Under the pieces are notes generated by a model. It searched no databases and had not been told where the DNA came from. It was given only the letters and a program-made list of their open reading frames with translations. A stretch of DNA of 44,632 bases. It comes from Candidatus Poribacteria bacterium (GTDB lineage: Bacteria; Poribacteria; WGA-4E; PCPOR2b). Shown one piece after another: positions 1-44,632 of this stretch. The stretch is from assembly GCA_047517405.1 (NCBI GenBank), contig JAKZSX010000002.1, positions 1 through 44,632 on the forward strand, given 5' to 3'. Numbering within the stretch: the stretch's first letter is position 1; the number at the start of each line of letters is the position of its first letter. The position numbers and the translations under genes were made by a program.

Positions 1-116
1 GCGATGAAATCGCCGGCATGTATCACCAATTCGACCCCTTCGTTGTTGAACAGTTCGACAGCTTTCTTGACCATTGGAACGTTGTCATGGCTGTCTGAAA
101 AAACACCAATTTTCAT
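1..116 (-). CDS. metallophosphoesterase (YfcE/MJ0936-like), N-terminal fragment; the gene continues beyond the window edge
   Basis: Minus-strand translation from the ATG at 116-114 gives [38 protein letters not shown]. It carries the DxH and GD motifs of calcineurin-like phosphoesterases. An AGGAGG Shine-Dalgarno is encoded at 121-126, just upstream. Confidence 0.6.
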
Positions 117-164
117 ACTACCTCCTAGGACGCTATGCGTAAGTTCATCGGTGCGATAGGTGGC

Positions 165-1031
165 TTAACTGCTAAGCTCATGGGCTTTTTGCTCAATTAG
201 ATCTGGATCAACATAGCCTTTGTGCAGAACGACACGATACTGAAACTCAAGTTGCTCATCTTGCGGGAGCTGGAACGGTTCATAATAAGCCGGCGACGGG
301 TGGAGGATGCCGTAATTCTCCCTATTCCGCACCCACCATGTCGTTGGATGGCGCGGATTGGACGCGTGATCAATTATCGTTGCACCGTAGACGGCACCAT
401 CTTCCGCATGTGTCCCAGCGAAACCGCACCACCGGCTCTGTTTCCCGAAGATGTCCATCGGTTCCGTGCGTCCGTCCCCATCTAACAACTGCCCCGGCGT
501 GAGCGCGTTGTCAAATCGGATAGTCAAGCCGCTGTAGAACAATCCACCCCGTCCCGGCTCTCCGCGGTTGAGATCTAACGTCACCGCGCGTCCATGCGGC
601 TGAAACTGGAGTCGCAGGTCAATAACCAGATGATCCGCTTCCGGCGGAAACACGGTTGTCTGACGAATCTCCGTGAGATGGGTCACATCCTGCCAGTCAA
701 TCCACGCATTCTCGACTGTGAATTGGGCTTTTTCTACATCGGCGGATTGCGCCACGCAGCGTTGATGGACGATCCTCCCGAACCCTGTAGGATCTTCGCC
801 CGGCTTCGGTTGTTCCCAGAAATTCACACCGTCGACCTTTTTCCACGCAACCCACATTCCCTGATGATGGACATGGTCTTCAGGCTGGTTCATGGTCAGT
901 GGTGGCGAATCGGGCAGTCGAAGCGGCTGCCAGTAGGTTCGCTGCCCACCCGTTTGGAAGTGATAGTTGAGCAGCGTCTGCCCTTTCCAAGTTAAGCCCA
1001 ATCCATCATCGATTGATTCGAGTGTCAACAT
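165..1031 (-). CDS. DUF6807 / PmoA-family protein
   Basis: 288-aa ORF. The histidine/tryptophan-rich core HVHHQGMWVAWKKVDGVNFWE and the overall length resemble the PmoA-like DUF6807 family. Recognised by eye only. Confidence 0.65.
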   Translation of the reverse strand: MLTLESIDDGLGLTWKGQTLLNYHFQTGGQRTYWQPLRLPDSPPLTMNQPEDHVHHQGMWVAWKKVDGVNFWEQPKPGEDPTGFGRIVHQRCVAQSADVEKAQFTVENAWIDWQDVTHLTEIRQTTVFPPEADHLVIDLRLQFQPHGRAVTLDLNRGEPGRGGLFYSGLTIRFDNALTPGQLLDGDGRTEPMDIFGKQSRWCGFAGTHAEDGAVYGATIIDHASNPRHPTTWWVRNRENYGILHPSPAYYEPFQLPQDEQLEFQYRVVLHKGYVDPDLIEQKAHELSS

Positions 1032-1170
1032 CAGTTGTTCCTTTCTGGGAAAAGATACAAGGTTTGGAACGCATTATATTTTACTCCCAAGCCTTCCTTC
1101 TATAATTCTAACTCAAGTTGCTAGTTGCCAAACTCGCTCGGCTTGGATAGACATATCCAAGCCGTAAATA

Positions 1171-1245
1171 CCCGGGCTATAATGTAACGTTTTGGACTGA
1201 TTGGAAACCCCCGGACTATAGCGCAATGTTCCGGTCTGATTGAGC
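1171..1245. repeat. two imperfect tandem ~37-nt units in a 385-nt intergenic region
   Basis: CCCGGGCTATAATGTAACGTTTTGGACTGATTGG (from 1171) is followed directly by CCCGGACTATAGCGCAATGTTCCGGTCTGATTG (from 1209). About three quarters of positions are identical. Confidence 0.5.
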
Positions 1246-1415
1246 CTAGATTGTTGCGCTACAGTATCTGGTATTCTGTGGCGTAATGTGCTGGGTATCT
1301 TGTGTAGTGGATTTGTCAATCCCCTGCGAGCGGTGATTGATTCCCATTTTCCGAGTTTGCAACGTTCCTATAAGTGGCAACTTGGATTATTCTAGTGTCC
1401 TTTTCTATTTCCGAA

Positions 1416-3368
1416 TCAAGCATTTCGATAATCAATTATTGCCTGCCGATATGCCTCCGGCACGCCGATATCGAAACATCTGCCTTTGACAACGTAACCC
1501 GAAAAGTTATCCTCTTTCCGCAATTTGTCTAGGCAAGAGGTCAACTGAAACTCACCCCGTTCGCGAAGGCTATGGATGATGTTTTCTTCAAGGTAGTCGA
1601 AAATCTCTGGCACCAACACATACATGCCGAACACGGTCAGAAATTCATCTTCCTCCATCCCCTCCACATGAAGATGCTGTCGGGCGTATTCGACAGTGGG
1701 TTTTTCGTAGAACTCTGTTATTGAAAGAATAGTGTCCGATTCTTGCCAGGTGCCAGTCGCACAGCCAAAGTTGTGAATCTGGTCTGCGGGTGTAGGGCTC
1801 AACCCAACTACGCTATGCTCCACCCGATTATAGACATCCAGGATCTGCCGCGCACAGGACACCTCATTATCGGAGGCGTAGAGATGGTCTCCCAGCATCA
1901 GCAAGAATGGTTCGCCGTTGACCCACTCCCGTGTGCAAAAGACAGCGTGTCCAAATCCCTCCTGAACATCTTGGGTCACAAACGAGATCCGCTGCCCCAA
2001 GTCCATCAGATACTGGGAATACTCCTGATCTTCCTTGGATAGCTTGTTGAAGTTCTCAATAAACGGAGGAGTCTTGAAAAACCGCTCAAAGAGTTCCCGG
2101 TCCCTGCTTTGCACAACAAGGCAGACCTCCTCGATGCCGGCGTTAATTGCCTCTTCGACGATTGCCATGATGACCGGCTTCGGTTTGCCGGATTTGTCAA
2201 TGATAGGGAAAAGTTCCTTCTTTATCGCCTTTGACGCTGGAAATAGGCGGGTCCCGAAACCGGCAGCGGGAATCACCGCTTTTCGTACACGCTGTCCCGC
2301 CTGAATCACCAATTTCAAACAGGACATCTTCAGGTCTCGCTCGATAATTTCGATGACCTTCTGCTGGCTCTCCTGATCCTTGACGATAAATTGTGCGGTG
2401 CCGTCTCCTTGTGAGCCGACGCCTTTCCCGCCCAGTATGTATGGTTGGATAGGGTCGTAGTTGAGAACTTTGTGCAGCACAGGTGCCGTCAGTTGCGACG
2501 GACAGGCGGGTTGAATGTGCTTGTCGAATTCCGCCTGTGCTTTTCTCATCAGCTCCCCGATGCTGGCTGCATCGCCTTGGTGTAATGCCTTGTATGCTTC
2601 GTGGGTTATCCCTGTGCTGATTGGGCCGAGATATTTTTGGACATTCCTTTGCATTTCGTTTTCGGCAAAGGGGTAACAGTGGTTGAGCTGGTTGAGTATC
2701 TGCCTCGTATCCTTGCCCGCCCCCAGATCGACGATGACGAAGTATAGATCTTTCGACACGTTAATCTCTTCGACATCAATTCGATCGCCATCAAACGTCA
2801 TCATGATGGGGCGATTGCCGTAAGCGCAGCCCTGATCCATCCGACCGCAGCGGGAAGGCGTGGTAATCTCACCGATGTAAGCGTATTCCATTTCGCCGCG
2901 GACGGTCATCTTCAGGTCATAAATGCGATTGAATGCGCGAGCGACAAGGACACAGGTTGCCGCGCTGGAGGAAAGTCCCTTCTCGGCAGGCAGATCGGTC
3001 AGATAATTGTCGATCTCAAGCCCATGCACCTGATAGTGCGTCAGAATCTGGTAGGCGACCCCAGCTGCATAGCTGAAGAAGCTGCCCTTTTGTGCTTCGG
3101 TGAGAAGTGCCTCGCTTTCCATGGGCACTTCAAACGGTTCCATGCGTGTGCCGTCGCTTAGCGTCGTTCGTAGAATCAGTTTGGTTGGGTGAGGGTGCAC
3201 CTCAGCATACAGTCCCTGATTGGTGCTAGAGATAATCGCATACCCCTTTTCTAAATCGGCGTTGATGCGACGATAGCCGCCCGCCCAATCGGTGTGTTCA
3301 CCAAAGAGGCAGATACGGCCTGGCACAAAAATCTTCATCTTCGGACTCCGGTTTTTATAATCTCCCAA
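1416..3368 (-). CDS. fusion protein: GHMP-family sugar kinase (N-terminal) plus GalU/UGPase-type sugar-1-phosphate nucleotidyltransferase (C-terminal)
   Basis: Single 650-aa ORF. The N-terminal half has the galactokinase-like GRICLFGEHTDWAGG motif and the GHMP motif PAEKGLSSSAA. From about residue 360 it has the nucleotidyltransferase motif AVIPAAGFGTRLFPASKAIKKELFPI. The likely true start is MKIF at 3338, with GGAG about 9 nt upstream. Confidence 0.8.
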   Translation of the reverse strand: MGDYKNRSPKMKIFVPGRICLFGEHTDWAGGYRRINADLEKGYAIISSTNQGLYAEVHPHPTKLILRTTLSDGTRMEPFEVPMESEALLTEAQKGSFFSYAAGVAYQILTHYQVHGLEIDNYLTDLPAEKGLSSSAATCVLVARAFNRIYDLKMTVRGEMEYAYIGEITTPSRCGRMDQGCAYGNRPIMMTFDGDRIDVEEINVSKDLYFVIVDLGAGKDTRQILNQLNHCYPFAENEMQRNVQKYLGPISTGITHEAYKALHQGDAASIGELMRKAQAEFDKHIQPACPSQLTAPVLHKVLNYDPIQPYILGGKGVGSQGDGTAQFIVKDQESQQKVIEIIERDLKMSCLKLVIQAGQRVRKAVIPAAGFGTRLFPASKAIKKELFPIIDKSGKPKPVIMAIVEEAINAGIEEVCLVVQSRDRELFERFFKTPPFIENFNKLSKEDQEYSQYLMDLGQRISFVTQDVQEGFGHAVFCTREWVNGEPFLLMLGDHLYASDNEVSCARQILDVYNRVEHSVVGLSPTPADQIHNFGCATGTWQESDTILSITEFYEKPTVEYARQHLHVEGMEEDEFLTVFGMYVLVPEIFDYLEENIIHSLRERGEFQLTSCLDKLRKEDNFSGYVVKGRCFDIGVPEAYRQAIIDYRNA

Positions 3369-3410
3369 GGTACAATTACGGTGTGATATGATTAGGTGCT
3401 GTTGACATTT

Positions 3411-3441
3411 GGGTGTCGAGTATGGAAACTCGACCTACGGG
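3411..3441 (-). repeat. REP-like element (GTAG head plus 7-bp hairpin)
   Basis: The minus strand reads CCCGTAG-GTCGAGT-TTCCAT-ACTCGAC-ACCC. The stem pairs 3415-3421 with 3428-3434. Confidence 0.55.
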
Positions 3442-3482
3442 CTATCTAGCTTCTGTTGGCGTTTGACAAATTGAACCCAACT

Positions 3483-3511
3483 GGGCAGGCACAAGACCTG
3501 CCCCTACATTT
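3483..3511 (-). repeat. REP-like element (GTAG head plus 7-bp hairpin GGGCAGG/CCTGCCC)
   Basis: The plus strand reads GGGCAGGCACAAGACCTGCCCCTACATTT. A 29-nt near-identical copy (2 mismatches) lies at 8734-8762. Confidence 0.65.
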
Positions 3512-3518
3512 GTTCCTC

Positions 3519-5219
3519 CTACCAACCTACCGCATAACCATCTCGTCGTGGGTCTGATCCGCCGATAAGCGCGCCCGAATCTGAGTCAATCCGAATCGCC
3601 TGTGCGCTGCCGGGTCCGCCCCAATCTCCCAAGATTTGGAGTTCATGTCCCCGTCGAGCGAGTTCACTGCGAACATCTTCCGGGAATCGTCCTTCGAGCT
3701 GAAGCGCGTCCTCACAGGTGTGCGGTATGGTGGATTCCATCGGGTTCTGTAAGTTGCGCCAACGCGGTGCCTCGACAGCTTCCTGCGACGTCATTCCGAA
3801 ATCGACGACGTGGGTAACCAACTGAAGGTTGGTTTGTACCTGTGTGTCCGCTCCGGGTGTTCCGCAAACCAAGAAGGCTTTACCATCCTTTGTTACAATC
3901 ACAGGGTTCATGGTGTGACGCACACGCTTGCCGGGCATGAGGCAATTCGGATGGTCCGCCTCAAGATGCCAATACGTCATCCGGTTGTTGAGCAAGATAC
4001 CGGTGTCTCCAGCGATGAGACTTGAACCAAATCCCGATTGTATGCTCTGCAAGACGCAGACAGCATTTCCCGCGCCATCCGCCGTGCAGAAGCAGGTGGT
4101 GTCCTCAAACTGTTCGGGCCCACCGGAGGGAACATCTGTCGCCGCCCGGCTGAGATCGATGCGTTCAGCCTGCTTTTTGGCATAATCTTTGGACAGCATG
4201 CCTTTGATGGGGACATCGACCCAATCCGGGTCTGCCATATATTTCTCCCGATCTGCAAACGAGAGTTTTTTCGCCTCGACCATCAGGTGCACGCTTTCAG
4301 CCGTGTTGCAGCCCATCGATTTTAGATCGAACTGCTCGACGATGTTCAACTCCTGCAATAAGATATGCCCGCTCGAATTGGGCGGCATCTCATAAACCTC
4401 ATACCCCCGATAGTTGGTGTGGATAGGCTCACTCCAACGGGCATGGTAATCTGCGAGGTCTTTCTCAGTCAACAAGCCGTCATATTTTTCGCTAAACTCC
4501 ACAATCGCTCTAGCAATTTCACCTTCATAGAGGGTGCCGCGTCCCTCTGCGGCGATTTTCTGTAGGGTACTTCCGAGTGCTTTGTTGTAGATAATTTCTC
4601 CCGGTTTGGGTGGGTCGCCGTCATTGGTAAATATTGGGCGTGTGTATGGATCTTGGGCGAAGCGCGAATTTTCGCCTTTGAGCCCCCCGGCAAGATTGTG
4701 GCTGATAGGAAAGCCGTTTTCGCATAGCGAAATCGCTGGCTCAAATGCCTGCTCCAATTTAAGCGCACCGTAACGCTCGTGCGCTTTAAGCCAGCCATCG
4801 ACGATGCCCGGCACCGAGACGCTGCGGATGCCCTTCATCGGAATCCCGCCATCCCGCAAGTACAGTTCGCGGGTTGCTGCGTAAGGCGCGGGCCCTGTTG
4901 CGTTCACACCCGTCACCGTGCCGGTTTCCGCCCAGTAAATCAGGATAAATCCATCCCCGCCAACGCCAGATCCTGCCGGTTCAACCACACCCAACGCTGC
5001 TGCCGTTGCGACTGCGGCATCAACGGCATTCCCACCTGCCAAAATCGCCTGCATCCCAGCCTGTGATGCGAGCATATGCCCCGATGTAACCATGCTGTTT
5101 CTGCCCATCGCAGAGGGTCGAAATCCCGAAAATTTAATCCCATGTGGTGATTGCATGTTTTGTCCTCCGAAGTTGTAATCTTTGAACCCTTGAGGGATTG
5201 CGCTGCTACCATCAGTCAC
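3519..5219 (-). CDS. ggt: gamma-glutamyltransferase family protein
   Basis: 566-aa ORF with GSGVGGDGFILIYW, an autoprocessing-threonine region DTTCFCTADGAGNAVCVLQSIQSGFGS, and CGTPGADTQVQ near the C-terminus. No obvious signal peptide. The start codon is uncertain because several in-frame Met codons are available. Confidence 0.85.
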   Translation of the reverse strand: MTDGSSAIPQGFKDYNFGGQNMQSPHGIKFSGFRPSAMGRNSMVTSGHMLASQAGMQAILAGGNAVDAAVATAAALGVVEPAGSGVGGDGFILIYWAETGTVTGVNATGPAPYAATRELYLRDGGIPMKGIRSVSVPGIVDGWLKAHERYGALKLEQAFEPAISLCENGFPISHNLAGGLKGENSRFAQDPYTRPIFTNDGDPPKPGEIIYNKALGSTLQKIAAEGRGTLYEGEIARAIVEFSEKYDGLLTEKDLADYHARWSEPIHTNYRGYEVYEMPPNSSGHILLQELNIVEQFDLKSMGCNTAESVHLMVEAKKLSFADREKYMADPDWVDVPIKGMLSKDYAKKQAERIDLSRAATDVPSGGPEQFEDTTCFCTADGAGNAVCVLQSIQSGFGSSLIAGDTGILLNNRMTYWHLEADHPNCLMPGKRVRHTMNPVIVTKDGKAFLVCGTPGADTQVQTNLQLVTHVVDFGMTSQEAVEAPRWRNLQNPMESTIPHTCEDALQLEGRFPEDVRSELARRGHELQILGDWGGPGSAQAIRIDSDSGALIGGSDPRRDGYAVGW

Positions 5220-5486
5220 AACTTTAGCATCATTGGCTCCAAAAAATCAAGTACAAACTTGTCCACGTTGCTTGCACAACGGATTCAACCACCCTAACAA
5301 TGAATGCAGTAAAATTGGAACAAATCGCTTTCTCCGGTGTATAAACTCGCAAGCATCCTATCACAATTCTAAACAATCCATCAATTTAATTTTCTGGTCT
5401 TCGGCGACCTGAGTAGGACGATAAACTGCTTAGGACAGTGTGTTCCGTTCAGTTCCGTAATTTGATCCCCCGATCTTAATCGGTGC

Positions 5487-5515
5487 TTGACACCTTTGGG
5501 CAAAGATGATAGAAT
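5487..5515 (+). promoter_or_regulatory. sigma70-type promoter for the TPR gene
   Basis: TTGACA (5487-5492), a 17-nt spacer, then TAGAAT (5510-5515) preceded by TGa (extended -10). It lies about 65 nt upstream of the ATG at 5580, and AGGAG is present before the start. Confidence 0.55.
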
Positions 5516-5579
5516 GCGCGAGGAAGATAAAATTCGTTTCACGCTTTTGTAACAAAATACACCAACAGGAGTTTGAAAG

Positions 5580-6818
5580 ATGAAAAGATTCATTATTGTA
5601 GAGATTATTGTTATCGCAGCCTTAGCGATTGGCTTTTTTGTTGGCAGAGCGTCAAAGGCAGGAGACAGCCTAGTTGCTTACTACACAAGCGGGGATGCTG
5701 CGTGGGAAAAGGCCCAGCAGGCGGATACCCCTCCCGTAACTCTTGAGGATGAAGATCAGAAGCGTGTCAGCGAGGTCAGGGCTTTATACCGGCATGTGTT
5801 CGAGAGATACCCCGATAATCGTTGGGCGGATGACGCTGTCTATCAGTTGTCATCGCGGCTTGGACGGACGGACGAGGAAGCCTTCGCGCTGTTTCGACGG
5901 CTCATTAACAACTACCCCGACAGCGAATGGGTAGATGATTCGCTCTATACCATTGCCATCGCTTACTACCGACTGGCGGAAGATATTAAAAAAACAGATA
6001 GCGTTGAGAGCGCGGATGCCTACTACGATCGGGCATCGGCGATGTTTGATCAGCTCATCCAAGACTATCCCGGCAGTGCACTCTCGGACGAATCCCATTT
6101 CAACAGGGCGATGTGTCTCTATGGAAAAGAGATGTGGACCGACGCGCTTGAGGCGTTAGATGGGTTGAGGGAAGCCTTCATGGGTAGCGATCTCCTGTAT
6201 AGTATTGTGTATTATACTGGGATGATTTTTACCGAGAGGCAAGCGTATGACGAAGCGCGAGTCGAGTTTCAGAACGTCGTCAGTTCGGGCCATGAAGAAC
6301 TTGCCCCACTTGCACAGTTTGGCATCGGTCAAACCTACTTTGCGGAAGCGAAATATGATGAAGCGATTGAGAGTTACCAAAAGGTAATTGACACATACCC
6401 TGACACCAACATGGCGCAGGAGTCACACTTTAACATCGGTTGGGCGTATGAGAAGTTGAAAAAGTATGACGAAGCGATTATCCAGGTGGAGGGAGCGATA
6501 GAGAAATATCCGCACAATGAGAATATAGCCAATATGCAGTTTTATGTTGGACAGATTTACTATGCAAAGGAAGATACCGATGGGGCAATCAACGCGTATC
6601 GCAAAGTCGCCGATAATCCGACCTATAATTACGATACACGAAGGCAGGCGCAATATTGGGTTGGCTACATCTATGAAAAAGCGGATAGAACGGAGGAGGC
6701 AATAGGGGAATACCAGCAACTGCTCAAAGACTTCCCAGAACCTCACCGCACACTCCGCCACCCATCGAACAATATCAACGAAAACTATATTCAGAAACTG
6801 CGGACCGGAGAGTTATAA
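5580..6818 (+). CDS. membrane-anchored tetratricopeptide-repeat protein (YbgF/BamD-like repeats)
   Basis: N-terminal hydrophobic helix IIVEIIVIAALAIGFFVG. This is followed by repeated units such as YPDNRWADDAVYQL, YPDSEWVDDSLYTIA, YPGSALSDESHFNRA and YPDTNMAQESHFNIG. Confidence 0.8.
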   Translation: MKRFIIVEIIVIAALAIGFFVGRASKAGDSLVAYYTSGDAAWEKAQQADTPPVTLEDEDQKRVSEVRALYRHVFERYPDNRWADDAVYQLSSRLGRTDEEAFALFRRLINNYPDSEWVDDSLYTIAIAYYRLAEDIKKTDSVESADAYYDRASAMFDQLIQDYPGSALSDESHFNRAMCLYGKEMWTDALEALDGLREAFMGSDLLYSIVYYTGMIFTERQAYDEARVEFQNVVSSGHEELAPLAQFGIGQTYFAEAKYDEAIESYQKVIDTYPDTNMAQESHFNIGWAYEKLKKYDEAIIQVEGAIEKYPHNENIANMQFYVGQIYYAKEDTDGAINAYRKVADNPTYNYDTRRQAQYWVGYIYEKADRTEEAIGEYQQLLKDFPEPHRTLRHPSNNINENYIQKLRTGEL

Positions 6819-6851
6819 AACGATTTCTGAATTGGCAAAATTTGGCTTCAT

Positions 6852-6899
6852 GGGCAAACAAACCTTGTGGAGGTGCTAAACCTTCACAAGGCTGTGCCC
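6852..6899. terminator. long hairpin between convergent genes (terminator-like, no T-tract)
   Basis: CCTTGTGGAGG (6863-6873) pairs with CCTTCACAAGG (6881-6891), with one G-U pair. The outer GGGCA/TGCCC can extend the stem. No U-run follows. Confidence 0.3.
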
Positions 6900-6996
6900 A
6901 CTTCATCTATTGCGAAAAATTCTACGCCTCCCAAATCTTCTAAAACACGCTTACCTTACAGTCCCTATCTCCCCGAAAATTACCAGAGCTTATACA

Positions 6997-7809
6997 CTAT
7001 CGACGATGCACGTCGAGGTAAACGAACACCCGCTTGATTTGCTCAATACGCTTCTGCAAAGCTGCCGCACGTTCAAAACGCAGGGCAATTGCCTCCCGAT
7101 CCCGCTCCGCGGTCAGCTTCTTGATGACGGCGCGATATCTCCCCTCTAATATATGAACCACATCGTCAATCATTGCACGGTAGATCTCACGGCTGACTTT
7201 CGCCGCGCAGGGAGCCTGACAACGCTTCAGGTGGTAGCTGAAGCAGGGGCGAAAATCCGGCAGTGGGGTGATGGTTCCCTCACATGTCCGAATCGGAAAA
7301 ATCCGGTGTAATACCTCAATAACCTCCCTTGTCCATCTCAGACTTGAATAGGGTCCAAAATAGCGTGCCTCATCCGCTTCTTCCTTGAAAACGATTGTTA
7401 CCTTGGGGAAATCCTCGTTGAGCGTCACCTTAATGAACGGGGACCTGCGGACAAATTTCAGGCTGGTGTTATACGGCGGTTGATGGCGTTTGATAAGGCG
7501 GGACTCCAGCAGTAATGCCTCTAACTCGGAAGCGCAGACTTGGTAGTCAATTTGTGTTGCGTGTTGCACTAACCGCTTGATCTTGCCCCAGCGATTCTGC
7601 TTAGAGTTATATAGGTATGATCGCACCCGTTTGTTTAGCGATTTTGCCTTGCCGATGTAGAGAATTTCTCCAGACCTGCTGAGAAAAAAGTATACACCCG
7701 GCAGCGACGGGAGATTGACAACCATTTCCTTGGTAAGCATCGTTGATATCAGAGGCGAATGGCGGGGTGGAGGGAAAGGAAGGCTGACAGAAGCTGTTGG
7801 AACTTCCAA
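6997..7809 (-). CDS. Cho-like nuclease: UvrC N-terminal half (GIY-YIG, Cys-rich and UVR domains) without the C-terminal endonuclease/HhH half
   Basis: GVYFFLSRSGEILYIGKAKSLNKRVRSY (GIY-YIG), the UvrC-type PIRTCEG...CFSYHLKRCQAPC segment, and a UVR-like LRFERAAALQKRIEQI. The likely true start is MLTKEM at 7740. Confidence 0.75.
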   Translation of the reverse strand: MEVPTASVSLPFPPPRHSPLISTMLTKEMVVNLPSLPGVYFFLSRSGEILYIGKAKSLNKRVRSYLYNSKQNRWGKIKRLVQHATQIDYQVCASELEALLLESRLIKRHQPPYNTSLKFVRRSPFIKVTLNEDFPKVTIVFKEEADEARYFGPYSSLRWTREVIEVLHRIFPIRTCEGTITPLPDFRPCFSYHLKRCQAPCAAKVSREIYRAMIDDVVHILEGRYRAVIKKLTAERDREAIALRFERAAALQKRIEQIKRVFVYLDVHRR

Positions 7810-7876
7810 TCTTCTTGCCTTCCGCGTTTTAAGTTCTTACGCACAGATTGCGGTAATCGAAAAGAGAATCGTGGGC

Positions 7877-8602
7877 TTAGTTTGCGAATGGGAACGTTCC
7901 ATCGTATCCGCGTGGACGTGAGACATGCCAAATCCCTTCATACATTGGTGTTACCTGATAATGGCAGACCACGTTGCTCCGTTCCATGTCGTCCCGCTCT
8001 TTCGCGCCTTGGTGGGGGATATGGTTGATGAACACCACGCAATCGCCAGCCTTTGGGTAGAGGATAACGTGCTCCTGCGCCTCACACCACGCTTCAAACT
8101 TGGGACGGTCCAACGGATATAGATGAGGCGGTTCGACAAGATGACCGCCTTTGACATACTTCAGGTGTCCTGAACCGGGGGCATTATCCTGAAAATAGTA
8201 GGTTGCGTTGAACCCAATGGGGGACACTGTAAAGCGAAACTTCTCCGCTTCCCGTTTTTCCTGCCAATAGCCGTAGAAGTCTAGGTGCCACTCTTGCAGG
8301 TATGGTCCCGGGTTGATGTGCGCACGCAGACTCCGTAGTTGGCACTGCTTCCCCATCATGCCTTCGAGGTAAGGGCGGATACTTGGATGACCCACCAACG
8401 GAGCAAACGTTTCTGGTTCCCGGTCTAGCAGGGAGTCAAACCACATATTGCCCACCGCGTTCAGCCCTTCCTCCCAGCCCATCTCACGGGCATAGTTGAT
8501 GCGCTGCCGAATATGTTCCGTTTCCTCCGGGGACAGTGCTCCCTCTATCAGTATGAAACCGTCCTGCTCTAATCTATCCAATGTGCTTTCGATGTTTTCC
8601 AT
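7877..8602 (-). CDS. phytanoyl-CoA dioxygenase (PhyH) family Fe(II)/2-oxoglutarate oxygenase
   Basis: LEQDGFILIEGALSPEE N-terminus, WHLDF and a late HQG, as expected for PhyH-like proteins. I prefer the ATG at 8602 (MENIES), which has AAGGAG upstream. The ORF track extends to 8647. Confidence 0.7.
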   Translation of the reverse strand: MENIESTLDRLEQDGFILIEGALSPEETEHIRQRINYAREMGWEEGLNAVGNMWFDSLLDREPETFAPLVGHPSIRPYLEGMMGKQCQLRSLRAHINPGPYLQEWHLDFYGYWQEKREAEKFRFTVSPIGFNATYYFQDNAPGSGHLKYVKGGHLVEPPHLYPLDRPKFEAWCEAQEHVILYPKAGDCVVFINHIPHQGAKERDDMERSNVVCHYQVTPMYEGIWHVSRPRGYDGTFPFAN

Positions 8603-8733
8603 AGCCTGCAAAGGTCTCCTTGTCAGTCGGGTCAATTTTCGAGCCAACCAATACAGTTCTTGTCCTTAGTTTACTACATCTTGCCGGAATCGTCGATCCG
8701 CAATTTGAAAATTAGAAATAACGCAAGTATTTT

Positions 8734-8790
8734 GGGCAGGCACAAGATCTGCTCCTACATTTAGCAACCCTTGTGCCTGCCAGATGTAGG
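8734..8790. repeat. composite REP-like element with a 12-bp perfect inverted repeat
   Basis: GGCAGGCACAAG (8735-8746) is the reverse complement of CTTGTGCCTGCC (8770-8781). CCTACAT (8754-8760) is the reverse complement of ATGTAGG (8784-8790). The 5' part is a near-copy of 3483-3511. Confidence 0.65.
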
Positions 8791-8830
8791 TTGTCCTATT
8801 GCAGCGGTATTGATTCCCTTTGCGAATCGC

Positions 8831-8860
8831 TTGCGAATCCATCTCCAAGTGTGGTAGAAT
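8831..8860 (+). promoter_or_regulatory. candidate sigma70 promoter for asd
   Basis: TTGCGA (8831-8836), an 18-nt spacer, then TAGAAT (8855-8860). It lies about 65 nt upstream of the asd ATG. Confidence 0.4.
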
Positions 8861-8923
8861 ATCCCCTTAAGAGCTTAGCTACAATCAGACTTGCACAATC
8901 TAATTCTTCAAGAGGATTATAAG

Positions 8924-9934
8924 ATGGACAGTAGTTACCGTGTCGCCATCGTTGGGGCAACAGGAGCGGTTGGCACGACAATGCGGCAGATTTTGGAAGA
9001 ACGCGCATACCCCGTTGCTTCGCTGAAGTTGCTCGCTTCCCATCGTTCTGCCGGTGAGATTTTGACATTCAAAGATCAACCCATCGTGGTCGAAGAGCTA
9101 ACGCACGATTCATTCGATGACGTTGATGTCGTGTTTTCGTCAGCGGGCGCACCTGTCAGTCGTGAATTTATACCGACTGCGGTGGAAAAGGGATGTCTCG
9201 TCATTGATAACACCAGTGCGTTCCGGATGGACGCAGACACACCGCTGGTAATTCCCGAAGTAAACATGCACGCAGCAATGCGGCATCAGGGCTTGATTTC
9301 CAACCCCAATTGTTCGACCATTCAGATGCTTGTGGCGCTCAAGCCACTCTACGATGTCGCAGGGATTAAGCGTATTGTCGTTTCGACCTACCAGAGTGTT
9401 TCAGGAAAAAGCGGCTCTGCTGTTCTTGAACTGGTTGATCAGACGACAGCTGCATTGGAAGGGCGTCCAATTACATGCGATCTGTTTCCGCATCAGATGG
9501 CGTTTAACGTCGCTTTCGATTGGCCCTTTGCTGATAACGGTTACAGCGAAGAAGAGATGAAGATAGTTCATGAAACACAAAAGATCCTTGAAGATGACAC
9601 CATCGGTATCTCGGCGACAACCGTTCGGGTGCCGGTGTTCTTCGCCCATTCTGAATCGATTAACCTTCAAACAGACAGCAAGCTCACCGCTGATGAAGCC
9701 CGCCAGATTCTTTCCCAAGCTCGCGGCGTTACTGTTGTCGATGACCCGAAAAGTCGGAAATATCCGCTTGCTATCAATGCCGCCGGGCAAGATGATGTAT
9801 ACGTCGGACGTATCCGTGAGGACGATTCCATCGAAAACGGATTGAACTTATGGGTCGTCGCAGACAACCTCCGCAAAGGAGCCGCGTTAAACGCTATTCA
9901 GATCGCAGAGGTCTTGGATCGGATTAATGTGTGA
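8924..9934 (+). CDS. asd: aspartate-semialdehyde dehydrogenase
   Basis: VAIVGATGAVG Rossmann motif, the active-site NPNCSTIQ motif, and typical length. I prefer the ATG at 8924 (MDSSYRV). The ORF track starts at a TTG at 8891. Confidence 0.9.
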   Translation: MDSSYRVAIVGATGAVGTTMRQILEERAYPVASLKLLASHRSAGEILTFKDQPIVVEELTHDSFDDVDVVFSSAGAPVSREFIPTAVEKGCLVIDNTSAFRMDADTPLVIPEVNMHAAMRHQGLISNPNCSTIQMLVALKPLYDVAGIKRIVVSTYQSVSGKSGSAVLELVDQTTAALEGRPITCDLFPHQMAFNVAFDWPFADNGYSEEEMKIVHETQKILEDDTIGISATTVRVPVFFAHSESINLQTDSKLTADEARQILSQARGVTVVDDPKSRKYPLAINAAGQDDVYVGRIREDDSIENGLNLWVVADNLRKGAALNAIQIAEVLDRINV

Positions 9935-10016
9935 TAAATACACATATCTGTGCTCCCGCCGGACCAAGCCGACACGTTAGTGCTAACGGTAAGCTTCAAG
10001 GAGCCAAACCGAACAG

Positions 10017-10226
10017 ATGCCCTCCACACTTGAGAACGAACTGGTTGAAATCTATGAGCGGGAAGTCGAAAAACTAATCGAATCTGAGAGCAAATATCAA
10101 TCAGCCCTCGGAGCCGCCGAGGTTTCCGCTGTTGTCCACGCATTTCGTTTCGCGCTCGAAAACGGTGCAGATAAGGTGACCGTTCAGATGCTCTACGATA
10201 TGATCGACGACAGTTCCGGAGATTAA
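10017..10226 (+). CDS. small acidic, predicted all-helical hypothetical protein (69 aa)
   Basis: ATG start. The composition looks protein-like (MPSTLENELVEIYEREVEKLIESESKYQ...). Its stop lies 3 nt before the ATG of the next gene, which suggests translational coupling. Confidence 0.5.
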   Translation: MPSTLENELVEIYEREVEKLIESESKYQSALGAAEVSAVVHAFRFALENGADKVTVQMLYDMIDDSSGD

Positions 10227-10229
10227 CGT

Positions 10230-12131
10230 ATGCGACTCGAACGTATCATCCTCAAATCTTTCGGCTGTTTTGACCGTAGGGATTTTGATCTGAGCGACGG
10301 GGTGAATCTTATCTTCGGTCCCAATTTCAGCGGCAAAAGCACGCTTGTTAATGCCATTTTTTTTACGCTGACAGGCAAGCCGATTATTCCAAAGGTGAGT
10401 TTGCCTGCAATGGCTCAGTCTGGCGCGCCCAGTGGCACCGCCGGACTCATTTTCCACAACGGAGAGCAGAGCTACCAGCTGTTCCGATCGACGCAGGGAG
10501 AGGTGCAACTCCGTCTTAAAGAGGAAAATGGTGAGAAGTGGCGTATCCTCAGCATGGACAAACGTTCGGCGGACGAAGATCTGAGACAGAAGTTCCATTT
10601 CAGCTATCACCACCTTGCAGCAGCAACATTTCTAAGAGAAGGAGAGATTTTTGAGTTCCTTGCACGACAGCCCGCGGATCGGCGCGATATCCTTTACGCA
10701 TTGCTCGGTATCGATCGGTTGATGGAGGTGCGACAACGTTTCATTGACGGGCGGCGGATTGCCAAGCGAGAGGAGAGGCGGATACAAGACCATCAGCGCA
10801 GTATGCGGGTGACGACGGTCAAGAACCATCGTGAAGAGATTGAGCGGGTTGACGCAGAGCTGAAGAACTTGGAAGGTCAATACGAATTACTGTCGGGTAA
10901 AGGGGCTGAAAGCAGCGATACAGCACTCGTCGCTGAATTGACGCAGGCGCACGAACGATTCCAAAAGGAGATTGACGGGCTAATCCAAGAACGGGCATCG
11001 GTTCTCAGCGGATTCACCGATGTGGATCACCTGCGGGCGTCCATTAAAGAAATTGAGTCAGCGACCGCTAGCACAGGCGGGGTAGAAAAGCAGCGAGAGG
11101 AAGCCATTCAACGGATTGGCAGCCTAAACAGTCAGATCCAAACGCTTTCCGCAGAATGCGAAACCTTGCGCCAATTAATCGACAACGATCACGGGCACTG
11201 TCCAACTTGCCATCAGCCGGTCCAACAAAAGATTATTGCGGGGATCCTTGAAGAGAAAGAGTCAGCGAGGGCTGCAAATCAAGGGGAACTTGAAGCACAG
11301 CAGAAAACCCTCGACGAACAGACTGCTAACATCAATGCCCTGCGTGGACTGAGACAGCGGCATCAGCTGATGCAAAGCAAAGTCGAGCAGCTTGAGCGGA
11401 TCGAGGCGCGACTTGCAAATCTTCAGCGTGAGTTCGATGGGATTGCCAGTCGGTTGGGTACGCTGCAGCCGACACCGCCTCCACAAACGGGCACGGGAGT
11501 TGATGGTGTTACCGATCCCGCACAGATCGCTGAACAACGCCGCCAACTCAAATACCGCATTGACAGCTTGCGCCGACGACTTGTCGGACTTAATAAGGAA
11601 GAAGCGGTTCTCGCCCATAAACTCCAAGAGCTACAGCGGACCCAACACCAAGCGAATCAAATTCTGCGTACACGCCTCAGCTTTGAACTCGCCTGCGACG
11701 GTGTTGATAAGACGATTGCGTCCCTCCAACAGACAATCCTCCAACCCGCCGAAAAGGAAATCCAGCGTTGGCTAGAGCGTATGGACCTGACTCGGTTCTC
11801 TCAGATCGATCTCAAAAGCCAACACCTGCTCCCCTCCCTCAATGTTGAAGGCTTCGAGCGCAACCTATTGCTCCTCAGCGGTAGCGAGAAGATGATGCTC
11901 TACCTCTGCTTCAAAGCCGCGCTATCGGAAGTGTTAGGGGCACTCGGTTTCTTCGTCTTCGACGATCCCACCCTCCACCTCGATCCAGATCGGCGAGGCA
12001 CGATGATTGACTTCATTCAGCGGCTTGCCGAAAAACATCAGGTCATCGTGACGAGCAATGACCCGGAGGTTCGGGCAAGCTTGCCGGACGCACATCTGAT
12101 TGAAACAGTGTCACACACTTCTCAAATGTAA
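10230..12131 (+). CDS. Rad50/SbcC-like SMC-family ABC ATPase with a central zinc hook
   Basis: N-terminal Walker A GPNFSGKST in an MRLERIILKSFGCF... head. A heptad-rich middle region follows. HCPTCHQP (CPxC at 11199-11210) sits at residue 324 of 633. The C-terminus has the signature LSGSEK and Walker B FFVFDDP. Confidence 0.85.
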   Translation: MRLERIILKSFGCFDRRDFDLSDGVNLIFGPNFSGKSTLVNAIFFTLTGKPIIPKVSLPAMAQSGAPSGTAGLIFHNGEQSYQLFRSTQGEVQLRLKEENGEKWRILSMDKRSADEDLRQKFHFSYHHLAAATFLREGEIFEFLARQPADRRDILYALLGIDRLMEVRQRFIDGRRIAKREERRIQDHQRSMRVTTVKNHREEIERVDAELKNLEGQYELLSGKGAESSDTALVAELTQAHERFQKEIDGLIQERASVLSGFTDVDHLRASIKEIESATASTGGVEKQREEAIQRIGSLNSQIQTLSAECETLRQLIDNDHGHCPTCHQPVQQKIIAGILEEKESARAANQGELEAQQKTLDEQTANINALRGLRQRHQLMQSKVEQLERIEARLANLQREFDGIASRLGTLQPTPPPQTGTGVDGVTDPAQIAEQRRQLKYRIDSLRRRLVGLNKEEAVLAHKLQELQRTQHQANQILRTRLSFELACDGVDKTIASLQQTILQPAEKEIQRWLERMDLTRFSQIDLKSQHLLPSLNVEGFERNLLLLSGSEKMMLYLCFKAALSEVLGALGFFVFDDPTLHLDPDRRGTMIDFIQRLAEKHQVIVTSNDPEVRASLPDAHLIETVSHTSQM

Positions 12132-12467
12132 TCGAATTTACCTTTCTCCACTCAATTCACATCTGTACCACGAAAAAATTTTGACTTCATCACGATCGGG
12201 ACGAAAACGACGCTTGAAGCAAAACATCTCATCATTGGTGAAGTGACTCACGTCTCTTTTGTGTTTAATTATGGGGAATTTGGCCCACTCAGTTTTGTAA
12301 CAGTCCGTGTTGATTGGGATATAAAACATAAGATTGAGCGTGCTGAAAATCAGGATACGAGTCCTCAAGGGAGACAAACATCCGAAGAAGAGCGTGAAAC
12401 AGCTCCACAAACAGTGACCTTCGTGCAGACGGGTGGCCCATACTCCGATGGAGGTATGGTGTGAGCA

Positions 12468-12842
12468 GTGGGTGTTCGTGTCCTTAAACAGGGCGAGCGT
12501 GTTTTTCTCAGGTTACGTTCTACTAATGCGCCGTTTGAGCATAATGGGCAGACAGTCAATAGTGGTACTTCAGAATATGGCACTATGTATTCTGTCCAAG
12601 AAGAAGGTGATGAACTTGACCAACATCTCATTAGTCGGGGATGGCAAGGCCTCGATACTACTGTGTTGCAAATGACTCGTATTGTAAGGACGACTCTGAA
12701 ACAACCAGAGCAGATGCGAACATTGGAACGTAGTATGAATGGACTTAAACATCTAACACGAGAGGCTCGCCTCCAAATTGTGATGAACAAGGTGGCGAAT
12801 ATTGAAACGGAGTTGAATCTTCCACATTTTAACAGACAATAA
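12468..12842 (+). CDS. hypothetical protein, possibly the 3' part of a disrupted gene
   Basis: 124-codon ORF (GTG start) with protein-like composition, whereas the antisense ORF is Cys/Arg/Ser-rich junk. It lies in the same frame as ORF 12243-12464, separated from it by one TGA codon. No convincing RBS. Confidence 0.35.
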   Translation: MGVRVLKQGERVFLRLRSTNAPFEHNGQTVNSGTSEYGTMYSVQEEGDELDQHLISRGWQGLDTTVLQMTRIVRTTLKQPEQMRTLERSMNGLKHLTREARLQIVMNKVANIETELNLPHFNRQ

Positions 12843-12859
12843 TATCAAGGAGGATTATC

Positions 12860-12982
12860 ATGAAAACCTTAGCGTTTGTGATGATTGCAATGACCATTGG
12901 CTTCACGAGTGGGAGCTGTGCTCAATCAAAACCTCTTCGATCGTTTGATGTTTTGAGAATGGGAACTTTTTTCTTAGTGTGA
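12860..12982 (+). CDS. 40-aa ORF with a signal-peptide-like N-terminus
   Basis: AAGGAGG lies 6 nt upstream of the ATG. The ORF encodes MKTLAFVMIAMTIGFTSGSCAQSKPLRSFDVLRMGTFFLV. It falls below the ORF-track length cutoff. Confidence 0.3.
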   Translation: MKTLAFVMIAMTIGFTSGSCAQSKPLRSFDVLRMGTFFLV

Positions 12983-13023
12983 ACCCATTGATAGGTCACC
13001 CCGCCTGTCTCAGTCTCTACAGA

Positions 13024-13902
13024 TCACGCTGCCCCCTCCAATCCCAGCTGCCCTGCAAGGTCATCAACAAATTGGCGTGCGACCCGTCCCGATCTGCCGC
13101 TCGATGACGCTTCCCACTCCAACGCTTTCCGATGAAGCTCGTCCGTTGAGAGAGATAATCCACGCTTTTGGGCGTAGTGGGAGACGATCTGTAGGTAGGT
13201 GTTTTGAGAGAACCGATAGAAAGCGAGTCGCAGTCCAAATCGGTCGCTGAGTGAAACCTTCTCTTCGGTCGTCTCTCGCGGGTATAACTCGTCTTCGTCG
13301 TTCTGGGGATACTGGTTTTCCCCAACTTGGCGTGGCATCAGGTGACGACGGTTAGATGTCGCGTAGATGAGGACGTTCTCAGGACGGGCGGCAATCCCGC
13401 CCTCCAGCATCGCTTTCAACTCTCTGTATTCCGCTTCCCCTTCGCTGAAAGAGAGGTCGTCGCAAAAGAGAATATACTGTTCCTGGCGTTCCCACAGGAG
13501 ATCGGCAATCTCTTGCAGATGGAGCAGCCCCTCTTTGTTCACCTCGATCAGCCGCAACCCTTCCGGCGCATACCGATGGAGTATCCCCTTGATGAGCGAC
13601 GATTTACCCGTTCCCCGATCACCCCACAACAGCGCATGGTTCGCTGGGAAGCCGCGCAGAAACTGGCGCGTATTCCGATCTAATTCCTGAATCTGCCGAT
13701 CAACCCCGATCAGGTCGGCGAGGTCCACGAGGTCGGGGTGTTTGACGGGAATTAGACGTTGACTCCGCCACCGAAAGGCGATATGTCCATCGAGTGGTTC
13801 GACGGGATTTTCGATGGCAGCGGTGCTGGCTGTCACGAGCCCTTCCACTTTGTCGAGCAGTTTCTCTACGCGGGGAATAATCGTTTTCCAATCTTGTGCC
13901 AT
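13024..13902 (-). CDS. DUF815 (COG2607) AAA-type ATPase
   Basis: 292 aa with Walker A WGDRGTGKSSL and Walker B ILFCDDLSF. The arrangement is typical of the DUF815 family. G+C is high, like the bulk of the window. Confidence 0.8.
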   Translation of the reverse strand: MAQDWKTIIPRVEKLLDKVEGLVTASTAAIENPVEPLDGHIAFRWRSQRLIPVKHPDLVDLADLIGVDRQIQELDRNTRQFLRGFPANHALLWGDRGTGKSSLIKGILHRYAPEGLRLIEVNKEGLLHLQEIADLLWERQEQYILFCDDLSFSEGEAEYRELKAMLEGGIAARPENVLIYATSNRRHLMPRQVGENQYPQNDEDELYPRETTEEKVSLSDRFGLRLAFYRFSQNTYLQIVSHYAQKRGLSLSTDELHRKALEWEASSSGRSGRVARQFVDDLAGQLGLEGAA

Positions 13903-14045
13903 AGACTTTTTATGTTTTTCCAGTTACTATTTTTGGTTAATTGTTATTGTAGATATGTGCGTTTACTGCTATCCTGTACACTTCCACTAGAATAGTAGCC
14001 ATGATGAGAAAACCTGTAGAAAATCGATTCATAAAGTGGGTCTAT

Positions 14046-16130
14046 TTAATCGGTCGAATTTTCGGACTCATATACGTTTTCGTAATAGTGTAAAATCGTT
14101 TTCAGATCACGCCAGTGCTTCTCATCAAACCAAATGTGTATTGCAAAGTCACTCAATTCCAAGCGTACCTCAGGTTCATCTGAATCTTTCAGAATATCAT
14201 ACAAGACTTTTTGCGCTGCTTTGTCGTTCTTCACATATTCCTGATATTTTGCTGCGCACTCTGGACATAATGCTAGATGTTGAGCCTCGTGTTCTTTGGG
14301 AAAGTAATCTTTTCCGAGAGCCTCTACTGCCTCAAAATAATCATCATCGCTATTGCGCTTCTTGAATGGCATTTCCTGTCTACACATTTGGCATTCCATA
14401 TTGTTAAATTTCGTATATTGCGCCCGAAGGAGAATGTGAGAGTCAATCGTATTACGAGTAGATCTAATACTTCTTGCCCGAATTTCGTATTGTTTTTCTT
14501 CAGCATCGCTGAGTTGTATGGTAAGTCGTTCCGCACGCCGTTTTTCGGTGTTAAGCCTATCAATCATTTCCTCAGGTGATTTACCCTGTGCCCTCAGAAC
14601 CTTAGCAGGTTCGACCATCGTCTCAGCTTCATCACCTGAACTAAATCCTATTTCCTGAGCACGTTGATTCTGATTGCTTTTCTCTCTTTCTTTGAAAATC
14701 TGTTCTAACTTCTGCTTTTCTGCAATCTCACCAAATTTAATTGATTCAAACCATTTTTGTCCTGTCTCGTATGGAAAGCCTTCGGGAAGACGTTCAATTG
14801 ATGCCTCACGAGGGATTACAAAGGAAATTGAGTCGCTATCTTTCTGTGGCACCCACTCTGTTTCTTTTAAATTATGTACAAGACTAGAATGTGCTTCGCG
14901 AGGCTCATTCGATTGGTTCCGACGAAACTGGGCTTTTAAGTAAGATTCAGGCGCACAACTCATCGTTCGCCAAATCAACTTTGCCTTATCAATTGATGGT
15001 TTATAAAACAGATCTTCAAATTCATGGATGCTATAATCTTCATTAATCATTTTCTCGGTAAGCCGACCACCTGGAGCCAACATAAGCCAATAGTATTGAG
15101 GATGATCCTCAGAAATCTCGTGCTTGAATACCTGAAGTTTTGTCTGTACACCTACGGCTTTGGCGAACTTACCAAGCCGTTTTAGATCTATATCGGATTT
15201 TGCATATTTCGGAGAGAGAGGCCTTCTGAAGTGGCTTGAATTTGTCTCCATAGCTTCATAGTATGCTGTCAAACCCGTATCAAGGTAAGGAGAGTCTAGA
15301 AAGATTTTTTCTGGAGATGCCCACCCTTCCTTGTTGTCCAAATCCTTATCAATTTGAAAAATAGGGTAAGATTTGAACAACTCTGCCTGACTTGAATCTA
15401 CCTCTACGAGTTTAATGAATCTTTCCAAATCTGCCTCGCGAGGTTTAATTGATCTAGGCGTATATCGTTGCTTCAAAATCATCTTGATTCGTTCGGTTTC
15501 ATCAACTTCGCGAACCCCAATAGTTTCAAGGGATTTTTTGACCTTTATTGCTTTGTAATCACTTGGTATGTGTTCATCTCCTTGCCGGAACTTTCTCTTT
15601 TTTAAAGTGGTTTTTTGAACCTTCTCGTTTTTTTCTGATTTACGTAAGTCATTGGTCTTTATTTGGCTTGAAACTTTCTTCTTTTCTAAATTGAGTAACC
15701 CATGCTGGTATACTTGCACGTCTGTGTTACCGACCCGCATAAACAGATGGTCATCATCAAACTTTTGCAACTTACCGCGAATTACATAACCTCCACGCAT
15801 AGTGAGAACTATATGTTTCTTGAGAGCTTGTCTTAATTCTCCTTTCTTTAGTTGCATTTTCGTGACACTCTTAGATGGTTGCGCTTTTTCAATGTGCGGT
15901 CTCACATCTAATATTTTCTCAACCGGGAAAGCGAACAGAATATTCCGTATAGGTTTGATGCGGCGCCGGCCTCTGCCGTCATTGCCACGCACCGTACCAG
16001 AATTAATCTCGAAATCTCTCAGGTCGAGAGTATCAGTATCCTCATTTGACAAATAAAAACGCCACGTGTTAGAGTATCGAGTCCGTAATCGATCTGCGTC
16101 CCATTTAGAATTCATTGCGAATCCCCTCAA
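14046..16130 (-). CDS. hypothetical 694-aa protein: Hfq/Sm-like segment, Lys-rich linker, large uncharacterised middle region, C-terminal four-Cys zinc element
   Basis: Uninterrupted ORF. The likely start is the ATG at 16115 (MNSKWD), with GAGGGG upstream. Residues 105-147 read HIVLTMRGGYVIRGKLQKFDDDHLFMRVGNTDVQVYQHGLLNL. Residues 580-625 read CQMC...YFEAVEAL...HLALCPEC. The gene lies 21-36 nt downstream of the helicase gene on the same strand and is markedly AT-rich. Confidence 0.8.
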   Translation of the reverse strand: MRGFAMNSKWDADRLRTRYSNTWRFYLSNEDTDTLDLRDFEINSGTVRGNDGRGRRRIKPIRNILFAFPVEKILDVRPHIEKAQPSKSVTKMQLKKGELRQALKKHIVLTMRGGYVIRGKLQKFDDDHLFMRVGNTDVQVYQHGLLNLEKKKVSSQIKTNDLRKSEKNEKVQKTTLKKRKFRQGDEHIPSDYKAIKVKKSLETIGVREVDETERIKMILKQRYTPRSIKPREADLERFIKLVEVDSSQAELFKSYPIFQIDKDLDNKEGWASPEKIFLDSPYLDTGLTAYYEAMETNSSHFRRPLSPKYAKSDIDLKRLGKFAKAVGVQTKLQVFKHEISEDHPQYYWLMLAPGGRLTEKMINEDYSIHEFEDLFYKPSIDKAKLIWRTMSCAPESYLKAQFRRNQSNEPREAHSSLVHNLKETEWVPQKDSDSISFVIPREASIERLPEGFPYETGQKWFESIKFGEIAEKQKLEQIFKEREKSNQNQRAQEIGFSSGDEAETMVEPAKVLRAQGKSPEEMIDRLNTEKRRAERLTIQLSDAEEKQYEIRARSIRSTRNTIDSHILLRAQYTKFNNMECQMCRQEMPFKKRNSDDDYFEAVEALGKDYFPKEHEAQHLALCPECAAKYQEYVKNDKAAQKVLYDILKDSDEPEVRLELSDFAIHIWFDEKHWRDLKTILHYYENVYESENSTD

Positions 16131-16151
16131 CCATGTCAGTCAACAAATACC

Positions 16152-19100
16152 TCATACTGCTGATACTTCCAGAATCCCATAAGCCACTAGTTTTGTCGTA
16201 ATATCTGCTTTCGCCATTGCTGCGTCCAACTCTTGAATACGCCGATTATAATCTGCTTCAGCGTTGGCAATCTGGTATCCCCTCATCCGCTGGATGTTTG
16301 GATCGTCCACCTGTGCACGTTGGTACTCAAGAAGATTTATCCGTGCTTCATGACTCGTTGATAAGCTTTCTCTACGGTACTCTGCCAATTCACGAGTATT
16401 TTGCCGATGTTTTTCAAGAGTTTCGGCCCACAGTTGATATTGCCGCTTATCCAACTCGTCCCAAGCGAAAGGTTCGCTAGTTCCCTGATTCTCGTGGCCA
16501 ACTGCTCTCTCAAGAAGTCGGTCAAGATGCGGTGTCAACTTCTCATCCAAAGTAATTGACTTGAGTGCCAAATCTTCCTTGATACCGTGAAAATGCCACT
16601 GGTAAATCGCGAATTTGTAACGTCCCGCAGGCACTTCTTGGGTTTGTACCTTCAGTGTTGTGACGACATCTGATTTTATATTCAGCATCTTTGCTGCTTG
16701 TTTGACCAAAGGGTGCACTATATTGATTAAGGTCACTTCATGGTGGTCCCTCCTGCAATCCGCCTCAAAGGTTATAGACAAAAGCGGATCTGTGCCCTTC
16801 AACCATTTTTCCCATTCCCGATAAATCGGGTTCCGTTCTCTAGAGAGTTGTTGGAAATCGCTTAGTAAGATGTTTCGTGCCTCGCCTGAAAGTCGGAGCG
16901 TTTTGAGATGCCTTTCCCCAAGGACAAACTCCTGATCTGTCTGGAGTTGCTGACGCAGATAGAGTGTAACAAGCCGTTGTATCGATGCCGGAGTCAACCA
17001 GAAGCTGGAGGCATCATCAATATCCTGCTGCATCTGATCTTTAGGTAGGCGTAGTCCAAAAAGTTCTAGTTCTCTTTCTTCCAATCGCTCTTGTTCTTGG
17101 ACCGACCGGATCTGATTGTCTTCCAACTGCTGAAATTTTTCACGGCGTTCGGCATCAGTCAAAGTGAAGTTTTCAGCAATACTGTAAATTTCCTGTGTGA
17201 TTTCGCCGAGAATTTTCTCGCTACCACCTAGGGCACTTTCAAAAACACCGATGCGCAGTAAACACCGATCATAGATTTCGGCATCAACGGTGCCCGGTGT
17301 AATTAAGTTGATAATGGTGACACTCCCGCTCTGTTGACCATTCCGGTCGATACGGCCTATCCGCTGCTCAATTCGCATCGGATTCCACGGCAGATCATAA
17401 TTGACCATGCAGTCACAGAATTGGTAATCCAGCCCTTCGCACCCCACCTCGGAAAATAACATCAGATCGAGGCTATCGTACTCTATTCTCGGCTTCTCAA
17501 ACCGACTGCGGAGTTCAAGGCGTTCTTCGTCCGCAACACCGCCGTGAATCATTCCAACGCGAATGCCGTCCGCCTTCAGGTGCGTGTAAAGATAGGCAAG
17601 CGTATGGCGAAAGCTGCTAAACAGCATAATTTTGTTGTTAGGCAAGTGCTGCCGTTCTTGGATAACCCCGCGGAGAGCCTCCAGTTTTTGATCGCGAGAA
17701 TTGATAGATTTCGCTTTTTCGAGAATTACTTGGATCTGGTCCTGAATTTGCGTTATGGTGCCTTCAAGGGGTATTGATCCCGTAACATCCGCTTCCGTCC
17801 ATGCGAGTTCGTCAAGGTGGCGACTCAAGATGTCCTCAAGCATTGGTTCAAGTCCATAGAGGCAACTTGCCAGCTGCCGGCGGAGCGTCGTCATCATGAA
17901 CTTGACATTCTGATCTCCGTGAAGCGTGCGGAATATCTCCGCTTGTGTTTCAAGCAGCGCGTCATGGAGTTCTGCTTGGTCCGCTGTCAATTCAACCTCT
18001 ACGGTTTGCGGTTTGCGAATTGTAAATTCCCCGATATCCCGTCGGCGAGTTCTATTAAGTATTCCTGAAAAGGTATATAGTCCTTCAATATCTGTGATGA
18101 GTTGGACCCGTTCTTCTTTGGTAACGGATTCCTCTGTGATTTGATTTTGGATCCGCTTGAATTCCGGATTCTCTTTGAGTATGGATTTTCCCCAGCCAGT
18201 GGCGGCTGCCCGGTCAAGGGCTTCCCGTGTGTTCTGTGTCCAACCTTGCTCTTGGGAGCGCGCCGCATCAACCGCTTGGTTAATAAATGGATTCGGCTCT
18301 GCCATGTGCTCGAAACTATCTTCATCCAGAATCAGGTCTGGACGAAGAACGTTAAGCAGAACAAACAGGTCTCGGCTGCTAAGCTGAATAGGAGTTGCAG
18401 TCAGGAAGACTGCCGCTTCCGCATGTTCACAGAAAAATCGTACCGCCTCGTGATTGGCAGTATCTTGATTTCGGATGTGGTGTGCTTCATCCACAATCAC
18501 CAGATCAAAGCGTGGGGGTGGATCCAAATCCAAAAGTCCCTGTCCACGCCTTCGCCTCTGCTTACCTTCTGGCCCGTAGAGGAGCACCTTGTCTAACAAC
18601 GAATAGGGGAGGATTACCTTCTGGTATTGCTCGGGCCACTCGCCATCTAGATGCATCTCATTGATGCAGTACTGCAAGAGTTTCCCATCTAGATGCTGGA
18701 AGTCTTCATCAAACCGTTTCAGTTCTCGCTTCCATTTTTCCTCAGCGACCAAGGGGCGGGGGCATATAATGAGGACAGATTTGATATCGTGACGCGCCTG
18801 CAATTCTCGGAGAATCAGCCCTGCCTCAATAGTTTTGCCGACACCAACACCATCAGCAATAAGCAATCTCGGCCGGTCGGATCTGATGAATTTCAGTACA
18901 GGGCGGTACTGATACGGAATAAAATCAATTCCCGCGGTGTTGAGCGAGTAGAGTGTTGATAGTCCTGGACGGAGAATTTGAATCGCGGTTAGGTAGGCGT
19001 GAAACTCATCGCGAGAAAGACGCTGAAAGTCTTCTCCAGATTGCTGTTCCAACTGTAACTGAGATGCATAAAAGTGCTGAACCTTACCATCAATAAAAAC

Positions 19101-19238
19101 ATTGAACCGGTCTTCAGGACTGCCCGGTAATACGTCAACAACTGCACCCCGAACAGATGGATCCGATTTCAAGAAGACAATCTGACCCGGTGAAAACTCT
19201 AGCGGAGAATTCGGGTTGATATGCATAGTTTTTTCCAT
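16152..19238 (-). CDS. SNF2-family DEAD/H-box helicase (1028 aa) with a small N-terminal beta-barrel-like domain and a ~330-aa uncharacterised C-terminal domain
   Basis: Motif I LIADGVGVGKTIEAG, motif II VIVDEAHHIRN, motif III FLTATPIQ, and motif VI QRIGRIDRNGQ are all intact. The alternative start MHINPN lies at 19226. Confidence 0.9.
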   Translation of the reverse strand: MEKTMHINPNSPLEFSPGQIVFLKSDPSVRGAVVDVLPGSPEDRFNVFIDGKVQHFYASQLQLEQQSGEDFQRLSRDEFHAYLTAIQILRPGLSTLYSLNTAGIDFIPYQYRPVLKFIRSDRPRLLIADGVGVGKTIEAGLILRELQARHDIKSVLIICPRPLVAEEKWKRELKRFDEDFQHLDGKLLQYCINEMHLDGEWPEQYQKVILPYSLLDKVLLYGPEGKQRRRRGQGLLDLDPPPRFDLVIVDEAHHIRNQDTANHEAVRFFCEHAEAAVFLTATPIQLSSRDLFVLLNVLRPDLILDEDSFEHMAEPNPFINQAVDAARSQEQGWTQNTREALDRAAATGWGKSILKENPEFKRIQNQITEESVTKEERVQLITDIEGLYTFSGILNRTRRRDIGEFTIRKPQTVEVELTADQAELHDALLETQAEIFRTLHGDQNVKFMMTTLRRQLASCLYGLEPMLEDILSRHLDELAWTEADVTGSIPLEGTITQIQDQIQVILEKAKSINSRDQKLEALRGVIQERQHLPNNKIMLFSSFRHTLAYLYTHLKADGIRVGMIHGGVADEERLELRSRFEKPRIEYDSLDLMLFSEVGCEGLDYQFCDCMVNYDLPWNPMRIEQRIGRIDRNGQQSGSVTIINLITPGTVDAEIYDRCLLRIGVFESALGGSEKILGEITQEIYSIAENFTLTDAERREKFQQLEDNQIRSVQEQERLEERELELFGLRLPKDQMQQDIDDASSFWLTPASIQRLVTLYLRQQLQTDQEFVLGERHLKTLRLSGEARNILLSDFQQLSRERNPIYREWEKWLKGTDPLLSITFEADCRRDHHEVTLINIVHPLVKQAAKMLNIKSDVVTTLKVQTQEVPAGRYKFAIYQWHFHGIKEDLALKSITLDEKLTPHLDRLLERAVGHENQGTSEPFAWDELDKRQYQLWAETLEKHRQNTRELAEYRRESLSTSHEARINLLEYQRAQVDDPNIQRMRGYQIANAEADYNRRIQELDAAMAKADITTKLVAYGILEVSAV

Positions 19239-19308
19239 ACTTCGGTGATGCGCGTCCTTTCACTTTTGAAATCCACTGTCAATTTGGCTATACGCTATTA
19301 TCTCGTTA

Positions 19309-20196
19309 TTACTCGCCCTGTTTCACGCTATCCGCCAAGATCGAGATCATTTCCGCCAGATCTGGGAACGCCTCCGAATCTTCGGGCGCGAGGTCTGCGA
19401 GGTGCGTCTTCCCGACCAATCGGTACATATCCGCCACACCCGCGAGAATCTTTGGCGTCAAACCGACGTAGCCAAACGTTGCTGAAATCTCCTCCATCTC
19501 ACCGATCCAACGTCTAGCCTTCGGCGGCATCCCCGGCAGTCCCCCTTCCATCCGTTGATACAACGCCGATTGACTCATCTGAAATTCCGCTTTGAGGGGT
19601 TCGGACACCCCTAGCAGTTCTGCAGCGGTCAACAGTTCCGTGCAAAGTGCGGTTAATCCCTTTGTCAAAGAGGCGTAGCACATCTTAATCGCCGAAGCCA
19701 ACCCGATCTGATCACCGAGTGGACGGACATCGAGCCCAAATTGCGTCAACGCTTCAAAATCACCGACGTGGGCCCCTGAGGCGTAGAAGCGGGTCGCCCC
19801 CGGCTTTCTCGGCGGCGGACCGATAATCGACGCATCGACAAAACGTCCACCGGCTTCGGTAATGATTTCGTCCAGTTGACGTGTGGTTTGTGGGGCGATT
19901 GCGTTACAATCGACGTAGGTGAGATCCGTTTTCGTTTCGACAAGCGCATCGGCAACCGCTTGAGAGGCCCCCTTGGCTTCTGCCGGCACCATAATCGACA
20001 GGATAATCTCTGCTTCATTCACAAGGTCTTGATACGTCGGTACATCTTCAATCTTCGCTTTTTCTGCGAGGGTCCGGGTGCGTTCACTTCTCCCTTGAAG
20101 ACAGGTAATCACGCGCAGGCCGTGTGTAACAAGGACATTGCCCACAGTATGTCCCATATCGCCGGGGCTTAGAAGTCCAACAGTTTGTAGTGACAT
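19309..20196 (-). CDS. NAD(P)-dependent oxidoreductase, 6-phosphogluconate-dehydrogenase-like NAD-binding fold (DUF1932-type C-terminus)
   Basis: N-terminal VGLLSPGDMGHTVG dinucleotide-binding motif, 295 aa. GAGGAGAAAGAT RBS lies directly upstream of the ATG. Confidence 0.75.
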   Translation of the reverse strand: MSLQTVGLLSPGDMGHTVGNVLVTHGLRVITCLQGRSERTRTLAEKAKIEDVPTYQDLVNEAEIILSIMVPAEAKGASQAVADALVETKTDLTYVDCNAIAPQTTRQLDEIITEAGGRFVDASIIGPPPRKPGATRFYASGAHVGDFEALTQFGLDVRPLGDQIGLASAIKMCYASLTKGLTALCTELLTAAELLGVSEPLKAEFQMSQSALYQRMEGGLPGMPPKARRWIGEMEEISATFGYVGLTPKILAGVADMYRLVGKTHLADLAPEDSEAFPDLAEMISILADSVKQGE

Positions 20197-20424
20197 ATCT
20201 TTCTCCTCTTCAGGTTATTAATAACTGATGGTGCGAGTTTGCAACTGTTGCCTCCGTCAGAGGCAGTGCGTGAAACGTAAAAACCGTTAGTTTTAGTGTT
20301 GGGTGTCACTGGATTGGAGCGATTGCAGGCGGCATCGAACACCGAAATCTTAGTGTAAGGCTTGGTATTTCTTATGGGTGTCGTTCAAGCTAGCCTACGC
20401 CTAACTGTGAGTGAGGACGGCAAT

Positions 20425-20991
20425 TCAGCCTAAAGGGGTAGAGGTCCTATTCTCCCACTCCGAGCGGAGGAGACCGTACAGATACATATTATGTCGTTTC
20501 CCATCCCGCTGTAGGTGTTCCCGATGTATACCCTCACGCTGGAAACCCAACTTTTCATACAACGCGATGGCGCGTTCGTTGTAGCAAAACACCGTGAGCT
20601 GTACGCGATGCAAATTGAGCTCATCAAAGGCAAATCGGAGCACAAGTTGCATGGCTTCGTATCCGTAGCCTTTCCCCCAGTGTTTTGCCTCCCCAATAGC
20701 GATGCTCACACCGCTCACCCGATGTGTCCACAGTATCCCGTCCAGTTCAACGTAGCCAATTAACGCATCGTTGTCAAGGGTGCGAATGGCGAAAAGAAAA
20801 GCGTCAGTCGCTTTATGCCTGTCATCCAGCCACTGAGCCAAGGCCGCTTCAGTTCTGGGATAAGCGGGGAACGCGTCAAATAGTCGTAAGAATTCGGGAT
20901 TCTGATGCCATTGGGCAACGGTTGGCAGGTCGCTTTGCGTTAACGCTGTGAGTCGGACCCGACTACCGCGCAAAAGCGTCGAAGAGGTCAT
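20425..20991 (-). CDS. GNAT family N-acetyltransferase (RimJ/RimL-like)
   Basis: 188 aa with the acetyl-CoA-binding region HWGKGYGYEAMQLVLRFAF and the NERAIALYEKLGF motif. Confidence 0.85.
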   Translation of the reverse strand: MTSSTLLRGSRVRLTALTQSDLPTVAQWHQNPEFLRLFDAFPAYPRTEAALAQWLDDRHKATDAFLFAIRTLDNDALIGYVELDGILWTHRVSGVSIAIGEAKHWGKGYGYEAMQLVLRFAFDELNLHRVQLTVFCYNERAIALYEKLGFQREGIHREHLQRDGKRHNMYLYGLLRSEWENRTSTPLG

Positions 20992-21068
20992 GCCCAGTAT
21001 TCCTGACGGATTGATCCCGGCACGTTGTTGATCGCATCTTTTTCGGACAGTTTGTTGGCAGGCGAGTG

Positions 21069-21644
21069 TTACGCGAATACCGTTTCTTCATCCGTGTCAT
21101 CAGATGTGTCATCGGAATCGCTTGATTGTTCTGCTTCCTGTTGCTGTACCAGTGTCGTAGGTATAAACAGCATGTCGCTAGGAGTGTCTGGTTGCTCTGT
21201 TTCCTGTTGTTCTTCTTCATCATCAGCTGGTTCAGGGATATCAGGTGTCTCAGAGATATCAGTTGGCTCATCTGTGTTATCAAAGGTACTCAGCTGTTCT
21301 GCCTCTTGCGCTTCTGCCCTGTCCCTGTTCTCAACATTGTTGAGTATTGTCATGAGCCCTTCGAGGCGTTCACGGACTTCTGCCTTCTCTTTGTCTACAT
21401 CGAGGCGTTCCTGCTCGCGCTCGTTCTGAAGCACCTGCAGCTCTGCTTCAAAATGGTTGAGTTCATCGTTCTGTTGTTGAAGGTTTTGAATCTGCACCTC
21501 CCGATGGTCCAACTCGTCACGGAGTTGATTGTTTGCAGATTCCAGTGCGAGTTTTTCATCTCTGAGGCGGTGGATGGTCTCAATTGCGCGTTCAACGCGC
21601 TCTTCCAACAATGTCAGTACATTTTCTCGTAAATCTTCAAGCAT
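21069..21644 (-). CDS. ZapB-like coiled-coil protein with a long acidic tail
   Basis: The N-terminus LEERVERAIETIHRLRDEKLALESANNQLRDEL resembles ZapB. The C-terminal ~70 aa are Asp/Glu/Ser/Thr-rich low complexity. Confidence 0.55.
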   Translation of the reverse strand: MLEDLRENVLTLLEERVERAIETIHRLRDEKLALESANNQLRDELDHREVQIQNLQQQNDELNHFEAELQVLQNEREQERLDVDKEKAEVRERLEGLMTILNNVENRDRAEAQEAEQLSTFDNTDEPTDISETPDIPEPADDEEEQQETEQPDTPSDMLFIPTTLVQQQEAEQSSDSDDTSDDTDEETVFA

Positions 21645-21746
21645 GTGAACCTCCTATTTGTTTTTTGCGTGATTAAAATTTTGGGGTGAGTTGCCTACGG
21701 CTTACTGCCAAAGGAGTTAAAAATTTTCTGTTTCCACGGTGCGTTT

Positions 21747-22613
21747 CTATCTTTCGCCTTTTAGTAAACTGTCAAGTCCAACTGTCCGAGCGTAGTGAAA
21801 AAGGTACTGCTGGGCGTAACCGAGATATTCACCGAAATAGTCTTCGGCAAACTGGCGAATCTCACGAATCGAGGCTTGGCGTTTGAGGTAGAGCTGCTCT
21901 ATAATCCGTTTTACCCACACATCAATGGGAAGTGCTTGAACATGCCCTAACGAAAACAGGCAGATACAGTCTGCGACCTTCTCACCAATCCCTTTGAACC
22001 TCATCAATTCTCGTTTCGCCTCGGCGTAAGGCATGCTTTTCAGAGCCTCAGGATCGAATTCCCCCGCTGCGACTGCCGATGAAACCGTCCACAGATAAGG
22101 GGCGCGATACCCCAACCGACAATCGTACAACGCCTCAACACCGGCTGCGGCGAGGGCTTGTGGTGTGGGGAAAGCGTAATCGACCGAGTCATCGAGCGTA
22201 ATTTTTTCCCCAAACTGTGCCGAGATTGTGCGGATTATCCCCTTAATCCGGGGCACATTGTTATTCTGGGATAGGATGAACGACGCGAGACATTCCCACA
22301 CCGCTTGGTTCAAAATTCGCATCCCCCGGAACGTTTCAATCGAGCGGTGGATGAACGGATCAATGTCTACAGCTTTTAGGATCGCCGGCAGATCCCGGTT
22401 CAGGTCGAGGTAGTGACGAAGGGAAACTTCTAGTCGATCCGGCTGTTCATCATCGGAACTTTCGACAATAAGCGCCTGCTTTTCCTGACGTATCTTCAGC
22501 TGCCTGCCCTCAACAACGCCGTAATACCAACCGTTGATTGGCTGCCAACGGAATGATTGTCCGCACTCCAACGTATGCTTCAGATCAAAATCGGTGACAG
22601 GTTCTATTCGGAT
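21747..22613 (-). CDS. ogg: 8-oxoguanine DNA glycosylase (HhH-GPD superfamily)
   Basis: ECGQSFRW N-terminal motif and the HhH-GPD region FKGIGEKVADCICLFSLGH. The ORF track starts at TTG 22571. The conserved N-terminal sequence IEPVTDFDLKHTL continues upstream to the stop codon at 22626-22628, so I place the start at ATC 22613 (see findings). Confidence 0.8.
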   Translation of the reverse strand: MRIEPVTDFDLKHTLECGQSFRWQPINGWYYGVVEGRQLKIRQEKQALIVESSDDEQPDRLEVSLRHYLDLNRDLPAILKAVDIDPFIHRSIETFRGMRILNQAVWECLASFILSQNNNVPRIKGIIRTISAQFGEKITLDDSVDYAFPTPQALAAAGVEALYDCRLGYRAPYLWTVSSAVAAGEFDPEALKSMPYAEAKRELMRFKGIGEKVADCICLFSLGHVQALPIDVWVKRIIEQLYLKRQASIREIRQFAEDYFGEYLGYAQQYLFHYARTVGLDSLLKGER

Positions 22614-22661
22614 AGGGCAGCCTCCTCACGCCAAAATGATAGAATGCCGATTAACAAGCGT

Positions 22662-22690
22662 ATTATATAACGAATTTCCAATCGATACAA
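22662..22690 (-). promoter_or_regulatory. sigma70-type promoter for ogg
   Basis: On the minus strand: TTGTAT (22690-22685), a 17-nt spacer, then TATAAT (22667-22662). This gives a ~40-nt leader ending in AGGAGG. Confidence 0.5.
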
Positions 22691-22719
22691 GGGCAGAAAT
22701 TACGCGGGGAAAGATGACC

Positions 22720-23553
22720 TCAATAAGTGGATAGATCGGTATCCGGGTGATCTTGATAAAAGCGCGCCTGACCCACGCCAAAGTCCTCCTGAAGCTGGAT
22801 TGTCAGCCCACCGTCTACCGCCAGTGCGTGCCCTGTGATAAAAGATGCCTCGTCCGAGCAGAGGAAGTTGATGGCGTTAGCGATGTCGATTGGGCGTCCA
22901 ACACGGCGAACCGGATATTGCGCCTCAAAGAAACGCAGCAGCGACGGGTTCTGCTTCCAATGTGCTTCAATCCGTTCGGTCACGATATGACCGGGACAGA
23001 TTGCGTTGACCCGGATGCCCATCGGTCCGAAATCAATCGCCATCTGACGGGTGACACCGATGACTGAGGACTTGCCCGCTTCATATACTAGTTTCTTCGG
23101 TGCCATTAACAGACCGTGGACGGACGAGATATTAATGATACTGCCTTTACCAGATTTTTGGATCTCCGGTACGGCGTACTTCGCACCCAGAAACATGGAC
23201 TTGACCAGAACATTCATCGCATAGTCCCAAGCCTCCTCGGATAAGTCTACCGCGCTGCCGTCCGGCTCTTTGGTGTTGAAAGCGTTGTTAACTAGGATGT
23301 CGAGGCGACCCCACAGTTCAACCGCTCTGCTGACCATCGCCTCGATGTCGTCCCGGCGAGAGACATCGGTCTCAATAACTTCCGCGACACCGCCTGCGTT
23401 ACGAATTCTGTCCGCGTTGGCTTGCGCCGTCTCAACGTCCATATCGGCGATGAGGATTTTCGCACCCGATTCAGCAAGCCGTCTCGAAGTTGCACCACCG
23501 ATACCTTGAGCACCACCTGTGACAATTGCGACCTGATCTGTTAGACTTCCCAT
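22720..23553 (-). CDS. SDR family oxidoreductase
   Basis: VAIVTGGAQGIGGAT cofactor motif, NNAF, and a catalytic S...YxxxK arrangement (YEAGK). Confidence 0.9.
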   Translation of the reverse strand: MGSLTDQVAIVTGGAQGIGGATSRRLAESGAKILIADMDVETAQANADRIRNAGGVAEVIETDVSRRDDIEAMVSRAVELWGRLDILVNNAFNTKEPDGSAVDLSEEAWDYAMNVLVKSMFLGAKYAVPEIQKSGKGSIINISSVHGLLMAPKKLVYEAGKSSVIGVTRQMAIDFGPMGIRVNAICPGHIVTERIEAHWKQNPSLLRFFEAQYPVRRVGRPIDIANAINFLCSDEASFITGHALAVDGGLTIQLQEDFGVGQARFYQDHPDTDLSTY

Positions 23554-23673
23554 AATTCTATCTCCTTTATCAAAATTTTAATAACGCAAGTTGCTCGGTT
23601 CTCTTGATATTGTATGTAAGGCGTGTCCGGAATTCAAGGCACGGCATCGTTGGAGGCCGATCAGTACCCAATC

Positions 23674-23722
23674 GTAGGGGCGAGGTTTCCTCGCCTAACG
23701 GGTTGGGAGACCCAACCCCTAC
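23674..23722. repeat. inverted REP doublet (REPIN-like)
   Basis: GTAG-GGGCGAGG-TTT-CCTCGCC is followed by GGGTTGGG-AGA-CCCAACCC-CTAC. These are two hairpins with GTAG heads facing outward on opposite strands. Confidence 0.65.
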
Positions 23723-23806
23723 GCATTCAACTGTGTCGACATGTCAAATGAAGGGGCAACGCCATCCATGTGGGTGTGCAGTGGATTGACCTGTAAATCC
23801 GTAGCA

Positions 23807-25780
23807 TCACGGCAAACTCAGTGCGATCAGTTCGGCAGGACGGTTCGCCCCGCCTATCGGGATCACAATAAACTGCTTGCCATCAGCCATGTAGCTTATC
23901 GGGGCACCTTGTGCGTTGCTTGGAAGTTCTGTGCTCGAAATCAGCTGCCCGTTATCAGGGTCAAACGCCCACAGAAACGGGTTCTTTTCCTCGAAGGTCA
24001 CTTCAATCGCATTGCCGCGGGGTGAGTTGCCGGTCCCGTCCCACTGTGCCTGCGTCGCCGCGAAAAGCAGCGATTCCGTCAGTATCGGGAAATTGCGTTG
24101 CGCCCAGCCCAATGGCGGTAGATCAAGATGCCGCAAGGTCGGGTGGTCCCTCGGTCCATCCCCGACCGGTTGCATCCACTTGTGTTCGCCCGTATTCAGA
24201 TCGATGGCGGTGATGCGTCCATAAGGCGGTTTGATTAAGGGGAGGCGTCGCGGTCCGTTGGGTCCAAACGCAAGGGCACCGGTATAGGTGTAATCTGCCT
24301 TTGGATCTTTTGCTTTGTTTATTGTGATAACGGCAGGGTAGGTGTAGGACGGAATATAGATAACTCCTTTGTGCGGGTCAACAGCTGCCCCCGCCCAGCT
24401 GGCACCGCCGATGATGCCGGGCATGGCAATTGTCCCCTTTTCGGACGGGGGTGTATAGAGCTCCCCGTAGTCGTAATCTTCGATAATACTAAGTGCTTGC
24501 TTGCGCAACGCCGGCGTGAAATCAATTAAATCGTCATGGGTCAAACCTTGGCGATCGAAGGGCGCGGGCTTGGTTGGGAAGGGTTGTGTAGGCGATGAGA
24601 ATTCTCCCTGCACAGCTGACGGGGGCACAGGGCGTTCTTCAATGGGCCAAACCGGTTCTCCAGTAACGCGGTCGAATACAAAACAGAACGCCTGTTTGGT
24701 TACTTGGGCAACCGCCTTGATTTCCTTGCCATCGACGGTAATGTCAATCAGATTCGGTGCAGCGGGCGGATCATAATCCCAGAGTCCGTGGTGCAAAATT
24801 TGAAAATGCCAGACCCGTTCCCCGGTTTCTGCGTTCAGGCATACGAGGCTATCGGCAAAGAGGTTGTCGCCGAGGCGATGTCCACCGTAATAATCGTTGG
24901 TGGGGGTGCTGACGGGTAGGTAGACGTAACCCAATGCTTCATCCGCGCTCATCATTGTCCACACATTCGCATTGCCCGTCGTCTTCCAAGAATCGTTCTT
25001 CCATGTCTCGTTCCCGAATACCCCTTCTTGTGGGATGGTATGGAAGATCCAGCGTTGCTCGCCGGTACGAACATCAAACCCTCTGACATCGCCCGGTGGC
25101 ATCAGCTTTTGCGGTGGCTTTCCAATGGCGAAGGAATCGAGAACTGTGGAACCAACCACAACCACGTCTCGACAGATAACCGGTGGTGAGAAGACCGCAT
25201 ACAGTCGCCGATTCACCGGGTGTCGCAAACCTTTTGTCAAATCGATACGACCATCCTCGCCAAACCCTTGTATCGGTTTCCCTGTTTCGGCGTTAAGCGC
25301 GATGAGATACCCATCGCCCGTGCCAAGGAGGACGCGCTTATCATCGCCCGCCTCCCAATAGGAGACACCGCGATGCACGTAACCTGTGTTAGCGGGGGTG
25401 CCATCCTCATAGGTTTTCGGGTCATAAACCCAGATTGTCTCTCCTGTGACGGCGTTGATAGCAGCAACCAGATTGAGCGACGTGCTGGTGTATATCACGC
25501 CACCAATCATGAGCGGCGTGGATTCATTCACCATCGTCCACAGGTCAGGATTGGATTCGACGAGCGCATTATCGGGGGAGTTCCAACGCCATGCAATCCG
25601 AAGATCTTTGACATTGTCTTTGTTAATCTGATCGAGTGGAACGTATTTGGTGCTGGCTTTGTCCGAGCCGTAAGCCCGCCATTCTCCGGCCTCACCGGCA
25701 TCTGCCGGGGGAACAATCAGACCGATTGCACAAAAGATCGAGACAATATAAAGACATAGCAAATGGTGTGTTCGGATCAC
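23807..25780 (-). CDS. PQQ-dependent dehydrogenase (glucose/quinate/alcohol dehydrogenase-type 8-bladed propeller), exported or membrane-anchored
   Basis: 657 aa with an N-terminal hydrophobic signal or anchor. WRAYGSDKASTKYVPLDQINKDNVKDLRIAWRW is the typical quinoprotein N-terminal motif. Repeated W-containing propeller blades follow. Confidence 0.85.
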   Translation of the reverse strand: MIRTHHLLCLYIVSIFCAIGLIVPPADAGEAGEWRAYGSDKASTKYVPLDQINKDNVKDLRIAWRWNSPDNALVESNPDLWTMVNESTPLMIGGVIYTSTSLNLVAAINAVTGETIWVYDPKTYEDGTPANTGYVHRGVSYWEAGDDKRVLLGTGDGYLIALNAETGKPIQGFGEDGRIDLTKGLRHPVNRRLYAVFSPPVICRDVVVVGSTVLDSFAIGKPPQKLMPPGDVRGFDVRTGEQRWIFHTIPQEGVFGNETWKNDSWKTTGNANVWTMMSADEALGYVYLPVSTPTNDYYGGHRLGDNLFADSLVCLNAETGERVWHFQILHHGLWDYDPPAAPNLIDITVDGKEIKAVAQVTKQAFCFVFDRVTGEPVWPIEERPVPPSAVQGEFSSPTQPFPTKPAPFDRQGLTHDDLIDFTPALRKQALSIIEDYDYGELYTPPSEKGTIAMPGIIGGASWAGAAVDPHKGVIYIPSYTYPAVITINKAKDPKADYTYTGALAFGPNGPRRLPLIKPPYGRITAIDLNTGEHKWMQPVGDGPRDHPTLRHLDLPPLGWAQRNFPILTESLLFAATQAQWDGTGNSPRGNAIEVTFEEKNPFLWAFDPDNGQLISSTELPSNAQGAPISYMADGKQFIVIPIGGANRPAELIALSLP

Positions 25781-26065
25781 AGTTTGACCTTCTTTATGTC
25801 GGTAGTCGATGCGAAAATGCCCTTATCTATGGTAACCAAATCTCCGCCATTATAGCAGATCCGAGGGGTTGGGTCAACAGAATTGGATACGCGCTTGCAC
25901 GACTGAAACGCATGGATGATTTTTGGGTTTCTATTTTCGGGGTAACTGTGTTATAATCTTGAGAAATTCCAAAAAATATAATTTATTTGTAATAGGAAAT
26001 CTTCTAATACTATTGAGGGTTTCCTCTAAAAGTCCCGTAGCTCATCTAAACAAGGGAGAAACTAC

Positions 26066-26938
26066 ATGATTGATTGTTACTATCTTGAGCCGACCACCGT
26101 TTCAGAGGTCTGTGCACTACTAGCCGAACACGGGGATGGTGCGAAGGTCGTTGCCGGCGGACAGCAGATGTCGCTGCTGTTGCGGAATGGATTGATTCAA
26201 CCATCCCATCTAATCAGTATTCAGCATGTCCCCGGATTGGAGGATATAACCGCATCAGAGGACGGTGTAAGCATTGGTGCCAAGGTTACACTGAATCGTT
26301 TGAGCGGGCTAGACGACGCACATCCGACGCTGCGTGCCCTAAGTAATGTCATCGAAGAGGTCGCGGACCAACAGATTCGTAACTTCGCAACACTCGGCGG
26401 GGCAATCTGCGAAGCGCATCCGGCGAGCGATATCACCGTTGTTCTGAGTACGCTGAACGCCACGGTAAAATTGGCGAGCGCAGACGGTGAACGGGTTGTG
26501 CCTATACGCGATTTTGTCACTGATGCCTTTGCTACCGCGGTCCAACCGGGCGAATTGCTGACAGAGGTGGTTGTTCCATCGTTCGATCTCACAGCCGCCG
26601 CAGCGATTCATCGCCGGTTTGTGCTGCGCGCAGGAGATTATCCCGTTGTCGGGGTCGGTGCGTTTGTCAGCCTCGATAGAGCGGGGCAGTGTCAGGATGC
26701 CCGTATCGTAATCGGTAACTGTTCGGGCGCCCCAGCTCACGCACAAGAGGCGGAAGCACGCTTGAAGGGTAACAACATCGTCGGAGACAATGGATTACTC
26801 GCCGCAGCGGGCGAACTCGCCGCAGCCCACGTCACTCCATCGAGTGATCCGATGGCATCAAACGAATACAAAATCGACCTTGTCAGTGTGCTGACCACAG
26901 AAGCATTGACGGAAGCCGTCACGCTTGCCACCGGTTGA
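26066..26938 (+). CDS. molybdenum hydroxylase FAD-binding (medium, CoxM/XdhB-like) subunit
   Basis: VVAGGQQMSLLLRNGLIQPSHLISI FAD-binding motif, 290 aa. GGGAGA RBS. Confidence 0.85.
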   Translation: MIDCYYLEPTTVSEVCALLAEHGDGAKVVAGGQQMSLLLRNGLIQPSHLISIQHVPGLEDITASEDGVSIGAKVTLNRLSGLDDAHPTLRALSNVIEEVADQQIRNFATLGGAICEAHPASDITVVLSTLNATVKLASADGERVVPIRDFVTDAFATAVQPGELLTEVVVPSFDLTAAAAIHRRFVLRAGDYPVVGVGAFVSLDRAGQCQDARIVIGNCSGAPAHAQEAEARLKGNNIVGDNGLLAAAGELAAAHVTPSSDPMASNEYKIDLVSVLTTEALTEAVTLATG

Positions 26939-27015
26939 GACAACTAAAAGGGGTAGCGCAGAACCCTCATCTTCGATCGGGATTGGATTAATAACTAATT
27001 ATTGGAGGATTTTTA

Positions 27016-27486
27016 ATGAAATACCCATTATCGTTGACTGTCAACGACGAAAACTATGACATCCGCGTTGAACCCTACCACACCTTGATGGAGGCTATTC
27101 GTGATGAGATAGGGCTAACGGGGACGAAGTGCGCTTGTGAAGATGGACGGTGTGGGACTTGCACTGTGCTTATTGACGGACGTCTGGTGAAATCGTGTCT
27201 GATGCTTGGGCTACAGGCGAAAGGGAAACCGGTCTTGACCATAGAGGGTCTGGGCTCACCCGATGCACTCCATCCGTTGCAGGCTGCGTTTCTTGAACAC
27301 GGTGCTGTGCAGTGCGGTTATTGCACGCCGGGGATGCTGCTGACGGCAAAGCAGTTGCTAGACGAGAACCCGAATCCAACTGAAGAAGACATCCGCTCTG
27401 CGTTTGTGGGGAATCTTTGCCGCTGTGGAGTGTATACACACGCGACGGAAGCAATTTTGAGCGTCGCAGAGGAGAAGGAGGAATAA
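27016..27486 (+). CDS. molybdenum hydroxylase [2Fe-2S] (small, CoxS-like) subunit
   Basis: Two cluster motifs: CEDGRCGTCTV, and CGYCTPG...CRCG. GGAGG RBS. Confidence 0.9.
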   Translation: MKYPLSLTVNDENYDIRVEPYHTLMEAIRDEIGLTGTKCACEDGRCGTCTVLIDGRLVKSCLMLGLQAKGKPVLTIEGLGSPDALHPLQAAFLEHGAVQCGYCTPGMLLTAKQLLDENPNPTEEDIRSAFVGNLCRCGVYTHATEAILSVAEEKEE

Positions 27487-27491
27487 ATAAC

Positions 27492-29840
27492 ATGAACGTT
27501 GTTGGAACTTCTACTAAACGTGTTGATGGCATAGAGAAAGTCACTGGGAGTGCAGAATTTACAACTGACATCGTGCTGCCGCGTATGATCCATGCCAAGC
27601 TGAAACGCAGCCCGTTTGCACATGCAAAGATTCTGCGAATTGATACCAACAAAGCTGAACAGATGCCCGGTGTCCGTGCTGTCATTACCGCTGCGGATCT
27701 GCCTGACGTGCGGCTGGGTATCCTTACGTTGGATGAGCATCTGCTCGCCCACGACAAAACGCGCTTTGTCGGTGAGCCTGTCGCTGCGGTCGCTGCGGAT
27801 ACTCCAGAGATTGCACGGGCAGCCTGTGAACAGATCGAGGTCGAATACGAGGAACTCCCTCCCCTCTTTGATCCAGAAGAAGCGATGAAGTTAGACCCGC
27901 CGGTGGTGCTGCACGAGGAATACGAAGAATACGAAAAACTCCTTGATCTCGCTGAAATGGACGAGCGTCCGCCCAACCTGTGGCAAGCCTACCGCATCCG
28001 TCACGGCGATATTGATGCTGCGTTCAAAAAAGTGGGGGACGAAGGTGGACATGTCATTGAAAACCGTTATTCAACCGGTTATGTCCATACCGCGTGTATG
28101 GAACCGCACGGTGCAGTGGCACAATGGAGCTCCGGCGGCTCACTTACCCTCTGGGCAGGAAGCCAATCGCCCTACATCGCACGCGACGGTTTAGCGAAAG
28201 CACTTGATCTGTCGCCCTCCAAAGTGCGCGTCATCATTCCATTTGTCGGTGGTGCCTTCGGTGGTAAATTAACTGTCAAAGAAGGGGCTATCGCTGCCGC
28301 ACTCGCCCGTAAAGCACGGCGGCCCGTCAAAATTATCTTGACCCGCGCCGAAGATCTCTCTGCCACTTCGGCACGCACACCGTTCATCTTTGATATAAAG
28401 GACGCTGTGACTAAGGATGGCATACTGATCGGCCGCAAAGTCACTTCGATTTTCTGGGGCGGTGGCTATAGCGGCGAAGGGATTCTCAAGCCAATTTTCT
28501 CTACACATCTCTATCCCGGCTCCTACCGCTTGGCTGCCCTCTGGGTAGATTCCTACGGCGTTTACACCAACCGTGTCTCCGGTGGTGCGTTACGAGGCTA
28601 TGGCTGCGCGGAGTCCGCTTGGGCGGTCGAAACCCAGATGGACATCATTGCGAGAATGTACAACATTGACGCCGTTCAACTGCGTATAAATAACCTGCTG
28701 ACCGAAGGCGAGCGTACCGCTATCACTATGCCCGCTCATGCGTTTAGTGCCCACGAATGCCTGACAAAATGTGCTGATGCAATTGAGTGGGAAACCCCCT
28801 CTGAACCGTTGGAACACCCGTGGTATCGTGGTAAGGGTATCGCTTTAGGTAACAAGTATTCTTTTGCACCGACCGCTTCTAGCACGGAGTTAAAGGTCCA
28901 TGAGGATGCCTCCTGCGAGCTGCGAACCAGCGCGGTCGATTTGGGGCAGGGTGCTTATACCATCCTCACGCAAATCGTCGCCGATGAATTTGGAATCGGA
29001 ATCGATAAGGTCAAACTGGTCACCCCGGACACCGCGATTACACCCTTCGACCATGTTGCCGGCTCCAGTCGGCAGACCTTCCACACCGGCAACGCTACCC
29101 GTATGTCGTGTGACGATGCGAAACGCCAGATACGGGAGCTCGCCGCACCCAAGTTAGAGGCGCACCCGGACGACTTAGAGGTTTCCGGTGGACACATCTC
29201 CGTCAAGGGGTCTTCCAAGTCCATTGAAATTGAAGATCTGTTCGTGGTGGAGATGCTGGCGGGCAAACGTCCGGCAGATCTCGAGATCATGGGCAAGGCG
29301 ACATGGGAAGTCACTGCCAGTCCGCACGATCCAAACACCGGGCAGGGCGAGCAGCCAATGGCTTACATGGGGCACGGTGCCCAAGCAGCCGAAGTCGAAA
29401 TCAACGTTGAAACAGGGCAGGTACGGGTTCGGAAGTTTGTTTCGGCGATTGATGTCGGCAAGGCGATGAACCCGCAAGGCGTCGAAATGCAGAACTACGG
29501 CGGCGGGTGCATGGGTATCGGTATCGCACTGCACGAGGACATGTGCTTCGATGCAAGTGGACAGATGACCAACGCCAGCTTTATGGATTATAAAATCCCC
29601 TCCATTGCTGAGATGCCGTTGAAAGAATACATGGAGTCGATCATCGTCGAAGTCCCGCACCAGCACGGACCCTATGGTGCCAAAGGTGCCGGTGAAATCG
29701 TCGTGGTGCCCACGTCGCCCGCAATCGGTAACGCGATTTATGACGCGATTGGTGTGCGTATCTGGGATCAGCCGCTGACTCCGGAGAAGGTTGTCAAGGC
29801 ATGGAAGGAGAAGCAGGCGTCCGGCAACGGTTCTGGGTGA
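27492..29840 (+). CDS. xanthine dehydrogenase/aldehyde oxidase family molybdopterin-binding large subunit
   Basis: Start MNVVGTSTKRVDGIEKVTGSAEF at 27492. The ORF-track start at 27417 overlaps the small-subunit gene. Contains GGAFGGK and GALRGYG motifs. No CO-dehydrogenase AYxCSFR signature was seen. Confidence 0.9.
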   Translation: MNVVGTSTKRVDGIEKVTGSAEFTTDIVLPRMIHAKLKRSPFAHAKILRIDTNKAEQMPGVRAVITAADLPDVRLGILTLDEHLLAHDKTRFVGEPVAAVAADTPEIARAACEQIEVEYEELPPLFDPEEAMKLDPPVVLHEEYEEYEKLLDLAEMDERPPNLWQAYRIRHGDIDAAFKKVGDEGGHVIENRYSTGYVHTACMEPHGAVAQWSSGGSLTLWAGSQSPYIARDGLAKALDLSPSKVRVIIPFVGGAFGGKLTVKEGAIAAALARKARRPVKIILTRAEDLSATSARTPFIFDIKDAVTKDGILIGRKVTSIFWGGGYSGEGILKPIFSTHLYPGSYRLAALWVDSYGVYTNRVSGGALRGYGCAESAWAVETQMDIIARMYNIDAVQLRINNLLTEGERTAITMPAHAFSAHECLTKCADAIEWETPSEPLEHPWYRGKGIALGNKYSFAPTASSTELKVHEDASCELRTSAVDLGQGAYTILTQIVADEFGIGIDKVKLVTPDTAITPFDHVAGSSRQTFHTGNATRMSCDDAKRQIRELAAPKLEAHPDDLEVSGGHISVKGSSKSIEIEDLFVVEMLAGKRPADLEIMGKATWEVTASPHDPNTGQGEQPMAYMGHGAQAAEVEINVETGQVRVRKFVSAIDVGKAMNPQGVEMQNYGGGCMGIGIALHEDMCFDASGQMTNASFMDYKIPSIAEMPLKEYMESIIVEVPHQHGPYGAKGAGEIVVVPTSPAIGNAIYDAIGVRIWDQPLTPEKVVKAWKEKQASGNGSG

Positions 29841-29845
29841 TTAGA

Positions 29846-30853
29846 ATGAAGATCAAACATAAAATCACTGACCTCAAACTTGTTCACCCCTTCAGGATCG
29901 CCCGGCGAGCCGTTGATGAATTCCGTCAAGTGATTTCTGTTGAAATTGATGGCGGACTTGGTGAGACGGCTCCCGCGCGCTTCTACGGCGAAACCGTCGA
30001 AACCGTTCAAGCCGCTTTTGACATCCTCGATGCAGGTCTTGATGGAAACCTTGATGCTATTGAGAGCGTGATGTCGGAGCTTGAATCGGTTCTCGGACGT
30101 AATTACGCTGCAAAGTCCGCTATTGACATGGCGCTGCACGACCGGCTTGGGAAAAAGTTAGGTGTGCCGCTTTATCAACTCTGGGGGCTCGATCCAAAGG
30201 CGACACCGCTTACAACCTTCACAATTGGGATTGATGAGCCGGAGATAATGCAGCAAAAGGTGCGTGAAGCGGAGGCGTATCCCCTCCTCAAGGTGAAACT
30301 TGGCACCGACCGTGACTTGGAGCTCATCCGCGCACTCCGCGAAGTCACGGATAAGCCGATCTATGTGGATGCCAACACGGCATGGACACCCAAAGAAGCG
30401 GTGCGTAAGATTCGTGAGTTTGCCTCTTACGGCGTTGAACTGATCGAGCAACCCACAAAGCCGGACGATCTGGAGGGATTAAAGTTTGTCCGCGAGCACT
30501 CGGATCTCCCGATTTTCGCCGATGAAAGCGTGAAACGTGCCGCCGATATACCTTCGCTGGTCGGGTGTGTTGATGGTGTCAACATTAAGTTGGTCAAATG
30601 CGGTGGCTTGCTTGAAGCAATGCGAATCATCCACATTGCGCGAGCACATGGGCTGCAAGTGATGATTGGTTGTATGATAGAAAGCTCCCTAGGCATCACT
30701 GCAGCAGCACATCTCACACCGCTTGTGGATTACGCAGATCTGGACGGACATCTGTTGGTTGCGAATGATCCATATCGTGGCGTAAAAATTGAGAAAGGTA
30801 AACTCATCTTACCCGATCTGCCCGGAATTGGAGTTGTTCCAGTCGAGAATTAG
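29846..30853 (+). CDS. dipeptide epimerase (L-Ala-D/L-Glu epimerase-like, enolase superfamily)
   Basis: Start MKIKHKITDLKLVHPFRIARR at 29846. KVKLG (KxK), DANTAW, IEQP, ADES and IKLVKCGG motifs of the MLE-subgroup epimerases. Confidence 0.8.
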   Translation: MKIKHKITDLKLVHPFRIARRAVDEFRQVISVEIDGGLGETAPARFYGETVETVQAAFDILDAGLDGNLDAIESVMSELESVLGRNYAAKSAIDMALHDRLGKKLGVPLYQLWGLDPKATPLTTFTIGIDEPEIMQQKVREAEAYPLLKVKLGTDRDLELIRALREVTDKPIYVDANTAWTPKEAVRKIREFASYGVELIEQPTKPDDLEGLKFVREHSDLPIFADESVKRAADIPSLVGCVDGVNIKLVKCGGLLEAMRIIHIARAHGLQVMIGCMIESSLGITAAAHLTPLVDYADLDGHLLVANDPYRGVKIEKGKLILPDLPGIGVVPVEN

Positions 30854-30904
30854 AAGAAATCCACATCATCTGTTTAATCCGCGATCAGCTTTCAGGAGAA
30901 CTGC

Positions 30905-32488
30905 ATGAGCAAAGCCCAATTATTGAGAGATCATAAAATCGATAATATTAAAAATATATATTGGAACTTATCAACACCCACCCTATATGAAGAAGCCCTC
31001 ATGCGGGGCGAAGGGCAAATTGCTCAATTTGGTCCTTTCATCGTCGAAACTGGTCCTCACACAGGTCGTTCACCTAACGACAAATTTATCGTTGAACAAT
31101 CGTCAAGCCGAGATAAAATCTCGTGGGGTAAAGTCAACCGTCCCATTGCCGAAGAGTACTTCGATCGCGTGTATAATCACATGCTAACTTACATCCAGGG
31201 GCGTGATGTCTTTGTTCAAGATTGCTACGCCGGTGCGGACCCGCAGCATCGCATCACCGTCCGTGCCATCACCGAATATGCGTGGCACAGCCTGTTTACC
31301 CAAAGTCTTCTCATCCCCGCCGACAAGTTGTCTCCAGACCGTTCACCTGACTTTACAATTATTGATTTTCCGGGGCTTCACGCTAATCCTGAATTACACG
31401 GCACTAACTCAGAGGCCTTTATCCTTGTGAACTTTAAGCGGAATTTGGTGCTTATTGGCGGGACGCGGTACGCTGGAGAGATAAAGAAATCGGTTTTTAC
31501 ATACCTTAATTACCTGTTACCGAGTCAGGGAGTGCTGCCGATGCACTGCTCGGCGAACCTTGGACCCAATGGAGATGTTGCCCTGTTCTTCGGATTGTCT
31601 GGAACAGGAAAAACAACGCTTTCCTCTGCACCGGGGAGACAACTCATCGGCGATGACGAGCACGGCTGGAGCGATCGCGGTGTCTTTAACTTTGAAGGCG
31701 GCTGCTACGCGAAAACAATTAACTTGTCCAAAGAAGTGGAGCCGGAGATCTACGCCTGTACCCATAAGTTTGGGACGGTGCTGGAAAACGTGATCCTCGA
31801 TCCGGTAACGCGGCAAATCGATCTCGATGATGACACACTAACCGAAAATACGCGGGCGGGTTACCCTATTACCCACCTCGATTATATCGCTCCGGAAGGT
31901 GTCGGCGGACACCCGAAGAACCTGATCATGCTTACCTGCGATGCGTTTGGTGTGATGCCTCCCGTCGCCAAATTAACAACTGAGCAAGCGATGTATCATT
32001 TCCTTTCGGGATACACCGCAAAAGTTGCCGGCACTGAACAGGGATTGGGGAAGGGACCTGAGGCGACCTTCAGCCACTGTTTTGGTGACCCATTTATGCC
32101 GTTAGATCCTGCTGTATATGCCAACATGCTTGGGGAAAAGATAAATCAACATCAGGTGGATTGTTGGTTGGTTAACACCGGATGGAGTGGTGGCGCCTAT
32201 GGCGAAGGCACACGAATGAAGATCGCTTACACCCGTGCCATTGTTGATGCGGTTTTGAAGGGTAAGCTGGCGGATGTTCCAACCGAGCCGGATCCGATTT
32301 TCAGGATCCACGTCCCAACTGCCTGCGAAGGTGTGCCGTCCGAAATCCTCAAGCCACGGAACACATGGAAAGATGGTGCGGCTTACGAGATCCAAGCGTG
32401 GGAACTCGCTAGGCTGTTTGCGGAAAACTTTGAGCAATTCACCGACAGCACGACAGAAGCCGTCCGAGCGGCGGGTCCCAAAATTTAA
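30905..32488 (+). CDS. pckA: phosphoenolpyruvate carboxykinase (ATP)
   Basis: 527 aa with the kinase-1a motif FFGLSGTGKTTLS, RSPNDKF, and typical ATP-PEPCK length. Confidence 0.95.
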   Translation: MSKAQLLRDHKIDNIKNIYWNLSTPTLYEEALMRGEGQIAQFGPFIVETGPHTGRSPNDKFIVEQSSSRDKISWGKVNRPIAEEYFDRVYNHMLTYIQGRDVFVQDCYAGADPQHRITVRAITEYAWHSLFTQSLLIPADKLSPDRSPDFTIIDFPGLHANPELHGTNSEAFILVNFKRNLVLIGGTRYAGEIKKSVFTYLNYLLPSQGVLPMHCSANLGPNGDVALFFGLSGTGKTTLSSAPGRQLIGDDEHGWSDRGVFNFEGGCYAKTINLSKEVEPEIYACTHKFGTVLENVILDPVTRQIDLDDDTLTENTRAGYPITHLDYIAPEGVGGHPKNLIMLTCDAFGVMPPVAKLTTEQAMYHFLSGYTAKVAGTEQGLGKGPEATFSHCFGDPFMPLDPAVYANMLGEKINQHQVDCWLVNTGWSGGAYGEGTRMKIAYTRAIVDAVLKGKLADVPTEPDPIFRIHVPTACEGVPSEILKPRNTWKDGAAYEIQAWELARLFAENFEQFTDSTTEAVRAAGPKI

Positions 32489-32568
32489 TCGGCTATCCAA
32501 TTTGGGGCTTTTCCTACAATCTGTGAATCTGAATCTGTTTCACGCATCGCATGAGAAAGGATTTCAAA

Positions 32569-33279
32569 ATGGCTGAAAAGCGATTTGCGGTTGTCACTGG
32601 CGGTACTGGTGCGTTGGGAATGGTCGTCACGGAAGCCCTTCTCAGAGAAGGTTATCAAATTGCGGTCCCTTACACTTCTGAGCGCAATATCGAACCCTTT
32701 GAGCGTCAAATTGGCGACCTCAAAGCGCAAGTAACACTGATACGCACAGACCTGACGGTTGAAACTGAAGTCCAAAATTTTGTCCAAACCACATTGGACA
32801 AATTCGGTCAGATCGACGTTTTAGTGAATACGGTCGGCGGCTTTGTCGGCGGTATCCCAGTTGCTGACATGGCTGAGGAACGATGGAATTTCATGATGGA
32901 TCTGAATCTGAAATCGATTTTTCTCTGCTGCAAAGCGGTTCTGCCGCACATGATTGAGCGGAAGTGTGGGAAGATTGTGAACACCTCTGCGCGTGCAGGA
33001 TTAAGTGGGGTGGCAGGATTGGGTGCCTATTCCGTCTCCAAAAACGGGGTGCGGATTCTCACAGAATCGATTGCGGAGGAGGTCAAAGACTTGGGGATTA
33101 ACGTCAACTCTCTGCTGGTGAGTATCATTGATACACCTGCGAACCGTAAAGGGATGCCCGACGAAGATCACTCCCGCTGGGTTTCACCCGACGACATCGC
33201 CAAAGTTATCCTATTCCTCATTTCCGATGACGCTGCTATCATCAACGGCGCAGCGATTCCTGTCTATGGCAGAGCATAA
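32569..33279 (+). CDS. SDR family oxidoreductase
   Basis: FAVVTGGTGALG cofactor motif and YSVSK catalytic motif. I prefer the ATG at 32569 (MAEKRF). The track start is 32551. Confidence 0.85.
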   Translation: MAEKRFAVVTGGTGALGMVVTEALLREGYQIAVPYTSERNIEPFERQIGDLKAQVTLIRTDLTVETEVQNFVQTTLDKFGQIDVLVNTVGGFVGGIPVADMAEERWNFMMDLNLKSIFLCCKAVLPHMIERKCGKIVNTSARAGLSGVAGLGAYSVSKNGVRILTESIAEEVKDLGINVNSLLVSIIDTPANRKGMPDEDHSRWVSPDDIAKVILFLISDDAAIINGAAIPVYGRA

Positions 33280-33298
33280 TTGACGATAGAGGAGAAAA

Positions 33299-34354
33299 AT
33301 GCAACGACGAAATTTTCATTTAGGGTTGTCCATTTTCTGTGTGATGAGTCTGCTGATTTTTGGCTGTGATAAGCAGAAAAGTGGAGACAAACAATCGTCT
33401 GTCCAAACAGAGAGCGGTCAGGAAAGCACACCGAAAAAGGAGCAGATATGGCTCTCCATCCTCGGTGGGGCGGTTGGCGGGACGTTTTCACCATTTGCAG
33501 GTGGAATTGGGAGTGTCGTTTCAAAAGCAGAACCCACCATCAGAATCTCCGTTGAGGCGTCCGCCGGATCTATTGAAAATGTACGTCGTGTCAATAGTGG
33601 TGGAGACTACATGGGTGTTGCGTTTGCCTCCGATGTTTATCTGGGTTATCATGGGCAAGAGGTCTTTGCTAAAGAAGGAGCGAAAGAAAATATCCGAGTG
33701 CTAACGCTGCTTTACATCGCTTACAATCAATTTGTTACCTTGGCGGGCAGCGATGTGCATCAATTTGAGGATATTGTCGGGAAGAAAGTTGCGATGGGAG
33801 CAGCGGGATCAGGCTCTGCACAGACACTGGAACGTCTCGCGAAGCTTGCCGGCATTCACGGCAAGTTCACGCCGGTTTATAAAGGCGGGACCGCAGGTAG
33901 TGATGCCCTCCGCGATGGGCAGGTGCACGGCTTTCAATGGCTTGTCAATGCCCCCAATTCTGCCATCATTTATGTCTCCGAAATCAAATCTGTCCGCCTA
34001 ATTGACTTCGACGCACCCGCCAAAAAGTACGGATTTTACGAGAAATATCCCTTCTATTTGTCCGGTACGCTGCCTGAGAAGGCGTACAAAAACGTCCAGC
34101 CGGTGAATACATTCCTGATGCCAACAGTCCTCATCGCGCACAAAGATATCAGCGAGGAAACAGTTTACACTATCCTACAGCGTATGTACGATCAAGCGGG
34201 ACATCGAACCTTGGTAACCACCACCCCTGCCGCGAAAGATATGACACTCGAAAATGCGCCGAAGGCGTTTGTGATTCCGCTGCACCCTGGGGCGGATCGG
34301 TTTTGGAAAGAGCGAGGAGTTGAGATTCCGGCGGCGGCGCAAGCTATTGATTAA
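33299..34354 (+). CDS. TAXI-family TRAP-type solute-binding protein (lipoprotein)
   Basis: Signal peptide ending in the lipobox-like LLIFGC. GGAVGGTFSPFAGGIGSVV and the overall pattern resemble the TAXI/Imp family. GAGGAG RBS. Confidence 0.75.
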   Translation: MQRRNFHLGLSIFCVMSLLIFGCDKQKSGDKQSSVQTESGQESTPKKEQIWLSILGGAVGGTFSPFAGGIGSVVSKAEPTIRISVEASAGSIENVRRVNSGGDYMGVAFASDVYLGYHGQEVFAKEGAKENIRVLTLLYIAYNQFVTLAGSDVHQFEDIVGKKVAMGAAGSGSAQTLERLAKLAGIHGKFTPVYKGGTAGSDALRDGQVHGFQWLVNAPNSAIIYVSEIKSVRLIDFDAPAKKYGFYEKYPFYLSGTLPEKAYKNVQPVNTFLMPTVLIAHKDISEETVYTILQRMYDQAGHRTLVTTTPAAKDMTLENAPKAFVIPLHPGADRFWKERGVEIPAAAQAID

Positions 34355-34366
34355 ACCCGCCCACCA

Positions 34367-35335
34367 TCAATTGTGGACACCCCTACGGATACATTCCAAC
34401 AGCTGCGGATGCAGATCCCCATTTGTCGCTAAAATTCCGCGGTTGGCGGTCATCCGTCTCCCTTGCGAGAAATCAAGTGTTCGTCCATCGACATCCGTTA
34501 CCACCCCGCCTGCCTCTTCCACCACTATCAGCCCAGCGGCGTGATCCCAAATGCACTCACGGTAATCCGGCGTCGCCGGGTTTGGCAGACGAATATAGAC
34601 GGACGCCTCACCCCGCGCAAGGACTCCATACTTCCCCTGACCGTCCATCCGGATCGGTGGATTGATAATACCGACCTGATGCGCGATTTGTGCGTGAGTA
34701 TCAAGGTCGCTGTGGCTAGATTCAACGCTCTCTGCAAAACGACGAGTTGCGTGAGAAATACGAATCTGTTGTGAGGATTTTGCATCTAACGATAGCATCC
34801 GCGTGCCCTCACCTCTCTCTGCGACGAAAAGGCAGCCACGTTGTGCCTGCGGATCGTCCAATTTCTGCGGCAGATTCGGGCACCCCAGCACCCCGAGTTT
34901 TACCTCTCCGTTAACAATCAACGCTAGTGCAATGGCATATTGATCCCCCCGCAAAAACCCTTTCGTGCCATCAATCGGGTCCAGCGTCCAGAAACGTTCT
35001 CCCACTTTTCCACCGCCTCGATCAATCCAATCGCAGACTGTTTGGACTGAAGGTATCCCTGCGGCAAAACGGTCGACATATCCGGTCACACGCTGCATAA
35101 GTTGAGGGTTTTCCTGCAACGTCTGAGAATCCTCTTCGGCGACAATGATATCGTCTAAAAATGCCTCACCGATTGCTTGACAGATTAAAGCCTGTGAACC
35201 GAAATCTGCCACTGTCACGGGACTCCGATCCGCCTTCTCCACTGCATCCGCCTTCACCATGTCAGCCTGCACCTGCTGACACAGTTGCACGGCTCTCAAT
35301 ACCGCGCTGATTGCAATCTGTTTCTCTGATACCAT
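34367..35335 (-). CDS. 3'(2'),5'-bisphosphate nucleotidase (inositol monophosphatase superfamily, HAL2/CysQ-like)
   Basis: DRSPVTVADF, WTLDPIDGTKGF and WDHAAG motifs. Confidence 0.85.
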   Translation of the reverse strand: MVSEKQIAISAVLRAVQLCQQVQADMVKADAVEKADRSPVTVADFGSQALICQAIGEAFLDDIIVAEEDSQTLQENPQLMQRVTGYVDRFAAGIPSVQTVCDWIDRGGGKVGERFWTLDPIDGTKGFLRGDQYAIALALIVNGEVKLGVLGCPNLPQKLDDPQAQRGCLFVAERGEGTRMLSLDAKSSQQIRISHATRRFAESVESSHSDLDTHAQIAHQVGIINPPIRMDGQGKYGVLARGEASVYIRLPNPATPDYRECIWDHAAGLIVVEEAGGVVTDVDGRTLDFSQGRRMTANRGILATNGDLHPQLLECIRRGVHN

Positions 35336-35364
35336 AAGGTCTGCAACGTGATGTGTAATTTTTC

Positions 35365-36915
35365 TTAACCTCCATGTTCAAAGGTACGGCGCAAAATGCT
35401 GCGATGTCCAAGATTGTTTTCAAGGTGGTAGATGATGGTGTATGTCCCTGCTGCGGATCGAAATTGGTTGACATCAATGGTCGGGGTAAACCGCACAATC
35501 TCTGAGCCGTCGTTCGGGATATCGAGCCGCTGTGAGAAGGGACCATAGCAGCGTTCACCTAATGGGTTGAGCACTTTCCATGTGACTTCGAGCCACGTTG
35601 GACGCGGGTCACGACGGAGATAAATGACAACCTCATCTGTTTCTAGTCCATCTTTGTTGAAACCAAGGACACCAAGTTCAGAGAGCATTTTGGCTGTGAG
35701 CGTTCGTGGAATGTGCTCTAGATAACCTCTGCCGGGGATAGCTCGCCAAGTGCCGCCCGTCGCCCAAGCAATCTGTTTGATGGGAAGGAAATTCAGTCCG
35801 ATGACATCAACGCGAACATCTTGGCGTTGTAGCGTTTCGATAACCTCGTCTTGGCTATATTCCGATCTGCCATCGTAATCTGCGTCGTGGAAGGCTCCAT
35901 CGCTCGCAAGGACGAAAAATCGTTGAGCATTACCTCGAAATTTAATCTTGTGTAGCGCAGCCATCAACGCATCTAATCCCGATTCGGCGAGATCCCCTCC
36001 ACCTTCAAACTTAATCTTGTAAAGCCAGTTTTTGAATTTGCCGTGATCTGTCGTAACCCCTTGAACCTTCGGCTTTTTTGTCATGGTATCGGCGAATGTT
36101 ACCAAGCCAAAAGCTGCATTGTGGCCTGAGCGTGTGAAATGCTCAAAGAAGAGGTCGATATAAGCGCGAATACCACGGACATTGTCTTCCATGCTCCCGG
36201 TCTTGTCGATGATAAACACCAGATCGACTTCCTGAACGACTGCCGCATCTGTCAGATTTCGAGCGAGTTCAGTCATCATCTGAATATAATTGTCCTCCCC
36301 AGAGGTGCCCGAAGGAATGCCACCGCCCGAATTGCCGATAGGCATTCCGTCAAGCGCCTCGCCTCGTCTTCGTCCTACGCGTAACTTCGTTACGCCGATC
36401 TCAGGAGAGCTTTCTGATAGATGGCTGCCTCCTTTAGCAACATTGATGTCCTGATCTGCCGCGAGAGGCACCCCCTTTTCTGAAGCCTCTCTCGGCAGAT
36501 CTACTGCTGGCATGGTAAGTGCTTTGGAATCTGGACGTGCTTTTGCGGATAGTTGCGGTTGGGAAACAGGTCCAGCGCTGTCCGAAGTCGGAGGCGAATC
36601 AATTTTCGACCCAATCGCTGTCCGTTGATTTGTTTCGGGTGAATCAACCGTCAGCCAATTGGTCGCAGATGTGGGTTTGGGTTTAGGAGTGAGTGGTTCT
36701 GGAACAACTTCAACCGGTTCAAGGGGTGGCGGCTCAACCGGCTTGAGTGGGACAACCACCGGGCGTCGAAAATGAGTGATGTCAACCAGAACGCTGTCAT
36801 CAAACGAGGGTAGTTGACGCTGTCTAATCTGTAGATGCATCATGATGGCTGCAACAATGAGATGAATTATGAGCGAACAGATTAAAGCTGGGCGAGAATT
36901 CCTGCGACGTAACAT
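35365..36915 (-). CDS. membrane-anchored von Willebrand factor A domain protein
   Basis: N-terminal TM helix, a Pro-rich linker, and a vWA MIDAS motif in VFIIDKTGSM (DxSxS-type DKTGS). 516 aa. Confidence 0.8.
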   Translation of the reverse strand: MLRRRNSRPALICSLIIHLIVAAIMMHLQIRQRQLPSFDDSVLVDITHFRRPVVVPLKPVEPPPLEPVEVVPEPLTPKPKPTSATNWLTVDSPETNQRTAIGSKIDSPPTSDSAGPVSQPQLSAKARPDSKALTMPAVDLPREASEKGVPLAADQDINVAKGGSHLSESSPEIGVTKLRVGRRRGEALDGMPIGNSGGGIPSGTSGEDNYIQMMTELARNLTDAAVVQEVDLVFIIDKTGSMEDNVRGIRAYIDLFFEHFTRSGHNAAFGLVTFADTMTKKPKVQGVTTDHGKFKNWLYKIKFEGGGDLAESGLDALMAALHKIKFRGNAQRFFVLASDGAFHDADYDGRSEYSQDEVIETLQRQDVRVDVIGLNFLPIKQIAWATGGTWRAIPGRGYLEHIPRTLTAKMLSELGVLGFNKDGLETDEVVIYLRRDPRPTWLEVTWKVLNPLGERCYGPFSQRLDIPNDGSEIVRFTPTIDVNQFRSAAGTYTIIYHLENNLGHRSILRRTFEHGG

Positions 36916-36967
36916 GGCGTCACCTACTTTTGTGAATCAAGGGATTTGGAAACCCCATGGTGATCTC

Positions 36968-37723
36968 TCATCTTGAGGTTGACTTATGAGTTGACTTCGC
37001 AATCCGAATTCCAACGTTATGCACCATCTCTATCGGTTCATACGCTGCACGGTTTGCACATCGTGCTGCAAATTGACCCCGCGGCACCCATGAACCTCCC
37101 CGAATGACCTTACGTCTGCCTTCGGCTGGACCAAAGGGATTTTGCGCCGGCGCGTATTGATAGGTCTCCGGGTGAAACCAGTCTATGCACCACTCGTAAA
37201 CATTCCCGCCCATATCGTAGCACCCATAGAGACTGACCCCTTCAGGATAGCTGCCAACGGGCGTTGTTCGTTTGAGACTACTCTCCGACGAATTCGTTTT
37301 CGATGGATCCCATTCGTTTCCCCAGGGATACTCTCGTCCATCGGTGCCTCGTGCTGCTTTCTCCCACTCCGCTTCTGTCGGTAAACGATACGCTTCGTCT
37401 GTCAGTTCGCTGAGATACCCTAGAAATGCTTGTGCGTCGTGCCAACTAACGCCAACCACAGGACAGTCCGGCGCATTGAAACGCGGATCGGCATAAAAAC
37501 GCGGCGGATAATACCCGCTATCTTCTACGAATTGCATATATTGCGCATGGGTCACAGGGAACTTGCCGATATGGTAAGCGTTGAGCATCACTGTGCGCTG
37601 CGGTTCTTCATGGTCAGTCTTTCGTAAGCCCGTCGGAAGTGTGCCCATGATGAACGAGCCTTCAGGGATGTAGACCAATGGGTAGTTTAGCGGATCGATC
37701 GTAATCTCTTTCTGGGTTGACAT
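36968..37723 (-). CDS. formylglycine-generating enzyme (SUMF1/FGE-sulfatase) family protein
   Basis: PVVGVSWHDAQAF, RLPTEAEWEKAARG, GNVYEWC and RGGSW motifs. No signal peptide. Confidence 0.9.
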   Translation of the reverse strand: MSTQKEITIDPLNYPLVYIPEGSFIMGTLPTGLRKTDHEEPQRTVMLNAYHIGKFPVTHAQYMQFVEDSGYYPPRFYADPRFNAPDCPVVGVSWHDAQAFLGYLSELTDEAYRLPTEAEWEKAARGTDGREYPWGNEWDPSKTNSSESSLKRTTPVGSYPEGVSLYGCYDMGGNVYEWCIDWFHPETYQYAPAQNPFGPAEGRRKVIRGGSWVPRGQFAARCANRAAYEPIEMVHNVGIRIAKSTHKSTSR

Positions 37724-37918
37724 GGGATATATTCACTCATAATAGTCCGAAGAAGATGGGGTATAATGCACAAAACCTAACGACATGCCAAAGTTAAAAA
37801 CATTGTAACACCAGATCGTTGCTTTTTCAAGGTCAAGTGGCTTTTCAATCTAATACTGGTGGGAGGTAAACTTTCTATTTCCAGCACGTCTAACAGAGTA
37901 CAATACTCTCTAATTGTG

Positions 37919-37947
37919 TTGACAAAGCCTACGAAACACGCTACACT
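37919..37947 (+). promoter_or_regulatory. sigma70-type promoter for the Rieske-domain gene
   Basis: TTGACA (37919-37924), a 17-nt spacer, then TACACT (37942-37947). Confidence 0.45.
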
Positions 37948-38015
37948 TTGAATAAGTCAGATCGAAAAAAATGGCGGTAATCTATCACGTTTCACGTGAC
38001 AAGGAGGTTTACACC

Positions 38016-39863
38016 ATGAGTATTTCACCACGCTCCTCTCAAGAAACACCGGCAGGTTCAATCCACTTTGAAGATCTCCCAACTGCGGATGTTACGGATG
38101 AAACCGATCTGGTTTACCACCGACTCTGCCCCGCCGATACCGTTGGGGACGGCAATGGGAAGCCTTTTCATATGGAAGGCACACACCTTGCTGTCTTTAA
38201 GTATCACGATAAATTCTACGCGGTTGACAACCGTTGTCCGCACATGGGCTATCCGATGTCCGAAGGTAGTGTCCGAGATGGTGTGCTGATTTGCCACTGG
38301 CACCACTGGGAGTTCGACCTCAAATCGGGCGGTTGCTTTCTCGCGTTTGGGGACGATCTGAAGGCGTTCCCTGTTACAGTACGCGATGATGGGTATCTGT
38401 ACGTTGGGCTTGCCCGTGGAGAGCGAGGCGCAGCGAAACGCCGTGTCATTGACCGTGGCAAGCGCGCCCTTGAGCGAGGACTCAAGGACCGGAGTTCCTT
38501 CTTCATTGCGAAGGCGGTTACAGCACTCACCGATGTAGAGGCAATACCGCAGGAGATTATTCAGCAGGGACTTCACTATGGTGCCCATAAAAGCAGCGAA
38601 GGTTGGTCGTCCGGCATAGCGATTCTTACGCTCGCAGCGAATTTGTGGGACGAGGTTGCCCCGAAAGATCACAACCTGTTTCTCGTGCATGGACTTGTGC
38701 AAATCAGTCTTCGCACGTCGGGAAGTTCACGCCCATATCGCGCACCGTTCCCGCAGACGACAGAGGAACACGACCTCACAACCCTGAAGCGATGGTTCCG
38801 CTACTTTATCGACAAACGGGACGGAGGTGCCGCAGAGCGCATTCTGCTCACACTGAATGACCGCGGATATGGTAAATCGGTCTTAGCGGATTTCGTGTTC
38901 ACCGCTGCCACTGACTTCTACTTCACCGGCGATGGCCACGCCCTCGATTTTGCAAACAAGATGTTTGAGGCATTGGATTACGTCCAGTGGGAGGGAGCAC
39001 ACGAGATCTTACGTCCAATTGTGGTTGATTTGATTAGCCGGACGCGGCACGAGGAGACATCTCGATGGGCGGACAGCGTGCCGGTGCTGGAGCCAGTCTT
39101 CACCCGCTTGGATGAAATCTGGCAGGAGAACCAAGCCAACGAAGCGGAACTCGATATTTCGGAGTTCACCCAAACGATGCTTGGCGACGATTTTATACCG
39201 ATTGTTGCGGAGATTGAGGAGAAACTTCGTGCCGGCGTGAAGCCTACCGACATTTGCCGAGCTATGACTTACGCCTCAGCGATTCGGACCGCGCGCTTCC
39301 ATCTCAAGAATGAAGGGGATTGGCACGATGTGGCAAATATTTACTCCTACGCACACGTGCTCTACTGCACGTTCCACTACGCGCCGAGTGCAGACCTTTT
39401 GCGAGGGATCTTCCACGGTGCCGTGTTCCTAAACTACCTACGTTGGTTGAACATGCCGGCGGCGCGTATTCCCCGTCCCGGTCAACGGCTTGACGAAACC
39501 TTCGGCTCCGTTGATGAGATGTTAGATCGCTTTCAGGAGTTTGCCGACTTCCAGAAGGTCTACGAAGCGGAAATCCTTGTGAATCAATATCTGGAGGAAG
39601 GGCACGACGTTGACGCACTCAAGCGCGCGTTGGCGCACATTCTGCTCCGTGAAGATGCTGAGCTTCACATGTTCCAAGTGCTCGAAGTCGCCTTTCGGCA
39701 CTACGCGCTGACTGACGATACTGAGGAAAAGCGGATGCATCTTCTCGCGGCGACCCGTTACATAACCGCACAGAAGTTGATGAAGAATATCCTCTGGTCA
39801 ACCGAGAATGCGGAACGTTTGGCACGTGGCGAGTTGCTCAGTGAACGTGAGGATGATAATTAG
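38016..39863 (+). CDS. Rieske [2Fe-2S] domain protein fused to a ~470-aa uncharacterised helical C-terminal region
   Basis: Rieske motifs CPHMGYP and CHWHHWEF. I prefer the ATG at 38016, which has AAGGAGG 7 nt upstream. The ORF track starts at 37971. Confidence 0.8.
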   Translation: MSISPRSSQETPAGSIHFEDLPTADVTDETDLVYHRLCPADTVGDGNGKPFHMEGTHLAVFKYHDKFYAVDNRCPHMGYPMSEGSVRDGVLICHWHHWEFDLKSGGCFLAFGDDLKAFPVTVRDDGYLYVGLARGERGAAKRRVIDRGKRALERGLKDRSSFFIAKAVTALTDVEAIPQEIIQQGLHYGAHKSSEGWSSGIAILTLAANLWDEVAPKDHNLFLVHGLVQISLRTSGSSRPYRAPFPQTTEEHDLTTLKRWFRYFIDKRDGGAAERILLTLNDRGYGKSVLADFVFTAATDFYFTGDGHALDFANKMFEALDYVQWEGAHEILRPIVVDLISRTRHEETSRWADSVPVLEPVFTRLDEIWQENQANEAELDISEFTQTMLGDDFIPIVAEIEEKLRAGVKPTDICRAMTYASAIRTARFHLKNEGDWHDVANIYSYAHVLYCTFHYAPSADLLRGIFHGAVFLNYLRWLNMPAARIPRPGQRLDETFGSVDEMLDRFQEFADFQKVYEAEILVNQYLEEGHDVDALKRALAHILLREDAELHMFQVLEVAFRHYALTDDTEEKRMHLLAATRYITAQKLMKNILWSTENAERLARGELLSEREDDN

Positions 39864-39881
39864 CGAGTCAAACGAACAACC

Positions 39882-39917
39882 AAAAAAGGGCGCACCGGTT
39901 TGGGTACGCCCTTTTTT
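39882..39917. terminator. bidirectional intrinsic terminator
   Basis: AAAAAAGGGCG ... CGCCCTTTTTT. The GC stem 39888-39892 / 39907-39911 can be extended by ACC/GGT and is flanked by an A-run and a T-run. It lies between convergent genes. Confidence 0.7.
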
Positions 39918-39951
39918 GGTTTTTATGCGAATCGCGATTTGGAAATCGCTC

Positions 39952-40128
39952 TTATGCGACCAACCGCCCATTAGTGTCAATCTCATCACGCAAACATTTG
40001 CGGCAGTAGTAGATCGGATGCGCTTTGCGGTAAACAAAGCCCTTTGCTTGCGTGCCACACTTTTCGCAGGTCTGATCCTTGATCACGTGAATCGCCTCCG
40101 TTACTTTTGATGAAGAAGCCGTTTTCAT
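39952..40128 (-). CDS. 58-aa zinc-ribbon protein (CxxC...CxxC)
   Basis: The minus-strand ORF encodes MKTASSSKVTEAIHVIKDQTCEKCGTQAKGFVYRKAHPIYYCRKCLRDEIDTNGRLVA. It is below the ORF-track cutoff and is followed by a hairpin and the bidirectional terminator. The RBS is weak (AAGGAA). Confidence 0.5.
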   Translation of the reverse strand: MKTASSSKVTEAIHVIKDQTCEKCGTQAKGFVYRKAHPIYYCRKCLRDEIDTNGRLVA

Positions 40129-40292
40129 CTGGGGTTCCTTTCTTTGTGTATATAAATCATGCTTCCATTGGGTTACGAAAATGGCTGCATTTCACAATAT
40201 GCCAACATTTGTTTTCCTTAGTGTGAATTATACCACACAAACATAAAGTAGTCAATCAAAATTATCGAAACTTTTTAGATATTATGAAGATC

Positions 40293-40322
40293 TTGACAAC
40301 GCATGAGAACGTATGCTATCCT
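40293..40322 (+). promoter_or_regulatory. candidate sigma70 promoter for mnmA
   Basis: TTGACA (40293-40298), an 18-nt spacer, then TATCCT (40317-40322). Confidence 0.35.
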
Positions 40323-40357
40323 TAATGTGATTTCATTCCAAAAAAACGTAGATGTAG

Positions 40358-41443
40358 GTGATTAAATTGGGTACAAAGGTTATCGCTGCGATGAGCGGCG
40401 GTGTTGATAGTTCAGTGACCGCGGCATTGATGGTCGAAGCCGGCTATGATGTGATTGCAATTACCATGCGCCTCGGTACGCACGACACAATCGAGATCGA
40501 GTCGGACAAGCCGAATTGCTGCTCGCTTGAGGGTGTTGAGGACGCGCGGCGGGTTGCTACACAGTTGGGGATACCATTTTACGCCGTCAATTACGAAGAG
40601 CCGTTCCGCCAGAGCATTATTGATTACTTTGCTGATGAGTACGTTTCTGGACGGACACCGAGTCCGTGCGTCATCTGTAATCAGGACTTGAAGTTTGGGA
40701 AGCTGCTTGAGCTCGCAACGCAATTGGAAGTTGACTGCGTGGCGACAGGGCATTACGCCAGAATCGAACGCGAGCCGGAGACAGGTCGCTATACCTTGCG
40801 CAAAGGGATTGACTCCCGCAAGGATCAGTCTTACTTCCTGTTTTCACTAACACAGGCGCAGTTGAGTCGAGCATTGATGCCACTCGGTGGGTATGAAAAA
40901 GATGAGGTAAGAGAGGTGGCCCGGAAATATCAATTGCGGACAGCGGAAAAGCCAGAAAGCCAAGAACTCTGCTTTATTGCAGACGATAACTACAAGCGAT
41001 TTCTCAAGGATCGGATCCCTGAAAAAATTCAGGAAGGCGATATCGTTGACCAAGAGGGCCGTGTGCTCGGAGAGCATCAGGGAATCCCGTTTTACACGGT
41101 TGGACAACGCAAAGGGTTGGGGATCTCTGCCAAGACGCCACTCTATGTCACTGAATTAAAGGTTCACGACAACACCATCGTCGTTGGGAAGAACGAAGAC
41201 CTCTTGGCGGATACGATGCAGGTTGAGAAGGTAAACCTCATCACGATGGATAAGCTGACTGAGCCGATTCGCGCGGAGGTCAAGATTCGCTATCAAGATA
41301 CAGGGGCACCGGCGACGATTCGCCCCCTGAGCGACACGGAGGTGGAAGTCAAGTTTGATCAACCACGCCGTGCCGTGACCCCGGGGCAGGCAGCGGTATT
41401 CTATGATGGTGATACCGTCGTCGGGGGCGGTTGGATTAAGTAG
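40358..41443 (+). CDS. mnmA: tRNA 2-thiouridine(34) synthase
   Basis: PP-loop AAMSGGVDSSV and the conserved C...C catalytic pattern (PSPCVICNQDLKF, ELCFI). 361 aa with a GTG start. Confidence 0.9.
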   Translation: MIKLGTKVIAAMSGGVDSSVTAALMVEAGYDVIAITMRLGTHDTIEIESDKPNCCSLEGVEDARRVATQLGIPFYAVNYEEPFRQSIIDYFADEYVSGRTPSPCVICNQDLKFGKLLELATQLEVDCVATGHYARIEREPETGRYTLRKGIDSRKDQSYFLFSLTQAQLSRALMPLGGYEKDEVREVARKYQLRTAEKPESQELCFIADDNYKRFLKDRIPEKIQEGDIVDQEGRVLGEHQGIPFYTVGQRKGLGISAKTPLYVTELKVHDNTIVVGKNEDLLADTMQVEKVNLITMDKLTEPIRAEVKIRYQDTGAPATIRPLSDTEVEVKFDQPRRAVTPGQAAVFYDGDTVVGGGWIK

Positions 41444-41464
41444 ATTTATCGATACGAGTAGAAG

Positions 41465-42148
41465 ATGGACATCCTCGAAGCACAACATCGAAAAATTATC
41501 ATTATCCTCGTTGTCGTGATACTCACGGGCGGGGGGTTTTGGATGCTAAAGCATTTTCATCCTACGCTTTTTCTCGGTGAACCCAATTTCGTTGTCGAGA
41601 CGGAAGCGGCCCTACCTCTACCACCCGCACCCACTCCAAAGTCAGAGATTGCTGTCCATGTGACGGGGGCGGTGAAGTTGCCGGGGGTTTACTATCTTTC
41701 CACCGATGCGCGAGTCCATGAGGCTATTGAAAAGGCGGGTGGGAAGACTGACCAAGCCGACGTTCACAGTCTGAATCTCGCTGCTAAAATTCGTGATGGG
41801 CAGCAGATTGATGTTCCAGAGATTCGCCAAATCTCTGATGTGAAGCAGCATGCGCCTATCTCCAACGCTGCTCAGGAGTACACCATTCCCACCTCACCGG
41901 ACCTTTCTGTAACCCCGCAGCCTTCCGTGAGGAGGTCTGCACCGTCGGATGGATCGCACATCAACATCAACACCGCGACATCGCAAGAGTTGCAAACACT
42001 ACGCGGTATTGGTCCCACACTAGCGCAACGCATTATTGAATACCGTCAAACCTCCGGTGGGTTCTCTACTGTTGATGACCTCACAAATGTCAAAGGCATT
42101 GAGGAGAAAACGCTGGAGAAGATTCGGGATAGCATCGCCGCTTATTAG
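41465..42148 (+). CDS. comEA: ComEA-family DNA-binding protein (SLBB plus helix-hairpin-helix)
   Basis: N-terminal TM helix, the SLBB-like IAVHVTGAVKLPGVYYL, and the C-terminal HhH INTATSQELQTLRGIGPTLAQRIIEYR. Confidence 0.85.
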   Translation: MDILEAQHRKIIIILVVVILTGGGFWMLKHFHPTLFLGEPNFVVETEAALPLPPAPTPKSEIAVHVTGAVKLPGVYYLSTDARVHEAIEKAGGKTDQADVHSLNLAAKIRDGQQIDVPEIRQISDVKQHAPISNAAQEYTIPTSPDLSVTPQPSVRRSAPSDGSHININTATSQELQTLRGIGPTLAQRIIEYRQTSGGFSTVDDLTNVKGIEEKTLEKIRDSIAAY

Positions 42149-42244
42149 GAATCCGCTCGGAGAGATTTTTTTCGTTTGACCCCTGATGCAAGTGTGCTAC
42201 AATTGTCCAAACTTTGTAACCTTTTTTACAAGGAGGAATCAGTA

Positions 42245-42652
42245 ATGTCAACCCTCGTACATATCGGTGTCCGCGCCACCAATTTGGAAGAGACTATCCG
42301 ATTTTGGCGGGATGCCCTCGGATTGAAAGTGTTTTCGACGATGGACGGCTGCTACGATCTCACCGATGGCTACCACAACTTCCGGGTCTTTCAGCACAAT
42401 GGGCCCGAACGACCGTCGCACGTCGGTGGAATGCTGGACTATCTCCACATCGGTGTGCGTGTCCCTGACCTACAGGAAGCTGCCAAGCGGTGTGAGGCGA
42501 ATGGGTTCACAATTATATCGGATGGGGTCGGCGGAAAAGAATACGATCCGAATTCGCCCCCGGACGAATCGTTCAAGGTAGAAGATCCTGACGGGATTGT
42601 AGTGGATGTGACGGCGAGTGACGATCAGTGGCCAGGCGTCCAGCCACGATAA
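42245..42652 (+). CDS. VOC (glyoxalase/bleomycin-resistance/dioxygenase) family protein
   Basis: Start MSTLVHIGVRATNLEETIRFW at 42245, with AAGGAGG 7 nt upstream. Paired beta-alpha-beta-beta-beta module pattern (HIGVR twice). Confidence 0.8.
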   Translation: MSTLVHIGVRATNLEETIRFWRDALGLKVFSTMDGCYDLTDGYHNFRVFQHNGPERPSHVGGMLDYLHIGVRVPDLQEAAKRCEANGFTIISDGVGGKEYDPNSPPDESFKVEDPDGIVVDVTASDDQWPGVQPR

Positions 42653-42677
42653 CGAGCAGCTTTTATTCTTGAGTTTA

Positions 42678-42708
42678 AGCCCTATGCACAGCACATAGGG
42701 CTTTTTTA
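42678..42708 (+). terminator. intrinsic terminator
   Basis: AGCCCTATG (42678-42686) pairs with CATAGGGCT (42694-42702), followed by a T-run. Confidence 0.7.
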
Positions 42709-42767
42709 TTTAACTGATTGAACCTGTCGTTGCCAACCGTTCTATCAGGTATAAGCGTAAAAAACGC

Positions 42768-42797
42768 TTGACATCAACTTCCTCCATTTGGTATCAT
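42768..42797 (+). promoter_or_regulatory. sigma70-type promoter for the tRNA pair
   Basis: TTGACA (42768-42773), an 18-nt spacer, then TATCAT (42792-42797). It ends about 20 nt upstream of tRNA-Phe. Confidence 0.5.
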
Positions 42798-42816
42798 TCT
42801 ACCCGCTCTCGATTGT

Positions 42817-42889
42817 GCCGAGGTAGCTCAGTAGGTAGAGCAGTGGACTGAAAATCCATGTGTCGGCAGTTCAATTCTGCCCCTCGGCA
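42817..42889 (+). tRNA. tRNA-Phe (anticodon GAA)
   Basis: Folded by hand into a cloverleaf: acceptor GCCGAGG/CCTCGGC, D arm GCTC/GAGC, anticodon arm GTGGA-CTGAAAA-TCCAT, T arm GGCAG-TTCAATT-CTGCC, discriminator A. 73 nt, with no encoded CCA. Confidence 0.9.
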
Positions 42890-42900
42890 TCCCCATCCTG

Positions 42901-42934
42901 ACGGCCTCATCATCTGTGTTGAGGCCGTTTTCCT
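42901..42934 (+). terminator. terminator-like hairpin between the two tRNA genes
   Basis: ACGGCCTCA (42901-42909) pairs with TGAGGCCGT (42920-42928), followed by TTTTCC. Confidence 0.4.
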
Positions 42935-42939
42935 TATAC

Positions 42940-43016
42940 GCCGGTGTAGCTCAGTTGGTCAGAGCGGTTGATTCGTAATCAACAGGTCGGAGGTTCAAAT
43001 CCTCTCACCGGCTCCA
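42940..43016 (+). tRNA. tRNA-Thr (anticodon CGU)
   Basis: Acceptor GCCGGTG/CACCGGC, D arm GCTC/GAGC, anticodon arm GTTGA-TTCGTAA-TCAAC, T arm GGAGG-TTCAAAT-CCTCT, discriminator T, and an encoded CCA. Confidence 0.85.
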
Positions 43017-43142
43017 CCTCTGTACCTATCCCTTCCCTTGTTTCATCTACTATCTAAAGTCTTAGCCGGTCGAAGCATTATACCTCCTGTAGGACTACCT
43101 AAACTTTTCATCCACTACTGCGTCTACTACGGGACAAATGCC

Positions 43143-43715
43143 ATGAAAGAAGATCCAGATCGCTACCTCGTTAAAAGAGCACAATGCGGGGACACCCGTG
43201 CTTTTGGTGAGTTGGTTCAGAAGTATCAGAGGCGAATTTACGAGCTCGCTTATAATTTTACTCACCATCCAGAGGATGCGTATGATCTGTCTCAGGAGAT
43301 TTTTCTTAGGGGCTTCAAGGCACTGAATCGTTTTGAAAGTAAATCCACATTTTACACATGGATTTATCGGATTGCCAAAAATGCGTGCATTGATTATACA
43401 CGCCGCCGCACAAGTCAGAAAAATATCTCTTTTGTCGAAGAATTACCCGCTGACGATTTCCTATTCCCCTCAGGTGCTACCAAGGACGCTACACTGCACG
43501 GCCTAGAACAGGCGGAGCTTGGAAAGGAGATTAGGAACGCGATTCAACAGTTATCTCCGCGTCAGAAGCAGGTGTTTATTTTGAGGCACTATGAAGGATT
43601 AGCCCTTCGCGAAATTGCTGATACTCTCTATCTGCGTGTCGGAAGCGTCAAAGCCCATCTGTTTAGCGCGACGCGAAAACTACGTGACCTACTTGCACCT
43701 TACTTAGAAAATTGA
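43143..43715 (+). CDS. ECF-type RNA polymerase sigma-70 factor
   Basis: Region 2 (AFGELVQKYQRRIYELAYNFT, DLSQEIFLRGFK, FYTWIYRIAKNACIDY) and region 4 (LSPRQKQVFILRHYEGLALREIADTL). I prefer the ATG at 43143. Confidence 0.9.
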   Translation: MKEDPDRYLVKRAQCGDTRAFGELVQKYQRRIYELAYNFTHHPEDAYDLSQEIFLRGFKALNRFESKSTFYTWIYRIAKNACIDYTRRRTSQKNISFVEELPADDFLFPSGATKDATLHGLEQAELGKEIRNAIQQLSPRQKQVFILRHYEGLALREIADTLYLRVGSVKAHLFSATRKLRDLLAPYLEN

Positions 43716-43721
43716 TTCGTT

Positions 43722-44387
43722 ATGAAATGTAAATTAGTCGAAAAATTAATACCAGCATACATCGAGGGAACGTTGTCTCCCAAACGGTCCCAGCAATTAG
43801 AACTTCATATTCACGACTGTCCTCACTGCCAAGAGGAATTACAAACCTTTGAGGAAACAATCCATCATGCCAGCAGTGTACCGATGGAGTACCCCACGCC
43901 AGAGGCATGGAAAGCGTTTTGGCCCACTCTCCGTATGAGACTTTCGCAAAGTCAAGCATTTGAAGAAAATCACCTTCCCCTTTGGGTAAGGATGCATGGG
44001 TGGAAAATGGCAAGTGTGGCTTGTGTGTTAGCTCTCCTTTTAAGTTTTTGGGGGCTTTCCAACAGTCGCTTATTCAAAGCTTCAACCGATAATCCCACTT
44101 TTGATGTGCTTATTTCCGCAAGTTTCATGGCTGAAATCCCTGTAGAACAGTTGCGAGAACAGTTAAATCGTGAGCTTCAAAGCCTAGATATTCCCTCGGT
44201 TTGGGACAGCCGGAGTTCGCTTGTTGATGAAATCCGACTGCCAAATTCGGTGGCGTCTACCGACCTTGTCAACCAATGGTTTAATGTCATTACTTCCGAA
44301 ATCGCTATCGAATCTTTTGGAGATGAAGCGCTCACTGACTTTGGTCCTGTGACAACAGATCAATTTGCTTACACCGCCTTGGATTAA
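43722..44387 (+). CDS. anti-sigma factor (zf-HC2 type) with one TM helix
   Basis: The H-x3-C-x2-C motif HIHDCPHCQEE lies near the N-terminus, with a central hydrophobic helix MASVACVLALLLSFWGL. The gene starts 6 nt after the sigma gene stop. Confidence 0.75.
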   Translation: MKCKLVEKLIPAYIEGTLSPKRSQQLELHIHDCPHCQEELQTFEETIHHASSVPMEYPTPEAWKAFWPTLRMRLSQSQAFEENHLPLWVRMHGWKMASVACVLALLLSFWGLSNSRLFKASTDNPTFDVLISASFMAEIPVEQLREQLNRELQSLDIPSVWDSRSSLVDEIRLPNSVASTDLVNQWFNVITSEIAIESFGDEALTDFGPVTTDQFAYTALD

Positions 44388-44414
44388 GAAAACTCCTAAA
44401 GGAGGATACTATCT

Positions 44415-44632
44415 ATGAAACGCCGTTATCTACCATTGCTCGCAGTAATCCCTGTGGTGATCGCGCTGGTGTTCTTGATTCCGTTTATCAAAAAAGCAAA
44501 CACTTCGCCTCGACCAACAACGCCAAGCGAGATGGCTGAGTTGGTTGAAACCATCAAAATTTGGAAGCTGGTTGATGCGGTTTCGCCAACGTCGGAGCAA
44601 AAGCTGCCTCTGTTGAGCCAATTCAACAAGCT
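44415..44632 (+). CDS. hypothetical exported/membrane-anchored protein, 5' fragment (runs off the window)
   Basis: AAAGGAGG RBS, then the ATG at 44415. MKRRYLPLLAVIPVVIALVFLIPF is a signal or anchor, followed by a helical region. Its position after a sigma/anti-sigma pair is compatible with a periplasmic stress or Spy/CpxP-like protein, but this is not demonstrable from the fragment. Confidence 0.45.
   Translation, partial: MKRRYLPLLAVIPVVIALVFLIPFIKKANTSPRPTTPSEMAELVETIKIWKLVDAVSPTSEQKLPLLSQFNK

Follow-up and report, generated by a model that had tools for sequence, protein, structure and literature searches.

The locus lies in a window of 44,632 nucleotides, the whole stretch of Candidatus Poribacteria DNA analyzed here, and consists of two co-directional ORFs on the minus strand (16152..19238 and 14046..16130, as read from the window sequence; Table 1). 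Gene 1 encodes an SNF2 helicase and gene 2 its partner, for which two start codons come into consideration: an ATG, giving 689 aa, or a TTG, giving 694 aa (14046..16130). Depending on the start, the intergenic gap is 36 or 21 nt, in agreement with a preliminary description of the locus. A promoter and terminator scan of the locus region gave a signal no better than chance. The pair is flanked by a DUF815 ATPase gene and an NAD_binding_2/DUF1932 oxidoreductase gene, the Pfam assignments agreeing with those made earlier, and profile scans of the window and the syntenic neighbors likewise found no methyltransferase, intact nuclease or integrase adjoining the pair. Among the window neighbors are repair-type genes, encoding OGG, a UvrC-like protein and an SMC-like protein.

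Table 1. Features of the two-gene locus (positions in the window; residue numbers refer to the respective protein).
Feature	Position	Strand	Remarks
Gene 1	16152..19238	-	1028 aa, ATG start; intact, predicted DrmD-like SNF2 helicase
GVGKT	18831-18845	-	Helicase motif
DEAH	18480-18491	-	Helicase motif
TATP	18390-18401	-	Helicase motif
QRIGRIDRNGQ	17334-17366	-	Helicase motif
Spacer	16116..16151	-	36 nt, helicase stop to partner ATG; holds GAGGGG Shine-Dalgarno-like site
Gene 2	14046..16115	-	689 aa from ATG at 16115; remodeled partner ORF
N-terminal module	15681..16115	-	aa 1-145
Sm/Hfq-like half of module	15687-15836	-	aa 94-143
Lys-rich linker	15585..15686	-	aa 144-177; from protein comparison; single copy of the unit
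Fossil translation start	15546..15584	-	Ancestral start of the partner gene, now in frame; from DNA comparison with L001
Deletion junction	15531..15545	-	aa 191-195, KVKKS
Retained middle region	14631..15530	-	aa 196-495; alpha/beta fold, then long helices (predicted)
C-terminal domain	14049..14630	-	aa 496-689; Cys4 zinc finger C575, C578, C617, C620 (nt 14256-14393)

The two genes had been described as an AT-rich island. The partner, with a GC of 0.406 (GC3 0.375), is indeed the lowest of the 32 window genes and lies approximately 3.4 SD under the median (whole-window GC 0.504; median gene 0.519, SD 0.034). The contrast was exaggerated, however: the helicase (0.480) is only about 1.2 SD under the median, the 27-38% given for the partner region is not borne out by the full calculation, and the flanking genes are at 0.55-0.56 instead of about 60%.

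All four SNF2 motifs are kept in the helicase, as previously noted (GVGKT at residue 132, DEAH at 250, TATP at 280 and QRIGRIDRNGQ at 625), and the protein matches SNF2-rel_dom and Helicase_C in Pfam. Its top match in NCBIfam is DISARM_DrmD (320.5 bits; equivalog cut-off 610), and the PADLOC DrmD model PDLC02623 scores 383 bits, aligning residues 14-910 with profile positions 2-894 of 1040. The C-terminal domain, which could not initially be placed, is shared with DrmD in large part, as is the SNF2 core. We rejected the helicase as a RapA equivalog, as NCBIfam RapA reaches 152.8 bits (cut-off 576), below the DrmD score; PDB RapA chains match at E = 1.5e-28, a distant similarity. These profile scores identify the protein as probably DrmD-like, of the DISARM SNF2 type, and set it apart from RapA/HepA-type housekeeping proteins. 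Orthologues are 47-94% identical over more than 145 loci, and dN/dS against same-site orthologues is 0.12-0.19, a constraint as strong as that of the flanking housekeeping genes.

The partner is normally a protein of approximately 1,050 aa. A GHKL (Hsp90-like) ATPase of the sacsin type forms its N-terminal part and a Cys4 finger its C-terminal part, with a middle region between them. Full-length partners match Pfam SACS and NCBIfam P_loop_sacsin, the sacsin SR1 structures 5V44-47 (E = 2e-15), and PADLOC TmtA (190-214 bits, roughly over residues 27-814). Among species-level partner loci with sufficient sequence, 73 of 75 encode the helicase directly upstream on the same strand (median gap 36 nt), and the ATPase protein lies downstream in 72 of 72 metagenome loci of the helicase clade that have downstream DNA. 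Over 80 loci, no gene families other than those of the helicase and the partner are conserved. The pair is operonic, and its association is essentially obligate. Of the refuting conditions set in the preliminary description, those on conserved neighborhood and on a RapA/HepA-type helicase both came out in its favor. The ATPase segment is present in every other species-level locus (73/73) and in every helicase-seeded locus (72/72).

The pair was found in Poribacteria, Latescibacterota, Entotheonella, Desulfobacterota, Chlorobi, Gemmatimonadota and Gammaproteobacteria, among others, with a patchy distribution and with flanking genes that are unrelated between taxa. Plasmids of Rhizobium and Ensifer also carry it, one of them conjugative. 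Four loci (L008, L044, L052, and L060) have tandem duplicates of the partner gene, and a DUF3883-bearing relative of the ATPase adjoins QatABCD. Often the pair lies outside any recognizable defense island, in many cases amid metabolic genes. PADLOC, Pfam and NCBIfam hold no model for the pair as a unit and no complete known system was matched, consistent with the earlier statement that it is not a named defense system; PADLOC scores its parts separately, as DrmD and TmtA, and the RefSeq labels of the two genes are "helicase-related protein" and "hypothetical protein." These comparisons show the locus to be a resident member of a widespread two-gene cassette that has no name as yet and that current annotation does not see as a unit.

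The window partner itself is remodeled. Sequence searches with the whole 689-aa protein returned no match in Pfam, PADLOC, NCBIfam or PDB, and homologues of approximately 1,050-1,100 aa align solely to residues 191-689. Gene 2 comprises, in order, the Hfq-like module, the linker, a fossil 5'UTR with start codon, the first 8 ancestral codons and the rear 499 residues. In the DNA comparison, window CAA GGA GAT GAA CAC ATA pairs with the AAGGAG Shine-Dalgarno site and the ATG of L001, the ATG being replaced by ATA; in L006, the same codon reads ATT. The codons after ATA encode PSDYKAI, the first residues of the full-length proteins P0002, P0004, and P0008. At the junction, approximately 565 codons of the full-length relatives are absent, corresponding to the sacsin-type ATPase and the domain after it: window residue 190 equals residue 8 of P0004, and window residue 196 (LETIGV) equals its residue 583. 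In sister alleles, the linker unit is tandemly repeated; Tandem Repeats Finder counts 3.4-3.9 copies of 93 nt in L082 and reports nothing in the window.

The middle region that follows the junction was modeled by AlphaFold2 with a mean pLDDT of 88; Foldseek gave no match at E <= 1e-3, with winged-helix proteins among the weak matches. Against full-length alleles, its dN/dS is 0.28-0.39 (0.39 against L001); full-length alleles compared with one another give 0.21-0.30 as the baseline. Read against its relatives, the Hfq-like ORF runs into the partner across the former Shine-Dalgarno site and start codon, the ATPase having been deleted in frame. The parts listed in the preliminary description (an Hfq-like segment, a Lys-rich linker, a region of approximately 400 aa and a 4-Cys element) are all present, but the "Hfq-like/zinc-finger protein" they make up is a derived, ATPase-less fusion-and-deletion allele and not the defining form of the pair. 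The region of approximately 400 aa in which no motif had been recognized is no free-standing novelty but what is kept here of the rear of a larger protein family.

Support for an Sm/Hfq-like segment comes from the module family, in which 10 of 11 copies match Pfam Hfq (best in L013, E = 1.3e-8, 34.7 bits, gathering cut-off 27); the window copy alone falls under the Pfam thresholds, matching only LSM (E = 0.013, 15.6 bits, gathering score 23.4). With hhalign, residues 102-143 aligned weakly to E. coli Hfq, and the AlphaFold2 model of the module (pLDDT 39) was unusable. The second half shares with Hfq and Sm proteins an Sm1/Sm2-like pattern, G..I.G.LQ.FD...L.MRV....V.VYRHG. It differs from them in that a further conserved stretch of approximately 90 aa stands in front and in that the module accompanies a helicase-ATPase cassette, either by fusion or as a neighboring gene. 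Hfq proteins form rings; for the module, ring formation and RNA binding are putative. In L013 and L048, the module stands as an ORF of its own, upstream of the helicase, and in the full-length proteins P0014, P0016, and P0019 it forms the N-terminus. At the nucleotide level, the window copy is 93-100% identical to those in L082 and L085; with a dN of 0.03-0.06 and a dS of 0-0.04, omega is >= 1 on few substitutions and there is no clear purifying selection. The genome scan detected the module in 6 of 80 loci, in certain Poribacteria only, and no copy turned up among 80 metagenome loci seeded by the helicase (tblastn, E <= 1e-5), so that it is an optional component of the pair.

The 4-Cys element of the C-terminal domain proved to be real and conserved: C578 is invariant in 99 aligned homologues, in which C575, C617, and C620 each reach at least 90% conservation, and all four were invariant in a first alignment of 23 sequences. 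Most of the top-ranked Foldseek matches of the domain (PDB, BFVD) are HNH endonucleases, all weak (best E = 0.048). An HNH (His-Me finger) nuclease, which has a beta-beta-alpha metal finger with a catalytic His and a metal-binding Asn/His, was rejected, since E598, Q612, and A621 occupy the triad positions. Both E598 and Q612 are invariant in the 23-sequence alignment, with conservation of at least 90% in the 99, and A622 is also conserved as Ala; the finger looks like a degenerate HNH. The domain is common to the alleles and under purifying selection with a dN/dS of about 0.2 (0.16-0.25 overall; 0.17-0.25 between truncated alleles, at a dS of 0.10-0.24).

The pair occupies the same syntenic site in related Poribacteria (L001/L002, L004, L014, and L082-L086), where helicases are 86-94%, partner C-terminal parts 48-94% and partner ATPases 41-100% identical. 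Helicase dS (0.15-0.46) resembles that of the flanking genes (0.23-0.57). Given the shared synteny and flank-like dS, the pair is long-resident in this clade, and the horizontal acquisition suggested earlier finds no support as a recent event in this genome. Alleles at the site form a series: full length, an Hfq fusion with ATPase, and three ATPase-less short forms. The short alleles, of 689, 418 and 455/424/395 aa, have at least three different deletion junctions, all in frame. In every one of them the Hfq-like module is preserved together with the final 193 residues, no stop codons occur over their 395-689 codons, and the same 689-aa allele was seen on at least 8 contigs. They are young (dS 0.08-0.3 between truncated alleles), and open frames and low dN/dS may therefore partly reflect history that predates the deletions. 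Decay does occur at the site, since the partner gene is split in L014; L048 holds a remnant.

We infer a defense function for the pair. The spread over many phyla, unrelated flanks, plasmid-borne copies, low GC, tandem duplication, allelic divergence and the QatABCD neighbor of a relative point to a conflict system. In the canonical form, the GHKL domain would act as an ATP-driven dimerizing sensor or clamp, binding of nucleic acid or the helicase would fall to the middle and zinc-finger parts, and the SNF2 motor would perform work on DNA, with no recognizable nuclease or methylase involved. The short allele of the window may still be expressed and selectively maintained, as its in-frame junctions, the dN/dS of the C-terminal domain and of the helicase, and its recurrence on at least 8 contigs suggest. 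In this allele, the Hfq-like module could provide constitutive oligomerization in place of ATP-driven dimerization, and the C-terminal domain could still couple to the intact helicase, with an output that is probably altered or weakened. To this reading as a whole, a module against mobile elements whose short window allele is kept by selection as an ATPase-less adaptor, we give an even chance.

Alternatively, the window partner may be a decaying remnant: the ATPase deletion would have inactivated the cassette, the ORF would be open only since the events are recent, and the helicase would be outgoing or have a separate role. The presence of the ATPase in all other loci implies that its loss likely cripples the canonical mechanism, and the same clade contains several truncations besides the split gene and the remnant. 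The omega of the Hfq-like module, that of the middle region against L001, slightly over the baseline, and the little divergence among truncated alleles fit decay as well. Neutral loss would, however, leave at least three independent deletion junctions in frame with a chance of roughly (1/3)^3, and the fusion required loss of a stop codon and change of a start codon with the frame kept. The absence of stop codons, the constraint on the C-terminal domain between truncated alleles and a helicase as constrained as its housekeeping neighbors argue in the same direction. We regard decay as a real possibility, though an unlikely one.

More speculatively, the pair may be a new, widespread system against mobile elements that silences or evicts invading DNA without nuclease or methylase, through a GHKL clamp and an SNF2 motor, by analogy with eukaryotic MORC or SMCHD1 and DDM1/HELLS. 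In the sponge-symbiont Poribacteria, an Hfq-like ring would replace the ATPase, and alleles would recur at a rearrangement-prone junction (shared left breakpoint, 93-nt tandem repeats). We consider this extended reading rather doubtful.

A housekeeping role in nucleic acid remodeling, as a RapA-like transcription recycler or a repair helicase with an Hsp90/MutL-like ATPase, would agree with the distant RapA similarity, the frequent position amid metabolic genes, the helicase identity of 47-70% across phyla and the repair-type neighbors in the window. We judge it improbable: DrmD models far outscore RapA, the distribution is patchy with flanks that are not conserved, copies are plasmid-borne and low in GC, the partner is duplicated, allelically replaced and truncated between close strains, and such a gene would not tolerate loss of the ATPase. 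Hardly any weight remains for the model of the preliminary description, a defense module defined by the helicase and an Hfq-like/zinc-finger RNA-binding adaptor on a recently acquired AT-rich island, for although the pairing, the module, the Cys4 finger and the low partner GC are real, the model is contradicted by the comparative data, in which the module is optional, the defining partner domain is the GHKL ATPase lost from the window copy, and the pair is syntenic in relatives.

If the pair is a defense system, as we favor, it would join DrmD and a Tiamat-type sacsin ATPase, both poorly understood, in a compact two-gene unit. Found in numerous phyla and also plasmid-borne, such a unit would make DrmD and the ATPase easier to study. 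We know of no described role for DrmD in DISARM. The Poribacteria allele series is a ready-made domain-deletion experiment and points to the last approximately 190 residues as indispensable. The sacsin-type ATPase domain is mutated in the human ataxia ARSACS, and the pair offers a bacterial model for it.

Of the known systems, class 1 DISARM is the closest for the helicase, with DrmD as its best-scoring family, but at a score well under the NCBI cut-off. The pair as a whole was rejected as class 1 DISARM: neither DrmA, DrmB (DUF1998) nor DrmC (PLD) is present in the window or conserved in the 80 loci, no DrmMI/DrmMII-type methyltransferase domain was detected in the neighbors of the pair (window, L001, L082-L089), and its obligate neighbor, a sacsin-type ATPase, is no DISARM component. 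A Lamassu system with the pair was likewise discarded; the SMC-like gene at 10230-12131 matches LmuB (125 bits, PADLOC), but it lies on the opposite strand without LmuA, is a syntenic resident and is unlinked to the pair in other taxa.

TmtA of Tiamat joins a sacsin/Hsp90-like ATPase to a DUF3883 PD-(D/E)xK nuclease. Tiamat is described as a single-gene, PD-(D/E)xK-containing system (bioRxiv 10.1101/2024.10.26.620412), and DUF3883 as an REase domain (PMC3710099). Full-length partners match TmtA over about their first 800 residues and share with it the sacsin-type ATP-binding domain, whereas their C-terminus is a distinct region of approximately 250 aa with the degenerate HNH-like Cys4 finger. 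No DUF3883 match was found in the window protein or in P0004, P0008, P0016, and P0111, and Foldseek on the rear 503 residues gave no match to a restriction endonuclease fold. The window protein was rejected as TmtA, as it matches neither SACS, HATPase_c_3 nor TmtA, its ATPase region being deleted. The obligate SNF2 neighbor also excludes a single-gene Tiamat: the partner always comes with the helicase, whereas a DUF3883-bearing relative on a Sulfuricurvum plasmid has none.

MORC and paraMORC proteins occur with SNF2 helicases in prokaryotic restriction-like operons, and MORC or SMCHD1 act with DDM1/HELLS in eukaryotic silencing. The ATPase of the present pair is of the sacsin type, not MORC, and comes without restriction or methylase genes. 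What these pairings may have in common with it, as a functional analogy only, is a GHKL ATPase joined to an SNF2 motor on foreign or repetitive DNA.

The preliminary description had claimed two co-directional genes, and both open reading frames were confirmed on the minus strand. The likely start of the partner gene is the ATG at position 16115, a few bases downstream of a GAGGGG sequence; this start yields a protein of 689 aa and leaves a gap of 36 nt to the helicase gene. The pair is flanked by genes for a DUF815 ATPase and a NAD_binding_2/DUF1932 oxidoreductase (Pfam), and a scan for promoters and terminators between 13800 and 19500 yielded nothing above chance. The AT-rich contrast described earlier is real, in that the partner has the lowest GC content among the 32 genes of the window (0.406, with a GC3 of 0.375), but it was overstated, as the two flanking genes reach only 0.55–0.56. 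The helicase is mildly low (0.480); the window as a whole has a GC content of 0.504 and the 32 genes a median of 0.519 (SD 0.034).

When used as a query, the 689-aa protein had no match in Pfam, NCBIfam, PADLOC or the PDB sequences, and it was identified only from the lengths and alignments of its homologues. A homologue search returned 177 relatives, nearly all 1,040–1,110 aa long and with Pfam PF25794, and nearly all aligning to query residues 191–689 only. The family comprises 2,742 representatives of 50%-identity clusters (E <= 1e-30). At the N-terminus of the full-length relatives is a Hsp90-like ATPase of the sacsin type (matched by Pfam SACS and HATPase_c_3 and by NCBIfam P_loop_sacsin), and the family profile matches the sacsin SR1 crystal structures 5V44-47 (E = 2e-15). 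The PADLOC models for TmtA, of the Tiamat system, match these proteins with 190–214 bits over approximately the first 800 residues. No DUF3883 nuclease domain was detected in them (Pfam), and inspection by eye of the conserved residues of the middle region for a PD-(D/E)xK motif revealed nothing convincing.

The C-terminal part of approximately 190 residues contains a CxxC...CxxC element that is conserved family-wide (C575, C578, C617, and C620 in the window protein). Because whole-protein MAFFT alignments smeared the N-terminal module over the ATPase columns, the two halves of the window protein were modeled separately. The AlphaFold2 model of residues 187–689 is confident (pLDDT 88.1). Foldseek searches with this rear half against the PDB and BFVD gave no match at E <= 1e-3; both lists were topped mainly by HNH endonucleases, including EcoKMcrA (6GHC, E = 0.048), Cas9 HNH domains and phage HNH proteins. 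At the positions of the HNH pattern, the window protein has E598 for the catalytic histidine, Q612 for the asparagine and A621 for the last histidine, and the element is therefore read as degenerate. Judged from the make-up of these weak matches and from the motif, it is a candidate HNH-derived zinc finger, probably non-catalytic. In 12 helicase-seeded metagenome loci (L100, L103, L113, L141, L147-L149, L154, L161, L163, L167, and L169; L-numbers denote loci carrying the pair), the downstream gene encodes a sacsin ATPase, but tblastn (E <= 1e-5) detected no similarity between its rear part and the C-terminal part of the window protein. Sub-clades may thus differ by exchange of the partner's C-terminal half.

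When one genome per species was scanned with a sequence pattern, 80 partner loci were identified, spanning Poribacteria, Latescibacterota, Entotheonella, Binatia, Caldilineaceae, Desulfobacterota, Chlorobiaceae, Gemmatimonadota, Gammaproteobacteria, a Phormidium and others. The preliminary description had asked whether the two genes are conserved as neighbours, and they are: of the 75 loci whose upstream DNA was long enough, 73 have a full-length helicase orthologue (51–90% identity) upstream of the partner and in the same orientation, at a median distance of 36 nt. In each of these 73, an ATPase segment separates the helicase from the C-terminal part of the partner. In the reciprocal, helicase-seeded scan of metagenome contigs, a sacsin-ATPase protein was found in every locus with downstream DNA (72/72). 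The system is thus defined by an SNF2 helicase with a sacsin-type ATPase, instead of the Hfq-like/zinc-finger adaptor proposed at first.

Clustering of the open reading frames at the 80 loci left helicase and partner as the sole conserved families. No third gene is conserved across them, the other clusters being antisense shadow ORFs or clade-specific genes; the clade-specific third genes (see the table) match no Pfam or NCBIfam family. Two tandem partner-type genes follow a single helicase in L008 (4507-11551), L044, L052, L060, and L026. Plasmids of Rhizobium and Ensifer, one of them conjugative, bear the pair, annotated as 'helicase-related protein' and 'hypothetical protein', and a phage collection gave one partial ATPase match only. 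A canonical pair is encoded on plasmid pRspBT03e of Rhizobium sp. BT03 (420849-427185).

Features of the window, third genes of related loci and forms of the partner at the Poribacteria site (L-numbers, loci carrying the pair; P-numbers, partner-family proteins)
Feature	Locus or protein	Coordinates	Strand	Length	Remarks
SNF2 helicase ORF	window	16152..19238	minus	1028 aa	
Partner ORF	window	14046..16130	minus	694 aa	counted from TTG
SMC/Rad50-like ATPase	window	10230-12131	plus	633 aa	PADLOC LmuB 125 bits, mad3 89.5 bits
Two tRNA genes	window	42817-42889, 42940-43013	plus		no other Rfam match in the window reached the gathering threshold
Third gene	L058, L062, L068, L072, L074, L075, L078			~200 aa	between helicase and partner; Latescibacterota-type, Gammaproteobacteria, Pseudomonadota and Tectimicrobiota MAG loci
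Third gene	L088	9054-9947		297 aa	
Third gene	L090; L091	4155-4685; 4142-4696		~180 aa	Rhizobium and Ensifer plasmids; overlaps the start of the helicase
Partner	L001, L086			1069 and 1064 aa	full length, without Hfq module
Partner	L014				Hfq module and ATPase, split in two ORFs
Partner	window			689 aa	
Partner	L085			418 aa	
Partner	L082-L084			455 aa	
Partner	P0009, P0015			424 and 395 aa	

The gene order in the window (PQQ, adh_short, OGG, 191 aa, GNAT, NAD_binding_2, helicase, partner, DUF815, SMC-like, asd) is the same in the Candidatus Poribacteria MAG OZ242335.1 (L001/L002) and in L004, L014, and L082-L086. The shared order marks the source organism as a poribacterium-like sponge symbiont. 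The pair is therefore a long-term resident of this site, and the view of a recently acquired island was abandoned. Other Poribacteria have the pair at different places. The helicase at the shared site is intact and 86–94% identical, with a dN/dS of 0.12–0.19 (0.05–0.12 for flanking genes), while the partner varies widely in form. In one strain (L083, 4265-5905), an insertion of three extra called genes separates GNAT from NAD_binding_2 immediately upstream of the pair, which suggests that the neighbourhood of the pair is a variable spot; the three are a gene for a ParA/CbiA-like ATPase, one for a HEPN_RiboL-PSP protein and a 33-aa ORF. In L001, the closest full-length relative, IS-type genes (HTH_23/HTH_29, DDE_3, and DUF4096; 13419-15362) have inserted between partner and DUF815.

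The derivation of the window allele can be traced at the nucleotide level. The full-length proteins P0002, P0004, and P0008 start with MPSDYKAI, and residues 178–190 of the window protein include ...QGDEH-IPSDYKAI, followed by LETIGV..., which corresponds to residue 583 of P0004. In the DNA, CAA GGA GAT GAA CAC ATA CCA AGT GAT TAC of the window aligns with caAGGAGatgaacacATG CCG AGT GAT TAC of L001, a stretch that comprises the Shine-Dalgarno site and the start codon of the ancestral gene. The ATG has become ATA in the window, where the stretch is translated in frame from the ORF upstream. The 689-aa protein is therefore an upstream small ORF fused to the partner, with subsequent in-frame loss of approximately 565 codons, including the ATPase. 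In L006 (approximately position 8270) the start codon of the partner is ATT in place of ATG (caaggagatgatcacATTccgagt), an in-frame stop lies upstream of it, and the gene caller placed the start of the product, P0023, 28 residues downstream; the canonical start has thus been lost a second time, independently, at the same codon as the ATA of the window.

At least three distinct deletion junctions occur among the short alleles, every one in frame, and no short allele has lost the Hfq-like module or the last 193 residues. L085 has the left junction of the window (...PSDYKAI), with a deletion extending to ...AETMVE. As the 689-aa allele occurs in seven variants (99–100% identical) on at least eight contigs, it is no assembly artefact. 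Our preferred reading, at about even odds, is that the window allele is a maintained, ATPase-less adaptor, in which the Hfq-like module would provide oligomerisation. The main rival, which we consider possible though rather doubtful, is that it is a remnant inactivated recently. The C-terminal region has a dN/dS of 0.16–0.25 throughout the comparisons, including those of truncated with truncated alleles; for the middle region the values are 0.28–0.39 between the window and full-length proteins, against a baseline of 0.21–0.30 among full-length proteins.

The N-terminal module of this putative adaptor, the upstream piece of the fusion, is a conserved segment of approximately 145 aa with an Hfq-like second half. 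Pfam Hfq matches 10 of 11 copies, the best with E = 1.3e-8 and 34.7 bits, which exceeds the gathering score; for the window copy, LSM is the only match (E = 0.013). An hhalign comparison with E. coli Hfq gave the correct register at a probability of only 3.6%, so that the assignment relies on the Pfam matches; the structure model of the module was unusable (pLDDT 39). Part of the partner family carries the module natively: it forms the N-terminus of the full-length P0014, P0016, and P0019, and in L013 and L048 it is encoded by an ORF of its own, upstream of the helicase. In L008 the first partner ORF ends in the Hfq-like module, directly before the MPSDYKAI start of the second gene, an arrangement whose sequence looks like a pre-fusion state. 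Among the window, L082, and L085, the module is 93–100% identical in nucleotide sequence, with a dS of 0–0.04 and a dN of 0.03–0.06, compared to a dS of 0.15–0.30 for the adjacent helicase. This pattern, based on small counts, fits recent recombinational spread with relaxed or positive selection. The linker in L082 (10433-10788) is a tandem array of a 93-nt unit (31 aa) in 3.4–3.9 copies with 68% identity, the unit resembling the basic helix before the ATPase of full-length proteins (NDLRELHKKRKKWVEAN). Copy number varies among P0005, P0007, P0009, and P0015; the window has one copy, and Tandem Repeats Finder detected no tandem repeat in its gene.

All four SNF2 motifs listed previously for the helicase were found, together with Pfam SNF2-rel_dom and Helicase_C. 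Residues 14–910 match the PADLOC DrmD model PDLC02623 (383 bits). The top NCBIfam match is DISARM_DrmD at 320.5 bits, under the cut-off of 610, followed by scores of 152.8 for RapA and 152.5 for DpdE; solved structures matching the protein are only RapA and chromatin remodellers, via the SNF2 core. The protein is thus DrmD-like, although by NCBI's standard it falls short of a DISARM DrmD. Its N-terminus (aa 1–100, 18940-19238; FSPGQIVFLKSDPSVRGAVVDVLPG...VFIDGKVQHFYASQLQ) is conserved across phyla and, judged by eye, looks like a small SH3/Tudor-like beta domain, comparable to the RapA N-terminus.

GHKL ATPases, among them MutL, Hsp90, MORC, and topoisomerase VI-B, dimerise upon ATP binding, and SNF2 proteins translocate along dsDNA. 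The sacsin-type ATPase of the canonical pair could act as a sensor or clamp, the rear half of the partner, with its winged-helix-like elements and zinc finger, may bind nucleic acid and/or the helicase, and the helicase would be the motor for blocking or clearing DNA that invades the cell. The pair has no recognisable nuclease or methylase. We infer a role in defence because of the homology to DrmD and TmtA, the patchy cross-phylum distribution with unrelated flanks, plasmid carriage, low GC, the tandem duplications of the partner and its strong allelic turnover beside a conserved helicase. The contexts of the pair are often not defence islands, which weakens this reading.

Elsewhere in the window, the SMC-like gene matches NCBIfam ASRP at 142 bits, below the cut-off. 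Together with a neighbouring 69-aa ORF (called in relatives), it is syntenic in all close relatives and therefore probably a resident rather than a component of the pair. Between it and DUF815 lie 892 nt (12132-13023, GC 0.438) with no convincing ORF, no Rfam match and no blastn match in the collected loci or the rest of the window; in L082 and L085 the spacing of these two genes is approximately 40–50 nt.

The finding stands, for a reason other than that given in the preliminary description: the object worth follow-up is the obligate SNF2-plus-sacsin-ATPase cassette, with its natural allelic series in Poribacteria. PADLOC 2.0, Pfam 2025, and NCBIfam 20 hold no model for the pair or for the rear half of the partner, and an incomplete literature search found no description of the pair, so an earlier one is possible. 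Among known systems, Lamassu was rejected, since the SMC-like gene matches LmuB (125 bits) but there is no LmuA-like effector. DISARM was rejected as well: DrmA, DrmB, DrmC, and the methylase are absent and the helicase scores under the DrmD cut-off. Tiamat was likewise rejected: it is described as a single-gene PD-(D/E)xK system (bioRxiv 10.1101/2024.10.26.620412), and DUF3883 as a REase domain (PMC3710099); the pair lacks DUF3883 and is not a single gene, and the window protein is without any ATPase. A DUF3883-bearing ATPase relative adjoins QatABCD without a helicase. We regard the cassette as combining DrmD-like and TmtA-like parts in a new way, and the window carries an unusual, derived allele of it.
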